From: a virus
IMG/VR virus record: IMGVR_UViG_3300042332_001411
Location: 6,786-70,785 of that record
Length of the DNA: 64,000 bases
Reading direction: 5' to 3' (one strand)
In this document: piece by piece, positions 1-64,000 of the stretch
How positions within the stretch are numbered: the stretch's first letter is position 1
How the letters are laid out: every line of letters begins with the position of its first letter
Notes under the pieces: model-generated
What the model saw: the letters and a program-made list of their open reading frames with translations, nothing else
Told to the model about the DNA's origin: nothing
The model's database searches: none
Program-made: the position numbers and the translations under genes

Positions 1-2
1 TT

Positions 3-2642
3 GCAGATATCCTTGTTAATAGACCAAAATTAGGATCAGACGTATCTACCATATTAGGATTAATTACAGACAAACAAGGGGTTGCAAACGAACAACTAAA
101 GACTGAGGTTCTTGTTGCTATTAGTGCAGCAAAAACAGATCAAGACGCACAAAGAATTATTGACCTTGTCGGCGCAATTGGACAGTTTGGAGGCATCCTT
201 GATGCAGATGTTGCAATAGATTTTTATATGAAAAACAAAGGCCTTGCAGAACAATTTTTAACGACATGGGAAGAATTACAAAGTGCAAAAAATATTACAC
301 TAGACGTTGTATACGATATTGATTATCGCCTTAAAGGGCAAATTGATGAAGAATATTTTAAGACACTTAAAGGGGATGATGATAAAAAGATATACACAAA
401 AACAATTTCTTTAATTTATAATGCAGATGTAGAAACAGTTATTAATGGCGATGACTACAAGGCTTGGCTTCCTCAGAACAAAACAGAAACAGACGCTAAT
501 GGAAAAACATATCAATTTGGTGGGGCTGAATTTGCAGGGAAAAATCTAACCAGTGCACAGATGATTAAGGAATATGCAAATGACGTAGCAAAATCAGCGG
601 TTGAAACAGGAGTAGTTCCTCCACAAACTGCACCTGCCACTACTGTTAACACAGGCACAAGACAAAGTACCCCATACGATTCTATATTGACTGATTTAAA
701 ACGTACAAGAAATTCAAAAATTAATGCTGAGGGTGGCGCTCCAGAACTTATGCGTATTCTTGGTAAAAACAAAGATATTAAAATATTTAATGGCCTTGAT
801 CAACAATTAGCCAAGGCTGGAGCAAATACAGACTTTATTGATTGGGTCGGCGGACTAGAAAAAGCAATACAAAATAAATTAATTAAAGTAGCAAAAGATG
901 GAACAGTTGCAGTTACTGCATTAGGCAAGGCTGCTCAAAAGGCCTTTGATGAGAAACAGTTGGGATCATTTGCTGCCCAACAAGTTAATGCAATAGAAGG
1001 AGCAAAAGCACAAAGAACTGCTTTTGTAAAATTAACTGCAGCAGGAATGGATCAAGCCCAGGCTTTAGAGTTAGTCGCTGATGCAAACTTTGCTGTGGCT
1101 ATTTCTCGTGTAAAAGATATAAAAGAATTAAAAGAATTAATAAAATTATATCAAGATGCAGAAATAGCGGTAAAAGGAACGGCAAGGGCAAACGATCCAA
1201 TTAGAGCATTCCGTGACGACATGGATAAAATTAATGAAATGCTTGACGTTCAAGAAAGACAAGCAAAGGCTAAATATCAACCAGAAATTGATAGAGTAAA
1301 TGGTTTAATTGAAGCAAACGAAAAAGCAATAGAGGCCAAACAACGCTACTCTGAGATGACTTATGACAGACCAATTCAAAAACTTCAAAACGAAATTACA
1401 GAATTAAATTATGATTTATCGCTAATAGAAAAAACAGCCTCAACAATAACTGAAAAATATGATAAACAAAGAGAGGCCTTGGAGCAAGTTTATTCAATTA
1501 ATTCAAGAATTGCAGATCAACAAAAGGCTAAAATTTCTCTTGCTGATGCATTAACAAGTGGAGATATTTCACAAGCAGCCCAGATAGTGCAAGACATTAG
1601 AAGTCAAGAACAAACTTATGCAAAAGAGGAAAGTTTAAATGCTCTAGAAATTGCCCAAACTAATGAAATAAATGCTTTAAGGTCAACAGGCGGATTATCT
1701 AAACTTCAAATTGAAGAAAAGATTTATACTTTGGGACAAGACATATATTCTTTAGAACAAAAGCAGAAAGTTGTTACAGCAGAAATTGTAGTGCTTCAAG
1801 ATAAAAACTATGACCTAAAAGTTGGGGAGTTAGCAAAAGCACAAGGACTACTTGATAATGAAATAAAACTTATTGAAAAATCAAGATTAAAATATGCAGA
1901 GGCAGAACTTGCTATTAAAAGTGCAGAAGTTAACACTGACGATTATACCGAGGCATTAAAAAGATCAGAAGAAGTTTTAAAAAGAATGGCAATTCTATGG
2001 GCATCTCTGGGAAGTAAAACATCAGCAGACCTAGGAGCCATTACAGGAGCAGTTGAAGACCCAAAGGATAAAGGTGTAGACAAAAAAGCAGAAGACAAAA
2101 AAGCAGAAGACAAACCCCCAGCCAAAACAAACCTTATAAGCGTTACAGCCAAAAGCGGACAAACATTATCCAGTATTGCTAAGGCGAACAATACAACCGT
2201 AAAAGAATTACTTGCCATAAACCCAGTACTAACCAGCAATCCTAAATATAATAATGGAAATACAATCTTTAACGGAACAACAGTTAAGGTCCCAGGGAAA
2301 ATGTATGGAGGCGTTGTTTCTGGAAGTGGAATGTTAGATAAAGTTCCTACCATGCTCACTCCAGGAGAATTTGTCATGAATAGGGCTGCTTCACAAAAAT
2401 TTGGCCCACTGTTAGAAAGGATGAATGAATCTAAATATCCAGGAAGTATGTCCCTTGGTGGAAACCCTGTGGTAAATATGGTTAGCAATAATTCAGCAAA
2501 TAACAGGAGCAGTTCAGTGTATAATTATAGTTTAAATGTAGGAGTAAATGGAACTTCTGCAAGTCCAGACGATATTGCAAGAACAGTAATTACGCAAATT
2601 AGACACATGGATGCTAGAAGATTGAGGGGGAATACATACTAA
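3..2642 (+). CDS. Tape measure protein, C-terminal part (5' truncated), with a LysM domain near the C-terminus
   Basis: Frame is open from base 3. Long Ala/Lys/Glu coiled-coil; LysM (AKSGQTLSSIAKANNTTVKELLAINP); TMP-type tail GGVVSGSG..DKVPTMLTPGEFVM; followed by tail genes. Confidence 0.85.
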   Translation, partial: ADILVNRPKLGSDVSTILGLITDKQGVANEQLKTEVLVAISAAKTDQDAQRIIDLVGAIGQFGGILDADVAIDFYMKNKGLAEQFLTTWEELQSAKNITLDVVYDIDYRLKGQIDEEYFKTLKGDDDKKIYTKTISLIYNADVETVINGDDYKAWLPQNKTETDANGKTYQFGGAEFAGKNLTSAQMIKEYANDVAKSAVETGVVPPQTAPATTVNTGTRQSTPYDSILTDLKRTRNSKINAEGGAPELMRILGKNKDIKIFNGLDQQLAKAGANTDFIDWVGGLEKAIQNKLIKVAKDGTVAVTALGKAAQKAFDEKQLGSFAAQQVNAIEGAKAQRTAFVKLTAAGMDQAQALELVADANFAVAISRVKDIKELKELIKLYQDAEIAVKGTARANDPIRAFRDDMDKINEMLDVQERQAKAKYQPEIDRVNGLIEANEKAIEAKQRYSEMTYDRPIQKLQNEITELNYDLSLIEKTASTITEKYDKQREALEQVYSINSRIADQQKAKISLADALTSGDISQAAQIVQDIRSQEQTYAKEESLNALEIAQTNEINALRSTGGLSKLQIEEKIYTLGQDIYSLEQKQKVVTAEIVVLQDKNYDLKVGELAKAQGLLDNEIKLIEKSRLKYAEAELAIKSAEVNTDDYTEALKRSEEVLKRMAILWASLGSKTSADLGAITGAVEDPKDKGVDKKAEDKKAEDKPPAKTNLISVTAKSGQTLSSIAKANNTTVKELLAINPVLTSNPKYNNGNTIFNGTTVKVPGKMYGGVVSGSGMLDKVPTMLTPGEFVMNRAASQKFGPLLERMNESKYPGSMSLGGNPVVNMVSNNSANNRSSSVYNYSLNVGVNGTSASPDDIARTVITQIRHMDARRLRGNTY

Positions 2643-3244
2643 TGGCCAATGCAGCATATTTAACAGGTAGACGTAAATATGGCCTTCCACAAGCCATGCT
2701 TTGGTCTGATAATCCAGGAACCCTATCTAATGGATTTTATTATCCCGATGGATATGAAATTGGATCAAATTTAACAGGGGTCCCAACAGAAGACCAAAAT
2801 ACATTTTTAATTTTGTCAGATCATAATAGAGCAGAACTAGCCTTTAGTCAAGAAAGAATACAAAAAAAAGAAAGAATGATTAATGGAAATATGAGAGCCT
2901 ATAATATAGCAGATAAAATTAGTTTGTCAACATCTTGGCAAATGCTGCCATCAAAAGCATATGCAGATAACCCATCATTTGATTCATCAGGAATAACATC
3001 TTTTAAGAACACTACCTCCGAATACACCGTCGATGGTGGTGCAGGGGGACTAGAGTTATTGGGATGGTATGAAAATCACAAAGGCCCATTCTGGGTTTAT
3101 TTAGCATATGATAGATACGATGATAGGACTAAATATAATCAAATTGTTCAAATGTATTTTAGGGATTTTTCTTACTCTGTAGTAAAAAGAGGAACAGTTA
3201 TTCATGATCTATGGAACATTAACTTAACGCTAGAAGAGGTTTAA
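2642..3244 (+). CDS. Minor tail protein (distal-tail-like)
   Basis: Directly after TMP with overlapping stop/start; ends WNINLTLEEV, typical of Dit-like proteins. Confidence 0.65.
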   Translation: MANAAYLTGRRKYGLPQAMLWSDNPGTLSNGFYYPDGYEIGSNLTGVPTEDQNTFLILSDHNRAELAFSQERIQKKERMINGNMRAYNIADKISLSTSWQMLPSKAYADNPSFDSSGITSFKNTTSEYTVDGGAGGLELLGWYENHKGPFWVYLAYDRYDDRTKYNQIVQMYFRDFSYSVVKRGTVIHDLWNINLTLEEV

Positions 3245-3245
3245 A

Positions 3246-6200
3246 GTGTTTAGCAATAGCGACCTTGTAGAATATTTAAAAACATCTAGTGACATTTCTT
3301 TAAAGTCAATTGTTATTGCTGAATGGAACATGAATGTCCCTGGAAATGTTAAAAAAATAGGAAACTACAGGTACAGACCACTAGATGTTTCTAGTATTTA
3401 TAAAAACATTCCAAATACTTTTGATTTAGAAGATGGCGGAGACTATTATACAGATGCAGAATTGTCTTATGAGCAAATACAAAATACGTACAACACTGAC
3501 GACACTCCTCAATTATTTAAATCTTTAGACCAAAAAAGATCTTTATATTACTCTTTAGAGGATTGTATTAAACCTTTTAGGCCAAGATCTGGCATTAATA
3601 AAATGTCTTTTTTTGCTAAAAAATATATACCAACAAATGTCATGTTTGGAGACAATGCTCCGAGGTATTATATGTCATCAAGAAACGATATTTTTAAATA
3701 CTGGACATCTTATAGAAAAGAAAATGAAATTGAAAGAGGAATTGCAAATAAAAAAGTTAATGGAATTAACTATATAGAAGACTCTTGTCCATTTGTAGTC
3801 TATAAAGAAAAAGTTCCCTGTAATAGAATTGTAGTAAAAATGCAAACCAATGTAGGGCAAAATGATCCAGGAAATTTTCAAGATATTGTTGGAACAGGAC
3901 CAAGCCCTTTTTATGGTAATGAAAATAAAACTGTTCCAAGTAAATTTAAAATACAAATTTTAAAAAATAATAATTGGATAGACATTTTAAACATTAATCA
4001 AAATGATAGAAGAGCGGATGGTTCTGATATTATTGGTGCAGATGGATATCTAGAATTGTCATATTTAAACAATGAGTGGTTTTTAAAATCTGAAACAGTT
4101 AACAGTGAAACTGCATTTGTTACAAAAATTTCTAATCCATTAAAGACCACTAATAGTGACGGTACATTTTTTTATAATGAATTTGACTACATTGACGGAA
4201 TAAGAATAGTAGTTTTATCAATGAACAAATTTGATTCAACTTTTGACTTAATTGAAATATCTCCAAGACTTGCTGTGAATATTTCAAATAATATTTTAGA
4301 TTTTTCAATAACAAAAACAATGTCAGATATGTCTCAGGGGGCTATCCCAGTAGGGCAACTACTTGCATCAAACGGAACTGTTTCTATTTTTGACGATGAA
4401 TTAGCCTTTAATGAAAACAATGAAAATAGTATTATAAAAAATTATTTAAATAAAAACATTAAATTTGTTTTTTATGAAAATATCTATAACGATGATTTAA
4501 CCGTTAACTATTTTGTACCAATAAAAACATTATACTCGGATAACTTTCCACAAGCAAGCGATGACGGATCTTTAGTCTCAATTGAATTACGTGATTTTTA
4601 TTTTTACTTTGAATCTCAAACGGCACCAAGAATGCTTTTGACAAATGTTTCTTTAAGTTTTGCAATATCAACATTATTAGACTCAGTAGGATTTTCAAAT
4701 TATACATTTAAAAGAATAGGATTAGAAAAAGATCCAACTATTCCTTTTTTCTTTATTGCTCCAAATCAAACTATTGCTCAAGTCTTAAATGAATTGGCAG
4801 TTTCAACTCAGACTGCAATGTTTTTTGATGAATACAATAACTTTGTTGTTATGAGTAAAAACTATATAATGCCAAATGCTGGAGAGCGAGATTCATCTTT
4901 TACGTTAATCGGCACAGATAATCAATTAAATTTTGGTCCAATTAAAAACAAACAGTCCTCATTAGAATTGCCCAATATTATTTCTATATCATCAAACGAT
5001 AAAAAAATATACAATGATGGGAAAATAAATTATACTCAAAGATACATACAAAGATCTTATGGCTCTGTTAAGCAAAGCACTTTAATTGATAAAGAAAAAA
5101 CATGGATATATAAGCCCTCGTTGCTTTGGGAGGCATCTGGAGAAGATAGACCAAAAACAATAAATTCACAAGTAGAAAAACAGTCTAGCCTTGTACTTGG
5201 GGCTATGCCAATTAACTCTAATTTACCAGCATCTTTACCATCAGTTTTCAATGGGGTTATTATAAACAATGTTGTAGATCTTGGAGAAAATGTTTATTGG
5301 ATAACAAAACATAAAGGATATTTTTATTCTAATGGAGAAATCATTAAATATGACGCTGTTCAATTTAACATAACTGGAACTGGAAATGTTTGGATATCAA
5401 ATAATCAAGAGTATCAAGAGTACATGGGATCTCTTCCGTTTAATGGAAAAATATATCCTACTGGGTTGATTAGAATTTTAGCAAATCCATACTACGAAAC
5501 AGTAGATGGAGAAATAAGAATAAAGAATGGTCCAGTTTTTGAACATGGCAGAGGACAATTTGGAACGGTAATTAGTGAGCATACAGCGGGGGTAGCAAGC
5601 CACTGGACTGAAGAAACGTATCTTCGTGGATGTAGCATGAAATCGGAATATCTGTTTACCACCAATTCAACAATTGAATATCCTTTAAGCCTTACAGAAG
5701 GTGCCGCTGGTGTTAATAATGCCCTCGCTAAAAAATCTTCAAGAAATGGCGTAATAAGAAATTTTATGGCAAGTAATTATTTAACAGAGACAGAATTAAA
5801 TAATTTACAAGCAACTCAAAGTGGAACTCTTCAGTCATCAGCCTTAGTCATGGCTGGTCCGTCATTTACCTCTACAGATATCCCTATAGACTTTGTATCT
5901 TATGTATACAAGCCCTTAAATAATTCCTATAAACATTTTGGAACTAGAATAAGAATTATTGGAAATCAGGGAAGCAATGAAGATAGACTTCAGACCCCGA
6001 TTGGCAGTTCGGCATATTATCAAGTGCCAACAACACAGCCAAATCAAAACTCAAGTATTGGCGGAGGCTCTGGTGGCCTTGGCGTTATGATTAACCCAGA
6101 AACAAATAATGGATATTATTTTGAAATAGTTGCTTTAACAGAAAAAAATATTGAATCATACTTAAAAATTAAGTCAGACGGGTCATCTGAAAATAATATC

Positions 6201-7376
6201 TCAAACGTTGTTTTTTATAAAATTAAAAAAGATAGTTCTGGAAATGCTATACCAATAAAACTTTGGTCAGGGCTAACTAATGTTTTGGTAGATGATGGCA
6301 AATTTACTGGCCAGTATAGGAAATCTGGAGAAGAAAATCCAACCGTATATGATTTAGCAGTTGAGTATTCAAATGTCGGAACAACAAGAAAATTTTATTT
6401 ATATATTAATAATAAGTTAATTGGTATAGTTGACGACACAGATCCACTGCCTATATATAATAACATTTCTCTTTTTGTAAGAGGATCTTCAAAATGCATG
6501 TTTGAAAATATTTATGCTTTAGGGGAAAATTATTCTCAAAACACAGTATTTAATGTTACGGACTCTATATCTTCAGTATTTGGGGCAAATCAAGTTAACG
6601 CCAATTCAGCATTAAGAAAATATGCAATGAGTGGAATTGTTCAATCTACATACTTAAGTGGAATATCTAGTTTAGAGCCACCAAGATATAACATGTATTA
6701 TGATGAGTTTGGTTCTATTTTTAGAGAGGTTGCATCTTTTAATATAAAGTATGACAAAGCATACCCAGCATTATATGCAAAAATGTCTCCCACTACAAGC
6801 ACAATAAAAGGATATGTTGTTTCTGGTTTTCAAGCAGACTCCTATGGAGCAGAATTTTTAGTATTTAATGCAACAGACTCTGCGCTTTTTCTAGATGGAA
6901 CTGGAGGAAATTCTTTAAAAATTCAAGGAATAGCATTTACACAAGACACAACATATACGTTATCTGTAGATGATTATTTTAACAAAAAATCAAATTTTTC
7001 TGAGTTAAATAATTTAGACAACACCACAGTTAGGTCTGAGTTAGTAAGTATTCAAGATTATAACCAGATTAAACAAAGCAGAATAAATCATGGCATTAGT
7101 AGTTTTACTTTAGAAAGTCCATATATCCAAACATCTTCAGATGCTGAGAATATTTTAGGATGGATTATTGAAAAATCTATGAAATCTAAAAAACTTGTTG
7201 GCGCAGAAATATTTTCATTGCCAATTCTTCAATTAGGAGATATAGTTCAAATTGATTACAATAAAGATGGGGTAGATTTAATTTCAAACCCCGATAAGCA
7301 GTTTGTTATTTACAATATAGATTATAAAAGAAATGGAAGCGGTCCAAATATGACATTATATATGGCGGAGGTGTAA
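3246..7376 (+). CDS. Large minor tail/baseplate hub protein
   Basis: 1376 aa, beta-rich, in the tail module; C-terminal LQLGDIVQI motif typical of tail hub proteins. Confidence 0.65.
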   Translation: MFSNSDLVEYLKTSSDISLKSIVIAEWNMNVPGNVKKIGNYRYRPLDVSSIYKNIPNTFDLEDGGDYYTDAELSYEQIQNTYNTDDTPQLFKSLDQKRSLYYSLEDCIKPFRPRSGINKMSFFAKKYIPTNVMFGDNAPRYYMSSRNDIFKYWTSYRKENEIERGIANKKVNGINYIEDSCPFVVYKEKVPCNRIVVKMQTNVGQNDPGNFQDIVGTGPSPFYGNENKTVPSKFKIQILKNNNWIDILNINQNDRRADGSDIIGADGYLELSYLNNEWFLKSETVNSETAFVTKISNPLKTTNSDGTFFYNEFDYIDGIRIVVLSMNKFDSTFDLIEISPRLAVNISNNILDFSITKTMSDMSQGAIPVGQLLASNGTVSIFDDELAFNENNENSIIKNYLNKNIKFVFYENIYNDDLTVNYFVPIKTLYSDNFPQASDDGSLVSIELRDFYFYFESQTAPRMLLTNVSLSFAISTLLDSVGFSNYTFKRIGLEKDPTIPFFFIAPNQTIAQVLNELAVSTQTAMFFDEYNNFVVMSKNYIMPNAGERDSSFTLIGTDNQLNFGPIKNKQSSLELPNIISISSNDKKIYNDGKINYTQRYIQRSYGSVKQSTLIDKEKTWIYKPSLLWEASGEDRPKTINSQVEKQSSLVLGAMPINSNLPASLPSVFNGVIINNVVDLGENVYWITKHKGYFYSNGEIIKYDAVQFNITGTGNVWISNNQEYQEYMGSLPFNGKIYPTGLIRILANPYYETVDGEIRIKNGPVFEHGRGQFGTVISEHTAGVASHWTEETYLRGCSMKSEYLFTTNSTIEYPLSLTEGAAGVNNALAKKSSRNGVIRNFMASNYLTETELNNLQATQSGTLQSSALVMAGPSFTSTDIPIDFVSYVYKPLNNSYKHFGTRIRIIGNQGSNEDRLQTPIGSSAYYQVPTTQPNQNSSIGGGSGGLGVMINPETNNGYYFEIVALTEKNIESYLKIKSDGSSENNISNVVFYKIKKDSSGNAIPIKLWSGLTNVLVDDGKFTGQYRKSGEENPTVYDLAVEYSNVGTTRKFYLYINNKLIGIVDDTDPLPIYNNISLFVRGSSKCMFENIYALGENYSQNTVFNVTDSISSVFGANQVNANSALRKYAMSGIVQSTYLSGISSLEPPRYNMYYDEFGSIFREVASFNIKYDKAYPALYAKMSPTTSTIKGYVVSGFQADSYGAEFLVFNATDSALFLDGTGGNSLKIQGIAFTQDTTYTLSVDDYFNKKSNFSELNNLDNTTVRSELVSIQDYNQIKQSRINHGISSFTLESPYIQTSSDAENILGWIIEKSMKSKKLVGAEIFSLPILQLGDIVQIDYNKDGVDLISNPDKQFVIYNIDYKRNGSGPNMTLYMAEV

Positions 7377-7378
7377 TC

Positions 7379-8212
7379 TTGCCTACAGACTCTCAAAACT
7401 GGGAAAGACATGCTGCTGCAAAAACTTATGCTCCCGCTACTCCCCCACCCAAAGTAGAAAAATATACAGTTCAAAAAGGAGACACTCTTTCAAAAATTGC
7501 TGTAGATGCTGGTATATCTTTACAAGAATTAAAAGATTTAAATCCTAAATTTACTTCAGATCCAAAATATAAAAATGGAAATATGATTTGGTCTGGAACA
7601 AAAGTAAATTTGCCTGGACAGGCCTCTGCGCCAGTTGAAGAGCCAATCCCTCCAGTTAAAGGTCCAGAAGTGATACAGGGCCCATTTTCAGGAAATCCTG
7701 GAATTATTTTTACACCGATAGTTACAGCAGTTCCAATAAATTTACCACCTCCCCCTCCACCACCACCCACTACCTACAAGGTAAAAATTGCTAACCCAGA
7801 AGTAATTTTATTTGATGACGAGACTTTGCCAGCCACAACTTTAATTGACATCTTATTTGAAGACATTGGAGGACAGGAACTTTTGTCTATGTCTAGACAT
7901 GACATAATTTCAGGAGACTATGTTCCTAATCAGTTGATTAAAAATTTAACATCTTTAAATCAAGAATTTTCTTCAAAGCGCCTACTAAGCCTACAAAATA
8001 CTTCAGATAAATATTTTTCTAATTTTGGTATTAAATTAGAAAACAAAATACCATATGTTGGTGGCGGAGCAAATGGAGAAAATGTATATTTAAATGATAG
8101 CCAAGATATTGTTATTGATTTAATAAATTTGGATATAGACGAGCAAGTAGAAGTTCAATTAAGCATAAGTGGTACAATATATACTATAGTGCTTGAAGCG
8201 GGAGAGTCATGA
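7379..8212 (+). CDS. LysM-domain virion protein with a polyproline linker
   Basis: YTVQKGDTLSKIA...LKDLNP LysM domain; run of nine prolines. Confidence 0.75.
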   Translation: MPTDSQNWERHAAAKTYAPATPPPKVEKYTVQKGDTLSKIAVDAGISLQELKDLNPKFTSDPKYKNGNMIWSGTKVNLPGQASAPVEEPIPPVKGPEVIQGPFSGNPGIIFTPIVTAVPINLPPPPPPPPTTYKVKIANPEVILFDDETLPATTLIDILFEDIGGQELLSMSRHDIISGDYVPNQLIKNLTSLNQEFSSKRLLSLQNTSDKYFSNFGIKLENKIPYVGGGANGENVYLNDSQDIVIDLINLDIDEQVEVQLSISGTIYTIVLEAGES

Positions 8213-9333
8213 TAACCAATACTGGCAAATACATTATTGCAAAATATTTACTGGGACAAACTCCAGCCTATGCCTCATATATGGCTCTCGGCTGCGGGGC
8301 AAAGCCTTTAGATACGTTTGATAGCCCACCAGACTACTCTGCAAAAGAAAATCTAGATTTTGAAATGTTTCGTGTACCAATAAGTTCAAGAGGGTATGTT
8401 GTAGAAGACGGACAGTCCAAGTTGGTATTAACAGCAGAATTGCCAACAGAAGAAAGGTATGAGATTTCTGAAATTGGTATTTATTCTGCTGGGTCAAACC
8501 CTTATGCTGCTTCCTATGACAGTCGAACTTTGCTAACTTTTACACAAACAGAAAACTGGCAGCATGTTTCTCCAAGCGCAACCGTAGATATTGAAAGAAT
8601 TATTCAGCCATTAGACGGAACATTGTCAGACAACGTAATTGAGACAGCCTCAAAAATTTTTGAAACTAACGCAGACAATAAAATATTTTATAATGCAAAT
8701 AGAGCAGCAAGGTATGAACGTTGCAGGTATTATAATAATATTATTGCAATGCGTGGAGATTCTTCTATAATGACAAGTTCAGGTGGGCATCTAGTTGTAG
8801 GAAATGACCCTGAACACATCAGAACAAGTGGAATATCTTTAGATCTTTCCAAGAATGCTCCATCGGATGAATTAAGCCTAGCATTTTCTGTAATAAATAA
8901 AGACGGAGATTCTGTAGCAGTTCCAGACACAGTTAAAATTATTGTTGAGTTTATTAGTAGTAGTGATGAAACTAAATTTTCTAGATTTGAGGCAACTGTT
9001 GCCAATGGCAGTGGTTCTGGACAACAAGATTTTGCAAACAATAGATATTGCATTGTAAAAAAACAAAAACAAGAACTTTACACTACATCAAATTTTACTT
9101 GGGCAACTGCCGACACAATTAATATCTATGTATCAGTTGTTGATGGTGGCACCGCATCTGATGACTTTTATGTTGTTTTGGATGCCTTAAGACTTGAGAA
9201 CCTAAATACACCAAATCCGCTTTATGGCCTGGTAGGGTATTCCGTTGTTCAGAATGACAATGCCACAACAATTATTAAATCTTCAAACACAAGTAACTAT
9301 GTAGAGTTTAAATTTTCCATTGGGGTTGGGTAA
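8209..9333 (+). CDS. Tail/baseplate structural protein
   Basis: MITNTGK start and EISEIGIY motif, resembling tail collar/baseplate proteins; tail module context. Confidence 0.55.
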   Translation: MITNTGKYIIAKYLLGQTPAYASYMALGCGAKPLDTFDSPPDYSAKENLDFEMFRVPISSRGYVVEDGQSKLVLTAELPTEERYEISEIGIYSAGSNPYAASYDSRTLLTFTQTENWQHVSPSATVDIERIIQPLDGTLSDNVIETASKIFETNADNKIFYNANRAARYERCRYYNNIIAMRGDSSIMTSSGGHLVVGNDPEHIRTSGISLDLSKNAPSDELSLAFSVINKDGDSVAVPDTVKIIVEFISSSDETKFSRFEATVANGSGSGQQDFANNRYCIVKKQKQELYTTSNFTWATADTINIYVSVVDGGTASDDFYVVLDALRLENLNTPNPLYGLVGYSVVQNDNATTIIKSSNTSNYVEFKFSIGVG

Positions 9334-9887
9334 TGGTAGACCCAGGAATTAAACAAAGTATTATAAGATCATCAGACCTTCCTCCAACGTTGGGCGATAA
9401 CACAAACTTAACTTACACGCTAAGATATCGTATATTATCAGAAGACAAAAACAGATTTTCACATTGGTCTCCAATAAAACAAATGACAATACAAAATACA
9501 TTTACTGAAACTGGTTTTAATCCAAGTAGTCCAGAAACTACAAATATTCCGCATAACGTTAGCGTTGATACTAATTCACACATAGTTAATGCTTCGTGGA
9601 CAATGCCAGCCTTATTAATTGCCAACCCAACAGATGCAGAAAAAATATTACAAACAGAACAAGCCTCAATTAAAGAATTTGACATTTATGTTCAATGGAC
9701 AACAAATAGCATTTTAAGTAATTGGATTTGGGTTGGAAAATCTACAGGGACAAGTTATTCTATTTCTTATCCATATGGTGTTTCTGCTCCAAGTCACGTT
9801 AAAATTAGAGTACAAAAAGTGACAATATTAAAAGGACCATTTAATGCAGCCACGTATTTAATTAGTGATTTAAAAAGTTTAACCTGA
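9333..9887 (+). CDS. Putative minor tail protein (FN3-like beta fold)
   Basis: Translationally coupled; RYRI..SHWSP and W-Y patterns. Confidence 0.45.
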   Translation: MVDPGIKQSIIRSSDLPPTLGDNTNLTYTLRYRILSEDKNRFSHWSPIKQMTIQNTFTETGFNPSSPETTNIPHNVSVDTNSHIVNASWTMPALLIANPTDAEKILQTEQASIKEFDIYVQWTTNSILSNWIWVGKSTGTSYSISYPYGVSAPSHVKIRVQKVTILKGPFNAATYLISDLKSLT

Positions 9888-9909
9888 TATACTAGTAAAA
9901 GGAGAAAAA

Positions 9910-10353
9910 ATGTCAAAAATACCATTGCCAGAAAGAGGACAGCCTCTAGATGTAACTTACATTTATCAATTGGCTGAAGCCGTAAATGATCTTGCGTCAG
10001 AAGTTTCTTCAACAACCTCTAATTACGCAACAGTAGACACAGTTGGATCAGACAAATCAAACGTAAAAACTTCAGAATTGAGAGTAGTTGCTGGCCGAGT
10101 TGAAATTTTTAACAATACAACTGTGACACCAACAACAGAAAAAGACTTTTTTTATAACTTTAGCACTAACTTTAAGTATGCTCCAATTGTTACTGCAACC
10201 CCAGTCAACGTAGGAAATACTCCAGCAGGAAAAAATGTGTCTATAATTTTAAAAAATATTACAACTTCTCGTGTAGAGGGGAGCGTAAAATTTGGAGCAT
10301 CTGGAGATTTATCGGTATGGGTAAATCTTATTATTGTAGGCATTCCAAATTAA
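9910..10353 (+). CDS. Putative structural protein
   Basis: Strong SD (AAGGAG); last gene of the tail block. Confidence 0.45.
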   Translation: MSKIPLPERGQPLDVTYIYQLAEAVNDLASEVSSTTSNYATVDTVGSDKSNVKTSELRVVAGRVEIFNNTTVTPTTEKDFFYNFSTNFKYAPIVTATPVNVGNTPAGKNVSIILKNITTSRVEGSVKFGASGDLSVWVNLIIVGIPN

Positions 10354-10544
10354 TGATTAAATGCCCAAAATGTAAAAATAGAATGTTCGTTGATCGACTA
10401 TATAGTCAAGAACAACATTTAGAAACATTTTGCTTAAAATGCGGGACTAGAAAATTTTATAATCCACCGTCAACATCAAGTGAGGGGCTATGGCTACTGC
10501 AAAAGGAAAAATTGAGGGCCAAGAATATAATCAATCATCTGTAA
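10353..10544 (+). CDS. Small zinc-ribbon protein
   Basis: MIKCPKC...FCLKCG; ATG at 10353 overlaps the upstream TAA. Confidence 0.6.
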   Translation: MIKCPKCKNRMFVDRLYSQEQHLETFCLKCGTRKFYNPPSTSSEGLWLLQKEKLRAKNIINHL

Positions 10545-11035
10545 TAAAAGGTAGTGGCTCTGTTTGGTTTTTAAATAAAGACTTAGTTAGAATTCATCAC
10601 TATAATAGATCAGATGGAACTGTTGCTATTTATAATATTGTTAAAAATAAAATTGAACTTTGTTTTATTTTGGATTTTAAAAAAAATAGAGAAAAGGCAT
10701 ACACTATAGCAGAGACCGCTAAACTTGTCAATAGGCATAGAAAATATATGCCAAGTTTAATAAAACGAGGAGTCATTCCTCCACCACTTGGTTGTTCTGA
10801 AAATGGAAAACGTGGATATCAAATAAGAGCATATTATTCTGAATCGCAAGTAAAAGAGATACGTGATATACTTGCAAGTATACATATTGGCCAACCTCGA
10901 AAGGATGGATTAATTACAAACAATATGACTCCCACAAAACAAGAGTTGACAAGAAAAATGGGCGATGGTATACTTACATATACGAAAACTGAAGATGGAA
11001 GATTTATTCCTATTTGGAATGAATCAATAAGATAG
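10490..11035 (+). CDS. MerR-like HTH DNA-binding protein
   Basis: YTIAETAKLVNR...IKRGVIPPP...RAYYSESQV is a MerR/excisionase-type HTH. Confidence 0.6.
   Translation: MATAKGKIEGQEYNQSSVIKGSGSVWFLNKDLVRIHHYNRSDGTVAIYNIVKNKIELCFILDFKKNREKAYTIAETAKLVNRHRKYMPSLIKRGVIPPPLGCSENGKRGYQIRAYYSESQVKEIRDILASIHIGQPRKDGLITNNMTPTKQELTRKMGDGILTYTKTEDGRFIPIWNESIR
10946..10974 (+). promoter_or_regulatory. Sigma70-type promoter upstream of the replication operon
   Basis: TTGACA-N17-TATACT with extended TG. Confidence 0.6.
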
Positions 11036-11057
11036 TTAAATTGAAAGGGGTAACAAA

Positions 11058-11285
11058 GTGTCAGATAACAATCCTGTAGCAATAAATGAACCAACCAAAG
11101 TATCAGTAACATTGGGATATACGCTAAACCTTGGAAATTTTCAATCACTAAGGCTTGATCTTGGCGTAGTAGATAGTAGACGTGATGGGGAAAATACGGA
11201 TCAGGCTTTTGAAAGAGTTTATAAATTTGTTGAAGATAAATTAACTGATAAACTTAACGAAGCCAAAGCAGAAATAGACGTATAG
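11058..11285 (+). CDS. Hypothetical protein
   Basis: SD GAAAGGGG; TLNLGNFQSLRLD motif; coupled to the next gene. Confidence 0.6.
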   Translation: MSDNNPVAINEPTKVSVTLGYTLNLGNFQSLRLDLGVVDSRRDGENTDQAFERVYKFVEDKLTDKLNEAKAEIDV

Positions 11286-11593
11286 TGGCTGAACGCAAAG
11301 ACCGAATGGCTTTGCTAAGTAGGTACAATAAGTTGCATACGGCAAAGTATGAGCAAAAGGCATCGTTAAATTTAAATGTTGAGCAGTGGGCCTCTGACGC
11401 TTTAATAGAGTCCTACGGAATTGGACAGTGCTATGATTTACTTCAGTATTATTTTGATATTGCTCTGGCCCCTTCTTGGAATTATTTTGCATATAATGCA
11501 GAAAAAATACTTCAAGCAAAGTTAAATAAAATTAAAGATGATGAAGAACGTGAAGAGCGTAAAAGACTTGCAAAGGAGTGGTTAAGTGAATAA
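11285..11593 (+). CDS. Hypothetical protein (possible helicase accessory)
   Basis: Coupled ORF immediately before DnaB. Confidence 0.55.
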   Translation: MAERKDRMALLSRYNKLHTAKYEQKASLNLNVEQWASDALIESYGIGQCYDLLQYYFDIALAPSWNYFAYNAEKILQAKLNKIKDDEEREERKRLAKEWLSE

Positions 11594-12815
11594 CACAGAA
11601 TCTAAACTTATATCGGCACTTCTTAAAGATAAACAAATGCATGTTCTTTTGCAGGCTAATGTTGAAAATCTTTTAAAAACACATACAGACCTTTGGCTAT
11701 TTATAAGAAAATATTATGAGGCTAATACTGCGGTCCCTCCCGAGTCACTGGTTGTTGAAAAATTTAGAGATTTTCAAACAATAGAGAATGTTGGTGCAAC
11801 TAAATATCACTTAGAAGAATTGCAGGCAGAATATCTAACCGATAGTCTAAAAGATATTTTAAGATCTGCTGCAACTGATGTTCAGGGTGGGAATGGAGAC
11901 ATAGCCCTAACAGGATTGATTAATAAAACATCAGAGTTAAAAAAGAATGTTGCTGCAATTAGAGATATTGATGCCACAGATTTAGATTCTGCCGTTGCCT
12001 ATTTTACCAATGTGCAAAAAATGAAAGAACTAGGATCGGTTGGAATTAAAACAGGTTTGCCAGGATTTGACAACTACCTTCCATCTGGAATTATGCCAGG
12101 CCAACTTGGTGTTTTCCTTGCGTATCCAGGAATTGGCAAATCTTGGCTTGCTCTTTATTTTGCGGTACAAGCATGGAAACAAGGAAAGTCTCCACTAGTA
12201 ATAAGTTTAGAAATGTCAGAAGTAGAGGTTAGAAATCGTGTATACACCATTATGGGCCAAGGTGTTTGGTCACACAGAAAAATAAGCAATGGTGAAATTG
12301 AATTAGACATGCTAAAGTCATGGCATGAAAAAAACTTAGTTGGAAAACCAGAGTTTCACATTATTTCAAATGATAGCGGGGGAGAAGTAAATCCTTCAGT
12401 TGTTCGTGGAAAGATTGATCAGTATAAGCCAGATTTTGTTATTGTGGATTATTTGCAATTAATGTCTCCAAATCAAAAATCTGATAACGAAACAGTAAGA
12501 ATGAAAAATCTTTCAAGAGAGTTAAAACTTATGGCAATTGGTGAAGAGGTCCCTATTATTGCTATCTCATCAGCCACTCCTGATGATGTTACAAACCTCA
12601 ATACAGTACCAACATTAGGCCAGACTGCTTGGTCTAGACAGATTGCTTATGATGCAGATTGGGTGCTAGCGCTAGGCCGAGCAGCAAATAGTGATATTAT
12701 TGAATGTGCTTTTAGAAAAAATAGAAATGGTTTTATGGGAGAGTTTTTAGTTCAAGCAGATTTTGACAAAGGATACTATAAGTATAAAGATTTTGAGGAT
12801 TTAAGTGGCAAATAA
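11586..12815 (+). CDS. dnaB: Replicative DNA helicase
   Basis: Walker A AYPGIGKS; SLEMS; VIVDYLQLM; KNRNG. Confidence 0.95.
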   Translation: MNNTESKLISALLKDKQMHVLLQANVENLLKTHTDLWLFIRKYYEANTAVPPESLVVEKFRDFQTIENVGATKYHLEELQAEYLTDSLKDILRSAATDVQGGNGDIALTGLINKTSELKKNVAAIRDIDATDLDSAVAYFTNVQKMKELGSVGIKTGLPGFDNYLPSGIMPGQLGVFLAYPGIGKSWLALYFAVQAWKQGKSPLVISLEMSEVEVRNRVYTIMGQGVWSHRKISNGEIELDMLKSWHEKNLVGKPEFHIISNDSGGEVNPSVVRGKIDQYKPDFVIVDYLQLMSPNQKSDNETVRMKNLSRELKLMAIGEEVPIIAISSATPDDVTNLNTVPTLGQTAWSRQIAYDADWVLALGRAANSDIIECAFRKNRNGFMGEFLVQADFDKGYYKYKDFEDLSGK

Positions 12816-13737
12816 TAAAATAGATTTATATAGCGAAGATCAAGTAAAAAGAGTGTTAGACGGATCTGGCATTAATATAGAGTCAGAAATGGATAATGAC
12901 TTTATGATATTTTGTCCATATCATAACAACTTTAGGACTCCTGCAGGGGAAGTGTCAAAAACAAGAGGAACCTTTTTTTGCTTTTCTTGTCAAGAAACCA
13001 AAGACTTAGTTGAATTAGTAATGACTGCCACAAATAGAACTTATTTTGAAGCGGTTAGATTTATTGCAAGCAAAGGGAAAGAAACAAACATTGAACAATT
13101 TGTTAATAAAGCCCTTGTAGATGTTCCAGATTATGTTGCTTTTGATGAATTAATTATTAAAAGATTGAATAATCATGCATTGATTTCACCAAGGGCTATG
13201 TCTTATTATGAAAGTAGAAAAATAACAAAAGAATCAATTGTTAAATTTAACTTAGGCTATTCGGAAAAACAAGATATGGTTACTGTTCCAGTTCATTCAC
13301 CAGACGGATTAGCAGTTGGTTTTGTTGGAAGATCTATTGAAGGCAAAGATTTTAAAAATACCCCAAAACTTCCAAAAGCAAAGACACTTTTTAATCTTCA
13401 TAAAGTAAAAGCATCAGAAAAAGTTTATGTGGTAGAATCCTCTTTTGATGCAATTAGACTAGACCAAGTTGGCTTTGCTGCAGTTGCTACCCTAGGGGCT
13501 AATGTATCAAATACACAAATAGATTTGCTTCAAAAATATTTCAATAACATTATTGTTATTGCAGATAATGATGAAGCAGGGGGGAACATGAAAGAGAGAA
13601 TAGTTGAAAAATTAAAATCTCGTGTCTCCGTAATACAACTTAATATAGAATATAAAGACATAGGCGATATGGATGATAATGCAATCAGAAATTTAGAATT
13701 TCAGTTTGACAAATCTATATCGCTTATGCTAAACTAA
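12805..13737 (+). CDS. dnaG: DNA primase
   Basis: CHC2 zinc finger (CPYH..CFSC); TOPRIM (VVESSFDA, ADNDEAG). Confidence 0.93.
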   Translation: MANNKIDLYSEDQVKRVLDGSGINIESEMDNDFMIFCPYHNNFRTPAGEVSKTRGTFFCFSCQETKDLVELVMTATNRTYFEAVRFIASKGKETNIEQFVNKALVDVPDYVAFDELIIKRLNNHALISPRAMSYYESRKITKESIVKFNLGYSEKQDMVTVPVHSPDGLAVGFVGRSIEGKDFKNTPKLPKAKTLFNLHKVKASEKVYVVESSFDAIRLDQVGFAAVATLGANVSNTQIDLLQKYFNNIIVIADNDEAGGNMKERIVEKLKSRVSVIQLNIEYKDIGDMDDNAIRNLEFQFDKSISLMLN

Positions 13738-13763
13738 ATACACAAAACACAAAGGAGAAACAT

Positions 13764-14414
13764 ATGAGCGTTATTAAGGGACTAAAAAATATCAACGCCC
13801 TGCTCGACAAACCAAAATCAGATACACCAAAAGTTCGTTGGCTTAAATTGGCTGATGGACAATCAGTTAAAATTCGTTTTATAGAAGAACTAGATGAGGA
13901 TTCTGCAAGTTATAATGCAGATCGTGGTCTTGCTCTTGTTGTAAAAGAACATGTTAATCCAAAAGATTACAAGCGCAAGGCTGTAGACACGATGGATTCC
14001 GAAGGCCGTGACTGGGCAGAAGAGATGCACAGAAAAGATCCAAAGGCTGGCTGGAGAGCACGCCTTCGTTTTTATTGCAACGTTTTAGTAGATGATGGTA
14101 TTGAACCACCATACGTAGCAATTTGGTCAATGGGTGTTAGCAAGCAGTCATCATTTAATACAATTCGTGAGTTTGCTTTAGAAACAGGAAGCATCTCAAA
14201 CCTAACTTGGAAACTTAAACGTAATGGACAAAGTACAGAAACTAGTTATACTATGATTCCGTCTGCTCCAGATAAAGAACCATTTAATTGGGAAGGGCTA
14301 GCACCTTATCCACTTGAGATGGCTTTACGTCGGATTCCATATGCAGAGCAAGAAAGTTTTTATCTTGGCTTTGATTCACCATCAGTAACTTCAGCAACAA
14401 ATACTGATTGGTAG
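13764..14414 (+). CDS. Single-stranded DNA-binding protein (gp32-like)
   Basis: Between primase and polymerase; KLKRNG..TETSY motif; short C-terminal tail ending DW. Confidence 0.65.
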   Translation: MSVIKGLKNINALLDKPKSDTPKVRWLKLADGQSVKIRFIEELDEDSASYNADRGLALVVKEHVNPKDYKRKAVDTMDSEGRDWAEEMHRKDPKAGWRARLRFYCNVLVDDGIEPPYVAIWSMGVSKQSSFNTIREFALETGSISNLTWKLKRNGQSTETSYTMIPSAPDKEPFNWEGLAPYPLEMALRRIPYAEQESFYLGFDSPSVTSATNTDW

Positions 14415-14415
14415 T

Positions 14416-17400
14416 ATGAATTACGTAGGACTACACGTACATACACACTATTCGTTAATGGATGGTGTTGCTACGCCAGAAGAATATTTAGAACGTGCCG
14501 TGACTCTTGGTATGCCAGCACTGGCAATCACGGATCATGGCACTCTATCTGGGCATCGTGAGTTCTATCGCATTGCAAAAGAAAAAGGGATAAAACCAAT
14601 TCTTGGCATAGAAGGCTATATGTGTGCTGACCGCTTTGACAAAAGAGACAGGGCGGAAAGAAAAGATCCACTAGATAATGTATACAATCATATAGTTCTT
14701 CTAGCCAAGAATAAGCAAGGTTTAGAAAATCTTAACAAAATTAACGAAATTGCATGGACTGAAGGTTACTTTAGAAAACCAAGGTTTGATTTTGAAACAT
14801 TGGAAAAATACAAAGAAGGAATTATTGTTACGTCAGGATGTTTAAGTGGAATTGTTACCAAGGCAGTAGAACTTGAAGAATTTGCAAAAGCCAAAAAATA
14901 TATAAAATGGTTTAAAGATACATTTAAAGATGACTATTACATTGAGGTGATGCCACATAACCCGCAACAAGTAAATATGCATTTAATGGATTTGGCAGAT
15001 GAGTTTGGCATTAAGATTGTTGTTACCCCAGATTGTCATCATTCAGATAAAAGTCAAAAAGAAATACAAGAGTTAAAATTAATTTTAAATACTCATGCAA
15101 AATTAGAAAAAAATGTTACTTATGAAAAATCCAAAAAATATAATGACATGATGACAAAACTTGATTATTTGTATGGCAAAGACAGACAAATGAGTTTTAA
15201 CAAGTTTAACATTCACTTGCTAAGTGGAACAGAAATGTTAGAAGAAATGCAAAAACAAATGTTTACAAGAACAGACATGTTTGATTCAACTATTGAAATT
15301 ATGAATAAAATAGAAGACTATGACATTAAAGAACATTTAAATTTATTGCCAGTTCAATATAAAAATCCAGATCAGGAGTTGGCAAATTTGGCATTTGCTG
15401 GATTAGAAGAAAAACGTTTAACTAGTAGTTGGCTTGGTAATGATATATATGAACAAAGACTTGATGAAGAACTATCAATTATTAGAGATAAAAAATTTGC
15501 TCCCTATTTTCTTGTTGTAAGCAACATGATTAATTGGGCAAAAAAAGAAAGCATTAGAGTTGGTCCAGGTCGTGGATCTTCTGCTGGCTCTTTACTTTGT
15601 TATTTAATTGGAATTACAGAAATTGATCCAATAGAGCATGGGCTTTTATTCTTTCGATTTATCAATCCAGAACGTAATGACTTTCCAGATATTGACACAG
15701 ATATTCAAGATTCTAGAAGAGAAGAAGTAAAAGATTATCTTGTTAGACAATACAGGCATGTGGCTTCTATTGCAACATTTTTAGAATTTACAGGAAAAGG
15801 AATTGTTCGTGATGTTTCTAGAGTTCTTAATATTCCATTATCAGATGTAAACAAAATTTTAAAAACAGTAGATACCTGGGATGATTTTTGTAACTCTAGA
15901 TCTACATTAGAGTTTAGAGAGAAGTATCCAGAAGTAGAAGTTTACGGAGAACAATTGCGTGGGCGCATTAGGGGCACTGGAATTCATGCTGCCGGAATTG
16001 TTACTAGCAAAGAGCCAATTTTTAAACATGCTCCATTAGAAACAAGATCTTCTCCAGGATCAGAAAATCGCATACCAGTTGTTGGGGTAGATATGGAAGA
16101 AGCAGAAAAAATAGGCTTAATTAAAATTGATGCCCTAGGACTAAAAACTTTAAGTGTTTTAGATGACACTATTAAGATGATTGAAAAAAATCATTTTGTT
16201 AAAATTAATCCACTTGAGATAGACATGGAAGATTCTAAGGTGTATGAAATGATTTCAGATGGGCATACTAAAGGAATTTTTCAATGCGAAGCAACACCCT
16301 ACACTAACTTAATTGTTAAAATGGGGGTAAAAAATCTTAATGAATTAGCAGCATCAAATGCTCTTGTTAGGCCAGGAGCAATGAACACTATCGGAAAAGA
16401 CTATGTTGCAAGAAAACATGGAAAACAGGCTGTATCATATTTACATCAGATATTAAAACCTTACACGGAGGATACTTATGGCTGCATTCTTTATCAAGAG
16501 CAAGTTATGCAAGCATGCGTACACCTTGGACAAATGTCAATGTCTGAAGCCGATAAAGTCAGAAAAATTATTGGAAAAAAGAAAGACGCCAAAGAGTTCG
16601 ACATTTATAAAGAACGTTTTATTACTGGTGCTTCTGCCTATATTACTCCCAATCAGGCTCGTGATTTATGGCATGACTTTGAGGCGCATGCGGGATACTC
16701 GTTCAATAAGAGCCATGCAGTCGCTTACTCTACTCTCTCGTATTGGACGGCGTGGCTAAAATATTACTACCCTCTTGAGTTTATGTTTGCATTATTAAAA
16801 AATGAAAAAAATCCTGACAATAGAACTGAATATTTAATTGAAGCAAAACGCATGGGTATTCCTATTAAACTTCCACATATTAATGATTCTGGTAAAGACT
16901 TTCAAATTGAAGGAAAAGGAATTCGATTTGGGTTAACTGCAATTAAATATATATCAGATAAAATAGCAGACAAATATATTGCTGCAAGACCTTTTAAAAC
17001 CTATAAAGATGTAGAAGACTTCACTTTTACTAAAGGTAACGGGGTAAACAGTCGTGCATTAGCAGCAATGAACGCCGTTGGATCATTGACATTTTTAGAC
17101 AATCCCCGTAATGATAATCAAATAAAAGAAAATTTATACGAATATTTAAATTTGCCAGAGTTTAATATTAATATTCCATCTCACTATCATGCCTTTATTC
17201 AGCAAGTTGACGAATTTGAAGAAAAGGGTTCTTTTATTTTAATGGGTATGGTTAAAACAATTAAAAGAGGAAAGGGATGGTCACGAGTTGAAATTCTTGA
17301 CAAAACTGGGAGTGTTGGTATATTTGATGAAGAAGGAACGACTATTGAGACGGGTCGTACTTACTTGGTTCTTGCTAATGACAATAGGATTATATCTTCA

Positions 17401-17700
17401 GTTCCTATTGATGAAATAAAACAATCTTCTAGTGCTCTTGTTAAATTTTTAAGTTATAAACAGTTGCCATTTAAAGATGAAGAAATGTTTGTTGTTGCAT
17501 TTAAATCAAGGACAACTAAGCAGGGAAAAAAAATGGCTTCAATGACATTAGCAAACACGTCTAGAGAATTAAAATCTATTCTTGTGTTTCCTACATCTTT
17601 TGCTAAAGCCTATATGAATATTAAAGAGGGAAATTCTTATAAGTTTGTTTTTGGAAAAACAAAAGATGGAACTGTTACGTTAGAAGATGTACTTATTTAA
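14416..17700 (+). CDS. dnaE: DNA polymerase III alpha subunit
   Basis: PHP domain (LHVHTHYSLMDG, AITDHG); GRGSSAGS; PDIDTD; FNKSHAVAY. Confidence 0.97.
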   Translation: MNYVGLHVHTHYSLMDGVATPEEYLERAVTLGMPALAITDHGTLSGHREFYRIAKEKGIKPILGIEGYMCADRFDKRDRAERKDPLDNVYNHIVLLAKNKQGLENLNKINEIAWTEGYFRKPRFDFETLEKYKEGIIVTSGCLSGIVTKAVELEEFAKAKKYIKWFKDTFKDDYYIEVMPHNPQQVNMHLMDLADEFGIKIVVTPDCHHSDKSQKEIQELKLILNTHAKLEKNVTYEKSKKYNDMMTKLDYLYGKDRQMSFNKFNIHLLSGTEMLEEMQKQMFTRTDMFDSTIEIMNKIEDYDIKEHLNLLPVQYKNPDQELANLAFAGLEEKRLTSSWLGNDIYEQRLDEELSIIRDKKFAPYFLVVSNMINWAKKESIRVGPGRGSSAGSLLCYLIGITEIDPIEHGLLFFRFINPERNDFPDIDTDIQDSRREEVKDYLVRQYRHVASIATFLEFTGKGIVRDVSRVLNIPLSDVNKILKTVDTWDDFCNSRSTLEFREKYPEVEVYGEQLRGRIRGTGIHAAGIVTSKEPIFKHAPLETRSSPGSENRIPVVGVDMEEAEKIGLIKIDALGLKTLSVLDDTIKMIEKNHFVKINPLEIDMEDSKVYEMISDGHTKGIFQCEATPYTNLIVKMGVKNLNELAASNALVRPGAMNTIGKDYVARKHGKQAVSYLHQILKPYTEDTYGCILYQEQVMQACVHLGQMSMSEADKVRKIIGKKKDAKEFDIYKERFITGASAYITPNQARDLWHDFEAHAGYSFNKSHAVAYSTLSYWTAWLKYYYPLEFMFALLKNEKNPDNRTEYLIEAKRMGIPIKLPHINDSGKDFQIEGKGIRFGLTAIKYISDKIADKYIAARPFKTYKDVEDFTFTKGNGVNSRALAAMNAVGSLTFLDNPRNDNQIKENLYEYLNLPEFNINIPSHYHAFIQQVDEFEEKGSFILMGMVKTIKRGKGWSRVEILDKTGSVGIFDEEGTTIETGRTYLVLANDNRIISSVPIDEIKQSSSALVKFLSYKQLPFKDEEMFVVAFKSRTTKQGKKMASMTLANTSRELKSILVFPTSFAKAYMNIKEGNSYKFVFGKTKDGTVTLEDVLI

Positions 17701-17703
17701 AAT

Positions 17704-18744
17704 ATGGAAAAGGAAAAAATAAAAATGACAATGACGATAGAAGATGTACTAGCGCAACTAGATCCTAAGTTACGTAAGACTGTAATGGCTGGAGATACAA
17801 TACCCGCAACAGAATATGCTGCAACTCCCAGTTTTGGTTTAAATAAAGCATTAAGCGGTGGGCTGCCATACGGAAGACAAGTTTTAATTTGGGGAAGTAA
17901 GTCAAGCGCTAAATCTTCTTTATGTTTGCAAACAGTAGCACTTGCACAAAAAGAAGGAAAGGTATGTGCTTGGATAGATGCCGAAATGTCATATGATAAA
18001 AATTGGGCTGAAAAACTTGGCGTAGACACATCAAAACTTATTGTTTCTCAATGTCGTACAATAAATGAAATGGTAGATATTGGAACTAACTTAATGAACG
18101 CAGGAGTAGATTTAGTTGTTGTTGACTCCATTACTTCTCTCCTTCCAGCAATATATTTTGAAAAGGATTCTACTGAATTAAAACAATTAGAGAATACAAA
18201 ACAAATTGGTGCAGAGGCAAGAGACTTTAGCAATGCTTGGAAAATGATTAACTATGCTAACAATAAAATTAAACCAACACTGTTTGTTTTAATTAGTCAG
18301 TCTAGAAATAATATTAATGCAATGTATACTAGCCAACAGCCTACTGGCGGACAAGCCACTAAATTTTATTCTTCAACGATCATCAAACTGTTTTCTTCAG
18401 AATCAGACAATCAAGCAATTAAAGGGAAGATTTCTGTAGGTGATAAATTGATTGAAGAAAAGATTGGTCGCAAGATTAGATGGGACTTACAGTTTTCAAA
18501 AACAAGTCCAGGATTTCAATCTGGAGAATATGACTTTTACTTTAGGGGGAATTCGGTTGGAGTTGACAGTGTTGCTGATCTTATTGATACTGCTGAATTG
18601 ATGGGGATAGTAGAGCGCACAGGGGCCTGGTACCTATTACCAGATGGATCAAAGGTGCAGGGAAGAGAAGGTTTTATTAATAAGGTTAGAGAAGACAAAG
18701 AATTATTTGCAGACATTTTAAATAAGGTTAAACAGTTTGGATAA
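17704..18744 (+). CDS. recA: RecA-like recombinase
   Basis: GGLPYGR; GSKSSAKS; WIDAE; VVVDSI; PTGGQATKFYSS. Confidence 0.93.
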   Translation: MEKEKIKMTMTIEDVLAQLDPKLRKTVMAGDTIPATEYAATPSFGLNKALSGGLPYGRQVLIWGSKSSAKSSLCLQTVALAQKEGKVCAWIDAEMSYDKNWAEKLGVDTSKLIVSQCRTINEMVDIGTNLMNAGVDLVVVDSITSLLPAIYFEKDSTELKQLENTKQIGAEARDFSNAWKMINYANNKIKPTLFVLISQSRNNINAMYTSQQPTGGQATKFYSSTIIKLFSSESDNQAIKGKISVGDKLIEEKIGRKIRWDLQFSKTSPGFQSGEYDFYFRGNSVGVDSVADLIDTAELMGIVERTGAWYLLPDGSKVQGREGFINKVREDKELFADILNKVKQFG

Positions 18745-18916
18745 ACAGTATTCGGTATATCCTGGCAAATTTTTATGTAAGACCTGCAACGAAGAAGTAA
18801 CATCTATGAGGCTATTTCCAGAAACAACAGAGTGTACTTGGATGTGTAGTAAAAAACACTTATCAAGAATGACCCTGGTAAAGCAAACAAGTTATACAAA
18901 GAGGGGTAGGGTATAA
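18737..18916 (+). CDS. Small Cys/His zinc-binding protein (not in the ORF track)
   Basis: TTG start overlapping the recA end; MDKQYSVYPGKFLCKTC...WMCSKKH; 59 aa. Confidence 0.55.
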   Translation: MDKQYSVYPGKFLCKTCNEEVTSMRLFPETTECTWMCSKKHLSRMTLVKQTSYTKRGRV

Positions 18917-18923
18917 TATTATC

Positions 18924-19592
18924 ATGACTACTTTCCCACCCTTAGATGAATTTCCTGAATATAAAAAATTACGCACATCTCAAGACCCTATATCTGATCA
19001 AGATTTTATTCCAGTGCTAGTAGATAATGTTTTTACTGATGAAGAACTAAAAAATATATTACAAACAGTTAAATGGTTTCCTTTAGAAAAAATTAGAATT
19101 CAAAAGTGGGGTGGCCAAGGAGTTTTAGATCATATAACAATTTCAGACAGTGTACTTGCAAAAATACAAAAATTAGCATCAGAAGCGTGTAATAAAGAAT
19201 TGGTTATTGCAGAACATTCTGTTGTTAAATATTCTCCTAAATATGGATATGAGGTTAAACTATTTCCACATTATGACACAAGGCTGGATGAAATGTTTGT
19301 CTTTGATATTCAATTAAAAACAAACGAGGATTGGGGAATAATTGTTGAAGGCAAACAGTTTAATCTTTTAGATAACCAGGCTTTATTATTTTCTGGTACC
19401 CAACAGATGCATTGGCGAGAAGACAAAAAATTGCAAGATGGCTCAGAAATTATAATGATGTTTTGCTGGCTTAAGCATAAAATTTCAAAACCTATATCTG
19501 AAAATCAATCAATGATTATGCTTGAAAGACAAAAAGTTCTTCAAAAAGAAACAAATATACTAAGTGACGAAACTTTAAGGAAAGGGGTATAA
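18924..19592 (+). CDS. 2OG-Fe(II) oxygenase-like protein, family A
   Basis: PHYD...WGIIVEG...HWR (HxD...H triad). Confidence 0.75.
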   Translation: MTTFPPLDEFPEYKKLRTSQDPISDQDFIPVLVDNVFTDEELKNILQTVKWFPLEKIRIQKWGGQGVLDHITISDSVLAKIQKLASEACNKELVIAEHSVVKYSPKYGYEVKLFPHYDTRLDEMFVFDIQLKTNEDWGIIVEGKQFNLLDNQALLFSGTQQMHWREDKKLQDGSEIIMMFCWLKHKISKPISENQSMIMLERQKVLQKETNILSDETLRKGV

Positions 19593-19599
19593 GATTAAT

Positions 19600-20934
19600 A
19601 TGAATAATTTTCCAGACTACTCTAAATTGCCAGAATATAAAAAATTAAGAGAAGAACAAAAAGCAAATAATCAAATTTTAAATGATGAAGATTTACCGCC
19701 TTTTATTTTTAATAATTTTCTATCTTTAGATGAATTATCATATATTCAAAATTTACTTAACAATGCTTCAGAAGATAAACTTGTTCTTAAAACTTGGGGT
19801 GGTCAAGGAGGATTTAATGCTCTAAAAAATGATCCGATATTTGATTTAATTTATAAAAGAATTAAACAATTTTCTAGCGATGCCTACGGAGAAGAATTAG
19901 AACTTCAGGATTTTCAATTTGCAAAATATACTTCTGATTTTGGGTATGAAGTAAAATTACCTCCTCATTATGACTCAAGGTCTAAAGAAACACTTGTTTT
20001 TGATCTTCAAATAGCAGCAAATCATAAGTGGGATATTATTGTAGAAGGAAAAGGGTATGATCTAAAAGACGGGCAGGCAATTTTATTTGGCGGAACTAAC
20101 CAGATACATTGGCGAGAAAATAAAAAAATAAAATCAGGAGAAGAAACAATTTTACTTTTTGCTTTTTTAACTCATAAAAAACAAAGAGAGTTTAGCAATG
20201 ATAGTTCCATCATTATGCAAAAACGTAAAGCGTTATTAGAAAAAGAAACACAAATAAACGATATTCCAATAAAAATAGAAAACCATAAAAATTTTAGCGT
20301 TGAAGAAAGATCACCACTAACACATAGCGGAAGATACGGCAATATTTTTCCAAAAGACGAAATTGATTTAATTTATGAAACAATAGATCTAAACTCTGAT
20401 AATAGGACAACACAGGTTAAAATTTATGGCCAAAAAGTTTGGTTTATAGATCTTCCAGAAAAAATAAAAGATAGAGTCACACATCAAATGAAAATTATTC
20501 ATAATCAAAATGTAAAATTAGAAGAAATTTCTTTTGCGAGGTATTCTAAAGAATACTCAGACATACCAGTATTAACCCCACACTATGACAACACATTTAC
20601 GCATCCGAGGGTTACCTTAGATGTACAATTAAGGGCTAATATTGATTGGCCTATTGTTGTGGAAGGTCATGAGATTATCCTTAGCAACAACATGGCTGCT
20701 GCTTTTTCTGGAACACACCAAGTTCATTGGAGAAAGCCATTAGAATTCAAAGATGGGGATTTTGTAGAAATGTTGTTTTGTCATTTTTCTTTAGAGGATA
20801 GCCTGCCAATAACTTTAGATGAAAAACAAAAAATAGAATCAAACATGATGAGATTTTCAAATAAATTTTCTGTTGATTTAATGAAAGAAAATTTAGATTT
20901 AAAACAAGCAATAAAGAGGTATAGTAATGAGTGA
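19600..20934 (+). CDS. Two-domain 2OG-Fe(II) oxygenase-like protein, family A
   Basis: Two PHYD...HWR domains. Confidence 0.75.
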   Translation: MNNFPDYSKLPEYKKLREEQKANNQILNDEDLPPFIFNNFLSLDELSYIQNLLNNASEDKLVLKTWGGQGGFNALKNDPIFDLIYKRIKQFSSDAYGEELELQDFQFAKYTSDFGYEVKLPPHYDSRSKETLVFDLQIAANHKWDIIVEGKGYDLKDGQAILFGGTNQIHWRENKKIKSGEETILLFAFLTHKKQREFSNDSSIIMQKRKALLEKETQINDIPIKIENHKNFSVEERSPLTHSGRYGNIFPKDEIDLIYETIDLNSDNRTTQVKIYGQKVWFIDLPEKIKDRVTHQMKIIHNQNVKLEEISFARYSKEYSDIPVLTPHYDNTFTHPRVTLDVQLRANIDWPIVVEGHEIILSNNMAAAFSGTHQVHWRKPLEFKDGDFVEMLFCHFSLEDSLPITLDEKQKIESNMMRFSNKFSVDLMKENLDLKQAIKRYSNE

Positions 20935-21217
20935 AAAAAATGAAATAAAAAGAATTAGTGCTATTCCTCATAAAAATTCTGGCAGAGGAAATAAAAAAGG
21001 AGATGCTACCTGGAAATCTTTTGTAGTTGACATAAAGGAAGCAAAAAAATCTTTTACGTTAAATGAAAATGTTTGGGCAAAAATAACAACAGATGCCATT
21101 AAGTCTGGAGTTGATAAATCTCCAGCACTAATAATAGTGTTGGGCGATGGGCCTAAAAAAACACGATTGCTAGTTGCTGAACTATCGGTTATTGAAGATT
21201 TGGTAGATAGGGTATAA
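20927..21217 (+). CDS. Holliday junction resolvase-like PD-(D/E)XK nuclease
   Basis: NSGRG..KGDA....VDIKE motif. Confidence 0.7.
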   Translation: MSEKNEIKRISAIPHKNSGRGNKKGDATWKSFVVDIKEAKKSFTLNENVWAKITTDAIKSGVDKSPALIIVLGDGPKKTRLLVAELSVIEDLVDRV

Positions 21218-21224
21218 TTTTAAT

Positions 21225-21905
21225 ATGAATACTAATTGCGGAATTGTAAAAAATTTTTTTACAAGAGAAGAAGAAGAAGAACTTAGACTCCTAGTTGAAA
21301 CAAATAGAATGCTAACTCCTGGAGTAAGCAGATACTCCCCTATGACAATTGAGAGCATGTCAAGAGTACAGATTGAGTTTGATGCTCCAAACAACATTGT
21401 AGAAAAATTAAAAAATCTTGCTTTAGAATATGTTAATGACCCAGACTTGGAGTTAACTCATTATCAATATTTAGATTATTATGGTAAATACGGTAATGGA
21501 AATTCCCCAAACCTTCCCCCGCACTTAGACACAGAAAATTACTATACAAAGGTTAGCATTGATTATCAAATGTCAAGCAATATAGACTGGGCCATTGTTG
21601 TAGAAGGGCAAGAATTTTTTCTAAAAGATAATGAAGTCTTGGTTTTTGAAGCAGCAGACAGAATACATTGGAGATCGCCAATTAAACTAAAAGAAAATGA
21701 CAGATGTGAAGTAATTGTGTTTCATTTTTCCAATAAACATGACCATAAACCTTATGCAGAAAAACAAATGTCTCCAATAGAAAGAGAATTTATTATGGCA
21801 AAACATAACAATATGCCAAGAATGATTAAGTATAGAGAGCAATTTTTTGAACAACTAGAAAAACTGAAAAGAGGAAAAGATGGAGCCAGTAAAAACAACG
21901 CTTGA
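21225..21905 (+). CDS. 2OG-Fe(II) oxygenase-like protein, family A
   Basis: PHLD...IDYQ...WAIVVEG...HWR. Confidence 0.75.
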   Translation: MNTNCGIVKNFFTREEEEELRLLVETNRMLTPGVSRYSPMTIESMSRVQIEFDAPNNIVEKLKNLALEYVNDPDLELTHYQYLDYYGKYGNGNSPNLPPHLDTENYYTKVSIDYQMSSNIDWAIVVEGQEFFLKDNEVLVFEAADRIHWRSPIKLKENDRCEVIVFHFSNKHDHKPYAEKQMSPIEREFIMAKHNNMPRMIKYREQFFEQLEKLKRGKDGASKNNA

Positions 21906-22185
21906 AAGCATTAATGGTTTAGCAGAAATTGCAGAATATATGGACGATGAAGAACTTACAACTTCATTAGAAATGATTGCTAAATTAATTATCAGGCCAG
22001 ATATCCCAATTGCAGTTGCTACTGTAGAAATAGTTAGATTGCAAGCAATTGCAGGAAAATTATCTTTAAAGGCAACCTGGATGGCCAATGTGGATAAAAG
22101 TAACAGGGCTAAGAAAAATATATACTACACTGCAGCAGAGTCAGTAAACAATTTAGTATCTGCTCTTAAATACATAGCACGCTGA
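21880..22185 (+). CDS. Hypothetical helical protein
   Basis: SD GAGG; replication-module context. Confidence 0.6.
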   Translation: MEPVKTTLESINGLAEIAEYMDDEELTTSLEMIAKLIIRPDIPIAVATVEIVRLQAIAGKLSLKATWMANVDKSNRAKKNIYYTAAESVNNLVSALKYIAR

Positions 22186-22220
22186 TAACTGATATACTAA
22201 ACACTAACGAAAAGAGATAT

Positions 22221-23042
22221 ATGAGTAAAAATTTATTACAGCAGATTATGATTAAAGCAGACAGCATTCCAAAGCCAGACTTTGATGTTTCTGGAATGAT
22301 TGAAAAAATTAATGATGGATATTTGATTGGACAAGTTCCAAAATTTACCAAGAAAAAAACCTTTGCTCCATCAACAATATCTTATAGTGAGGGCAACGGA
22401 GTATGCCCAAGATACTGGTATCTTGCTTTTGAAGGCACAACTTTTGAAAGTAATAATACTGCCACAAGTATAGCCAATATGGGAAATGGGGTTTTATCTC
22501 ATAGCAGAATTCAGAAAGTAATGCTCGATTCTGGAATTGCAAAATCTTTTAAAGACGATGATAACAATGATACAACAGAGTTTAAGGTATCAAATTCTCA
22601 ACCACCAATTTTTGGGTACGGGGATTGCATGCTAGTTTGGAATGGTGAAGAGATTGTCGGAGAAATAAAAACAACAAGCCAAGAAGCATTTGAATATAGG
22701 AAAAAGGTTGGCAAGGCCAAACTAGATCACATAGAGCAAACTCTTATATACATGAAAATTCTTAAAAAATCAAAGGGCATTGTTATTTATGAAAATAAAA
22801 ATAATCACGAGTTATTATTATTTCCTATTGAAGTCAATGATCACTACAGGCAATGGATTGACAATACTTTTGAATGGATGAATGAAGTGCATAATTCTTG
22901 GAAGAATAAACAGTTGCCAATTAAAAACTATAGAAATAATTCCAAGGTCTGCAAAAATTGTCCAGTCAGGAAAACTTGTGACGAGGCTGGAGATGGAGTA
23001 ATTAAGATAGCCTCCCTAAAGGAATTAAGTGAAGCAGTGTAG
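22221..23042 (+). CDS. Cas4-like / PD-(D/E)XK exonuclease
   Basis: N-terminal CPR; GDC..GEIKT; Q..Y; C-terminal CxxCxxxxxC Fe-S motif. Confidence 0.85.
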   Translation: MSKNLLQQIMIKADSIPKPDFDVSGMIEKINDGYLIGQVPKFTKKKTFAPSTISYSEGNGVCPRYWYLAFEGTTFESNNTATSIANMGNGVLSHSRIQKVMLDSGIAKSFKDDDNNDTTEFKVSNSQPPIFGYGDCMLVWNGEEIVGEIKTTSQEAFEYRKKVGKAKLDHIEQTLIYMKILKKSKGIVIYENKNNHELLLFPIEVNDHYRQWIDNTFEWMNEVHNSWKNKQLPIKNYRNNSKVCKNCPVRKTCDEAGDGVIKIASLKELSEAV

Positions 23043-23322
23043 TTGGTGCAACCAAGACTTTAAGGCTAAGGTAAGTTATCAAATTTACTGCAGCGCTGAT
23101 TGTAGAGACCTTGCCACAAAAGAAAAAATTGTAGCAAGGTATTCTGTTGCAAAAAGACAAAAAAGAAAAAATAAAATAAGAAAATGTTCGGGTGGGTGTG
23201 GAATAACTTTGTCTATCTACAATGACGATAGTTTATGTAATACTTGCAGAGTTAATAATAACGATGTTTTTAAAGTTTTAAAAAAAATAAAAAGGATTGT
23301 TCGTGATAGCAAAGATACTTAA
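23029..23322 (+). CDS. Zinc-finger protein
   Basis: CSWC...YCSADC...CSGGC...CNTC. Confidence 0.65.
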   Translation: MKQCSWCNQDFKAKVSYQIYCSADCRDLATKEKIVARYSVAKRQKRKNKIRKCSGGCGITLSIYNDDSLCNTCRVNNNDVFKVLKKIKRIVRDSKDT

Positions 23323-23893
23323 CAGTAGCACCGCAGTGCCTGAAAATATTTGTGCTATTGATGCTAGCACTAACAATATTGCGTTTGCAGTTTTTAATAA
23401 AAAAGAAATACAATATGTTGGCAAATTAAATTTTAGTGGCAGCACAATATATAAAAAAATAGGAGACGCTTATGCAAAAACAAAAGCACTATTTGATTTA
23501 TACAAAATTGATGCAGTAGTAATTGAACATACAGTATTTATGAATAGCCCCAAAACAGTGTCAGATTTAGCATTAGTGCAAGGTGGAGTTCTTGCTGCAA
23601 TGTGGTCCTGTGGAGTAAAAGATATGGGATCCGTCTCTCCTATTACTTGGCAAAACTATATTGGGAATAAAAGATTTAGCAAAGAAGAAAAAATATCAAT
23701 GAGAGCAGCAATGCCCAATAAATCAGAATCTTGGTATAAAACTCAAGAAAGAGAAGTTAGAAAAGAAAAAACAATTAGGTTTATTAATATGCAGTATGAT
23801 AAAAAAATAACAGACAATGACGTTGCCGATGCTTGCGGAATAGGGCATTGGGCTATTAATAATTGGAATAAAGCGATGGGAAATTATGAATAG
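23297..23893 (+). CDS. RuvC-like resolvase
   Basis: AIDAS; VVIE; DNDVADACGIG RNase H-fold acidic motifs. Confidence 0.8.
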   Translation: MFVIAKILNSSTAVPENICAIDASTNNIAFAVFNKKEIQYVGKLNFSGSTIYKKIGDAYAKTKALFDLYKIDAVVIEHTVFMNSPKTVSDLALVQGGVLAAMWSCGVKDMGSVSPITWQNYIGNKRFSKEEKISMRAAMPNKSESWYKTQEREVRKEKTIRFINMQYDKKITDNDVADACGIGHWAINNWNKAMGNYE

Positions 23894-24059
23894 AGATAGT
23901 TTTGTTTTTAAAGAAGAAGATAATGAAGTTTCTTTAATTGTAAAAACATTATCTCCAGAAAAATGGTTATTGATAGATCGTGAGACTGGACAAACCTATC
24001 AGGGAAATCCTGGCGGGTATTGGGATAAACTTACTACTATAAAAAGGAACAACAAATAA
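23886..24059 (+). CDS. Small hypothetical protein (not in the ORF track)
   Basis: MNRDSFVF...KWLLIDRETGQTYQG; 57 aa; fills the gap and overlaps both neighbours. Confidence 0.55.
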   Translation: MNRDSFVFKEEDNEVSLIVKTLSPEKWLLIDRETGQTYQGNPGGYWDKLTTIKRNNK

Positions 24060-24703
24060 TGCCAGAGTTAAATGCAAATGTCCCACCCATAGAATGCTAT
24101 GTTCGTGGAAACTATTTAAGAAATCAGTTAGATAGTCATGACAAATATTTTCCATGTGTTATATTTGGTGTTGCTAGTATAAAAAGTAGAAGTCCTTTAT
24201 TTCACATAATGATGGAAGATGGTGGGCTATGGTGGAGATTGCCAATTAGTGCATTTTGTACAAAACCTGGAGTTCCTGAAGCAGACTTACATAATTTAGT
24301 TTTATGGAATGCCTTTAGCCATCACATATCTGTGACTAAATTTGAAAACCTTACAAATCTTAGAATGTCATATATTGACAGAACAAAAACTATAAACAAA
24401 GGAACATATTTGTTTACGCTTGACTGGCACAATCCAGATTCTAATGTTTTAGATGATGGTTATTCAGAAAATCCAGCAGAACATAAATGTGGCCATGTTA
24501 TACAAAGAGATGACGGTAACTTTGCTATACAGCCAAACAATAGAGTTCGTATTTATGAACCTTCTTTTACTTTAAAAAAGGACTATGTTATTGATAGAAT
24601 AATTAGTGAGTATAAGTGGGATGTAGAAAATCAAGATAAATGGACCTTGGAAGATTCTAATAGGTTTAACTATGACATTTCTGAAGCAGAAGTTGACAAA
24701 TAA
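24059..24703 (+). CDS. Hypothetical phage protein
   Basis: 214 aa coupled ORF; YLFTLDW...EHKCGH...QPNNR motifs. Confidence 0.65.
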   Translation: MPELNANVPPIECYVRGNYLRNQLDSHDKYFPCVIFGVASIKSRSPLFHIMMEDGGLWWRLPISAFCTKPGVPEADLHNLVLWNAFSHHISVTKFENLTNLRMSYIDRTKTINKGTYLFTLDWHNPDSNVLDDGYSENPAEHKCGHVIQRDDGNFAIQPNNRVRIYEPSFTLKKDYVIDRIISEYKWDVENQDKWTLEDSNRFNYDISEAEVDK

Positions 24704-24707
24704 TCTG

Positions 24708-24863
24708 ATGCCTGCTAAACTATATACTAGTGAGACTTGGCTCCGTAAACGATATGTTATGGACAAAAAGTCTCCACAAGAAATTGCAAAAGAGTGCGGG
24801 GCTAGCGTAGAGACCATTTATGTATATCTTGCCAAGTTTGGATTAAGGAGATCTAAAAGATGA
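24708..24863 (+). CDS. Small HTH protein
   Basis: WLRKRY..KKSPQEIAKECGASVETIY..L.KFGL. Confidence 0.7.
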   Translation: MPAKLYTSETWLRKRYVMDKKSPQEIAKECGASVETIYVYLAKFGLRRSKR

Positions 24864-25192
24864 AACCAGTTCCAGTCTATCAAGATGTTGACCATTTTGT
24901 TTATAATGACTTATACCTGCATTCATTATCCGCTCCATCTGGAAATGATATTTTAATGAACTGCATGGGAATAGCCCAAATGTTAATTGAAAAAAATATA
25001 TCTTATGGAAATTCTGCTTTAGACCCAGTAAGAATTTTTAGTAAGGCCAACTCAATAGAACAACTTCACGTAAGAATAGATGACAAGTTAAGTCGCTTGA
25101 TGAAAGGTACGGAGATGGTTGGAGATAACGACATTGACGATTTAATTGGATATTTAATTTTATTAAAGGTAGCAAAGGAAAAAAATGACTGA
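24860..25192 (+). CDS. Nucleotide-modification-associated domain 1 (DUF1599-like) protein
   Basis: KNISYGNS...RIDDKLSRL...DLIGY motif. Confidence 0.7.
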   Translation: MKPVPVYQDVDHFVYNDLYLHSLSAPSGNDILMNCMGIAQMLIEKNISYGNSALDPVRIFSKANSIEQLHVRIDDKLSRLMKGTEMVGDNDIDDLIGYLILLKVAKEKND

Positions 25193-26024
25193 TTCTGTAG
25201 CCCTTCGAAATCCTGATCCAATCTACCAACATGAGTTTTTGTACGTTGGCGACGAGTCGTTTTGCCAAACTGAGAGAAAACTGATAGGCCTTGGCAATCG
25301 GCGCTTTGGACAAGATAAACTGACTGCTCCAGATCTAAGAATTAACTCTGATGGATTTAGGTCTGATGAATTTAAAAAAAATCATGATAAAAAGCATATA
25401 TTGTTTTCTGGATGCTCAGTTACATATGGGATAGGCCTTTTAGAAAATGAAATTTGGGCTAAAAAATTATACAATAGATTAAACATAAAAAATGATCTTT
25501 CTGGATTTTTTAATTTAGGAATGCCAGGAACTAGTATTTTTGATATTATTGCTAACATTTTTAGATATATTCATAATTTTAATAAGCCAGACACAATTTT
25601 TATTGCTATACCAAACTATCAACGTAGATATGTTTCTAATCCAAAGACATCTAATATAAAAGACGAAATTGCTAATCAAAAGAACAAGATTTTTCATGGT
25701 GTATATAAAGATAATACAAGAGATGAGTTTTCTGATACTCTTCATATCTACGCATATCACTATTTAATGTTTTTAGAAATGTTTTGTAAATCAAATAATA
25801 TTAATTTATTTTATTTTTGCTACAAGCCTGATTACGTAAAAATGGAACTTGATAGACTTTTTGAAATAGATATAGAAGATTTTAAAAATAAGTTGACACA
25901 ATTTTCTATAGATAACCCTAGCAATAAATATGCCTTATATGCCAGAGATAACTCTCATTTTGGAGAGGCCTATCACAGTTATTGGGCAGATTTTTGTTAT
26001 AAAATAAGTCAAGAGGAGAATTAA
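25185..26024 (+). CDS. SGNH-hydrolase-like protein
   Basis: ILFSGCSVTYG; NLGMPGTS; C-terminal DNSH (DxxH). Confidence 0.6.
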   Translation: MTDSVALRNPDPIYQHEFLYVGDESFCQTERKLIGLGNRRFGQDKLTAPDLRINSDGFRSDEFKKNHDKKHILFSGCSVTYGIGLLENEIWAKKLYNRLNIKNDLSGFFNLGMPGTSIFDIIANIFRYIHNFNKPDTIFIAIPNYQRRYVSNPKTSNIKDEIANQKNKIFHGVYKDNTRDEFSDTLHIYAYHYLMFLEMFCKSNNINLFYFCYKPDYVKMELDRLFEIDIEDFKNKLTQFSIDNPSNKYALYARDNSHFGEAYHSYWADFCYKISQEEN

Positions 26025-26026
26025 AA

Positions 26027-26560
26027 ATGTCACAAGAACAAGAAATAGTAAAACATTTAGACCAGGTCAATCAGGTAGTTGAAGAATATTTAAAAGGAAG
26101 CGATCCAACAAAGATATCTAAAGATTTAGATATTCCTAGGACTCGTGTTGTCGCATTAATTAATGAGTGGAAAGTTATGGCTTCTGCTAACGATGCAATT
26201 CGTGCCCGTGCTAAAGAAGCAATGGCGTCAATGGATGCTCATTATGGTAAGTTGATTACAAAAGCATATGAGGTTATTGATGAGGCTAGCCTAACAAATA
26301 ATCTTTCAGCAAAAACTCAAGCAATTAAGTTAGTAGTAGATATTGAAAAATCTAGGATTGAGATGTTACAAAAAGCAGGCTTATTAGAAAATAAAGAATT
26401 GGCTGAAGAAATAGTTGAAATAGAAAAAAGACAAGAAATTCTTGTTGAAATATTAAGAGACATCGCAAGTGAACATCCAGAGGTAAGAGATAAAATTATG
26501 AGAAGGCTATCCGACATCGCCAAAGAGAACGAGGTGATTACAATTGTCCAAGACGTTTAA
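26027..26560 (+). CDS. Putative terminase small subunit
   Basis: N-terminal HTH plus coiled coil; overlaps the large subunit start. Confidence 0.6.
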   Translation: MSQEQEIVKHLDQVNQVVEEYLKGSDPTKISKDLDIPRTRVVALINEWKVMASANDAIRARAKEAMASMDAHYGKLITKAYEVIDEASLTNNLSAKTQAIKLVVDIEKSRIEMLQKAGLLENKELAEEIVEIEKRQEILVEILRDIASEHPEVRDKIMRRLSDIAKENEVITIVQDV

Positions 26561-28325
26561 TGACTTTCTTGATGTTTTAACAGATAATGTTTTTGAAGAA
26601 AATCCGGTAGATGTAAAAACATTTGTTGAGTCCTCAAACTATCTTGGTCAACCTTCGCTGTCAGAAATACAATATAATATTGTAGAGGCCATGAGTCAAA
26701 TTTATTACAAAAAAGATCTTGAAGATTTGATGGGTACAAATAATGGAAGTGCTTATTATGATAAATATACAAAAAATGAAATCATTTTGCAACTTGGTAA
26801 AGGTAGCGGTAAAGACTTTACGTCTACAGTAGGATGTGCATATTTAGTTTATAAACTTTTATGCCTTAAAGATCCAGCAAAATATTTTGGCAAACCAAGT
26901 GGAGATGCCATAGACTTGATTAACGTTGCCATAAATGCCCAACAAGCAAAAAATGTTTTCTTTAAAGGTTTTAAAACAAAAATAGAATCCTCTCCGTGGT
27001 TTGCTGGAAAATTTTATGCTAAAGCGGACAGCATAGAGTTTAACAAAGCAATAACTGTTTACTCTGGGCACTCAGAAAGAGAATCACACGAAGGTTTAAA
27101 CTTAATACTTGCCGTCCTTGATGAAATTTCTGGTTTTGCATCAGAGGTTGGCACCGCAAATGAACAAGGCAAAACTGCAGAAAATATTTATAAAGCATTT
27201 CGTGGATCAGTAGATTCTCGTTTTCCAGATTTAGGAAAAGTTGCACTTCTATCTTTTCCAAGATATGTTGGAGACTTTATTTCTAAAAGATATGAAGATG
27301 TAATTGCAGAAAAAGAAATTCTTGAAAAAAAACATACGTTTATAATTAATCCAGCATTACCAGAAGATAATTCAGACAACACTTTTGAAATAAATTGGGA
27401 AGAAGACCACATTAAATCATATAAATTTCCGGGAGTTTTAGCAATTAAAAGACCAACGTGGGAAGTAAACCCAACAAGAAAAATCGAAGACTTTAAGTTA
27501 TCATTTTTTACAGATCCTGGAGATGCCTTAATGCGTTTTGCATGTAAGCCAACGTATTCATCTGATGCCTTTTTTAAACAAAGAGATAAACTGGAAAAAT
27601 GTATGTCTTTAAGAAATCCAATAGATAATAATAAGAGGTTTGATTCTTCTTTTAAACCAGATCCAGAAAAGACTTATTACATTCATGCTGACCTTGCACA
27701 AAAACATGACAAGTGTGCTGTAGCAATCGCCCATGTTGATAAATGGGTAAATGTTCAAGTTTTAAAAGACTATGAACAAATTTCTCCAGTTGTTATTGTT
27801 GACGCTGTTGCCTGGTGGGAACCAAAAGTTGAGGGCCCAGTTAATCTTAGCGATGTAAAAAATTGGATTATTAATCTTAGAAGGCAAGGGTTTAATATTG
27901 GAATGGTTACATTCGATAGATGGCAATCTTTTGATATTCAACAAGAACTAAAGTCTGTTGGTATTAGAACTGATACTGTTTCTGTTGCTAAGAAACATTA
28001 TGAAGATTTTGCTATGTTGATTTATGAAGAGAGAGTTGCTATGCCCTTAATCCCCCTTTTGTTAGAAGAAATGGGAGAACTTAAGATTATTAATGATAAG
28101 AAGGTGGATCACCCACGTAAAAAATCTAAAGACTTAGCAGACGCAGTTTGTGGTGCAGTATTTGGTGCCATAAGTTTTACGCCTAAAAATGTAAATCAAG
28201 AAATAGAGGTTCACACATTCAAAGATAGGCCAAGGCAAGTTGACGACCTACCTGAGAACGTGATACAATATAAACCTATCCCTGATGATGTAAAAGATTA
28301 TCTAGATAGATTTAACTTATTATAA
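26544..28325 (+). CDS. terL: Terminase large subunit
   Basis: GKGSGKD Walker A; AVLDE Walker B; nuclease motifs HADLA...TFDRW...KDLADA. Confidence 0.9.
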   Translation: MSKTFNDFLDVLTDNVFEENPVDVKTFVESSNYLGQPSLSEIQYNIVEAMSQIYYKKDLEDLMGTNNGSAYYDKYTKNEIILQLGKGSGKDFTSTVGCAYLVYKLLCLKDPAKYFGKPSGDAIDLINVAINAQQAKNVFFKGFKTKIESSPWFAGKFYAKADSIEFNKAITVYSGHSERESHEGLNLILAVLDEISGFASEVGTANEQGKTAENIYKAFRGSVDSRFPDLGKVALLSFPRYVGDFISKRYEDVIAEKEILEKKHTFIINPALPEDNSDNTFEINWEEDHIKSYKFPGVLAIKRPTWEVNPTRKIEDFKLSFFTDPGDALMRFACKPTYSSDAFFKQRDKLEKCMSLRNPIDNNKRFDSSFKPDPEKTYYIHADLAQKHDKCAVAIAHVDKWVNVQVLKDYEQISPVVIVDAVAWWEPKVEGPVNLSDVKNWIINLRRQGFNIGMVTFDRWQSFDIQQELKSVGIRTDTVSVAKKHYEDFAMLIYEERVAMPLIPLLLEEMGELKIINDKKVDHPRKKSKDLADAVCGAVFGAISFTPKNVNQEIEVHTFKDRPRQVDDLPENVIQYKPIPDDVKDYLDRFNLL

Positions 28326-28342
28326 TAAGAAATAGGAGAAAA

Positions 28343-29353
28343 ATGAAAAATATCAAGAAAGTATCGCTAATCATCGCTGCAGCCCTGACTAGCACAATGC
28401 TCGTAACGCCAGCAGCGCAAGCAAACGCTGGAACTGTCACACTAACGGTGGCAGGATCTGCAGCAACAGGTGGAACAGTAGTAACAACTCCTGTATCACT
28501 ACCAGTGCCAGCAGATAACAGTATTGAAGCAGCAGATGCACTAAAGATTGCTGTAACATCAGTAGACACAGGAACAGTAGTAACAGCAGTTGCAGTAAAT
28601 GCAACTATTGTGCCTGCTCTTGCAGCAACTGGTTCAGCAGTAACAGCATCATCTGGAACATCAACGCTATCAATTGCAACAGGAACTGGAACATCAGCAG
28701 ACTTTTATGTATATACTAAAAGTACAGCAGTAGGATCAGTCTCTATCACTCGTGCTGGAACTACAACAGTTTATTATGTTCAAGGTACCGCAGGTGCACT
28801 GAACTCAATTACACTAACCGCTCCTGCCTCAGCAGCAGCAGGTACATCACAAGTTCTTAAGGTATCTGGATACGATGTATTCGGAAATCTAAAAGGTGGA
28901 GCCACAATTAATACTTTGGTTTCAAGTTCTGGATCAGCGCTATCAACAGCATTAACAACTGATACAACAACTGCAACTGTAGGAACAAAAGAGCAGACAG
29001 TAACAATTCCTGCAACTGGTTCAGTAACAGTAGTTGCGTATGCAACAGTAGCAACAGCCGTAACAGGCTTAGCAGCACCAGTCGGTTCTGTAAGCGCTAC
29101 AATTGTAGTACGTGATGTTCTGTCAGAACTAGCAGCAAAGAATGCAGAATTAGCAGTTGCTAACTCAGCACTTGCAGCAGAACGTGCTGGACGTGCAGCC
29201 GATAAGGTAGCATCAGATTCAGCAACAGCAACTTTAAAGGCAGAAAACGAAACCTTAAAGAAGGCTATTGTAGATCTAAAAACAAAATTCAATGCTTTGG
29301 CTAAAAAGTGGAATGCAAAGTTCCCTAAGTTAAAGGTAAATTGGATTAAGTAA
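28343..29353 (+). CDS. Secreted Ala/Thr-rich Ig-like surface protein with a C-terminal coiled coil
   Basis: Sec signal peptide (AQA-NA); DVFGN Ig-like motif; strong SD; own terminator. Confidence 0.65.
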   Translation: MKNIKKVSLIIAAALTSTMLVTPAAQANAGTVTLTVAGSAATGGTVVTTPVSLPVPADNSIEAADALKIAVTSVDTGTVVTAVAVNATIVPALAATGSAVTASSGTSTLSIATGTGTSADFYVYTKSTAVGSVSITRAGTTTVYYVQGTAGALNSITLTAPASAAAGTSQVLKVSGYDVFGNLKGGATINTLVSSSGSALSTALTTDTTTATVGTKEQTVTIPATGSVTVVAYATVATAVTGLAAPVGSVSATIVVRDVLSELAAKNAELAVANSALAAERAGRAADKVASDSATATLKAENETLKKAIVDLKTKFNALAKKWNAKFPKLKVNWIK

Positions 29354-29364
29354 TTAAATAAATT

Positions 29365-29396
29365 AAAGGGTTAGCCAAACGCTAGCCCTTTTTTTT
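29365..29396 (+). terminator. Rho-independent terminator
   Basis: AAAGGGTTAGC-CAAAC-GCTAGCCCTTT followed by a T-run. Confidence 0.85.
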
Positions 29397-29469
29397 ATTG
29401 TTTGTTATCATTAATTAATTAATAAATGATATAATTGGCAATGTAGAGATACATTGGAGACCCACCCAA

Positions 29470-32124
29470 TTGAATAATATAAAGCGTAAAATTTTTATTA
29501 TATTCGGTTCTGCCTTATGCATAACCGTTTTTGCTTTTTTGGCACCCAACGAGGCTTATGCTGCAGATAATCAAGAGCAGGTTATTGTTAGCCCTGCTCA
29601 ACAGGCAGTTAACACAGCCCTTGAGACGGCTACTACAGAGGTTCAACAGGCTATTACAGCCACGAACAATGCTCTAGTAGAGGTAACACAAGCACAAACC
29701 GAATATTCCCAAGCCCAAGGGGTCACGGCTGAGGTGGCATCAAAAATATCTTTGGCTAACACAGAAATAAATAATGTTCAAGTCGCTATTAATACTATTA
29801 GCGGTGTTGATTTATCTGTTACCCCAATAGATCAAAGTTCTCAGGTAGTTCAAGATGCAAAGGCTACAGTAACTGTTGCAACTACCGCCATAAATAATAT
29901 AACAACACAAATAACAGAGGCTCAGACAGCAATATCTGAAGTAGTCACTGCAAAAACAGAAGCCTCTACAGCACAGGCAACTGCTCAAACCGAATTAACT
30001 CAAGCAAACCTTGCTATTGATGCTGCCCAAACAGCAGTCAACAATTTACAAGCCACTATTGGAACTAGCACAAATGTTTTGGCTGGAGTAGATGATGCTG
30101 GGGTTCAAATGAATCTTCCGTTCGGAATGCAAATGGGTGGAACTGTTTATAATAACGTTTATGTTGGGTCTAATGCAACAATAACATTTGGTGTAAATGA
30201 GGGTGGCGTATACCATACAACTCCAAGTGCCCCATCCGTATCTATAGCGGGATGGGACTGGACTACTTGGAGCACAGGAACAGGTATTACCTATGCAACA
30301 ACTGGTACAAGTTTAGATATTGCTTGGGACCTTCGTCCATACCCACAACAAGATGCCTCTACACAAATGGTTCAAATTAGATTTAATGCTGATGTTAATC
30401 CAAATGACGGGGCATGGATGGCAAGTGTAACTGCTAATGGACCAATACCAGATCAAGCAAGATTTAATGTTAGAGAAACAACCAACGGTGCACTTATTCC
30501 AATTACAGATACTAATGCTGGAGCAGGTTTTGCTGGACAAATAAGTCAAGGTGCAGCATTCACTCCATATGTAGATCCAAACACAGAAACAGTTCAGGCA
30601 TCGGTTGACGCAGCAAATGCAACGATTGCACAATTAAACTCAAGCCTTACCCCAGTTGTTGCACAAAATACAACAAATACTTCTAATATAAATGCAATCA
30701 ATATAACATCTTTAACCAATACCGTAAACTCAGCGGTATCAACAAAAACATCTCTTGAGTCATCATTGAATACTAAATCAAGTCAATTAGTTACTGCAAT
30801 TAACAACAACATTCCAACCCCTGCCCCAATAATTTCAACTCCAATTGTTGCAGGAACTACCGCAACTATTACACCATCCTTACCTGAAGGATATACAGCA
30901 AACACTTGGTTTTATCAAGTAATAACAGAAGATCCTGATGCAGAAAATCCATATGAAGGACAAACATTAAATACTGACGGTGCTCCTGCATCTATTCAGT
31001 TAAGTGGTTTGACAGAAGGCGCTACCTATACTGTTAGAGTTGCTAACTGGTCTGGACCTGTAAGTCAATATACTGATACTGTTATTTCTGTACCCGCACC
31101 ACAAGGCTCTAATTTAACTACTGGTGGCAATAGTTCCCCAATAGATACAACTCCAATAGATACAACCCCTGTATACACAGAACCAGTTGATACAACTCCC
31201 GTAGATACAGAGCCAGTAGATATAGACCCTGTGGATACGGAGCCAGTAGATACAGATCCTGTAGATACGGATCCAGTAGACACAGAACCAATTGATACAG
31301 AACCAATTGATACAGAACCAATTGATACAGAACCAATTGATACAGAACCAGTTAATACTCCTGCAGAAGAAGCAGAGGCTGTATTTGAAGAAAGTGAAGT
31401 TTCTATTGAAGAAATATCAGAAAGCGGTGCAAATCTTTCTGTAGAAGATATTCAAGAAGTTGTTACTGATTTAATTAGCGATAGCAGTTTAGATGCATCT
31501 GAAATCTCTGCCGTACTAGAAGCAATTGCTGAAGGTGGAGAAGTGTCTGAAGAGATTGCTGCTGAAGTATCTGAATCTTTATCAGAGGGCGGATTAACAG
31601 AAGCAGAAGCAGAATTTATTACAGAAATGCTTTCTGCAGACGGAGAAATAACAACTGCAGAAGTTGTTAATTTATCTGAAGCCTTATCTGAAGACGGCAA
31701 ATTTACTTTAGCAGAAAAAGATTTAGTTGCAGATGTATTGGTAGAATCAGCAGAAGGAGCACCTGTAACTGCTGCCAACATAGAAGCAGCGGGAATTGAA
31801 TATCGTGATCTTCCACCTACAATTCCAGTAGAGGTAAGAGAAGATGCAAACGGAAACCCCGTAGTAATTCAAGCAGAAGTTGCTTCAGCATTACTTGTTT
31901 TAGAAAGTCCAGCAGCACTAGCAGAAGCAATTGCTGGGTGTTTTAATCCAGAACAAGCAATAGAAGGTTTGACAGAAGAGCAAAAATGCGAGTTAGGGAA
32001 AGCCTTGCTTAACATCGGAGCAGATATGTCTATTCCAGAACGTGAAAAATCGGAAGATATTGTAGTTGTAACAATCATTGCTGGCCAAGTGATAGTTGGA
32101 ACTGCATCAAGAAGGAGGAAATAA
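29470..32124 (+). CDS. Large secreted, C-terminally membrane-anchored protein (coiled coil, FN3, DTEP repeats, acidic domain)
   Basis: Signal peptide (AYA-AD); FN3 motif LSGLTEGATYTVRV; hydrophobic C-terminus followed by RRRK. Confidence 0.7.
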   Translation: MNNIKRKIFIIFGSALCITVFAFLAPNEAYAADNQEQVIVSPAQQAVNTALETATTEVQQAITATNNALVEVTQAQTEYSQAQGVTAEVASKISLANTEINNVQVAINTISGVDLSVTPIDQSSQVVQDAKATVTVATTAINNITTQITEAQTAISEVVTAKTEASTAQATAQTELTQANLAIDAAQTAVNNLQATIGTSTNVLAGVDDAGVQMNLPFGMQMGGTVYNNVYVGSNATITFGVNEGGVYHTTPSAPSVSIAGWDWTTWSTGTGITYATTGTSLDIAWDLRPYPQQDASTQMVQIRFNADVNPNDGAWMASVTANGPIPDQARFNVRETTNGALIPITDTNAGAGFAGQISQGAAFTPYVDPNTETVQASVDAANATIAQLNSSLTPVVAQNTTNTSNINAINITSLTNTVNSAVSTKTSLESSLNTKSSQLVTAINNNIPTPAPIISTPIVAGTTATITPSLPEGYTANTWFYQVITEDPDAENPYEGQTLNTDGAPASIQLSGLTEGATYTVRVANWSGPVSQYTDTVISVPAPQGSNLTTGGNSSPIDTTPIDTTPVYTEPVDTTPVDTEPVDIDPVDTEPVDTDPVDTDPVDTEPIDTEPIDTEPIDTEPIDTEPVNTPAEEAEAVFEESEVSIEEISESGANLSVEDIQEVVTDLISDSSLDASEISAVLEAIAEGGEVSEEIAAEVSESLSEGGLTEAEAEFITEMLSADGEITTAEVVNLSEALSEDGKFTLAEKDLVADVLVESAEGAPVTAANIEAAGIEYRDLPPTIPVEVREDANGNPVVIQAEVASALLVLESPAALAEAIAGCFNPEQAIEGLTEEQKCELGKALLNIGADMSIPEREKSEDIVVVTIIAGQVIVGTASRRRK
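31138..31362 (+). repeat. 15-bp coding tandem repeat, about 14 units, encoding (I/V)DT(E/T/D)P
   Basis: Exact copies of GATACAGAACCAATT plus degenerate copies. Confidence 0.9.
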
Positions 32125-32125
32125 A

Positions 32126-32305
32126 ATGAAATGGTTAAAAAAATGGGGCATGGCAGCCCTAAATGAAAACTTTACATTCCTAGGGTTTTTCGTAGCCTGG
32201 GTAGTACTTGAGGGCAGCGCAAAAACAGTAGTAGGATATGTAACTATAGCCTCAGTAGCCCTATGGTTTCTAACTATGGGCATTCGTGAAAAAGGGGAAG
32301 AGTAA
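32126..32305 (+). CDS. Small two-TM membrane protein
   Basis: SD AGGAGG; two hydrophobic segments. Confidence 0.65.
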   Translation: MKWLKKWGMAALNENFTFLGFFVAWVVLEGSAKTVVGYVTIASVALWFLTMGIREKGEE

Positions 32306-32365
32306 TAACACTATCCTATTAATAATACTATAAAACATTATCTTAATGTATAGTATAATATTGGT

Positions 32366-32560
32366 ATGAGAAAGTTGCCCTCAGCCCTACTTTGCGGTAT
32401 ACTTGTATTAGGTCTTTCAGGCTGTGGCGTTTTCGAAAGTAGATATCGTTACGAGTGTCAAGACCCAGCAAACTGGAAAGAAGCAAAGTGCCTTCCTCCA
32501 GCATGTGAAGCAAGCGGTACATGTACAAAAGATTTAGTAAAGGAAACTAACAATGGGTAA
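32366..32560 (+). CDS. Small lipoprotein
   Basis: Lipobox LSGC; Cys-rich RYECQDPANW...C.PP.C...C. Confidence 0.7.
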   Translation: MRKLPSALLCGILVLGLSGCGVFESRYRYECQDPANWKEAKCLPPACEASGTCTKDLVKETNNG

Positions 32561-32957
32561 ACGTAGAACGCAAGCAGAACTAGATGGTTTATTAAAGTTT
32601 GTATTAGGTCTTACTTTAGGGGCAATTTTATTCTTTACAACAATGGGTATTTTATATGCTCTCGTTTTTGTTGAGCAACCACTAACTGGTCAATCTGAAA
32701 ACGACAAAATGTTTTTTAATGTTTTGGGTAGCGTAGCAACTTTTATTACTGGAACGCTTGCAGGTATTTTAATTGGTCAGTCTGGTGCAAAAGATATTAT
32801 GGATGCACAGTTGTCTAATAAAGAAATGGATTCTAAAAATACATTAGCAGATAAAAAACTTGAATCAGAAATTGATGAAGCAAAGGCACGGAGATTAAAT
32901 AAACCTGACGGAGCAATGCCAGAAGAACAACCTATTGATACAGATTGGGATAAATAA
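32553..32957 (+). CDS. Two-TM membrane protein (holin/lysis-accessory candidate)
   Basis: Two TM helices and a charged C-terminus; upstream of the endolysin. Confidence 0.55.
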   Translation: MGKRRTQAELDGLLKFVLGLTLGAILFFTTMGILYALVFVEQPLTGQSENDKMFFNVLGSVATFITGTLAGILIGQSGAKDIMDAQLSNKEMDSKNTLADKKLESEIDEAKARRLNKPDGAMPEEQPIDTDWDK

Positions 32958-33190
32958 TGTCTAAAAAAAAATCAGATAGCAAAAAAAGAAGTATTTATAA
33001 ATCAGTTACTTGGCCATTAGTCCATATTGGATTTGTTGGAACGTTAGTTTATTTTTTTGAAAAGGCTATTACTGGTGAAGCCCATTGGGAATATGCTGGC
33101 ACATTTGCAATAATTTATACAGGATGTGAAATATTAGGTTTCTTTTTACATGAAAGAGCCTGGGCTAAATTTGGAAAAAAGGTTAAATAA
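32957..33190 (+). CDS. DUF2061-like membrane protein
   Basis: KRSIYKSVTW...FLHERAW motif. Confidence 0.65.
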   Translation: MSKKKSDSKKRSIYKSVTWPLVHIGFVGTLVYFFEKAITGEAHWEYAGTFAIIYTGCEILGFFLHERAWAKFGKKVK

Positions 33191-33777
33191 TGGCAGAGCA
33201 AGGTACAGCAGCACGACTTATTGAAGTTGCCACTGCAGAAGTAGGAACTGTTGAAGGTCCTAAAGATAATGAAACAAAGTATGGAGCATATGCCAAAGCC
33301 AATTTCCAACCGTGGTGCGGAAGTTTTGTTAATTGGTGTGGTAATGAAGCAGGAGTAAAAATTCCTAATACCGTTTATACCCCTGGTGGAGCAGCAGCAT
33401 TTAAGAAGTCTGGACAATGGATTGACGTAGACGTTGCAGATCCAGAGCCAGGAGATATTGCATACTTTGATTTTCCATCTGACGGGGTAGATAGAATATC
33501 CCATGTAGCAATTGTTGTTAAAGACAATGAAGATGGGACAGTCTGGTGTGTTGAAGGAAATACATCTGGAGATCCTAAAGGTAGCCAACGTAATGGTGGA
33601 GAGGTTTGTAAAAAACTTCGTGCTTACAAGAAAAATAAAAAAGGAATTCTTATTTCTATTGTGGGTTTTGGCAGGCCTAAATTTGGTGCCTCTGCATCAA
33701 AAACACCAGCAGCCCCTGTAAAAAAGGGTACTGCTAAACCAAAAACATGCTCAGCATGTGGACAAACTATAAAATAA
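33190..33777 (+). CDS. CHAP-domain endolysin
   Basis: PWCGSFV; PEPGDIAYF; SHVAIV; VEGNT. Confidence 0.88.
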   Translation: MAEQGTAARLIEVATAEVGTVEGPKDNETKYGAYAKANFQPWCGSFVNWCGNEAGVKIPNTVYTPGGAAAFKKSGQWIDVDVADPEPGDIAYFDFPSDGVDRISHVAIVVKDNEDGTVWCVEGNTSGDPKGSQRNGGEVCKKLRAYKKNKKGILISIVGFGRPKFGASASKTPAAPVKKGTAKPKTCSACGQTIK

Positions 33778-33837
33778 TAGTGCTTGACTAGCCAAAATTT
33801 TTTGGTATACTTAAATAGAAAAAGTAAAGGGGAGCCT

Positions 33838-34359
33838 ATGACAATCATTGCTGTCGTTAAACAAGATGGTAAAGTCTATATGGCAGGAGATCGTGGTGCC
33901 TCTGATGACGATAATATAATGTCTATTGTCGCCCCCAAAGTTTGGAAAACTGGACCATATCTTTTTGGATATGCTGGAACAATGGATGGGGAAAGAATTA
34001 GACATAACTTCAAACCACCACTACCAGAAGGAAATTTAGATAAGTTTATGTATACAAAATTTATCAAGTCATTACGTAAATTTTATGAAGAATGGTGGGT
34101 AGATACAACCAAAGATGCTGATTTTGGCATGATTATTTGTATTCGTGGAAGAATATTTGAACACAACGCAATAGACATGTCTTTAACAGAATATCAACAA
34201 CCATTCTTGTGTATGGGATCTGGATCGGGGTATGCCTATGGATCCTTATACTCAACACAAAAACAAAAAAATCCTAGAAATAGAGTAAGACAAGCAGTTG
34301 CATCAGCAATAGAATACTCCCCTTCATGTAAAGGGCCAATAGATACGGTGAGTGCATAA
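33838..34359 (+). CDS. Ntn-hydrolase (HslV/proteasome-beta-like) protease
   Basis: ATG at 33838 after GGGGAG gives M-T-IIAV (N-terminal Thr); MAGDR; GYAG; MGSGS..AYGSL. Confidence 0.75.
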   Translation: MTIIAVVKQDGKVYMAGDRGASDDDNIMSIVAPKVWKTGPYLFGYAGTMDGERIRHNFKPPLPEGNLDKFMYTKFIKSLRKFYEEWWVDTTKDADFGMIICIRGRIFEHNAIDMSLTEYQQPFLCMGSGSGYAYGSLYSTQKQKNPRNRVRQAVASAIEYSPSCKGPIDTVSA

Positions 34360-34565
34360 TGAGTGATATCTTTAAAGAAGAAAGAGAAGAATTGGCAAAT
34401 ATTCAAGAATTTGAAATTTGGCTAGAAAATGGAATTAGTAGAAAATGGATAACTCCTCCATTCTGTAACACACATGATGGAGATCCGTATATGACCGAAG
34501 AAGAAGAACAAGAATGGTCAGATGGCGGAGACCCTTGTCAAGTTGTGTTGAAAGTTGTTAGTTAA
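34359..34565 (+). CDS. Hypothetical protein
   Basis: CNTHDG...GDPC motif; coupled on both sides. Confidence 0.6.
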   Translation: MSDIFKEEREELANIQEFEIWLENGISRKWITPPFCNTHDGDPYMTEEEEQEWSDGGDPCQVVLKVVS

Positions 34566-36016
34566 TGATAATTTTAGGAATTAATGAAACAACTCATGAC
34601 GCATCTGTGTCTTTGTTAAGAAATGGAGAGTTAGTATTTGCTGCACATGCAGAGCGTTTTAGTAAACAAAAAAATGATTGGTTTACTAATGATGAACTAA
34701 TTGATTGTGCACTTCAGTATGGAAAGCCAGACCGCATAGCCTACTACGAAAATCGTTGGTTAAAAAAATCTAGAATATTGCTAAAAGGTGGATTTGGTGG
34801 TGGCAAGCCAAACTATCTAAACAGAAAAGATTTAAGGTGGGTGCCAAGAGAATCATTTAGCCATCACTATTCACACGCAGCAGCAGGCTACTACACAAGC
34901 CCATTTCGTGATGCTGTTATTGTTGTTTTAGATGCTATTGGCGAGTACAACACCTCTACTATATGGGTAGGAGATGGTTCAAGAATTAAACAAGTTTACA
35001 AAAAAAATTACCCCTTTAGTTTTGGTTTATTTTATTCAGCATTTACACAATTAGTTGGCTTAAAACCAAACGAAGAAGAATATATTTTTATGGGTATGGC
35101 AGCCTATGGGGATGCAAACAAATATTACAATAAAGTAAGAGATTATTTTCCAGAGCACAACAAACAAAAATATAATTTTCACAAAGGCATTACTGACTGG
35201 GGCTGGGTAACAGAACAGGATAAGTTTGATATTGCTGCAGCAGTTCAAAAAGTATATGAACTTAGACTTATGGAATTCATGAAAATGGCAAGAACCATTA
35301 CAGGGAAAACCGAGTTAGTATTTATGGGTGGTTGTGCATTAAACTGTTCTGCTAACACAAGATTGTGGGATATATTTGATGATGTTTGGATCATGCCAAA
35401 TCCTGGAGATTCTGGAAGTTCATTAGGTGCTGCAGTTGCATCATATGGAAAACATATTAAATGGCAAAATCCTTATCTAGGCTATGATTTGGGCGGGACT
35501 TATCCAGTATCAGAAATAATTACAGAGTTAATTAAAAATAAAGTAGCAGCAGTTGCGGTTGGCAGAGCAGAATATGGACCAAGAGCACTAGGAAACAGAA
35601 GCATCCTAGCAGATCCAAGGGATCCTTTAATTAAGGACAAAGTCAATTTAATTAAACAAAGAGAACTTTTTAGACCATTTGCTCCAGTAGTCTTGGAAGA
35701 GCATGCTGATAAATGGTTTGACATGGATTTTACATCTCCATATATGCAGTATGCAGTAAAGTGTTTACAGCCAGACAAAATTCCTGCAGTAGTCCATAAA
35801 GATGGAACTTCAAGAGTGCAAACAGTAAACAAAGATCAACATCCTGGGTTGCACGAAGTTTTGTCTAACTGGTATGCACTTACGGGAGTCCCAGTATTAT
35901 TAAATACTAGTTTAAATATTAAAGGGCAGCCATTGTTAAATGACGAAAAAGATATCTTGGCATGGGAAAAAGCATATAATTCTAAAGTTATAACTGGTAA
36001 AAATGGCAAAGACTGA
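34565..36016 (+). CDS. Carbamoyltransferase (NodU/CmcH/TobZ family)
   Basis: HDAS...ERFS; HHYSHAA; GGCALN; GPRALGNRSIL; RPFAP; LLNTSLN. Confidence 0.95.
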   Translation: MIILGINETTHDASVSLLRNGELVFAAHAERFSKQKNDWFTNDELIDCALQYGKPDRIAYYENRWLKKSRILLKGGFGGGKPNYLNRKDLRWVPRESFSHHYSHAAAGYYTSPFRDAVIVVLDAIGEYNTSTIWVGDGSRIKQVYKKNYPFSFGLFYSAFTQLVGLKPNEEEYIFMGMAAYGDANKYYNKVRDYFPEHNKQKYNFHKGITDWGWVTEQDKFDIAAAVQKVYELRLMEFMKMARTITGKTELVFMGGCALNCSANTRLWDIFDDVWIMPNPGDSGSSLGAAVASYGKHIKWQNPYLGYDLGGTYPVSEIITELIKNKVAAVAVGRAEYGPRALGNRSILADPRDPLIKDKVNLIKQRELFRPFAPVVLEEHADKWFDMDFTSPYMQYAVKCLQPDKIPAVVHKDGTSRVQTVNKDQHPGLHEVLSNWYALTGVPVLLNTSLNIKGQPLLNDEKDILAWEKAYNSKVITGKNGKD

Positions 36017-36647
36017 TTTTAATATTTGGCAAAAATCTTTTGATAAATCATTTTTATTTATTAATGAACAATCAAACGTTAGACCTGATTGGCTAACCTA
36101 CAATGAAGTATTAAAGACTGAATATAAAGATTCAGTAATCAAACCAATAAATAAATATATATATAAATTATGTCCACCACCAAAATTAGTTTCTATTGAG
36201 GATAATGTCATAACTTTATGTCAAGAAAATTTTGCTGAAATATTTTTAGTAAAAAGAAAAAATTCTTTATCTTTAGCAGCAACTGAAAAAATTCATGTAA
36301 GACAATTTTATTTATCTAAAGAAAAAAAAGAAAAAACACCAGAATGTTTTGACCAAGTATTTAATTGGGCCATGCCTTGGTTTATTGATGAAGAAAATAT
36401 AGACATAGAAATATCACCTGCGCCAGACTCACCATTTTATTTTTACAACTTTGCTTATACAAGTAAAAAAACATTACAGGAAAAAATAGACCCACTTATG
36501 TTATTTTTTAAATTTAAGAATGCTGGAAATCACATGGTAGATGAGGAGTGTGGTAGAATAAAAAGACAACAGCCTGCGTATTTGATAAAGTTTGCCTGTA
36601 GTGATATACTAGTAAACAAGGTAAAGGAGTTTTATGGCAAAAATTAA
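36003..36647 (+). CDS. Hypothetical protein, possibly a distant paralog of the two following genes
   Basis: CPP and MPW motifs; coupled. Confidence 0.5.
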   Translation: MAKTDFNIWQKSFDKSFLFINEQSNVRPDWLTYNEVLKTEYKDSVIKPINKYIYKLCPPPKLVSIEDNVITLCQENFAEIFLVKRKNSLSLAATEKIHVRQFYLSKEKKEKTPECFDQVFNWAMPWFIDEENIDIEISPAPDSPFYFYNFAYTSKKTLQEKIDPLMLFFKFKNAGNHMVDEECGRIKRQQPAYLIKFACSDILVNKVKEFYGKN

Positions 36648-37359
36648 ATTTTATCCATTTAGTCAAGAAACAATACATGTTGCCCCAGAACCAACCCCTG
36701 CTTCAAAAAATATGCCAACTTGGTACAAAAAACAACCAGCGTATGGCGCCAACGAAGAAACATCCTTGCAGAAGGGTTTTTCTGCATCAACCGTAAAAAG
36801 ATGCATGCCAATTTTTGATGCATTAAATAGCGGGTATATAATTTATTTTCCTTGTGATATATATATAGATGCAACGAATCCAGAAAAAATTTCTTGGTCG
36901 TTACCAGAAACTATGAAAATGTTTAAAAGAGAGATAGTATCTTCTCACAGCCCAGAGCAAGTTTCACATTATCCAAGAGATGAAAAAAAATATCATAAAG
37001 AAATATTTAGAGTTATGCCATTTTGGTCTGTTGGAACAGACAGGGGATATAGTTCCCTATTTACGCACCCAATACATAGAGATGGCCTTCCATTTCAAGC
37101 ATTTTCAGCAGTAATAGATACTGACAAATTTGTAAGTGATGGACACTTGTCTGTTTATATTGAAAAAGATTTTAAAGGCATAATTGAAAGAGGCACGCCA
37201 TTAGTTCAAGTAATTCCATTCAAAAGAGATAAATATGAAATGGAGTTAGTTGACATTAAAGAGTCTTCTAATTTTATCAATAAACAAAGGTTACTTGTAA
37301 GAAGTAAATTTAAAAATTTTTATAGAGACAATTTAAGACAAAAGAAAGAGTATCGATGA
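36634..37359 (+). CDS. DUF6065-like protein
   Basis: P.WYK; TVKRCMPIFDA..GY; IERGTPLVQVIPFKR. Confidence 0.65.
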   Translation: MAKIKFYPFSQETIHVAPEPTPASKNMPTWYKKQPAYGANEETSLQKGFSASTVKRCMPIFDALNSGYIIYFPCDIYIDATNPEKISWSLPETMKMFKREIVSSHSPEQVSHYPRDEKKYHKEIFRVMPFWSVGTDRGYSSLFTHPIHRDGLPFQAFSAVIDTDKFVSDGHLSVYIEKDFKGIIERGTPLVQVIPFKRDKYEMELVDIKESSNFINKQRLLVRSKFKNFYRDNLRQKKEYR

Positions 37360-38084
37360 GCGATCCACAAAAAATAAGTTTTATTCCATCTTTGGAAAAT
37401 TTTAAAGATGTTTATACTGCTCCAGTTCCAGCAATTACTATGGTTCCAGAATGGTACAAAAGTCTTACTTTATATGGAGATACTAACGATATCAAAAATT
37501 TAAATCCAGTGAATCACGTAGGTACTGATGGGACTTTAGTTGACACTAAAAAATGTATGCCGATGTTTGACGCCTTGACGTCAGGCTATTATTATTTGTT
37601 AGAAGATGACTTACATGTTGCTTTAAATGATGATGGTTTTCCAACTTTAACTTGGAAGGGTGATGTTATGTTAGTTGATAAAAGACCAACTCTACAAATT
37701 CCAGTTCCAGGGAATTGCCATCAGTTACATTTTGGCTTCAGAATGAATTGGTTTTATCGCACACCACCAGGACATTCTGTTTTAGTTACACACCCAATGA
37801 ATAGATATGACTTGCCGTTCTACACTCTTTCTGGAATGGTTGATTCTGATATTTGGGGTCTTCCAGTGTTTTTTTCATTTTTTTTAAAAAGAGATTTTAT
37901 TGGAACAATTCCAAAAGGAACTCCTATTATGCAATTTGTTCCATTTAAAAGAGATGAGTGGGAAATTGAAATAAAAACTGATAAAAAATCTATAGAAGAA
38001 GAAGAGTTTAAGGCTGAAAAAAGGAGAACAATGGTGACTGGCTACTACAAAGAAGATGTCTGGCAAAAAAAGGAGTACAGATGA
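37356..38084 (+). CDS. DUF6065-like protein (tandem paralog)
   Basis: PEWYK; KKCMPMFDA..GY; IPKGTPIMQFVPFKR. Confidence 0.65.
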   Translation: MSDPQKISFIPSLENFKDVYTAPVPAITMVPEWYKSLTLYGDTNDIKNLNPVNHVGTDGTLVDTKKCMPMFDALTSGYYYLLEDDLHVALNDDGFPTLTWKGDVMLVDKRPTLQIPVPGNCHQLHFGFRMNWFYRTPPGHSVLVTHPMNRYDLPFYTLSGMVDSDIWGLPVFFSFFLKRDFIGTIPKGTPIMQFVPFKRDEWEIEIKTDKKSIEEEEFKAEKRRTMVTGYYKEDVWQKKEYR

Positions 38085-39040
38085 GTGATCTTTCTAAACT
38101 AACTAAAGAAGAACAAATAGAAAAACAAAATACTTCTGTAGACAGTATTAACGTTGTCATGTATTCATACAGGGATAAAGATGCAATTAAAACTTTAGAA
38201 AATTTAATGAAAACTTGGTCTGGTAAAATATTTTTGTTTGTTCACTGGCATGATCAAAGTGGTCCAAATAGGCATAGATCATTAGAAAATCTTATTAATT
38301 CTTATGACAATAGCAACGGAGCCTACGTTCATATTCCTTGGGACGATAACTCAGGGGCTGTTGCCTACAGAAACGATAGACTAAAAGTAACTTTTGGGGG
38401 AAGATACCACCTAAGTATAACTCCTGGAACAGTGTTTGAGCAGGATTGGGATTTAAAATTAATAAATTTTGTACAAGGAAAAAACATAATTGTTTCAGGA
38501 GACAAACAAATAAAAATAGAAAAAGGAGATAATTTTTTTATTAAAAAAGAATTGTCAGATATCTCCGATTTTACATTGACAAATTTTATAGATAAAAATT
38601 TTATTTTTGGTAATGTGGTTATGATGAAAAGTAGTTCTTTAGGAGATTACCATTTGCCAGGTTGGCTAAAGTATTACGGAGAAGAAGAAGTCTTGTCATT
38701 GCAATATTTTAAAGACAATATTGAAATTTATGCTGCTCCGCAAAATGTTGTCACTATAACCAAAAAAACAACTTTAGAAGATTTTAATTATTATCTCACA
38801 TTTTCTAAATATCATAATTATAATAAAGCGTTAGAGTTATTTAAAAAATCATCAAATGATATTGTGGGGGAAATTGATTCAACAATTGTAGATAATTTTA
38901 GTAAATTCCATAATTTTGATTTTAAATCTTTATCGTTGTTACCATTTGATGGAAACGATGTAGCATATAGAAAAACAGATTCTAAGTTTGATCGTTATAA
39001 TGGAAGCAGATTTATCAAAGATTTAAAGAAGGTAGATTAA
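38081..39040 (+). CDS. GT60/GlcNAc-transferase-like protein (divergent)
   Basis: INVVMYSYRD; F.QDWD..L; YYGEE..LSL resemble Skp1-hydroxyproline GlcNAc-transferase family motifs. Confidence 0.55.
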   Translation: MSDLSKLTKEEQIEKQNTSVDSINVVMYSYRDKDAIKTLENLMKTWSGKIFLFVHWHDQSGPNRHRSLENLINSYDNSNGAYVHIPWDDNSGAVAYRNDRLKVTFGGRYHLSITPGTVFEQDWDLKLINFVQGKNIIVSGDKQIKIEKGDNFFIKKELSDISDFTLTNFIDKNFIFGNVVMMKSSSLGDYHLPGWLKYYGEEEVLSLQYFKDNIEIYAAPQNVVTITKKTTLEDFNYYLTFSKYHNYNKALELFKKSSNDIVGEIDSTIVDNFSKFHNFDFKSLSLLPFDGNDVAYRKTDSKFDRYNGSRFIKDLKKVD

Positions 39041-39041
39041 T

Positions 39042-39590
39042 ATGCATAGAATAACAGTTATTGAAAATTTTATTGATAGCCAAGACGCCAAGGTTTTGAT
39101 TGATGAAATGAAAAATCCTTCTGAAACTAATCCATATCCAGAATATTATAAAAAAAGGTATGGCGGAACGGCATTTCCATATAATCCAACGGTTATGAAT
39201 TTGCTTATTAAATATGGAAAAAAATCTAATGATATTCATAAGTCATTAAATGGATATGTTAAGCCAATACATGTATTTAAAGCGTTTGGTTCTTGGTGGC
39301 AAGCGGGTACTAAAGGAGATTTACACATAGACGCACAGGGACCAGAGCCTTTTATTGAGTGGAGTACTATCATGTATCTTAATGATTCTTCAGAATATGA
39401 AGGCGGAGAGATTTATTTTCCAAACCAGGCATTCTCATATAAACCTAAAAAATATTCTGCAGTATTTTTTCCAAGCGCAGGAACAGAATACGTGCATGGT
39501 ATAACAGAAGTAAAATCTGGTCATAGACACACCGCTTTATACATGCATGTTTCTAACAGACAGTTTGCTGATCCAGACTTTTTAAAATAA
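39042..39590 (+). CDS. Prolyl-4-hydroxylase-like 2OG-Fe(II) oxygenase, family B
   Basis: HID; MYLND..YEGGEIYFP; HGI...SGHR. Confidence 0.85.
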   Translation: MHRITVIENFIDSQDAKVLIDEMKNPSETNPYPEYYKKRYGGTAFPYNPTVMNLLIKYGKKSNDIHKSLNGYVKPIHVFKAFGSWWQAGTKGDLHIDAQGPEPFIEWSTIMYLNDSSEYEGGEIYFPNQAFSYKPKKYSAVFFPSAGTEYVHGITEVKSGHRHTALYMHVSNRQFADPDFLK

Positions 39591-39601
39591 AGCATAAGGA
39601 T

Positions 39602-39674
39602 TGGCTCATAACTCAGATGGTAGAGTGCCGAACTGTTAATTCGGATGTCCCAGGATCGAAACCTGGTGAGCCAG
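39602..39674 (+). tRNA. tRNA-Asn(GTT)
   Basis: Acceptor TGGCTCA/TGAGCCA; anticodon arm CCGAA-CTGTTAA-TTCGG; T arm CCAGG-ATCGAAA-CCTGG. Confidence 0.9.
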
Positions 39675-39678
39675 CAAG

Positions 39679-39751
39679 GTCCCCATCGTCTAGTGGCCTA
39701 GGACGTCGCCCTTTCACGGCGTTAACACGGGTTCAAATCCCGTTGGGGACA
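39679..39751 (+). tRNA. tRNA-Glu(TTC)
   Basis: Acceptor GTCCCCA/TGGGGAC; anticodon loop CTTTCAC; T-loop TTCAAAT. Confidence 0.92.
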
Positions 39752-39752
39752 C

Positions 39753-40133
39753 ATGAACTTAGAAAATAATAAAAAGTCTTGCGGAGACTGCACTAAATGT
39801 TGCGATGGCTGGCTTTCTGGAACGGTACAGGGACACCCATTTGGAAATATAGGTGGCACAAGAATTCCTTGTAATTTTGTTTTACAAGGGAGTGGATGTG
39901 GAATATATGAACAAAGACCAAAAAACCCTTGTCGTAATTTTCAATGTGCGTGGTTAAAAATTCCAGAAGTTCCAGAACATCTTAAGCCAAACTTGTCTAA
40001 TATAATTGTTACTCAAAGAGGATTTGGAATTTATGAACTTACAAAGGCTGGAGAAACAGTTAATAGTGAGGCTATTGACTGGTGGATAGAATATTGTAAA
40101 ATTAATAATTTTAAATTAATATATAGTCAATGA
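39753..40133 (+). CDS. YkgJ/CxxCxxCC Fe-S- or Zn-binding protein
   Basis: CGDCTKCC...C..L....CGIYEQRP..PCRNFQC. Confidence 0.8.
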   Translation: MNLENNKKSCGDCTKCCDGWLSGTVQGHPFGNIGGTRIPCNFVLQGSGCGIYEQRPKNPCRNFQCAWLKIPEVPEHLKPNLSNIIVTQRGFGIYELTKAGETVNSEAIDWWIEYCKINNFKLIYSQ

Positions 40134-40834
40134 ATCAAAGTAAAATCTGCAAGACTATATTCAGGATTTTCTAGACTGCTCGGCATTGGAAAAGCAGATT
40201 CAAGCGTTGTATCTTTTAATCTGAGAAAAGATCTGTCATCAACAGAAACAAAATAAAGATTTTTGTCTAATTGTATTTTTTCTGTAGAGTTATAAATTTT
40301 TACATCTTTAATTTGTTCCCCACCAATTTTGGCAAAATTTCCATAGGATGATCTTGGGAAATAGGCAATGTCTAAAGATTCTCTAAGTTTATTTTTATTC
40401 ATAACCATCGGTACATGAATGTCATAATCGATTGGGTCTTTTATTCCGCTCATAACTAACTGTTTGTGTGTCAATTCTAATAAACGAATATAGACTGAAG
40501 CCATGCCCAACTCTTTATACTGTTTTATTTTATTAGAAAGAAGTCCCCCATGAAAATTTGGGACACTTTCCATTGTTTTTAAAGCAAAAAAATCATCATT
40601 CATTAAAACAAAGTCATCAGATATTTCTGGATGCTCCGAAGCAACTTTAATGCAATTTCTAATATTATCAAATTTTTTAGCAGTATCTTCTATATATATA
40701 AAATCACCGATATACCACACTGGTCGATATCCTAAAACCCAGACTCTTCCTTTAGGCATATTTTTTTCAATTGACCTTAAAGAATATTTTAATTCTTCAT
40801 TTTCACCAGCACGAGCAATATAAACATAATCCAT
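40127..40834 (-). CDS. Stealth-family-like sugar-phosphotransferase
   Basis: MDYVY; EELKYSLRSIEKN; ISDDFVLMNDDFF; HVPM. Confidence 0.7.
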   Translation of the reverse strand: MDYVYIARAGENEELKYSLRSIEKNMPKGRVWVLGYRPVWYIGDFIYIEDTAKKFDNIRNCIKVASEHPEISDDFVLMNDDFFALKTMESVPNFHGGLLSNKIKQYKELGMASVYIRLLELTHKQLVMSGIKDPIDYDIHVPMVMNKNKLRESLDIAYFPRSSYGNFAKIGGEQIKDVKIYNSTEKIQLDKNLYFVSVDDRSFLRLKDTTLESAFPMPSSLENPEYSLADFTLIH

Positions 40835-40867
40835 TTTAAAATTATAGCATGGTGTATAATTAACAGG

Positions 40868-42784
40868 ATGGCAAAAATCCTAGTTATAAGCGCAAATCTT
40901 CCAGATTGGTCCAAAAATAGTGGTGGTAAAGAAAGGACCTTGACGCTAGTTGAAGCGCTATCAGAGCATGAAGTAACATTTTTATCTTTTAATTGGGATA
41001 ATGAACTAATTAATAAAAAAATTAATAAAAATTTACACCACTATCAGCCACAAATAGGGCACACTCTTTATAAACGTCGGCAAAGATTAGTTAATGATTT
41101 TGCAAAACTTAATCATGATACAGTTTTTGAAATTTTAAAAGATGATTTAGAAATCTTTACTTCAACAGCAAAAGAATTATCAAAAAGTTGTGATCTTATA
41201 ATCGTTGATCACTATTCTGTTTCTCCCCTTCTTCAAAATATTAAAAATGTTCCGATTATTTATAATTCTCACAATGCAGAATTTGAGTTGGGGAAACAGG
41301 TTCATGGCGAAAGCAAAGAACTAATGGACTTAGTTGAAAAAATGGAAACTCGCATTTTAAAACAAGCACAAGAAATTACATATTGCTCTTCCGCAGATTT
41401 TGTAAAAATAAAGAATCACTACGGACAAAGTATTCGTGGAAAATATATTCCAAATGGAACAATAGTCCAGGATAAAATAAATTATGAAAATAGACTTAGG
41501 TCTAGGGATATTATTTTTGTTGGTAGTGGCCATCCACCAAATAAAGCAGCAGCAAAAAAAGTTGTTGCATTTGCTCAGTCCATGCCAGAATTTAATTTTA
41601 TTATTATAGGGGGGTGCGGTAGTGGCATTAAATCTCCAAACATTCCTAGCAATGTTCAAATTGTTGGTCATGTAAATGATGAATTATTAGATAAATATTT
41701 TAGAACATCTTTTGCTTTTGTTAATCCTATGCTTAATGGTTCTGGAACACATTTAAAAATGATGAAAGCCCTGGGATATGCAATTCCAATAATAACATCA
41801 ACCGTTGGTGCAAGAGGGTTTTCTGATCAAGAAATAGAAGAGGCAATGCTAATTGCAGATACAGAGGATGACTTTTATCAAAAAATTAAAACACTTAAAG
41901 ATAAAGAAGTTTATAAGAATTTATGTGAAAATGCATATAAGCACTCAAAAACCTATGATTGGGATAAAATAAAAAAAGATTATGCAAATTTTATTGATGA
42001 ATGTATAAATAAGTATGCTGAAAATAAAACAAAAGAGGCTAATCTCAAAAAAGAAAAAGAAAAAATTCTAATATGTTCTATTGTTAGAAATGACGAACAT
42101 TTCTATTTAGACTATTACAAGAAAATTAAAGCAATGGTAGATTTTTTTCCAGAATACGAGTTTTATTTGTCTTTATATGAGAATGACTCAGTAGATGCGA
42201 CAAGCAGTTTAATGCTCAAACAAGACTATTCAATGTTTAATGGTGTGTCAATTATTTCTGAAAAAATTAATACACGGTTTTATGGTTCTTCAAAAGATGA
42301 GGATAGAGTAAAAAACCTATCACTGGCAAGGAACAAAGCCTTAACAGCAAACAACTTTTTAAATAGTGTTAATTATGTTTTAATGATAGATGTAGACGTA
42401 GATTTTAAAATGTCCGATGTTGAAAAAATATTAAACTTTAAAGACCTAGAGCCTAATTTTAATATTGTTGCAGCAGCAACCAAAAGAAGAAGGGTTCTGT
42501 ATGATCAGTGGGCAACAAGAGAAGGGCCAAGGTATGACCCAGCAATTCAAGAGTTGTTTGAGCAATATAAAAAAGAAAAATATACAAAATATTATTCTGT
42601 TTCTAGTGGGTTTTGTTTATACCAAGCCCAACCATTTAAAGATGGGGCTAGGTATGGCTATATAAATAAAGAAACTGGTGAGCCAGATTGTGAAATGGTA
42701 GTTATTTGTCAAGAATTTCAAGAAAGGGGGTATAAGAATATATACATGGCTAATCAAGCAGAAATGACACATAATCATAATTAG
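40868..42784 (+). CDS. Bifunctional glycosyltransferase (GT4 plus GT-A/Anp1-like domain)
   Basis: GT4 motifs SGGKER, IPNG, GSGTHLKM..A; C-domain YENDSVD, ARNKAL, IDVD. Confidence 0.85.
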   Translation: MAKILVISANLPDWSKNSGGKERTLTLVEALSEHEVTFLSFNWDNELINKKINKNLHHYQPQIGHTLYKRRQRLVNDFAKLNHDTVFEILKDDLEIFTSTAKELSKSCDLIIVDHYSVSPLLQNIKNVPIIYNSHNAEFELGKQVHGESKELMDLVEKMETRILKQAQEITYCSSADFVKIKNHYGQSIRGKYIPNGTIVQDKINYENRLRSRDIIFVGSGHPPNKAAAKKVVAFAQSMPEFNFIIIGGCGSGIKSPNIPSNVQIVGHVNDELLDKYFRTSFAFVNPMLNGSGTHLKMMKALGYAIPIITSTVGARGFSDQEIEEAMLIADTEDDFYQKIKTLKDKEVYKNLCENAYKHSKTYDWDKIKKDYANFIDECINKYAENKTKEANLKKEKEKILICSIVRNDEHFYLDYYKKIKAMVDFFPEYEFYLSLYENDSVDATSSLMLKQDYSMFNGVSIISEKINTRFYGSSKDEDRVKNLSLARNKALTANNFLNSVNYVLMIDVDVDFKMSDVEKILNFKDLEPNFNIVAAATKRRRVLYDQWATREGPRYDPAIQELFEQYKKEKYTKYYSVSSGFCLYQAQPFKDGARYGYINKETGEPDCEMVVICQEFQERGYKNIYMANQAEMTHNHN

Positions 42785-42831
42785 TTTGATATAATATAAA
42801 GAAGTGCAAGTCTACTAGAATAGGAGGAATA

Positions 42832-42942
42832 ATGCGTATTAAAATTATTAAGTTTGTTGTAAAAGCATTAGGGTATGAATGGTCAGGCGATAGTCTAAAA
42901 TTACCAGTGTGGTACGTAAAAGAAAAAAAGAAGGTAAAGTAA
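42832..42942 (+). CDS. Small hypothetical protein (36 aa, not in the ORF track)
   Basis: SD AGGAGG; its stop overlaps the nuclease ATG. Confidence 0.55.
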   Translation: MRIKIIKFVVKALGYEWSGDSLKLPVWYVKEKKKVK

Positions 42943-43349
42943 TGTTTGAGTATTATGTTAAAAAAGTAAATAAAATTGTAGACGGAGATACTATTGATGT
43001 AGATATAGATCTCGGGTTTGATATATCTTTTAGTTCTAGAGTAAGACTTGCTGGGATAGACACTCCAGAATCTCGTACAACAGACAAAGCAGAAAAGGCT
43101 TTGGGTCTTGAAGCAAAAGCATTTTTAAAACATGAAATTGAATCAGCAAAATCTGTTGTAATTAAAACAGAAAAAATGGATTCATCAGAAAAATATGGAA
43201 GAATTTTAGGATGGGTTTTTCTGGACGGATCAGATAAATCTATTAATCAAAAGATGATTGATGTAGGCCATGCCTGGGGATATCTGGGCGAAACAAAAAT
43301 TAAAGATTTTGAAGCACTTGCCAAAGCAAGAAAAATATCTAAAGTTTAA
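42942..43349 (+). CDS. Thermonuclease (SNase-like)
   Basis: VDGDTI; RVRLAGIDTPE; KYGRILG. Confidence 0.9.
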   Translation: MFEYYVKKVNKIVDGDTIDVDIDLGFDISFSSRVRLAGIDTPESRTTDKAEKALGLEAKAFLKHEIESAKSVVIKTEKMDSSEKYGRILGWVFLDGSDKSINQKMIDVGHAWGYLGETKIKDFEALAKARKISKV

Positions 43350-43391
43350 GTATAAAACTTTGACCTTTAAGACAAATATGATATAATATAT

Positions 43392-43449
43392 ATGTTCCTG
43401 CTCAAATGAGGGGGACATTAACTTATTCGCTTGAAGGAGGAATAAAATG
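43392..43449 (+). promoter_or_regulatory. ROSE-like RNA thermometer in the hsp20 5' UTR
   Basis: Two hairpins; in the second, UCGCU pairs with the SD AGGA leaving a bulged G. Confidence 0.65.
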
Positions 43450-43878
43450 GTAAGTACATTCGCTATGGATCTTTTTAAGGATCCATTTTTTATTGGTTTC
43501 AACAAAGAGTTGAGTCGCCTAAACAGTGCATACAGAACAAACTCGCAGTCATATCCACCTTACAACATAGTCAAACTAGATGAAGATTCTTATCTAGTTT
43601 CTATTGCTGTGGCTGGATTTTCTAAAGATGATATAGAAGTCACTTTAGATGACAGAACTTTATTTATTAAAGGTGAATTAAAAGATCAGAGTGATGGAAG
43701 AAAGAAATATCCAGAAGTAGTTCATAATGGAATTGCAACTCGTCAATTTTCAAGATCCTTTGCACTTGGAGAGTACATGGAAATTACTAGTGCTGATCTA
43801 AAGGACGGTATGTTAAAAATACAAATTGATCGTATTGTTCCAGAAGAAAAAAAACCTAAAATAATCAAAGTAAAATAA
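43447..43878 (+). CDS. Small heat shock protein (Hsp20/IbpA-like)
   Basis: YPPYNI; AVAGFSKDDIEV; GIATRQFSRSF; ADLKDGML. Confidence 0.93.
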   Translation: MVSTFAMDLFKDPFFIGFNKELSRLNSAYRTNSQSYPPYNIVKLDEDSYLVSIAVAGFSKDDIEVTLDDRTLFIKGELKDQSDGRKKYPEVVHNGIATRQFSRSFALGEYMEITSADLKDGMLKIQIDRIVPEEKKPKIIKVK

Positions 43879-43895
43879 TATAATATAATATGATT

Positions 43896-43988
43896 CTGCA
43901 CCCTTTCATCGGGGAGTCGCAGGGTGGTCGGGGGAGACAGCGACCTTTAAATAACTGGAATACACCTGAGCATGTGAATAAACTGCTC
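43896..43988 (+). ncRNA. Candidate structured RNA (hairpins plus H-type pseudoknot)
   Basis: GC-rich island after TATAAT (43886); stems GGTCG/CGACC, CAC/GTG and GAGCA/TGCTC. Confidence 0.5.
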
Positions 43989-44041
43989 ATATTTGATATA
44001 GGATGATTTCTTTGGTATACTTATAAAGAGGTGGTGTTAAT

Positions 44042-44617
44042 TTGAATAGCCAAGTATTTAGCAATATTTTTGATATCGATACGATCAACAACCTAAAGCA
44101 ATTAAAAAATAGTATTGATGGCCGAATAGATAGAAACAAGGGAAGAATTATTCGTTCAATACCAAATATATCCTTATTGCCAAAAGAAGTTGTTACAATT
44201 CTCACAAACAAAGCATCAGAACTTTATGGTAAAAATTTAAAATTATATGCAGCAGCATTTGGTCAATATGGCAAAGAGTTTGGCGATCCTAAATTAACCC
44301 CCCATATAGACGAAGTGCCGTCACAATTTACAATAGACTATCAACTAGATGGCAATGTCGATTGGTCAATAGTTATTGAGGGCAATGAGTATTGGCTAAA
44401 AAATAATTCAATTCTTACATTTGAGGGAGAAAATGTTTTGCATTGGCGCCCTAAAAAAGAGTTTTCTGACAACGAGTTTTTAGATTTAATCTGGTTTCAA
44501 TTTATAGATGACGATCATTGGTCTTATAAAACAGATGTGCGTCCAGACTTTAAAGAATATAAGAAAAATTTTAGAGAAAAAATGAGCCGTTGGGAGAGCA
44601 CATATAATGCAATATGA
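44042..44617 (+). CDS. 2OG-Fe(II) oxygenase-like protein, family A
   Basis: PHID..IDYQ..WSIVIEG..HWR. Confidence 0.75.
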   Translation: MNSQVFSNIFDIDTINNLKQLKNSIDGRIDRNKGRIIRSIPNISLLPKEVVTILTNKASELYGKNLKLYAAAFGQYGKEFGDPKLTPHIDEVPSQFTIDYQLDGNVDWSIVIEGNEYWLKNNSILTFEGENVLHWRPKKEFSDNEFLDLIWFQFIDDDHWSYKTDVRPDFKEYKKNFREKMSRWESTYNAI

Positions 44618-45248
44618 AATTAAGGCTGCTGGAATGGTATATTATAAAAATGCTATAGAAAATACTGAAGAAGTAATTAGTTCTATTGAGTATATGCAAA
44701 GTCAACTTGAAAAAGGTGTTTCAAGCGCTGCTCAGCCATGGCACGAGTGGAATGGGGCTAATCCCGAAATAGAAAAATTTTGCATAAGGCACTTTATAAC
44801 TGAGCCTAAAAATGTGTCTAAACTAGATCCCCTTTATTCTCATATATCTTTTGTTTATGATAAAATTTTTGGTGGTATTGAAAAAGCATACAATCATTAT
44901 TCAAAAGAGTTGTACCCTCATGCATCTCAAAATATTAAGTCAACAGAAGGTCTGTTAAGTGTTTTAAAGTATGGAACTACTGGATACTTGCCAGAACATC
45001 AGGACCAAGGGGTTAGTAGTAGAGTTTTGTCTACAGTGGCTTACCTAAATGATGATTATGTTGGTGGAGAAATTTATTTTCCACAAATAGATGTTGAAAT
45101 TAAACCAGAGGCTGGAAGCGTTATATTTTTTCCATCAAATTTTGTTTTTACCCATACAGTAAAACCTATTGAGAAAGGTTTTAGATATGCAGTACCACAG
45201 TGGTATCACAGTTTAAAGGAACCAAGAATGTCAACAGGAGAAGTCTAA
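44607..45248 (+). CDS. Prolyl-4-hydroxylase-like oxygenase, family B
   Basis: HQD; YLNDDYVGGEIYFP; HTV...GFRY. Confidence 0.85.
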   Translation: MQYEIKAAGMVYYKNAIENTEEVISSIEYMQSQLEKGVSSAAQPWHEWNGANPEIEKFCIRHFITEPKNVSKLDPLYSHISFVYDKIFGGIEKAYNHYSKELYPHASQNIKSTEGLLSVLKYGTTGYLPEHQDQGVSSRVLSTVAYLNDDYVGGEIYFPQIDVEIKPEAGSVIFFPSNFVFTHTVKPIEKGFRYAVPQWYHSLKEPRMSTGEV

Positions 45249-45430
45249 TGCCTGCTTATGAATATGATTGCATGCCTTGTGGAGAAAGATATGTAAAAGT
45301 TAGGGCAATGACTGAGACAGATCCAGGATACAAATGTGATAAATGTAACAGGCCTGTTGTTCGTGTATATTCTAGTATTGGTGTTACATTTAATGGAGGT
45401 GGTTTTTATAAAACGGATAATCGAAAATGA
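45248..45430 (+). CDS. FmdB-family zinc-ribbon protein
   Basis: MPAYEYDC..C...C..C...F.GGGFYKTD. Confidence 0.85.
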   Translation: MPAYEYDCMPCGERYVKVRAMTETDPGYKCDKCNRPVVRVYSSIGVTFNGGGFYKTDNRK

Positions 45431-45960
45431 TTGTCAATATACCTAAAAACCAATTATGTCAGGCATTTGATCCAATGGTAATATTGCCCGTAAAAACTCG
45501 TGAACTTAATATCCCTAAACTGACAGAAAATACTGGATGCGTGTGTCCAGCATATTTTTATATGGAAGGCATACATGGAAAAAGATTTTTATGCGATTTT
45601 CATTTTGCATATGAAAAAGATATAGTTATGGAAAGAACCCCTGATGATTGGCCAAAAATTTGTGAATATTTAATTAATAAATTAGAGGATATAGCAGAGA
45701 CATTTGCCAAAGATCCTGGGACTGAGCCACAATTATTAAATAAAAAATGCTCAAATGAAGGATGTAACTTATCTGGATATGTGTTATTTAGTATAAAAAA
45801 TGTTGAAAGAATTTTTTGTAATTTTCACTACAGAAAAAGATATTACCGATTTTTATCTAATAATATTGACTTTATAGAACAAACAGACATATTTATTGAT
45901 GAAAGATACAGGATGCACTACTCTGTAGAAGAAGAAATGCTTATGTTGACATATATCTAA
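45427..45960 (+). CDS. Hypothetical Cys/His protein with an internal duplication
   Basis: Two C..C...(L/F)C.FH repeats. Confidence 0.55.
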   Translation: MIVNIPKNQLCQAFDPMVILPVKTRELNIPKLTENTGCVCPAYFYMEGIHGKRFLCDFHFAYEKDIVMERTPDDWPKICEYLINKLEDIAETFAKDPGTEPQLLNKKCSNEGCNLSGYVLFSIKNVERIFCNFHYRKRYYRFLSNNIDFIEQTDIFIDERYRMHYSVEEEMLMLTYI

Positions 45961-45974
45961 TACTATAGTATAAT
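45946..45974 (+). promoter_or_regulatory. Consensus sigma70 promoter for a leaderless transcript
   Basis: TTGACA-N17-TATAAT-N6-ATG(45981). Confidence 0.8.
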
Positions 45975-45980
45975 TAGTAT

Positions 45981-46235
45981 ATGAATTCCGCCATAGTTGA
46001 CACAAACTCCAAAACAGAACTTAACTCTACCCACAGGTGTGATCAGTGTGGGGCAAGAGCGCTAGTTTTAGTAAAAGGAGAAATTGGAGACCTAATGTTT
46101 TGTTCTCATCATTATAATAAAATTATGGATAATGCTGTTGGTTATGACAAAATGATGAAATTTGCAAAAGAAATTTTAGATAAAAGGTATGTTCTTGAGA
46201 CAAAGCAGGATTTAGAAGAAGCAATAAAAAGATAA
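45981..46235 (+). CDS. Small zinc-binding protein of actinobacterial type
   Basis: RCDQCGARA...LMFCSHH. Confidence 0.7.
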   Translation: MNSAIVDTNSKTELNSTHRCDQCGARALVLVKGEIGDLMFCSHHYNKIMDNAVGYDKMMKFAKEILDKRYVLETKQDLEEAIKR

Positions 46236-46576
46236 TGAACAAAGACAATGATGCAATTGTGCAAGAAATGATAGAGGCTGGAGCGCTTGAACTTGAGGGG
46301 ATAGATTCAGAAAGCGGAGAGTTTTTATATAAAATTACAGACAAAATGAAAGACATAAACAAAGCCCTTTATGATGAACATTTAAACATGATTTATGCAG
46401 ACACAATGTATTTTTGGGAAAGAGGGTTTTTAGATGTTAGTGACTTTAGCAGTTCAAATCCAATGATCTCTCTTACCTCTAAGGCTTTCGATGTTAAGGC
46501 CATATCAGAATTATCGCTAGAAAAAGCAGAACTTTTTGTTAGAATAAGAGATGCTTTAAAAGAAAACAAAAGATGA
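46235..46576 (+). CDS. Hypothetical protein
   Basis: Coupled 113-aa ORF. Confidence 0.6.
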   Translation: MNKDNDAIVQEMIEAGALELEGIDSESGEFLYKITDKMKDINKALYDEHLNMIYADTMYFWERGFLDVSDFSSSNPMISLTSKAFDVKAISELSLEKAELFVRIRDALKENKR

Positions 46577-46613
46577 TATAATCTTGATGTGGCTATTTTA
46601 AAAAGAAGTAATT

Positions 46614-47201
46614 ATGTATAAAATTATTGAAAATGTTTTTTCAAAAACAGAAATTGATTATCTAAAGGATGTGTTTGAAAAAAGGGAAACTTTAAAACTT
46701 TATACTTTTCGTCCAGATACGGGAAGAATTTCTATAACCATGCCCCCGAATTCAATAAAACCAGAAATAGTTGCCAAAGTGCAAGAAATTATTAAAAGTG
46801 TTTATGGTAAAGATTATGAAATTAAAGATATTGGATTTCAAAGATATAAATTACAGTATGGCATTCCAAATTTAAAGCCACATATAGATGACCAAAAATG
46901 TCAAATTGTATTTGACTATCAAATTGAGTCAAATAAAAACTGGGATCTTGTTGTTGAAGGAGAGTCTATAAGTTTAAATGATAATGATGCTGTTGTTTTT
47001 GAAGGAGAAAAAGATGTTCATTGGAGAAATCCAGTGCATTTTAAATCACATGAGTATGTATCGATGCTTAATTTTAATGCCGTTGACAAAGATCATTGGA
47101 GCAATTTCACAGAAATAGACCCAATTGGGCCAGAAGAATTAAAAAAAATTCGTACAAGCATCGCAGAAAAATGGAAAAATAATTACCCTATTAAAGATTA
47201 A
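46614..47201 (+). CDS. 2OG-Fe(II) oxygenase-like protein, family A
   Basis: PHID..FDYQ..WDLVVEG..HWR. Confidence 0.75.
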   Translation: MYKIIENVFSKTEIDYLKDVFEKRETLKLYTFRPDTGRISITMPPNSIKPEIVAKVQEIIKSVYGKDYEIKDIGFQRYKLQYGIPNLKPHIDDQKCQIVFDYQIESNKNWDLVVEGESISLNDNDAVVFEGEKDVHWRNPVHFKSHEYVSMLNFNAVDKDHWSNFTEIDPIGPEELKKIRTSIAEKWKNNYPIKD

Positions 47202-47247
47202 GTCTTTAGACAGCGTATCAGTTCTAAATTAGTGATATACTGATATT

Positions 47248-47451
47248 ATGAACAAATTTGATGGCTGTTGCCCAGAAGAAGATATTGAAAAAAAAGCACC
47301 ATGTTGGAAAGGATATGTGCAGCGTGGCATGAAGCCAGGAAAAAATGGAAAGCCAGTTCCTAATTGTGTTCCTGCTGCAAAAGCACTTTTTAGTGAATTT
47401 GGAAAAGACTATACAAAATCTAAAACTACTAGATATACATTAGGAGAGTAG
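47248..47451 (+). CDS. Small CWKGY-motif protein
   Basis: PCWKGYVQRGMK...VPNCVP; leaderless TATACT-N6-ATG. Confidence 0.6.
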   Translation: MNKFDGCCPEEDIEKKAPCWKGYVQRGMKPGKNGKPVPNCVPAAKALFSEFGKDYTKSKTTRYTLGE

Positions 47452-47454
47452 TCT

Positions 47455-47607
47455 ATGTCTTCTGGTAGATATAAAAGACACGATGGTTTTAATCCTGTTC
47501 AAATCAAAGATGGAAAAATTGTTAGACTTCGTAAAGATGGAACAATCAAGGCAGTATTAGGAGAAATGGGCAAAGATGGCAAAGCAAAAAAACCTCGAAT
47601 CAACTAA
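47455..47607 (+). CDS. Small basic protein (not in the ORF track)
   Basis: SD AGGAG; MSSGRYKRHDGFNPVQIKDG...; 50 aa. Confidence 0.6.
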   Translation: MSSGRYKRHDGFNPVQIKDGKIVRLRKDGTIKAVLGEMGKDGKAKKPRIN

Positions 47608-47648
47608 AAAAACTTTAATAAAAACACTTGGTAGAAAAATCAAATAAT

Positions 47649-48242
47649 ATGTCTCAAATTACCAAAGAATCTATAATCTTTGCTAAAAAAAATAACAAAG
47701 TTTTATTATGTCCAAATTTTTGGGAACAAGTTCCTAGTTGGTCAGATGTTTTTGATATTTTTAAGTTAGCAAATAAAAAAAATAGCGTTCATTTTAATTC
47801 TTTTGGCACCTGTACTATTGATAAATCAGAACAATATTCAGATATTTTTGATAATTTTATAGATAAACTTTCTTTGATTCACCCTGGAAAAAAAATAGCA
47901 GTTTTTTCAATTATTCATTTTATAACTAAACATGATAATACCATTAAAGATGAAATAGCCAAAATTTTTAAAGAAGATTTTATTAACACAAACCCACACC
48001 CTATGCCAAACCCCCTGCCCCCAAAGGAAGCATTTGAGCCTACAATTCATTCTGATGCGGTTGATGGATTTTTTACTCAATTTGCAGGCTCAACCCTTTG
48101 GAAGGTGTATGATAATAATAATTTAGAACAAGAGAGTTATACGTTAAATTCGGGCGATCTTATTTTTATTCCAAAAAATTTAAAACATAGCGTAGAGTCT
48201 CTGTGCCCAAGAAATGCAATATCTATATCCTTTTCTGACTAA
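47649..48242 (+). CDS. JmjC/cupin-like oxygenase
   Basis: HSD.VD....QFAGSTLWKV; L.SGDLIFIP....H.V. Confidence 0.75.
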   Translation: MSQITKESIIFAKKNNKVLLCPNFWEQVPSWSDVFDIFKLANKKNSVHFNSFGTCTIDKSEQYSDIFDNFIDKLSLIHPGKKIAVFSIIHFITKHDNTIKDEIAKIFKEDFINTNPHPMPNPLPPKEAFEPTIHSDAVDGFFTQFAGSTLWKVYDNNNLEQESYTLNSGDLIFIPKNLKHSVESLCPRNAISISFSD

Positions 48243-48261
48243 ATGATATACTGAGGCTATT

Positions 48262-48723
48262 ATGGAATACTTTGTGGCTATAGGCTTGACATCTATCGTC
48301 TTTTCCTTTATAATATATATAGGAGTTAAGATTAATAAAGTCTTGACAAAAGAAAAAACTTTTGGCGGGATTCGGCACAGGCAAAGCACTTTGCATAATG
48401 CTGTTAGATTAATTTTACCAACCAATGAAGACATAATTAAAAACATAATTATGAATAGGGAGAGGTCACCACAAGCAAAACAGTCTAATCAAAAGTATAA
48501 TCCAGAACGTATCAAAGTTGTTGTTATTAACGATAAAGCATATTGGATTCAAGACAATGCGTTTTACGAAACAACAATAACTGATAGTGGAGAAATAAAT
48601 CAATCACTAGCAAAACCAGTTGATACAAGCAATATGGATACAGAAGAAATTGATAAACTGATGAAAATTGTTGATGATTTAAGGAGTGTAGAAGACAATG
48701 ATGGTAGTGATACAGGGAACTAA
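48262..48723 (+). CDS. N-terminally membrane-anchored hypothetical protein
   Basis: N-terminal TM helix. Confidence 0.6.
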   Translation: MEYFVAIGLTSIVFSFIIYIGVKINKVLTKEKTFGGIRHRQSTLHNAVRLILPTNEDIIKNIIMNRERSPQAKQSNQKYNPERIKVVVINDKAYWIQDNAFYETTITDSGEINQSLAKPVDTSNMDTEEIDKLMKIVDDLRSVEDNDGSDTGN

Positions 48724-49054
48724 CGAGTTTAAAGAGTACTCGGTTTTTTTGCGTGCCATGGGCGTTGTTTTATCTAACATGAAACCAGAAGACAAAGAGT
48801 TAGCCCTTTACGTTGTAGGATCTAGAAATAGTAAAATACAAGAATTTGCTATGGAGTTTTGTAATCTTTCTGAAAGGGGAATGAAAGGAAGAGGCAAAAA
48901 GATTCAAATGCATCAAACAACAGATTCTTGGGTTAGTACATATTTATCACAAATGAATTATTTTGCATTTTTTAGCAACACAAAACAACCAATATCGGTA
49001 TTGGCAAAAAAGGCCAAAGACCAAGGAGTAGAACTGGGAACATTCCAGTACTAA
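48698..49054 (+). CDS. Hypothetical protein (SLOG/YspA-like fold possible)
   Basis: VVIQGT..F..Y...A....G pattern. Confidence 0.5.
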   Translation: MMVVIQGTNEFKEYSVFLRAMGVVLSNMKPEDKELALYVVGSRNSKIQEFAMEFCNLSERGMKGRGKKIQMHQTTDSWVSTYLSQMNYFAFFSNTKQPISVLAKKAKDQGVELGTFQY

Positions 49055-49063
49055 AGGAGATAT

Positions 49064-49279
49064 ATGTTAATTAAAAAACTAGAAGAAGCCGAGCAAATTG
49101 TTAAATCTAATAAAGATTTAAGATGGTTTGGCTGGGATATAATTTCAAGAGAAATTACAATTAATGGATTTAGTCATAAGTCTGGATCATTTCTTAATAA
49201 CCGTTGGGGCATTGATAGGCGCTATCCAATAACGGAAAAAGGCTGGTACTTACCAAACAATTTGGGAGTAAAAAAATGA
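49064..49279 (+). CDS. Hypothetical protein
   Basis: SD AAGGAG; W.GWD motif. Confidence 0.6.
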   Translation: MLIKKLEEAEQIVKSNKDLRWFGWDIISREITINGFSHKSGSFLNNRWGIDRRYPITEKGWYLPNNLGVKK

Positions 49280-50004
49280 CAAATTATCAACCGTATCAAA
49301 ACTATTTTGATGTTTTAGGAAAAAATAAAGACAACATTGTTATAATTAATAATTTTATTAGCCATGAAGATTTGCTAGCCATTAATGATTATCTTGATTT
49401 GTACGAAAATAATGATGAATTTATGGGCGGAAAAGATTTAAGAGAAGATCAAGTTGAAAAAGAAAATCCAAAAGTTGCAAAAATTCTTGATAAATATGAG
49501 AAAAAAATATATGAAAAAGTAAATGAACTTTTTACTGAAAAATATAAAATTCCTATTATTAGAAAGCCAGTTAACTCTACGCATTTTGTTAAATGGATCC
49601 CTGGGATGAATTCTAAATTGCACTCTGATTGTGAAAAACCAGATGGGACTCCAGCATATGCTGCAGATTTTTATACTTATAATGTAGCAGTTTTGATGTA
49701 TCCAAATGACAAATACACTGGGGGAGAAATTACTTTTCCAGACTATGATTTAGTTTTAAAGCCAAAGCCAGGAGATATGATTATGTTTCCAGGAAACAAT
49801 GCATACAAGCATACAGTTCAAAGAGTAGAAAGTGGAACCAGGTACACCATGCCATCTTGGTATGCTTTTGATGTTAATGAGGCGCCTAAAGAGTCTAAGA
49901 AATATTCATACTTAGATTCTGTTCAACTTTGGGAAGGTCTGCCAGATTTTGACAAAATAGACCCAGTTGGTATTGATGTTAGGAAGTATAATGAAGGATC
50001 ATAA
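49276..50004 (+). CDS. Prolyl-4-hydroxylase-like oxygenase, family B
   Basis: HSD; YPNDKYTGGEITFP; HTV...GTRY. Confidence 0.85.
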   Translation: MTNYQPYQNYFDVLGKNKDNIVIINNFISHEDLLAINDYLDLYENNDEFMGGKDLREDQVEKENPKVAKILDKYEKKIYEKVNELFTEKYKIPIIRKPVNSTHFVKWIPGMNSKLHSDCEKPDGTPAYAADFYTYNVAVLMYPNDKYTGGEITFPDYDLVLKPKPGDMIMFPGNNAYKHTVQRVESGTRYTMPSWYAFDVNEAPKESKKYSYLDSVQLWEGLPDFDKIDPVGIDVRKYNEGS

Positions 50005-50284
50005 ATGGAAAGATTCTGCTTTATGTTTAGGGCAACCAACTAGTGTTTTTTTTGAGCAATACGAAGAAGGCAGTATAGATTATAAAAATGGGATAGATCA
50101 ATTTTGTTTAAATTGTCCAGTATTAAAAAAATGCTTTGCAGTCGGAGTATCTGGTAAAGAATATGGCCTTTGGGGAGGGATATATTTAGAAGAAGGGGAG
50201 CCGTCAAAAGAGTTTAATTCTCATAAAACAAAAGAAAAGTGGTCAACTCATTGGAAAGCATTAACAATGGATAAAGAATTATAA
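49991..50284 (+). CDS. whiB: WhiB-family transcription factor
   Basis: W...ALC...FF...C..CPV...C...GLWGG. Confidence 0.9.
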   Translation: MKDHKWKDSALCLGQPTSVFFEQYEEGSIDYKNGIDQFCLNCPVLKKCFAVGVSGKEYGLWGGIYLEEGEPSKEFNSHKTKEKWSTHWKALTMDKEL

Positions 50285-50514
50285 TGTATACAGACAGTAT
50301 GCGTAGAGCCTTTAGGTCTATCAGGGCCCCTAAAAATTTTAGTGTTGATCTTGTAGATAATGAACATTTTTTAGTTGTTCGAGCAGACGAGGTGGCTTTT
50401 GTAAAATTAGGGCATGATGACAAAATAGAAGCAGTACAATATATGATAAAAGTTAAAAAAGCATTAGAAGAAAATGGGGCAATTGTTTTGTTAACACGAA
50501 AGGCAGTAAAATAA
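50284..50514 (+). CDS. Hypothetical protein
   Basis: Coupled to whiB. Confidence 0.6.
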   Translation: MYTDSMRRAFRSIRAPKNFSVDLVDNEHFLVVRADEVAFVKLGHDDKIEAVQYMIKVKKALEENGAIVLLTRKAVK

Positions 50515-50516
50515 CA

Positions 50517-50690
50517 ATGATAGATTTACGGGGCACACCTACACATGTATGCGTATGTGGCTCTAAGGTTTGGAATATTAAGGCAATGTTTGAAGATGGT
50601 GCAATTGCCTTATATTTCTTAGATATGAAGTGTGCTGATTGCGGATCTTTGGCAACAGCACCTACTGAAATTGACGGAGGAGAGTTATAA
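50517..50690 (+). CDS. Small zinc-ribbon protein (not in the ORF track)
   Basis: MIDLRGTPTHVCVCGS...CADCGS; 57 aa. Confidence 0.65.
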   Translation: MIDLRGTPTHVCVCGSKVWNIKAMFEDGAIALYFLDMKCADCGSLATAPTEIDGGEL

Positions 50691-50691
50691 G

Positions 50692-51387
50692 ATGTCAAGA
50701 ATGCCAGTGCCTCCTGCATCTTCTGATGACTTTGTTTTGTTAGATGATCAAATAGACTGTGCTTATTTAATTGATCAAGACAAACTTAATCTTGCAAAAA
50801 TATATTCGTCTAGAGAAGAATACATCAAGACCCTTCCTTTTGGTTTAAACTATATGGAGGTAGGGGTAGCCTGGGGATATTATTCCGAATTGGTTGCTAA
50901 ACAAAAAGCCCCAGAATGCATACACCTGGTAGATTATTTTGATCAAGATTTAAAGTGTTGGTCTTGGAGAAAATTTGGAGAGTGTAAATGTTCGGGGCAA
51001 AAACATGAACTATTATATACTCCAGAAACGCATGAAGCCTATATAGTTGATAAATTCAGTACATACAACAACGTAAAAACGTTTAAAGGGGATAGTAAAA
51101 AAATATTAAAAAATATTTTAAATAAATATGACTATATATATTTAGATATAACTAACGATAGAAAAGACATAAGGCCCACCCTTCAAGCAGCCTCCTTATT
51201 AGTTAAAGATGGAGGAATTATTGGCCTAAATGATTATTTAATTTATGATGGAATAATTGAAGACAAGCCATACGCAACATTTCAGGTAGTAAATGAGTTT
51301 TTACGCTATAATAGTAATTGGAGCGTTGATGCAATAGCATTACATGCTCTAGGATTTTATGATATATATATAAAAAAGGACTGCTAA
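50692..51387 (+). CDS. Class I SAM methyltransferase (Methyltransf_24-like)
   Basis: MEVGVAWG; YDYIYLD; GGIIGLNDY. Confidence 0.8.
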   Translation: MSRMPVPPASSDDFVLLDDQIDCAYLIDQDKLNLAKIYSSREEYIKTLPFGLNYMEVGVAWGYYSELVAKQKAPECIHLVDYFDQDLKCWSWRKFGECKCSGQKHELLYTPETHEAYIVDKFSTYNNVKTFKGDSKKILKNILNKYDYIYLDITNDRKDIRPTLQAASLLVKDGGIIGLNDYLIYDGIIEDKPYATFQVVNEFLRYNSNWSVDAIALHALGFYDIYIKKDC

Positions 51388-52307
51388 TGACAAATAACTA
51401 TAACTATATTCCAAAACATGTTTCGTCTTCTCCTGTTACAGAAGACTACATATTTACTGACCCAAATAATATTTTTATGGATTTATTTAAGAATGAATTT
51501 GATACAACATGGATGAGAAATACCGAACAAAAAACATTTAGCATAATTGAACCAGAAAAAGAAACTATTGATGATGGTTTGGTTATTTATAATTATAACA
51601 AACAGAAGTTTAGATCTGATGACTTTACTAATGTTCATAATGGAAAGCATATTCTTTTTTCTGGATGCTCAGAAACAGAGGGTGTTGGCGGAAACATAGA
51701 AGACGCTTGGTCTAAAGTCTTGTATGATCTTTTGTCTAAAGAAGAAAAATGTTCTGGATTTTTTAATTTGTCAAGATCTGGCTGGGGCTGGTCAAGAATT
51801 ATAACAAATGCTTTAGTTTATTTTAAAAAGTATGGATACCCTGATACCTATTTTATTATGTTGCCAAATCATCAAAGAAAATTTCTTTATTCTAGTCATG
51901 GACATCCGTGGGCATATTGGCAAAAATACCCAAAAGTCTACATGATGAAAAATCCTGACAAAGCAAACGATCCCGACTTTGCAACAGAGCCTAAAGAACA
52001 TCTAGAAGATTTTGTTTATTTTTTGATTTCTTGGAAAATTTTTAGCGAATTGTGTGTACAAAAAAATATCAATTTAATATTTTCTTCGTGGGATTCTATA
52101 GATAAAGAAAGCATATCTAGGCTAGAAGGCTTTGACAATTTTGTTAATATTCAAAACAATAAGATTGAAGATTATGCCAAGACATATTATAAAGATCATG
52201 AAATTAAAAAAGATGATTATAGCAAAAGAGATCATCATGCTGGAAGGATTCTTCATCATTTTTGGGCTGATGAATTCTATAAAAAATATCAGCAATTAGG
52301 AAAATAA
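51387..52307 (+). CDS. SGNH-hydrolase-like protein (paralog of 25185)
   Basis: FRSDDF...ILFSGCSETEG; RDHH near the C-terminus. Confidence 0.6.
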   Translation: MTNNYNYIPKHVSSSPVTEDYIFTDPNNIFMDLFKNEFDTTWMRNTEQKTFSIIEPEKETIDDGLVIYNYNKQKFRSDDFTNVHNGKHILFSGCSETEGVGGNIEDAWSKVLYDLLSKEEKCSGFFNLSRSGWGWSRIITNALVYFKKYGYPDTYFIMLPNHQRKFLYSSHGHPWAYWQKYPKVYMMKNPDKANDPDFATEPKEHLEDFVYFLISWKIFSELCVQKNINLIFSSWDSIDKESISRLEGFDNFVNIQNNKIEDYAKTYYKDHEIKKDDYSKRDHHAGRILHHFWADEFYKKYQQLGK

Positions 52308-52403
52308 TATGATAAATAAAATAAAGAGATATATAAAACTTAAAATACAAATAAGAAAAATTAAAAAACAAATAAATAAGCCACGAACTTTTATATATTA
52401 ATA

Positions 52404-52432
52404 TTGACAAATCATTGATTTGACACTATACT
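52404..52432 (+). promoter_or_regulatory. Sigma70 promoter for a leaderless transcript
   Basis: TTGACA-N17-TATACT-N6-ATG(52439). Confidence 0.75.
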
Positions 52433-52438
52433 TTATAT

Positions 52439-53431
52439 ATGACAAAAATAAAAACAATCCTAACTGTTTTATTAATTTCTATTGCTTCTCCAGCACATTC
52501 TATGGAGAATGCTCCTGATGCGCTAAATGATGGGAGAACAGTCCCTCTTATAATTCAAGGTAGTGGCAAAAATTGTACTGGATTTTTATATTCTGAAAAA
52601 ATTGTTTTAACTGCAGGGCATTGTATATTTGACCGATACACACAAAATTTATGGAAACAGCAGTATATAGGAAAACCAGGTATGCCTTACGTGCCAAACA
52701 GCAATGAGTACGAATTATTTTCTATAGAAAAGACTTTTTCAAATTGGAAAATTAAAACAGAAAAAGATTATTCAGATACCGATGATTTTGCTGTTTTGGT
52801 TTTAAAAAATAAAATTTCAGTTCCTGGAAAAGCATATATTGCTACAAAAGAACAGGTGGACAATTATATAAAAAACAAAGCCATGGTCACAACAATTGGC
52901 TATGGTATGCAAAGCAAAGAACATAAACAAAACGATCTTACAAAGCCAAAATATGCACAATTTCCATTAATTTCAAATGAAAGAGTTAACGCTGTAGTAT
53001 CCGAAGTTTATAATTATAGTGGGGTTGGTCACTATGGAATGAAAATTCACGTACTTCAAGTTCCTGGAGGGCCAAGCACCTGTTCTGGTGATTCAGGGTC
53101 GCCATTTTATATAAAAGATGGAGAAACCTTTATCTATTTAGGGCCATTGTCTTGGGGTTTTGGTGGAATTCCAAATTGCAGTGGTAACGGATGGAAGACA
53201 AATGAAATGAATATGGGGTCAGTAGCAGCATACGATTATTTATCTTTAATTAAAGAAGCAGAAGATTATGTTGCCAAGCAAAATGTGGTAATTATACCAA
53301 CACCAACCAACTCTCCATTAACCAAAAAATCAATTATTAAAGTAACAATAAAATGTTATAAAGGAAAAGAAATAAAGAAAATATATGGAATTAATCCTAA
53401 ATGTCCAAAAGGATATAAAGTAAAGGTTTAG
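52439..53431 (+). CDS. Secreted trypsin-like serine protease
   Basis: Signal peptide; LTAGHC; DFAVL; CSGDSGSP; C-terminal TIKCYKGK...PKCPKGY tail. Confidence 0.9.
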   Translation: MTKIKTILTVLLISIASPAHSMENAPDALNDGRTVPLIIQGSGKNCTGFLYSEKIVLTAGHCIFDRYTQNLWKQQYIGKPGMPYVPNSNEYELFSIEKTFSNWKIKTEKDYSDTDDFAVLVLKNKISVPGKAYIATKEQVDNYIKNKAMVTTIGYGMQSKEHKQNDLTKPKYAQFPLISNERVNAVVSEVYNYSGVGHYGMKIHVLQVPGGPSTCSGDSGSPFYIKDGETFIYLGPLSWGFGGIPNCSGNGWKTNEMNMGSVAAYDYLSLIKEAEDYVAKQNVVIIPTPTNSPLTKKSIIKVTIKCYKGKEIKKIYGINPKCPKGYKVKV

Positions 53432-53497
53432 GGTTGATAGTGCTATAATAGAGGTACCCTTTAAACGGGGGAATAAAAATATATAAAAAGGAGAAAC

Positions 53498-53770
53498 ATG
53501 TCAAACATTGACACTAAACAATTAAAGGCTATGGGAGCATCCTATGGTCGATCAGTATTAGGTGCAGGAATTGCCTTATACATGTCTGGTATCACAGATC
53601 CAAAGGATCTATGGGCTGCTCTAGTGGCTGCCATTGCGCCCGTTCTATTACGTGCAATAAATCCTGGAGATCAGGCATTTGGTCTACTACCAACTGTTGA
53701 GTCCGTAGACAAGGCTTTAAAGGCTGCTAAGGCCCCTGTAAAGAAGGCTGCTGCAAAGAAAAAGAAATAG
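53498..53770 (+). CDS. Holin-like membrane protein
   Basis: SYGRS..., two hydrophobic segments, P.LLRAINP.D.AFG, basic tail. Confidence 0.55.
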   Translation: MSNIDTKQLKAMGASYGRSVLGAGIALYMSGITDPKDLWAALVAAIAPVLLRAINPGDQAFGLLPTVESVDKALKAAKAPVKKAAAKKKK

Positions 53771-53785
53771 GTTTAATTTAAAATT

Positions 53786-53813
53786 GGCCATGCAGAAATG
53801 TGTGGCCTTTTTT
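53786..53813 (+). terminator. Rho-independent terminator
   Basis: GGCCATGCA-GAAA-TGTGTGGCC followed by a T-run. Confidence 0.85.
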
Positions 53814-53834
53814 ATTTAATGATATAATAAAAAT

Positions 53835-54410
53835 ATGTATAAGATAATTAATAATTTTTTTAATGAAGAAGAAATAAATATTATATTAAATAATATAAAA
53901 GAAACAGAAGATTCAGGGGCTGGACAAATATATAGGCAGACAGGAAGAAAATTAATTGGTTTAGATAGTTTAAATAGAGATATTATTGATAAAGTTGAAG
54001 CCTACGTTAACAGCACATATAATAAAAAATTAATAGTAAAAGATATTGGTTTTATGAGGTTTAAAAAAGAATATGGAACCCCAAAACTATTGCCACATAA
54101 AGATGACTATGCTTGCGAAGTAGTATTTGATTATCAAGTTAAAACTAATAAAAAATGGGATTTGTTTATTAAGGGAGAAAGAATAGAGTTATTAGATAAT
54201 GATGCAGTTTGCTTTGAGGGAGAGGAAGAAGCGCACTGGAGAGAAAAGGTGTTATTTGGTGATGATGAGTTTGTAGAAATGATTTGTTTTAATTGTATTG
54301 GCGAAAATCATTGGAGACATTCGTCTACAACAAATCCTTTAAATGAAATTGAGCAAGCAAAAAAAACAAAACAAACTTTTAAAGATTGGTCTCATATATA
54401 TTCTGGTTGA
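53835..54410 (+). CDS. 2OG-Fe(II) oxygenase-like protein, family A
   Basis: PHKD..FDYQ..WDL..HWR. Confidence 0.75.
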   Translation: MYKIINNFFNEEEINIILNNIKETEDSGAGQIYRQTGRKLIGLDSLNRDIIDKVEAYVNSTYNKKLIVKDIGFMRFKKEYGTPKLLPHKDDYACEVVFDYQVKTNKKWDLFIKGERIELLDNDAVCFEGEEEAHWREKVLFGDDEFVEMICFNCIGENHWRHSSTTNPLNEIEQAKKTKQTFKDWSHIYSG

Positions 54411-55741
54411 TCTGGATATCCAGAAATTTTTAAAAATACATTAATTGCATATCTGAAATCGCTTGCTGGCATTATCCCATGCCTGTTGTACCAATTTCCT
54501 GGAAAAGACACCAACATTCCTGGCTCTGGTTTAATTTTAAAATCATGCTCAGGAAAATATAATTCTCCGCCATCGTAATCATCATTTAAATATAGCAAAT
54601 TTGATATGTGCCCACTCCAGTCATATTTAATATTATTGTCAAAATCAGTCAATATATCGCTATGAATATTAGTTGCAAAGTAAGGCAATCTACCATTTAA
54701 ATAATCACTTTTAATGTTATACCTGTTTGCATCATCATCGTGTTCTAATTTTAATTTAAATAAATCTTCTGAAATATTTTTAATTTTTTCTTTATATTTT
54801 AATATTAAATTTTTAGCGATAGGGATATTTTTTTCATTAATTAGATCTTCTCTATAAAAAAAATTACATAATTCATTTATGACGGCAAGATCATCTTTAG
54901 GCATAAAATTTTTTACAATTTTAATTGTATCCTTATTGGTTCCCAAAAAAATAGTTGCTTTATCTTTTATTTTAGTCTCACCTCTAATTGAGTCAGTAAA
55001 TATTTTTTTAGGATCTGCTGTAGCAATATTTTCTACTTTAAAATATTCACTCATTTTTGGTTTTTGCAAATTCATAGACTCTGATTCTATAATTTCATTT
55101 TTAAAATCACTAAATCTAGTCCATAACGAAAGGGTAAACCTTGTTGCCCCAGTAGTTTGTGTTACTCCATGAAGAAAATGTAAATTTCCAGGGAAACATA
55201 CAAACATTCCTGGCTCAGGAACAATTTCGACTCCTTGATCTGGAAAATACAAAACTCCCCCATCGTAATCTTTGTTTAAATAACAAAGAATAGACAGATG
55301 CCCACTCCACAAAAATGGCCAAACTTTTTCTTGCTCGGCGAATAAATTGGGCTGATCATAAACTTCTTCTTGATGATAATCAATGATATCTGTATGTGGC
55401 TCAAGGTAAGATCCTTCTGGATGAATAAATAAATCTAAGGGTCTATCTTTATTCAACTTTAATCCATATAGTTCTTCTGCTTTATTCCTTAGCATATTTT
55501 CATATTTTTTAAATTTTTCTTGCAATACGGGATCAGTTGCATTAACAATAAAATGGTGTGTTTTATTTTTTTCAACTTTTGACATTATTTTTCCAAAATT
55601 TACAAATTCATCGATATCAGATTGCGGAATAAAATTTTTAATTATTTTTATTGTGTCTGGGCCAGTACCAATTATTTTACTAATGTTATCTATTTTTTTT
55701 GTTGGCACATTGACTGGCGTAATTTGACCATTTTTGTTCAT
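54392..55741 (-). CDS. Two-domain prolyl-4-hydroxylase-like oxygenase, family B
   Basis: Two HxD...WSGH...YLN.DYDGG..FP...HG...R domains; start at 55741 inferred from the leaderless -10. Confidence 0.85.
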   Translation of the reverse strand: MNKNGQITPVNVPTKKIDNISKIIGTGPDTIKIIKNFIPQSDIDEFVNFGKIMSKVEKNKTHHFIVNATDPVLQEKFKKYENMLRNKAEELYGLKLNKDRPLDLFIHPEGSYLEPHTDIIDYHQEEVYDQPNLFAEQEKVWPFLWSGHLSILCYLNKDYDGGVLYFPDQGVEIVPEPGMFVCFPGNLHFLHGVTQTTGATRFTLSLWTRFSDFKNEIIESESMNLQKPKMSEYFKVENIATADPKKIFTDSIRGETKIKDKATIFLGTNKDTIKIVKNFMPKDDLAVINELCNFFYREDLINEKNIPIAKNLILKYKEKIKNISEDLFKLKLEHDDDANRYNIKSDYLNGRLPYFATNIHSDILTDFDNNIKYDWSGHISNLLYLNDDYDGGELYFPEHDFKIKPEPGMLVSFPGNWYNRHGIMPASDFRYAINVFLKISGYPDQPEYI

Positions 55742-55779
55742 ATACATATTGTATCATGACCATATGTTATAATAATTTT

Positions 55780-56385
55780 ATGGCAAATTTTTTAATTCCA
55801 CAAGATAGTCTAAAATATGCAAAACTGTATAGTAGTCGTGATGAGTTTATAAAAACGTTGCCGAAAGGGCTAACATTTTTAGAGGCTGGAGTTTTGGCTG
55901 GAGATTTTTCTGCCAAGGTAATAGAGGTTTGCTCTCCGTCTAAATCTATCTTAATTGACCCATACGAGTCTCTTGATTGGAATGCTGCCGAATATCATGA
56001 AAGCAGGTGGCATGGGCCAGAGCAGCATTTTAATTTTGTAAAACAAAGATTTTCTAATATAACAACAGTAAAACTTTTTCAAGGAAAATATGAAGATTTT
56101 GCTTTAAACAATAAAGATACTTTTGATTTTTTATATATGGATTATGATACTTCGTATACCTCAATACAACATCAAATAGAAATATCAAAATCTAGGTTAA
56201 GTATAGATGGAATTTTAGGCTTTAATGATTACAATATTTATGAGAATGATACAAATACAGGAAAAAAACAAGGGACAGTTCATGCAATTAATGATTTTCT
56301 TTATAAAAATTCTGATTGGTACGTTTACGCTTTTGCCTTAAATGACAACCTTACCTCAGACATTTATTTAAAAAAATTAACTTAA
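55780..56385 (+). CDS. Class I SAM methyltransferase (paralog of 50692)
   Basis: LEAGVLAG; FDFLYMD; GILGFNDY; shares AK.YSSR.E.IKTLP.GL with 50692. Confidence 0.8.
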   Translation: MANFLIPQDSLKYAKLYSSRDEFIKTLPKGLTFLEAGVLAGDFSAKVIEVCSPSKSILIDPYESLDWNAAEYHESRWHGPEQHFNFVKQRFSNITTVKLFQGKYEDFALNNKDTFDFLYMDYDTSYTSIQHQIEISKSRLSIDGILGFNDYNIYENDTNTGKKQGTVHAINDFLYKNSDWYVYAFALNDNLTSDIYLKKLT

Positions 56386-57300
56386 ACCTTTAATTTCACT
56401 TATAATTCTATTTGCTATCTTATCGTACTCAATTTCTAAAATAGCGTTGTTCATGTCTATTGTATGAACTTTAATTTTGCCAATCTCCTCAAAAAGAATT
56501 TTTGTTATTTTTTTATGATTTTCTTCTGGTAGCCTATCAGATGATGTAGGTATAATAAGAAAAGACATTTTAAATGGCACGTCAAAATCATAATCTAATA
56601 ATTGATTTTTTGCATTTGTTATAAAGTCATTTATAATCAATTCGTTAATTGTTGTGGCATTAATTACTATTGTAATAAAAGTGCTATTTGGAAAAATATC
56701 AATAACTTTGTCTAAAAATTCTAATATAAAAGTTTTTGAGTCTTGGTGATCTGTTTTAATGTAAGGAAAAAGACAAGGCATTCCATGATCAAGTAAATCT
56801 AACAAAAAAATATCTTGATCTTTTTTGCTTGCTGGAATTAGTTCTTTATATATAAATTCACTAGATGCAAAGGCAGAATGGCTAAGAATTAAAGAAGAAA
56901 TTGATGGTCCTGGGCAAACAGTATAAGGAATTTTATTTTTTAATGCCAAAGAAACTAACATTGTCCCTGGGTCTGTGGTTCCAGGCATTCCTTCGGCAGA
57001 ACAATATACAACATTTTTGTTACTATCAATAGTTTCTTTTATTATTTTAATTACTTCGTCATCTGATATACCTTGCCAACTGTGCTTTTTCATAATTTCG
57101 GTTCGAAGATCTACAGTCGGATTGGGCCATTGATAAATTTTTTTATTATCTATAATGTTTAATTGTTTTAATTTATTTTTAAAGAATCCTTTATCTTCTA
57201 CAATAAAGACATCTGTTTCTTTAATTATATCTAAAGCCCTAACAGTAATATCGTTAACATTTCCTAAATCAACACCGACAAAAATTAATTGTCCACTCAT
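56377..57300 (-). CDS. RsmI-like tetrapyrrole-methylase-family SAM methyltransferase
   Basis: LIFVGVDLGN..DIT.RAL; VED; SAEGMPG..DPG; PGPS. Confidence 0.8.
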   Translation of the reverse strand: MSGQLIFVGVDLGNVNDITVRALDIIKETDVFIVEDKGFFKNKLKQLNIIDNKKIYQWPNPTVDLRTEIMKKHSWQGISDDEVIKIIKETIDSNKNVVYCSAEGMPGTTDPGTMLVSLALKNKIPYTVCPGPSISSLILSHSAFASSEFIYKELIPASKKDQDIFLLDLLDHGMPCLFPYIKTDHQDSKTFILEFLDKVIDIFPNSTFITIVINATTINELIINDFITNAKNQLLDYDFDVPFKMSFLIIPTSSDRLPEENHKKITKILFEEIGKIKVHTIDMNNAILEIEYDKIANRIISEIKGLS

Positions 57301-57485
57301 TATTCTTTTTCGTTATCTTTTTTATTTTGTAAAATATTTGCATAGGTCATCCCTCTTATTTTTTCATAAATACTTTTTTGTTGTCTTTGAAATTTAGATA
57401 ATTGAACCTTATTTGACAATCTTTTCTTGTTTTTATTTGATCTTTTAACTTTAGATTTAGAAACTTTATCGTTACTTTTTTTCAT
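57300..57485 (-). CDS. Small basic protein
   Basis: Lys/Arg-rich; coupled to the RsmI-like gene. Confidence 0.5.
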   Translation of the reverse strand: MKKSNDKVSKSKVKRSNKNKKRLSNKVQLSKFQRQQKSIYEKIRGMTYANILQNKKDNEKE

Positions 57486-57494
57486 TTATACCCC

Positions 57495-57617
57495 TTATTC
57501 ATCTTCAGATGGTTTATTTGATACCCAAACTCCGTCTTGATCTATGCCTTTTGTCATATAAAAATAGCAAGAAATAAAACCAATAAAAAAACTAAACAAT
57601 ACCAATAATGCTGTCAT
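57495..57617 (-). CDS. Small single-TM protein
   Basis: SD AAAGGAG before ATG 57617; MTALLVLFSFFIGF. Confidence 0.55.
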   Translation of the reverse strand: MTALLVLFSFFIGFISCYFYMTKGIDQDGVWVSNKPSEDE

Positions 57618-57678
57618 TTTTTTCTCCTTTGTATCAGTATACCAAAAAAACGGGGATAAGTCAAGATATACTATATAA

Positions 57679-58002
57679 ATGGAAAGAGCCTTACTATACC
57701 TAATATACTCTCCATCTCTTAAAGCCTTTAAGGTTGGGATATCCAATCTATCTAATCGTAGATATTCTCAACACAGAGTAAAGGGCTGGATGATTATTCG
57801 TTATTGGTATTTTGAAAATAGGGATAGTGCTAGGCTTGTAGAACAGGAGGTTTTAAAGGTTTTTCGTAATAGATTCCCAGAGACTCACTTAAAGAAAGAA
57901 GATATGCCACAACATGGATATACCGAGGCCTTTAGTTCCAAGTCTATCTCATCACGTAAAGTAATAAATATCATTAATAAAACTATTAAAAACAAACTTT
58001 AA
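57679..58002 (+). CDS. GIY-YIG/T5orf172-like nuclease-domain protein
   Basis: LYLI...KVGIS...R...E...GYTEAF. Confidence 0.7.
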   Translation: MERALLYLIYSPSLKAFKVGISNLSNRRYSQHRVKGWMIIRYWYFENRDSARLVEQEVLKVFRNRFPETHLKKEDMPQHGYTEAFSSKSISSRKVINIINKTIKNKL

Positions 58003-58015
58003 TTTTTAAAATTTT

Positions 58016-58507
58016 TTACCTATGTCTCAAATGACCAGGCTCTGCGTAATGACAAAAAAGAACAGCAACATGAGCGTTTGGTTTTTCTAATCTTTTTCTT
58101 GAGTGACTTTGCTCTTCTCCCCAAAAAAATAATGCTTGATTTTCTTTTAAAGTGTAAGGAGTATCTTCAACATATATATCCCATGGCTCAGTCTGATATA
58201 AAGGTATATCTAGGGTATGAGTTCCTCCATAAGAATCTTTGTGTTTGGTGACTATTGCGTTAGTCTCATAATGTGCAAAAAATCCTATGGTCGGCAAAAT
58301 TTTGTCATTGCCTAAAGTTTTTCTAACAATGTCTAAACTTGAATATAAAAAATCTTTTAAAATTGGCAGATTCATTGAGTCATTAATATATCTACCTTCT
58401 CTATTTTGCCAGTGATAGTTTTTGTAGTTTGCCTTAAAATAAGTTTGTAGTTTTAGGAATTCGTCTTCTTTTATTAAATTATCTATGATTTTGGGCGTTC
58501 TATCCAT
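58016..58507 (-). CDS. 2OG-Fe(II) oxygenase-like protein (family A, divergent)
   Basis: KHKD...WDIYVE...L.ENQA..F.GE...H.R...LFCHY. Confidence 0.75.
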   Translation of the reverse strand: MDRTPKIIDNLIKEDEFLKLQTYFKANYKNYHWQNREGRYINDSMNLPILKDFLYSSLDIVRKTLGNDKILPTIGFFAHYETNAIVTKHKDSYGGTHTLDIPLYQTEPWDIYVEDTPYTLKENQALFFWGEEQSHSRKRLEKPNAHVAVLFCHYAEPGHLRHR

Positions 58508-58600
58508 ACTTTAAGTTTATCATAATAGTTTTAAATTTCGGCGAAAAATAGAAAGAGTAAACTAATCTATGCACCTAGCGGTGCACTATCGGTTAATATT

Positions 58601-58747
58601 CTAATATGCCTGCATTAGGAATTCACTATCCCAAAGGGCACACAAAGACTCATTCCCAATATCATCAAAGTAATAGCGATTTTTTTCGGGGCTATAAGTC
58701 CAACCCTTCCATATATCACCATCATCCCAAGTAAGGTTTGTATCCAT
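58601..58747 (-). CDS. Small Trp/Asp-rich protein (not in the ORF track)
   Basis: MDTNLTWDDGDIWKGWTY...; 48 aa. Confidence 0.5.
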   Translation of the reverse strand: MDTNLTWDDGDIWKGWTYSPEKNRYYFDDIGNESLCALWDSEFLMQAY

Positions 58748-58751
58748 TAGT

Positions 58752-58925
58752 TCATGCATTATCTATTTTCCTAACAGTAATTGGACCATTAAGTGATTGC
58801 CAGACTTTTTCTTCATCTCTCATTTGTTTGCGCTTTCTTTTCATATAGCCTTTTGTGTACTCCATAGCCCCAGTTGAGGTACCAGTTTTACCAGAAGACA
58901 GTAAACTGCTTTTCTTTTTAGCCAT
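58752..58925 (-). CDS. Small basic protein
   Basis: SD GAAAGG before ATG 58925. Confidence 0.55.
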   Translation of the reverse strand: MAKKKSSLLSSGKTGTSTGAMEYTKGYMKRKRKQMRDEEKVWQSLNGPITVRKIDNA

Positions 58926-58943
58926 ATAACCTTTCAATTTTAA

Positions 58944-59010
58944 GGACAGTTTTAAGACTTATCCAGGTCCTATCCTGATCTTTTCCTTTATAGACGTTGT
59001 CAGGCTCTAT
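58944..59010 (-). ncRNA. Candidate tandem-pseudoknot leader RNA
   Basis: Stems ATAGA/TCTAT with CCTGA/TCAGG, then GAC/GTC with GGATA/TGTCC; lies downstream of a consensus promoter. Confidence 0.5.
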
Positions 59011-59040
59011 TTGTTCGTCTTGTGGGGTATTGCACTATTA

Positions 59041-59069
59041 ATTATACATAAGGCTAAAAGGTTTGTCAA
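59041..59069 (-). promoter_or_regulatory. Consensus sigma70 promoter
   Basis: TTGACA-N17-TATAAT on the minus strand. Confidence 0.75.
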
Positions 59070-59094
59070 CCCTATAATGATATAATATGAGGGT

Positions 59095-59220
59095 ATGAGT
59101 GATAATCTTTTAAAACAAATAGCAGCAATAATAGCCCCACATCTAAGGTATAAACACAAAGACTCAAGGTCTTTAGAGATAGCAGAAAAAATACTAGAAG
59201 AAATAAACAATAAGAACTGA
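59095..59220 (+). CDS. Small hypothetical protein (41 aa, not in the ORF track)
   Basis: Follows TGATATAAT and GAGG; MSDNLLKQIAAIIAPHL... Confidence 0.45.
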   Translation: MSDNLLKQIAAIIAPHLRYKHKDSRSLEIAEKILEEINNKN

Positions 59221-59232
59221 TATACTGGTTTG

Positions 59233-59982
59233 ATGTTATATGTGGTAGGTCTTCCAGTGGGTAATTACGCAGACATGCCACCCAGAAACCTTCAAATGAT
59301 TAAAGATGCCAAACACCTTGTAGTTGAGAATACTGAACAATTTGAGCAATTTTTGCACACTTTTAAAATAGATAAAAGTGATTGTAACATTCTGTATCTT
59401 ATTACTCAAAACAAAAATATGGCTCAAGATCCAGCAGAAAAAGAAATAACGGCTCAGGTGCTGAAATATTTAAAAATGGGAGAAGATGTTTATTTAATTT
59501 GTGATGACGGGATGCCAGGGATTGCAGATCCAGGAGCAAGGCTAATAAAAAGATGCGGTGAACACGGGATAAAGGTGTCTGCCACTCCTGGTCCAAGTGC
59601 AGTCATAGCAGCCGTAACAGTTGCCGCTATGGGACATAATTTTTCCTTTCATTCTTTTTTTGCAAAAGATAAAATTTTTAGAAAGGGTCAATTATTAAGT
59701 TTAAAGGATAACCCCATGGCTCATGTATTTATGCTTAGAAATGCCATATCTCCAAAAGAATTTTTACCAGAAATTGAAGAGGTATTTCCTGAAATTATAG
59801 AAATCTGGGGGGATAGACAAGCAACCCTTTGTATCAATTTAACCATGGATAATGAGACTGTCGTCAGAGGAAAGATATCTTACTTATTAGAATACATACT
59901 CAAACATAGACAAACTAAAGATAAAATAATGATCGTAATAGAAGGAAAAGATCAAAACGGTTTTTATCCTCGCAGCAGGTAG
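59233..59982 (+). CDS. RsmI-like SAM methyltransferase (second paralog)
   Basis: LYVVGLPVGN..D...R; DDGMPGIADPG; PGPSAV.AA; LT...E.V.RG; leaderless TATACT-N6-ATG. Confidence 0.85.
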   Translation: MLYVVGLPVGNYADMPPRNLQMIKDAKHLVVENTEQFEQFLHTFKIDKSDCNILYLITQNKNMAQDPAEKEITAQVLKYLKMGEDVYLICDDGMPGIADPGARLIKRCGEHGIKVSATPGPSAVIAAVTVAAMGHNFSFHSFFAKDKIFRKGQLLSLKDNPMAHVFMLRNAISPKEFLPEIEEVFPEIIEIWGDRQATLCINLTMDNETVVRGKISYLLEYILKHRQTKDKIMIVIEGKDQNGFYPRSR

Positions 59983-60601
59983 TGGCACGAGGTGGGACAA
60001 CTATAGAGGCGTTCCAAAGCATAGAGTCGTAATTGAAGGTGAAGTCCTGGTTGAACGGACATATCGGCAATTTTCTAAGTATGCAGATAAGGTCATAATC
60101 GTCGCTAATGAGGAACAAGGCTTTGCCCAGACTTATATCCCCCCTGAAAATAAAGCATGGAGAGATATAGCCAAGTTCTACTCAAGTAGGGATATCTGGA
60201 CAGAGGGTAAGAATATTCTGGTTTTTGCAGATGTGTACTTTACCGATGAAGCAGTTGAACGAATTATGAATGATCCTTATGGCCTATCATTTTATCTACG
60301 TAGCAAACCTTCTCACCTTACAAAGAAGTTATGGAAGGAGATATGGGGTATAGGGTTTGAAGGTTTTTCTATTCCTATCTTAGAGTCTACGATATTAAAA
60401 ATCATAGAATCCAAAGAGAATTACAGTGCTGGTGGTTGGCGTTTGTATGACCAATTAACCCAAGATAAACAAAAATTTCACTCCGTAGAGATAGATGATT
60501 GGACTGAAGACTTTGATTTTCCTGCAGATATTGACACTTGGGAAGCAAGGAGAAAGAGGTTTTTAGCACAAATAAATGTTACTGATGATAGCAAGATCTA
60601 A
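59951..60601 (+). CDS. Sugar/choline-phosphate nucleotidyltransferase (LicC/MobA-like) with a non-canonical ATC start
   Basis: The frame of ORF 60233 extends upstream to (I)KTVFILAAGSGTRW...PKH; C-terminal DFDFPAD. Confidence 0.75.
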   Translation: MKTVFILAAGSGTRWDNYRGVPKHRVVIEGEVLVERTYRQFSKYADKVIIVANEEQGFAQTYIPPENKAWRDIAKFYSSRDIWTEGKNILVFADVYFTDEAVERIMNDPYGLSFYLRSKPSHLTKKLWKEIWGIGFEGFSIPILESTILKIIESKENYSAGGWRLYDQLTQDKQKFHSVEIDDWTEDFDFPADIDTWEARRKRFLAQINVTDDSKI

Positions 60602-60656
60602 CTGTAGAGTAAAGTGGAGGAAAGTGGTGGGGAATGGAGCGCTTTTATATGGGGCT

Positions 60657-61330
60657 TCGTAATGTCTGGCGGAAAAACCTTCCTATCCCAAACCTTCAAA
60701 CCTTCAAACCATATGCCCTGCATACGCCTTATACCATAGATATAAAGGTTTGTCAAGCACCAAAAGGCTCATAAAAAAATAAAGAAAAAGTTATAAAACC
60801 ATATAGAATCTGGAAAAAAGATTAAGGTTTCGTAATAAAAAAAGGTAAAAAGGTTTGAAAGTATTGAGGTTTTATATAGAGAGTATTATGACTCTGATTG
60901 TCTTTGTCCCCGCTTGAAAAGGCGCTTGATGTTACGAAGGACCTTGACGGGATGACGTACTGGGGAGAAAGCAAATGAAATTGCGTGCTCTATTGCCGCT
61001 TCCATCTCTCTTTCTCTTTCAGACTGACGGCGGAACATTGCTCTTGAAAAGTGACGGGGACTCATAATGATATTATATCACTATTTAATTATATAAAAAT
61101 CCGGGGATTAACCTTGAAACCTATACTTAAAGTGTATAAGACAAGTATCTATAATCAAACCATCCTTGTCAGATACATAGGTGGCTTCTTTATCACAGTA
61201 ATAACATTTGGTTTTAAGGTTTGACATATTGAAATTATAGCATATGAAGGTTTGGCTATGAATCTGGAAAATATTTCAGTGGATCGTAATGTCTGGATCG
61301 TAATAAGGTTTTAAGGTTTGATGGTTTGGA
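60657..61330. repeat. Dispersed short-repeat region (AAGGTTT/AAACCTT about 10 times; 13-bp and 12-bp direct repeats)
   Basis: TCGTAATGTCTGG at 60657 and 61284; GAATCTGGAAAA at 60806 and 61260. Confidence 0.65.
60886..61065 (-). CDS. Small basic leaderless protein (59 aa, not in the ORF track)
   Basis: TGATATAAT-N6-ATG; MSPRHFSRAMFRRQSERE... Confidence 0.55.
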   Translation of the reverse strand: MSPRHFSRAMFRRQSEREREMEAAIEHAISFAFSPVRHPVKVLRNIKRLFKRGQRQSES

Positions 61331-61347
61331 AAGTATGGACCGGGCCT

Positions 61348-61548
61348 TTAGGCCATGCCCCAATAAAAACCCACAACTTTAGATATTTGTTCCATCTTAC
61401 TTTCATCATCAATTAAAGATTCTCCAGTAGTATCCTGACCAAAAATATCTCCAATAAGATCAACAGCAACCTTTGATTTGTTGCCATCATTTGCTACTAC
61501 CCAGTTATCAAAAGACTCTTGATCTATTAATATTTCTGCTCTTTCCAT
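61348..61548 (-). CDS. Hypothetical protein
   Basis: SD GGGGGA. Confidence 0.6.
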   Translation of the reverse strand: MERAEILIDQESFDNWVVANDGNKSKVAVDLIGDIFGQDTTGESLIDDESKMEQISKVVGFYWGMA

Positions 61549-61558
61549 TTTGTTCCCC

Positions 61559-61864
61559 CTATTTGTTATCTTTAATATAAGACTCAGAATTACTTAACAT
61601 ATCTTCTAAGTCCTCCCAGCCTTTATCTACAATATCTCCTGCCTCATCTACAAACCCTAGAGATGCCAAAAGCATATCAAAGGTTTCTTGTGTATAAAGA
61701 TCAGACCTTGGAGAAGGAGCAACAATGTCAGTATGAATAGCGTAGGCTAGTGGTAGTCCTATATCGTTATAGTCTACAAACTCTTCAAAGGCTTCTTCAT
61801 CACGATAGTTTAACCACAACTCAGAAAGAATTTTTAACTTAGTAGTTGGTCCTGTTTGGCTCAT
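61559..61864 (-). CDS. Hypothetical protein
   Basis: Leaderless TGGTATACT-N6-ATG; YNDIGLPLAY motif. Confidence 0.65.
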   Translation of the reverse strand: MSQTGPTTKLKILSELWLNYRDEEAFEEFVDYNDIGLPLAYAIHTDIVAPSPRSDLYTQETFDMLLASLGFVDEAGDIVDKGWEDLEDMLSNSESYIKDNK

Positions 61865-61891
61865 CTTATAAGTATACCAAACTATTCGTTG

Positions 61892-62125
61892 TCATGGAAG
61901 TCTTCTTTGATCATACTGTAATTTAGCGTGCTCTATCTCGTCCTCTTGAAACTTAGCACTTTCCAGCACTTCTAATGCCCTGCGATAAATTAAATAAGGA
62001 GTTGCCTTAGCCAAATAATATCCAACCTTTTCTAAATCAAGGTAGAAGTCAGAGAGGTGCTTGCCAATGGCAATAGCAACCTTCTCCTCATTTGTCGTTC
62101 GATTAGCCCTACTAATGCGATACAT
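61892..62125 (-). CDS. Hypothetical protein
   Basis: SD AAGGAG. Confidence 0.6.
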   Translation of the reverse strand: MYRISRANRTTNEEKVAIAIGKHLSDFYLDLEKVGYYLAKATPYLIYRRALEVLESAKFQEDEIEHAKLQYDQRRLP

Positions 62126-62150
62126 AACTCTCCTTACTCCTCAGTATATC

Positions 62151-62208
62151 AAAAAGTGGGGTAGAGCACAAACCACCCATTAGTCGGTGCCCTACCCTCG
62201 TTTTTAGC
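62151..62208 (-). terminator. Probable terminator
   Basis: GGGTAGGGCAC...GTGCTCTACCC hairpin followed by TTTTT on the minus strand. Confidence 0.5.
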
Positions 62209-62219
62209 AGGTGGTGACC

Positions 62220-62591
62220 CTACCCCTGCAGCGCTCCTACGGGCGTATCCGTAGAGCAATTATAAGAAATAAAACTATCAATGTCTTTGTGGTCTACGCC
62301 ATCATGACTAATAGTATTATCTGTTAGGTCGATTAATATTGGATGGTCCGCAAACCCTAAGTCATTAGGATTACATGCATAGATTCCAAACCCTGTCTCA
62401 TCCAAGATAGAGTCTTGCATCAAGTAACTAATAGCCATGCGGGTATAGTATTCTGTATCCCCTTTACGTACCGCTGCATGCTTTAGGGCCTGAGCCAGAT
62501 CTGTATACATACTGTCTTCGCCCCAATGACTGTACAGTGCTACTGCTAGGTCCTCTGATTGTTTAAATACGAATGTACAGCGTGCTCCCAT
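62220..62591 (-). CDS. Hypothetical protein
   Basis: MGAR...LYSHWG motif. Confidence 0.65.
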   Translation of the reverse strand: MGARCTFVFKQSEDLAVALYSHWGEDSMYTDLAQALKHAAVRKGDTEYYTRMAISYLMQDSILDETGFGIYACNPNDLGFADHPILIDLTDNTISHDGVDHKDIDSFISYNCSTDTPVGALQG

Positions 62592-62737
62592 TAGTCATCC
62601 GTCCTTTCAGGTATGATTGATATTTGATTTGTTATCTCATTAAAGATATCGTTCTCGTCTTCAGTGTCAGTCTCATATTCAAAATTCATATAAGTACCTG
62701 TGGGCTCAAAGATTATTTCAACATCCCATGTAGCCAT
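62591..62737 (-). CDS. Small acidic protein (not in the ORF track)
   Basis: MATWDVEIIFEPTG...; 48 aa; coupled at both ends. Confidence 0.6.
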   Translation of the reverse strand: MATWDVEIIFEPTGTYMNFEYETDTEDENDIFNEITNQISIIPERTDD

Positions 62738-63054
62738 TATAGGTCCCCCTCAAAATCGATTACGACTTTAGAAACTCTGCCGTCCTCGTTCATCTGAACA
62801 TAGACTGGATATAAACCATCGCCATATCCTGTATTAAATACTACTGCCGTGCTATTACCTAACTGACCGTAAGCATTAGAAATAGTGGTGGCACATGCGC
62901 CATGATAAGAATATTCACCTTTCTTGTTTTCAATATTCCATTCATCATTTTTGTTGGTGTCCCAATTGTCTAAATAACATGGGTCGCCAACCATTGCCTG
63001 TCCGCTATCAATTCCTATTTGGCCTGCTAGGATTAAAGTATCTGTTTTTATCAT
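62737..63054 (-). CDS. DUF4241-like protein
   Basis: IDSGQ....DPCY...TGYGDGLYPV. Confidence 0.65.
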   Translation of the reverse strand: MIKTDTLILAGQIGIDSGQAMVGDPCYLDNWDTNKNDEWNIENKKGEYSYHGACATTISNAYGQLGNSTAVVFNTGYGDGLYPVYVQMNEDGRVSKVVIDFEGDL

Positions 63055-63063
63055 TGGGTCTCC

Positions 63064-63621
63064 TTAGAAGTGAAAATCTACTGGTACTAGATATTGTAGA
63101 GCAGACTGTTCAGGTTTGTCAAGTCGCTCATTTAAATACTCGAATTCTGAGACATGTTCTTGAAGATCGTAAAACCCACTGTCGGATGTCCAAGAGCCCA
63201 GAAGCATTTCTGCTGCCTGTTTGATAGAATAAACATTCATTAGGGTATCTCCGTTCCAGGGACCCCTGCCACCCTCTGAAGCATAGTCGACCATTTGACT
63301 AATAAACTTATCAGTCTTAATCTCTACTATGTTCCTGTTCATGGTTTGAGAGCGGAACCTTAAGATATCCTTAACTACTTCTTGGAACTTTTCTTTATTT
63401 TCAGCATAGCCAATAACATCAGTGCTGTCATGGTTATAACCGTCCATAAAGTCTTTAGATTTTTGTGCATTAGTGCTCCACCTTCCTCCGCCAACGACGT
63501 GCCAATCTGACCAATCGCCTATGCGGTATCCGTCTTCGTTTGTTTGTAGGCTTACAACAACTTTGTCAAAAGCCTCTTGCTTGTTATTTGCTTCAACTGC
63601 TAAATAATGTAGGGTATGCAT
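63064..63621 (-). CDS. Hypothetical protein
   Basis: WSDWHVVGGGRW...VPVDFHF motifs. Confidence 0.65.
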   Translation of the reverse strand: MHTLHYLAVEANNKQEAFDKVVVSLQTNEDGYRIGDWSDWHVVGGGRWSTNAQKSKDFMDGYNHDSTDVIGYAENKEKFQEVVKDILRFRSQTMNRNIVEIKTDKFISQMVDYASEGGRGPWNGDTLMNVYSIKQAAEMLLGSWTSDSGFYDLQEHVSEFEYLNERLDKPEQSALQYLVPVDFHF

Positions 63622-63944
63622 TAGTCGTCCTTTCCTGCAATTAGTTGTATCTGATAATACTGTTTGTCATCGTAGGGCACGGTAGTTACAAAGTAACCAA
63701 TCCTATTAACCATATGCATACCGTCAGAGATATACGTACCACCGTTATCTCCGTCACAGTAAGTCCATACAGTGTTGGGATGTAGAAACGCATGGTCCCT
63801 AACAAACTCTACCTCGTCACCATATGTCTCAAACATATAGCCATGTTCACCGTCATTGAATGAGGCATTCTCATCTAAATGGTTTGGGATAGGCTTGAAC
63901 TGTTTAAACCATTCATCCTCTGTAAGTTCTACTAACTTGGGCAT
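63621..63944 (-). CDS. Hypothetical protein
   Basis: FETYG.E...VWT...G.H.VNRIGY motif. Confidence 0.65.
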   Translation of the reverse strand: MPKLVELTEDEWFKQFKPIPNHLDENASFNDGEHGYMFETYGDEVEFVRDHAFLHPNTVWTYCDGDNGGTYISDGMHMVNRIGYFVTTVPYDDKQYYQIQLIAGKDD

Positions 63945-64000
63945 TGGGCTTCTTTCTCTAGGGTTCTTAATACAATTTTACTACGAACTGGGAAAAATTA

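What the first reader, a model, noticed from the sequence alone, without database searches (positions are those of the whole stretch)
56377..59982. Two RsmI-like (16S rRNA C1402 2'-O-methyltransferase-like) paralogs in one phage
Seen: two divergent ORFs on opposite strands (56377-57300 and 59233-59982), each with the RsmI motif set (VG.xxGN..D, G.PG..DPG, PGPS). Known: RsmI is normally a single-copy bacterial gene, and m4Cm1402 in the P site affects start-codon selection and readthrough in E. coli. Inference: the phage may remodel host ribosomes, for example in favour of its many leaderless or non-AUG mRNAs, or protect rRNA from host anti-phage nucleases. Alternatively the enzymes act on new substrates.
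Basis: partly seen in the sequence, partly recalled or inferred. Interest (0 to 1): 0.8.

Follow-up and report, generated by a model that had tools for sequence, protein, structure and literature searches.

The report
Two retargeted RsmI-like phage methyltransferases
An uncultured phage, probably of actinobacteria, carries two very different genes descended from the bacterial ribosome-methylating enzyme RsmI; both keep its catalytic core but have lost the parts RsmI uses to grip the ribosome, so they probably methylate something other than 16S rRNA.

Summary
ORF A (56377-57300, minus strand, 307 aa) and ORF B (59230/59233-59982, plus strand, 250 aa) are the only two TP_methylase (PF00590) genes in this 70.8-kb virus record. 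RsmI is their nearest known family by sequence and, for B, by fold.

Neither is an RsmI orthologue:
- Both score far below the RsmI equivalog cut-off.
- Each forms a clade apart from cellular RsmI.
- Both are acidic, unlike basic cellular RsmI.
- Both lack RsmI's C-terminal domain.
- Both have replaced residues invariant in 79 cellular RsmI hits (T19, R47, R174, R196, K200). They keep the SAM/Mg2+ catalytic residues N23, E44 and D100 (PMC13037946).

Context points away from translation. The genes lie in an island of 2OG oxygenases, Methyltransf_24 methyltransferases and, in relatives, carbamoyltransferases. B overlaps a MobA/IspD-like nucleotidyltransferase gene.

New here: A is a fusion of an A-type methylase with a small protein that is free-standing in related phages.

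Best reading: retargeted O-methyltransferases, substrate unknown. Host-ribosome remodelling at C1402 is unlikely, about 0.1. This scan reached the same verdict before on other DNA (33 notes, at least 24 genomes). I found no paper describing it.

The parts
56530..57300 (-). Paralog A, TP_methylase (RsmI-like) domain, residues 1-257
   Evidence: PF00590 scores 58.7 bits and TIGR00096 66.5 bits against a cut-off of 167.9. Seven of the 8 database relatives stop here, at 256-264 aa. N23, E44, D45 and D100 equivalents are kept in 9 of 9. T19, P20, R47, R174, R196 and K200 are kept in 0 of 9.
56377..56529 (-). Paralog A, fused C-terminal module (residues 258-307 plus stop)
   Evidence: It matches a free-standing ORF of 51-63 aa found at the syntenic position in L009, L011, L012, L013 and L014, and upstream of MT24-MT24-TPM in L015. 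The only longer protein that contains it is the 307-aa P0121 cluster. It has no Pfam family. dN/dS for the tail is 0.30-0.44.
59230..59982 (+). Paralog B, RsmI-like TP_methylase; probable start at ATG 59233; last 10 codons come from loss of the ancestral stop codon
   Evidence: PF00590 scores 83 bits and TIGR00096 85.1 bits against a cut-off of 167.9. The clade of 37 database relatives has 42-93% identity. The AlphaFold model has pLDDT 84 and its best Foldseek hits are RsmI. The stop TAA in L009 is CAA in the window.
59951..60601 (+). MobA/IspD-like nucleotidyltransferase gene overlapping the 3' end of B; apparent ATC start
   Evidence: The frame is open from 59942 and carries a G-x-G-T-R motif. 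PF12804 NTP_transf_3 scores 30.6 bits against a cut-off of 27. The start is ATG in L014, ATT in L009 and ATC in the window.
57300..57485 (-). Small, very basic ORF (61 aa); its TAA stop overlaps the ATG of A by one base
   Evidence: Searches show the junction TAATG. It belongs to family f17, found in 9 of 23 sources and always next to the small module or A. It has no Pfam family.
55756..56385 (+). Methyltransf_24 class I methyltransferase, convergent with A and overlapping its 3' end by 9 nt
   Evidence: PF13578 scores 30.8 bits against a cut-off of 26.3. It belongs to family 2, with 61 members in 19 of 23 sources. A member lies directly upstream of the TP_methylase, on the same strand, in L015, L017, L022, L024 and L025.
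54392..55747 (-). Two-domain P4H-like 2OG-Fe(II) oxygenase
   Evidence: PF13640 scores 67 bits over two stretches. It belongs to family 0, with 65 members in 23 of 23 sources.
58016..58507 (-). phrog_2954-family protein (family f15), one of 4 paralogs found in the window's last 20 kb
   Evidence: phrog_2954 E 6.4e-11. It has no Pfam family. Family f15 has 22 members in 9 of 23 sources.
59041..59069 (-). Perfect sigma-70 consensus promoter (TTGACA-17-TATAAT) facing the leftward genes that end in A
   Evidence: It matches 12 of 12 positions. This is a consensus match only. A terminator-like hairpin at 58586-58569 lies between it and A.

Best explanation
A and B are descendants of the bacterial 16S rRNA 2'-O-methyltransferase RsmI, which has the class III, TP_methylase fold. 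Phages have retargeted them.

Both keep the SAM pocket and the acidic residues that in RsmI hold the Mg2+ ion positioning the acceptor hydroxyl. They are therefore most likely active, metal-dependent O-methyltransferases.

The surface that RsmI uses to recognise the 30S subunit and unwind helix 44 has been rebuilt, with different residues that are themselves conserved. The C-terminal ribosome anchor is gone. Their substrate is therefore not C1402 of 16S rRNA.

From the conserved gene neighbourhood, the most likely substrate is a hydroxyl group on a sugar-type molecule: a nucleotide-activated sugar, or a glycan on a protein or the envelope. That molecule would be built or decorated by the surrounding island of oxygenases, class I methyltransferases, carbamoyltransferases and a nucleotidyltransferase. 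This last step is inference. I give about 0.35 to the sugar/glycan substrate and about 0.65 to the general statement 'retargeted away from C1402'.

A and B are old, separate lineages rather than a recent duplication. A has been inserted between a small basic ORF and a small conserved ORF, and is fused in frame to the latter.
For: **Shown: nearest family is RsmI.**
- all place RsmI first.

**Shown: catalytic residues are kept.**
- E44 is kept in 38 of 38 B-clade and 9 of 9 A-clade proteins.
- D100 is kept in 38 of 38 and 9 of 9.
- N23 is kept in 36 of 38 and 9 of 9.
- D92 is kept in 38 of 38 B-clade proteins.
- Their roles come from PMC13037946: E44A is almost inactive and D100A loses SAM binding.

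**Shown: rRNA-contact residues are replaced.** The 79 cellular hits have T19, P20, N23, E44, D45, R47, D100 and K200 in 79 of 79, R174 in 76 and R196 in 74.
- Clade B keeps T19 in 0 of 38, D45 in 0, E170 in 0, R196 in 0, R47 in 3, R174 in 3 and K200 in 11.
- Clade A keeps T19, P20, R47, R174, R196 and K200 in 0 of 9.
- In B the replacements are themselves conserved and often reverse the charge: R174 to E in 34 of 38, K148 to D in 27, E170 to L in 37, D137 to H in 36.

**Shown: no CTD.** A tail of at least 39 residues after reference position 243 occurs in 67 of 79 cellular hits and in 0 of 38 B-clade proteins.

**Shown: charge.** The pI is 5.1-6.2 in clade A and has a median of 5.6 in clade B, against a median of 8.7 in 83 cellular hits.

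**Shown: separate clades.** SH-aLRT support is 99 for cellular RsmI, 99 for B and 100 for A.

**Shown: purifying selection.** dN/dS is 0.21-0.30.

**Shown: context.**
- The TP_methylase gene lies among 2OG oxygenases (23 of 23 sources) and MT24 methyltransferases (19 of 23).
- An NodU/CmcH-type carbamoyltransferase lies next to it in L017, L020, L022 and L024.
- A weak GT2-like gene lies in the same operon in L026-L029.
- B is overlapped or directly followed by an NTP_transf_3 gene in the window, L009/L011 and L014.
Against: - No substrate was tested. Everything about the acceptor is inference from residues and neighbours.
- Twelve of the 79 cellular hits also lack a long C-terminal tail. Absence of the CTD alone therefore does not exclude rRNA methylation.
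- The kept triad positions a ribose 2'-OH in RsmI, so an RNA or nucleotide acceptor remains quite possible.
- The island is a hypervariable accessory region. Adjacency there is weaker evidence than a tight operon.
  - In L012 an opposite-strand gene separates B from the nucleotidyltransferase gene.
  - L013 lacks the nucleotidyltransferase gene.
- Many loci are near-copies of each other (L009/L011, L028/L029, L030/L031), so the locus counts overstate independence.
- The Foldseek TM-scores to RsmI are low, about 0.41, although the E-values are strong.
- The model of A is poor, with pLDDT 60.
- The residue mapping for A depends on an alignment at roughly 25% identity.
Confidence: 0.62

Rival explanations
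1. They are still RNA ribose 2'-O-methyltransferases, but aimed at a different RNA: another rRNA position, a host or phage tRNA, or phage transcripts. The purpose could be to tune translation or to protect RNA from host nucleases.
For: The Mg2+/acceptor-hydroxyl triad that in RsmI positions a ribose 2'-OH is conserved (PMC13037946). Every characterised close relative is an RNA enzyme. The phage encodes two tRNAs. A very basic 61-aa ORF is translationally coupled to A and could supply RNA binding.
Against: Both clades are acidic, and basic RNA-contact positions are changed to acidic ones: R174 to E, K148 to D, and R47 to E or D. None of the neighbours I identified has an RNA-processing or translation function. 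The tRNA genes lie about 17 kb away.
Confidence: 0.2
2. They are functional RsmI enzymes that 2'-O-methylate C1402 of host 16S rRNA and so retune initiation or fidelity during infection.
For: RsmI is the top hit in NCBIfam, in PDB sequences and by fold. The catalytic residues are intact. Some cellular RsmI-type hits are also short (12 of 79).
Against: - Scores are less than half of the equivalog cut-off.
- T19 is replaced by bulkier L/M or V/I. In E. coli T19Y blocks activity.
- K200, R196 and R174, which are needed to unwind h44, are replaced (PMC13037946).
- The CTD is missing, and the deltaCTD enzyme is virtually inactive.
- The clades are distinct from cellular RsmI.
- The host would already carry its own rsmI. 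This is general knowledge and was not tested here.
Confidence: 0.1
3. A and B work together as a heterodimer that splits the catalytic and auxiliary protomer roles of the RsmI homodimer. The fused small module on A would replace the CTD.
For: RsmI acts as an asymmetric dimer with a catalytic and an auxiliary protomer (PMC13037946). A and B are divergently arranged 1.9 kb apart, and this arrangement is kept in the near relative G011. A carries an extra C-terminal module.
Against: Twelve of the 15 related virus records searched carry one copy only, including all four that are at least 90% complete. So B works without A. The small module is not homologous to the CTD by any search I ran. No interaction was tested between A and B.
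Confidence: 0.05
4. They are SAM-binding proteins that do not methylate, for example SAM sinks that blunt host SAM-dependent defence.
For: The SAM-pocket residues are conserved while the original substrate surface is lost.
Against: E44 is dispensable for SAM binding but essential for catalysis in RsmI, and it is invariant in both clades. The remodelled cleft residues are strongly conserved, which argues for a specific acceptor.
Confidence: 0.03

Closest known systems
RsmI, 16S rRNA (cytidine1402-2'-O)-methyltransferase (TIGR00096; PDB 5HW4, 9PZG, 3KWP)
   Same: Same TP_methylase class III fold with two domains. Best sequence and fold match. Same GxPxxxDPG and PGPS SAM-pocket motifs. Same acidic residues E44 and D100, plus D92 in B, which bind Mg2+ and SAM.
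   Different: - Scores are 66-85 bits against a cut-off of 167.9.
- They form separate clades.
- They have no CTD.
- The invariant rRNA-contact residues T19, R47, E170, R174, R196 and K200 are replaced.
- They are acidic rather than basic.
- They are encoded by phages inside a tailoring-enzyme island.
- A is fused to an unrelated small module.
Short RsmI-like proteins of Bacteroidota type (PDB 1WYZ, 'putative SAM-dependent methyltransferase')
   Same: Similar length of about 225-245 aa without a long C-terminal domain. It is the third-best structural family for B, at E 2.4e-12.
   Different: The short cellular hits in my set still carry the invariant T19, P20, N23, E44, D45, R47 and K200 (79 of 79). 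The phage clades do not.
Tetrapyrrole C-methyltransferases (CobA/NirE/CysG/CbiF) and diphthine synthase
   Same: Same superfamily, PF00590, and the same overall fold.
   Different: They are clearly more distant. Foldseek gives about 1e-10 to 1e-11 and about 1e-8, against 4e-18 for RsmI. The only NCBIfam trace is CobF at E 0.0028 for A. I saw no cobalamin or siroheme genes among the neighbours I scanned.
Earlier notes of this scan on other phages (e1-6046077, e1-5977990)
   Same: Same kind of gene, same verdict (retargeted RsmI-like methyltransferases in phages) and same type of neighbourhood.
   Different: They concern other genomes. The fusion of A with a small free-standing protein, and the overlap of B with a nucleotidyltransferase gene that has an ATC or ATT start, are described here for this phage.

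Membership tests
RsmI (TIGR00096 equivalog) | TP_methylase class III fold with the SAM-pocket motifs | tested here: met
   PF00590 scores 58.7 bits for A and 83.0 bits for B, against a cut-off of 27.8. The model of B has RsmI structures as its best hits, at E 4e-18.
RsmI (TIGR00096 equivalog) | Score at or above the curated equivalog cut-off | tested here: not met
   TIGR00096 scores 66.5 bits for A and 85.1 bits for B, against 167.9. PRK14994 scores 43 and 83.7, against 502.
RsmI (TIGR00096 equivalog) | Mg2+/SAM acidic residues E44, D92, D100 (PMC13037946) | tested here: met
   E44 and D100 are kept in 38 of 38 B-clade and 9 of 9 A-clade proteins. D92 is kept in 38 of 38 B-clade proteins. In A it is A, S or G, with an invariant Glu at the next position. 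D92A is tolerated in E. coli.
RsmI (TIGR00096 equivalog) | Helix-44 unwinding residues T19, N23, F144/R174, R196/W202, K200 | tested here: not met
   The cellular hits have T19 in 79 of 79, R174 in 76, R196 in 74 and K200 in 79. Clade B has T19 in 0, R174 in 3, R196 in 0 and K200 in 11 of 38, although it keeps N23 in 36 and F144 in 38. Clade A has T19, R174, R196, K200 and F144 in 0 of 9 and N23 in 9 of 9.
RsmI (TIGR00096 equivalog) | E-D-T-R motif (D45, T46, R47) contacting C1400/G1401 | tested here: not met
   The cellular hits have D45 in 79, T46 in 78 and R47 in 79 of 79. Clade B has D45 in 0, T46 in 5 and R47 in 3 of 38. Clade A has D45 in 9 of 9 but T46 and R47 in 0 of 9.
RsmI (TIGR00096 equivalog) | C-terminal three-helix domain (last 42 aa) that binds h23b and is essential in E. 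coli | tested here: not met
   A tail of at least 39 aa after reference position 243 occurs in 67 of 79 cellular hits and in 0 of 38 B-clade proteins. Two of the 9 A-clade proteins have a 43-aa tail, but it is a different module that is free-standing in other phages. Caveat: 12 of the 79 cellular hits also lack the tail.
RsmI (TIGR00096 equivalog) | Branches within cellular RsmI in a tree | tested here: not met
   Cellular RsmI, clade B and clade A are three separate groups with SH-aLRT 99, 99 and 100. This was a quick LG+G4 tree of 97 rows with no outgroup.
RsmI (TIGR00096 equivalog) | Methylates the 2'-OH of C1402 on assembled 30S subunits, acting as a homodimer | not testable with these tools
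   This needs biochemistry. Dimerisation was not tested.
Tetrapyrrole methylases (CobA/CysG/CbiF) and diphthine synthase | Closer sequence or fold affinity to these than to RsmI | tested here: not met
   Foldseek E is about 1e-10 to 1e-11 and about 1e-8 respectively, against 4e-18 for RsmI. NCBIfam shows only CobF at E 0.0028 for A.

The most novel reading that the evidence does not exclude
The phage RsmI-like clades are a new functional class of TP_methylase-fold enzymes: Mg2+-dependent O-methyltransferases that act on a non-RNA hydroxyl. The acceptor would be a nucleotide-activated sugar or a glycan. They would form part of a phage-encoded decoration pathway, together with P4H-like oxygenases, MT24 methyltransferases, carbamoyltransferases and a nucleotidyltransferase, that modifies virion or host-envelope molecules. 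That would be the first use of the RsmI scaffold outside RNA.
Probability: 0.3. Interest if true: 0.7.

Novelty: new variant of a known kind. Interest (0 to 1): 0.48.

Why it matters
RsmI has been regarded as a single-purpose, single-copy housekeeping enzyme. Here a scaffold built to pry open helix 44 of the ribosome has been taken over by a lineage of large aquatic phages, which probably infect actinobacteria. It has diversified into several clades, and its substrate cleft has been rebuilt while the chemistry was kept.

About 30 of the 149 best cluster representatives in a 1.84-billion-protein library show the same pattern.

Automatic annotation calls all of these proteins '16S rRNA C1402 methyltransferase' (source names). 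That is probably wrong, and it would mislead studies of phage 'auxiliary' translation genes.

Finding the true acceptor would define a new activity for class III methyltransferases. It could also explain what the large oxygenase and methyltransferase islands of these phages make.

Tried and rejected
**Gene-context look-ups.**
I therefore could not see the context of the 260-aa A-type genes on the contigs of about 113-117 kb (P0123, P0127), nor of the B-type genes P0009, P0025 and P0035.
- A metagenome scan with the A alignment returned only one locus, apparently the same 8,347-nt contig already held as L031.

**Nucleotide search.** A megablast of the 5-kb region against 50,697 phage records found nothing.

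**tBLASTn against phage records.** Both proteins gave only hits of at most 32.5% identity. Several are fragmentary records holding what looks like bacterial rsmI. I judged that from the enterobacterial RsmI read in L032; the other records I did not inspect.

**PHROGs.** There is no family for A or B.

**Structure of A.** The model has pLDDT 60 and pTM 0.49, so I did not run a fold search on it.

**Complex prediction.** I tested whether the free-standing small protein binds the B-type methylase of the same phage (L012), using alignments A5 and A4. The answer was 'no answer', with scores 0.00 and 0.00. This is neither support nor evidence against binding.

**Solved structures and the atlas.**
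- The nucleotidyltransferase gave only IspD at E 0.63.
- The MT24 neighbour had no hit.
- The atlas search with the small protein gave only unnamed clusters at 0.79-0.80, which is chance level.

**Rfam.** At gathering thresholds it found only the two tRNAs.

**Literature.** I ran four searches:
- 'RsmI' + 'phage'.
- 'RsmI' + 'crystal structure' + 'C1402'.
- 'tetrapyrrole methylase' + 'phage'.
- Actinophage, whiB, metagenom, methyltransferase, freshwater.

I also ran term look-ups in PMC10914622 and PMC6802176. None of these turned up a description of phage RsmI-like genes. Of PMC13037946 I read the abstract and outline, passages and parts 2 and 3 of its text. I could not see its SI Appendix (Table S2, Fig. 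S5, residue conservation). The conservation figures I give are my own, from 79 database hits.

**Rejected idea.** I first took the short 51-63-aa 'TPM-family' ORFs in L009-L015 for decayed remnants of A. They instead match A's C-terminal extension.

**Rows dropped.**
- For the tree I removed every second cellular hit, 39 of 79, for speed.
- In one search, cellular hits shorter than 225 aa were left out, 4 of 83.

- The script picked the wrong frame. It was replaced.
- One search failed on wrong coordinates and was corrected.
- One search failed on a word with an underscore and was corrected.
- asked for a ticket too early.

Full report
**What is there.** The window is bases 6786-70785 of a 70,785-nt IMG/VR virus record that CheckV rates as 64% complete. 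Several features mark it as a phage:
- A large terminase, a DnaE-like DNA polymerase, a DnaB-like helicase and a tail protein.
- Two tRNA genes.
- A WhiB-family gene at about window 50006-50194, scoring 40.1 bits against a cut-off of 23.6.

Its polymerase and terminase are about 53% identical to those of Streptomyces phages of about 121-134 kb. An actinobacterial host is therefore likely, although the 28-41% G+C is far from Streptomyces.

Relatives of B start at the second Met, which is ATG 59233. Both pass Pfam's TP_methylase threshold. They are the only two such genes in the record and share 27% identity.

**Which family.** RsmI is the nearest known family by every measure:
- NCBIfam's RsmI models are the top hits for both proteins. 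The only other trace is CobF at E 0.0028 for A.
- E. coli RsmI (5hw4, 9pzg) is the best solved relative by sequence, at E 2.9e-18 for B and 4.2e-08 for A.
- An AlphaFold model of B (pLDDT 84, pTM 0.80) finds RsmI structures first, at E 4e-18 to 1e-16. The short Bacteroides protein 1wyz follows at 2e-12, tetrapyrrole methylases at about 1e-10 to 1e-11 and diphthine synthase at about 1e-8.
- TM-scores are only about 0.41. I take this, without proof, to reflect a different hinge angle between the two domains.

**Why they are not RsmI orthologues.** The scores, 66.5 and 85.1 bits, are less than half the equivalog cut-off of 167.9.

The 2026 cryo-EM study of RsmI on the 30S subunit (PMC13037946) names the functional residues. 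I read its abstract, passages, and parts 2 and 3 of the text. I did not see its SI.
- E44, D92 and D100 hold a Mg2+ at the 2'-OH. E44A is nearly dead and D100A loses SAM binding.
- T19, P20 and N23, then F144 with R174, R196 with W202, and K200, unwind helix 44.
- The last 42 residues form a CTD whose deletion abolishes activity.

I mapped these positions in a MAFFT alignment, using an enterobacterial RsmI (L032:362-1225) for numbering.
- **79 cellular hits.** T19, P20, N23, E44, D45, R47, D100 and K200 are invariant. T46 is kept in 78, D92 in 76, F144 in 76, R174 in 76, R196 in 74 and E170 in 73.
- **Clade B (38 sequences, window included).**
  - E44, D92, D100 and F144 are kept in 38 of 38. 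P20 and N23 are kept in 36.
  - T19 is L or M, so it is kept in 0 of 38.
  - D45 is N or R (0 of 38). E170 is L in 37 of 38. R196 is Y or I (0 of 38).
  - R47 survives in 3, R174 in 3 (it is E in 34) and K200 in 11.
- **Clade A (9 sequences).**
  - N23, E44, D45 and D100 are kept in 9 of 9.
  - T19, P20, R47, F144, R174, R196 and K200 are kept in 0 of 9.
  - D92 is A, S or G, with an invariant Glu at the next position.
- **C-terminal tail.** A tail of at least 39 residues is present in 67 of 79 cellular hits and in 0 of 38 clade-B proteins.

The replacements in B are themselves conserved and several reverse the charge. This looks like re-specification of the cleft rather than decay.

Three further results agree with that reading:
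- Clade A has pI 5.1-6.2 and clade B a median of 5.6, against 8.7 for 83 cellular hits.
- In a quick ML tree of 97 rows, cellular RsmI, clade B and clade A are separate groups with SH-aLRT 99, 99 and 100. A sits on a long stem of 2.27. Thirty-nine cellular rows were dropped for speed. A is therefore not a recent duplicate of B.
- dN/dS of 0.21-0.30 shows that both genes are maintained.

**How widespread.** B has a tight clade of 37 database clusters. They share 42-93% identity, are 219-264 aa long and have E-values of at most 2.7e-43. The next hit follows a gap, at E 1.8e-23 and 32% identity.

A has only 8 relatives in the word-indexed database. An exhaustive profile search of 1.84 billion representatives found only 4 at E <= 1e-30, one of them clade A's own representative P0128.

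Among the 149 best representatives of that search, 30 match at most 8 of 14 RsmI positions and are mostly 236-260 aa long. Ninety-four match at least 12. A wider radiation of divergent short RsmI-like proteins therefore exists.

Of 15 related virus records searched whole:
- 12 carry one TP_methylase, including all four that are at least 90% complete.
- 2 carry two. G011 has the same divergent A/B arrangement, with B cut by the contig end. G012 has its copies 18 kb apart.
- 1 gave no match. It holds only the 3' half of B at its end.

L025 also has a second, very divergent copy.

This scan has flagged such genes before: 33 notes in at least 24 genomes. Two follow-ups reached the same 'retargeted' verdict. 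I reached mine before reading them.

**Neighbourhood.** I clustered 705 ORFs from the window's last 20 kb and from 22 loci. Many of these loci are near-copies of one another.
- P4H-like 2OG-Fe(II) oxygenases occur in 23 of 23 sources.
- Methyltransf_24-like methyltransferases occur in 19 of 23.
- In the more distant phages L015, L017, L022, L024 and L025, an MT24 gene lies directly upstream of the TP_methylase on the same strand.
- In L017, L020, L022 and L024 a NodU/CmcH-type carbamoyltransferase follows it (Carbam_trans_N and _C).
- In L026-L029 the TP_methylase heads a same-strand run that includes a weak GT2-like protein.

In the window, A is convergent with an MT24 gene, and their 3' ends overlap by 9 nt. 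A's ATG shares one base with the TAA stop of a very basic 61-aa ORF.

B's 3' end is overlapped by a 216-aa MobA/IspD-like nucleotidyltransferase gene (PF12804, 30.6 bits against a cut-off of 27).
- Its start codon is ATG in L014, ATT in L009 and ATC in the window.
- B's ancestral TAA stop is CAA here, which adds 10 residues to B.
- This gene is adjacent to or overlaps B in the window, L009/L011 and L014.
- It is separated from B by an opposite-strand gene in L012 and is absent from L013.

None of the neighbours I could name is a translation or RNA-processing factor.

**A is a fusion.** Seven of the 8 relatives of A end at 256-264 aa. Only the window's protein and P0121 run to 307 aa.

The extra 47-50 residues match a free-standing ORF of 51-63 aa. 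That ORF occupies the same slot, between the MT24 gene and the small basic ORF, in L009, L011, L012, L013 and L014. In L015 it sits just upstream of MT24-MT24-TPM.

The only longer protein found to contain it is the P0121 cluster. The module has no Pfam family and evolves under constraint.

So an A-type methylase gene was inserted between two small conserved genes and fused in frame to the downstream one. The fusion is kept in L030 and L031, at 91-93% identity. It hints that the small protein works with TP_methylase-type enzymes, but I have no evidence of binding.

**Mechanism proposed.**
- Shown: an RsmI-type fold, an intact SAM/Mg2+ site, and loss of the 30S-recognition determinants.
- Inferred: both are active, metal-dependent O-methyltransferases with a new acceptor.
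- Inferred more weakly, from neighbours: the acceptor is a hydroxyl on a sugar-type molecule made or decorated by the island.

An RNA acceptor other than C1402 remains a serious rival, at about 0.2. The canonical C1402 reading is unlikely, at about 0.1.

**Verdict.** The 'RsmI-like' label is right as to descent and wrong as to probable function. This is a new variant of a known enzyme kind. It was not found in the literature I searched, but this scan has met it repeatedly on other DNA. Interest is moderate.

Noticed in passing
window 59942-60601 (+): The ORF listing shows only a 122-aa GTG ORF (60233-60601). The frame is open from 59942 and encodes a 216-aa MobA/IspD-like nucleotidyltransferase. 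Its start codon is ATG in L014, ATT in L009 and ATC (59951) in the window, so two lineages appear to use non-ATG/GTG/TTG starts.
   Followed up: partly
window 49967-50284 (+), match at about 50006-50194: A WhiB-family gene (PF02467, 40.1 bits). Together with terminase and polymerase about 53% identical to Streptomyces phages, it points to an actinobacterial host, despite a genome of about 28-41% G+C.
   Followed up: partly
window 57679-58002 (+): A T5orf172/GIY-YIG-like endonuclease-type ORF (phrog_681 E 1.4e-11; Pfam 18.4 bits, below the cut-off). It lies between A and B and partly overlaps an opposite-strand ORF. It is conserved in 12 of 23 sources.
   Followed up: no
window 52439-53431 (+): A trypsin-family serine protease gene (PF00089, 67.8 bits), conserved in 9 of 23 sources just upstream of the oxygenase and methyltransferase block.
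   Followed up: no
window 50632-51387, 51387-52307, 55756-56385 (+): Three Methyltransf_24-like paralogs within 6 kb. The related loci hold 61 members of this family in total. Their acceptor is unknown.
   Followed up: no
window 59041-59069 (-): A perfect TTGACA-17-TATAAT promoter in the divergent region between B and the leftward genes. A terminator-like hairpin at 58586-58569 lies downstream of it, before A.
   Followed up: no
L025 8476-9243 (-): A second, extremely divergent TP_methylase-like gene in a related phage (PF00590 only 19.1 bits; branch length 2.93 in the tree). It lies 3.4 kb from that phage's B-type copy.
   Followed up: partly
L015 12615-13028 (-) and relatives (family f26): An HSP20/alpha-crystallin small heat-shock gene recurs near the TP_methylase in several related phages.
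   Followed up: no
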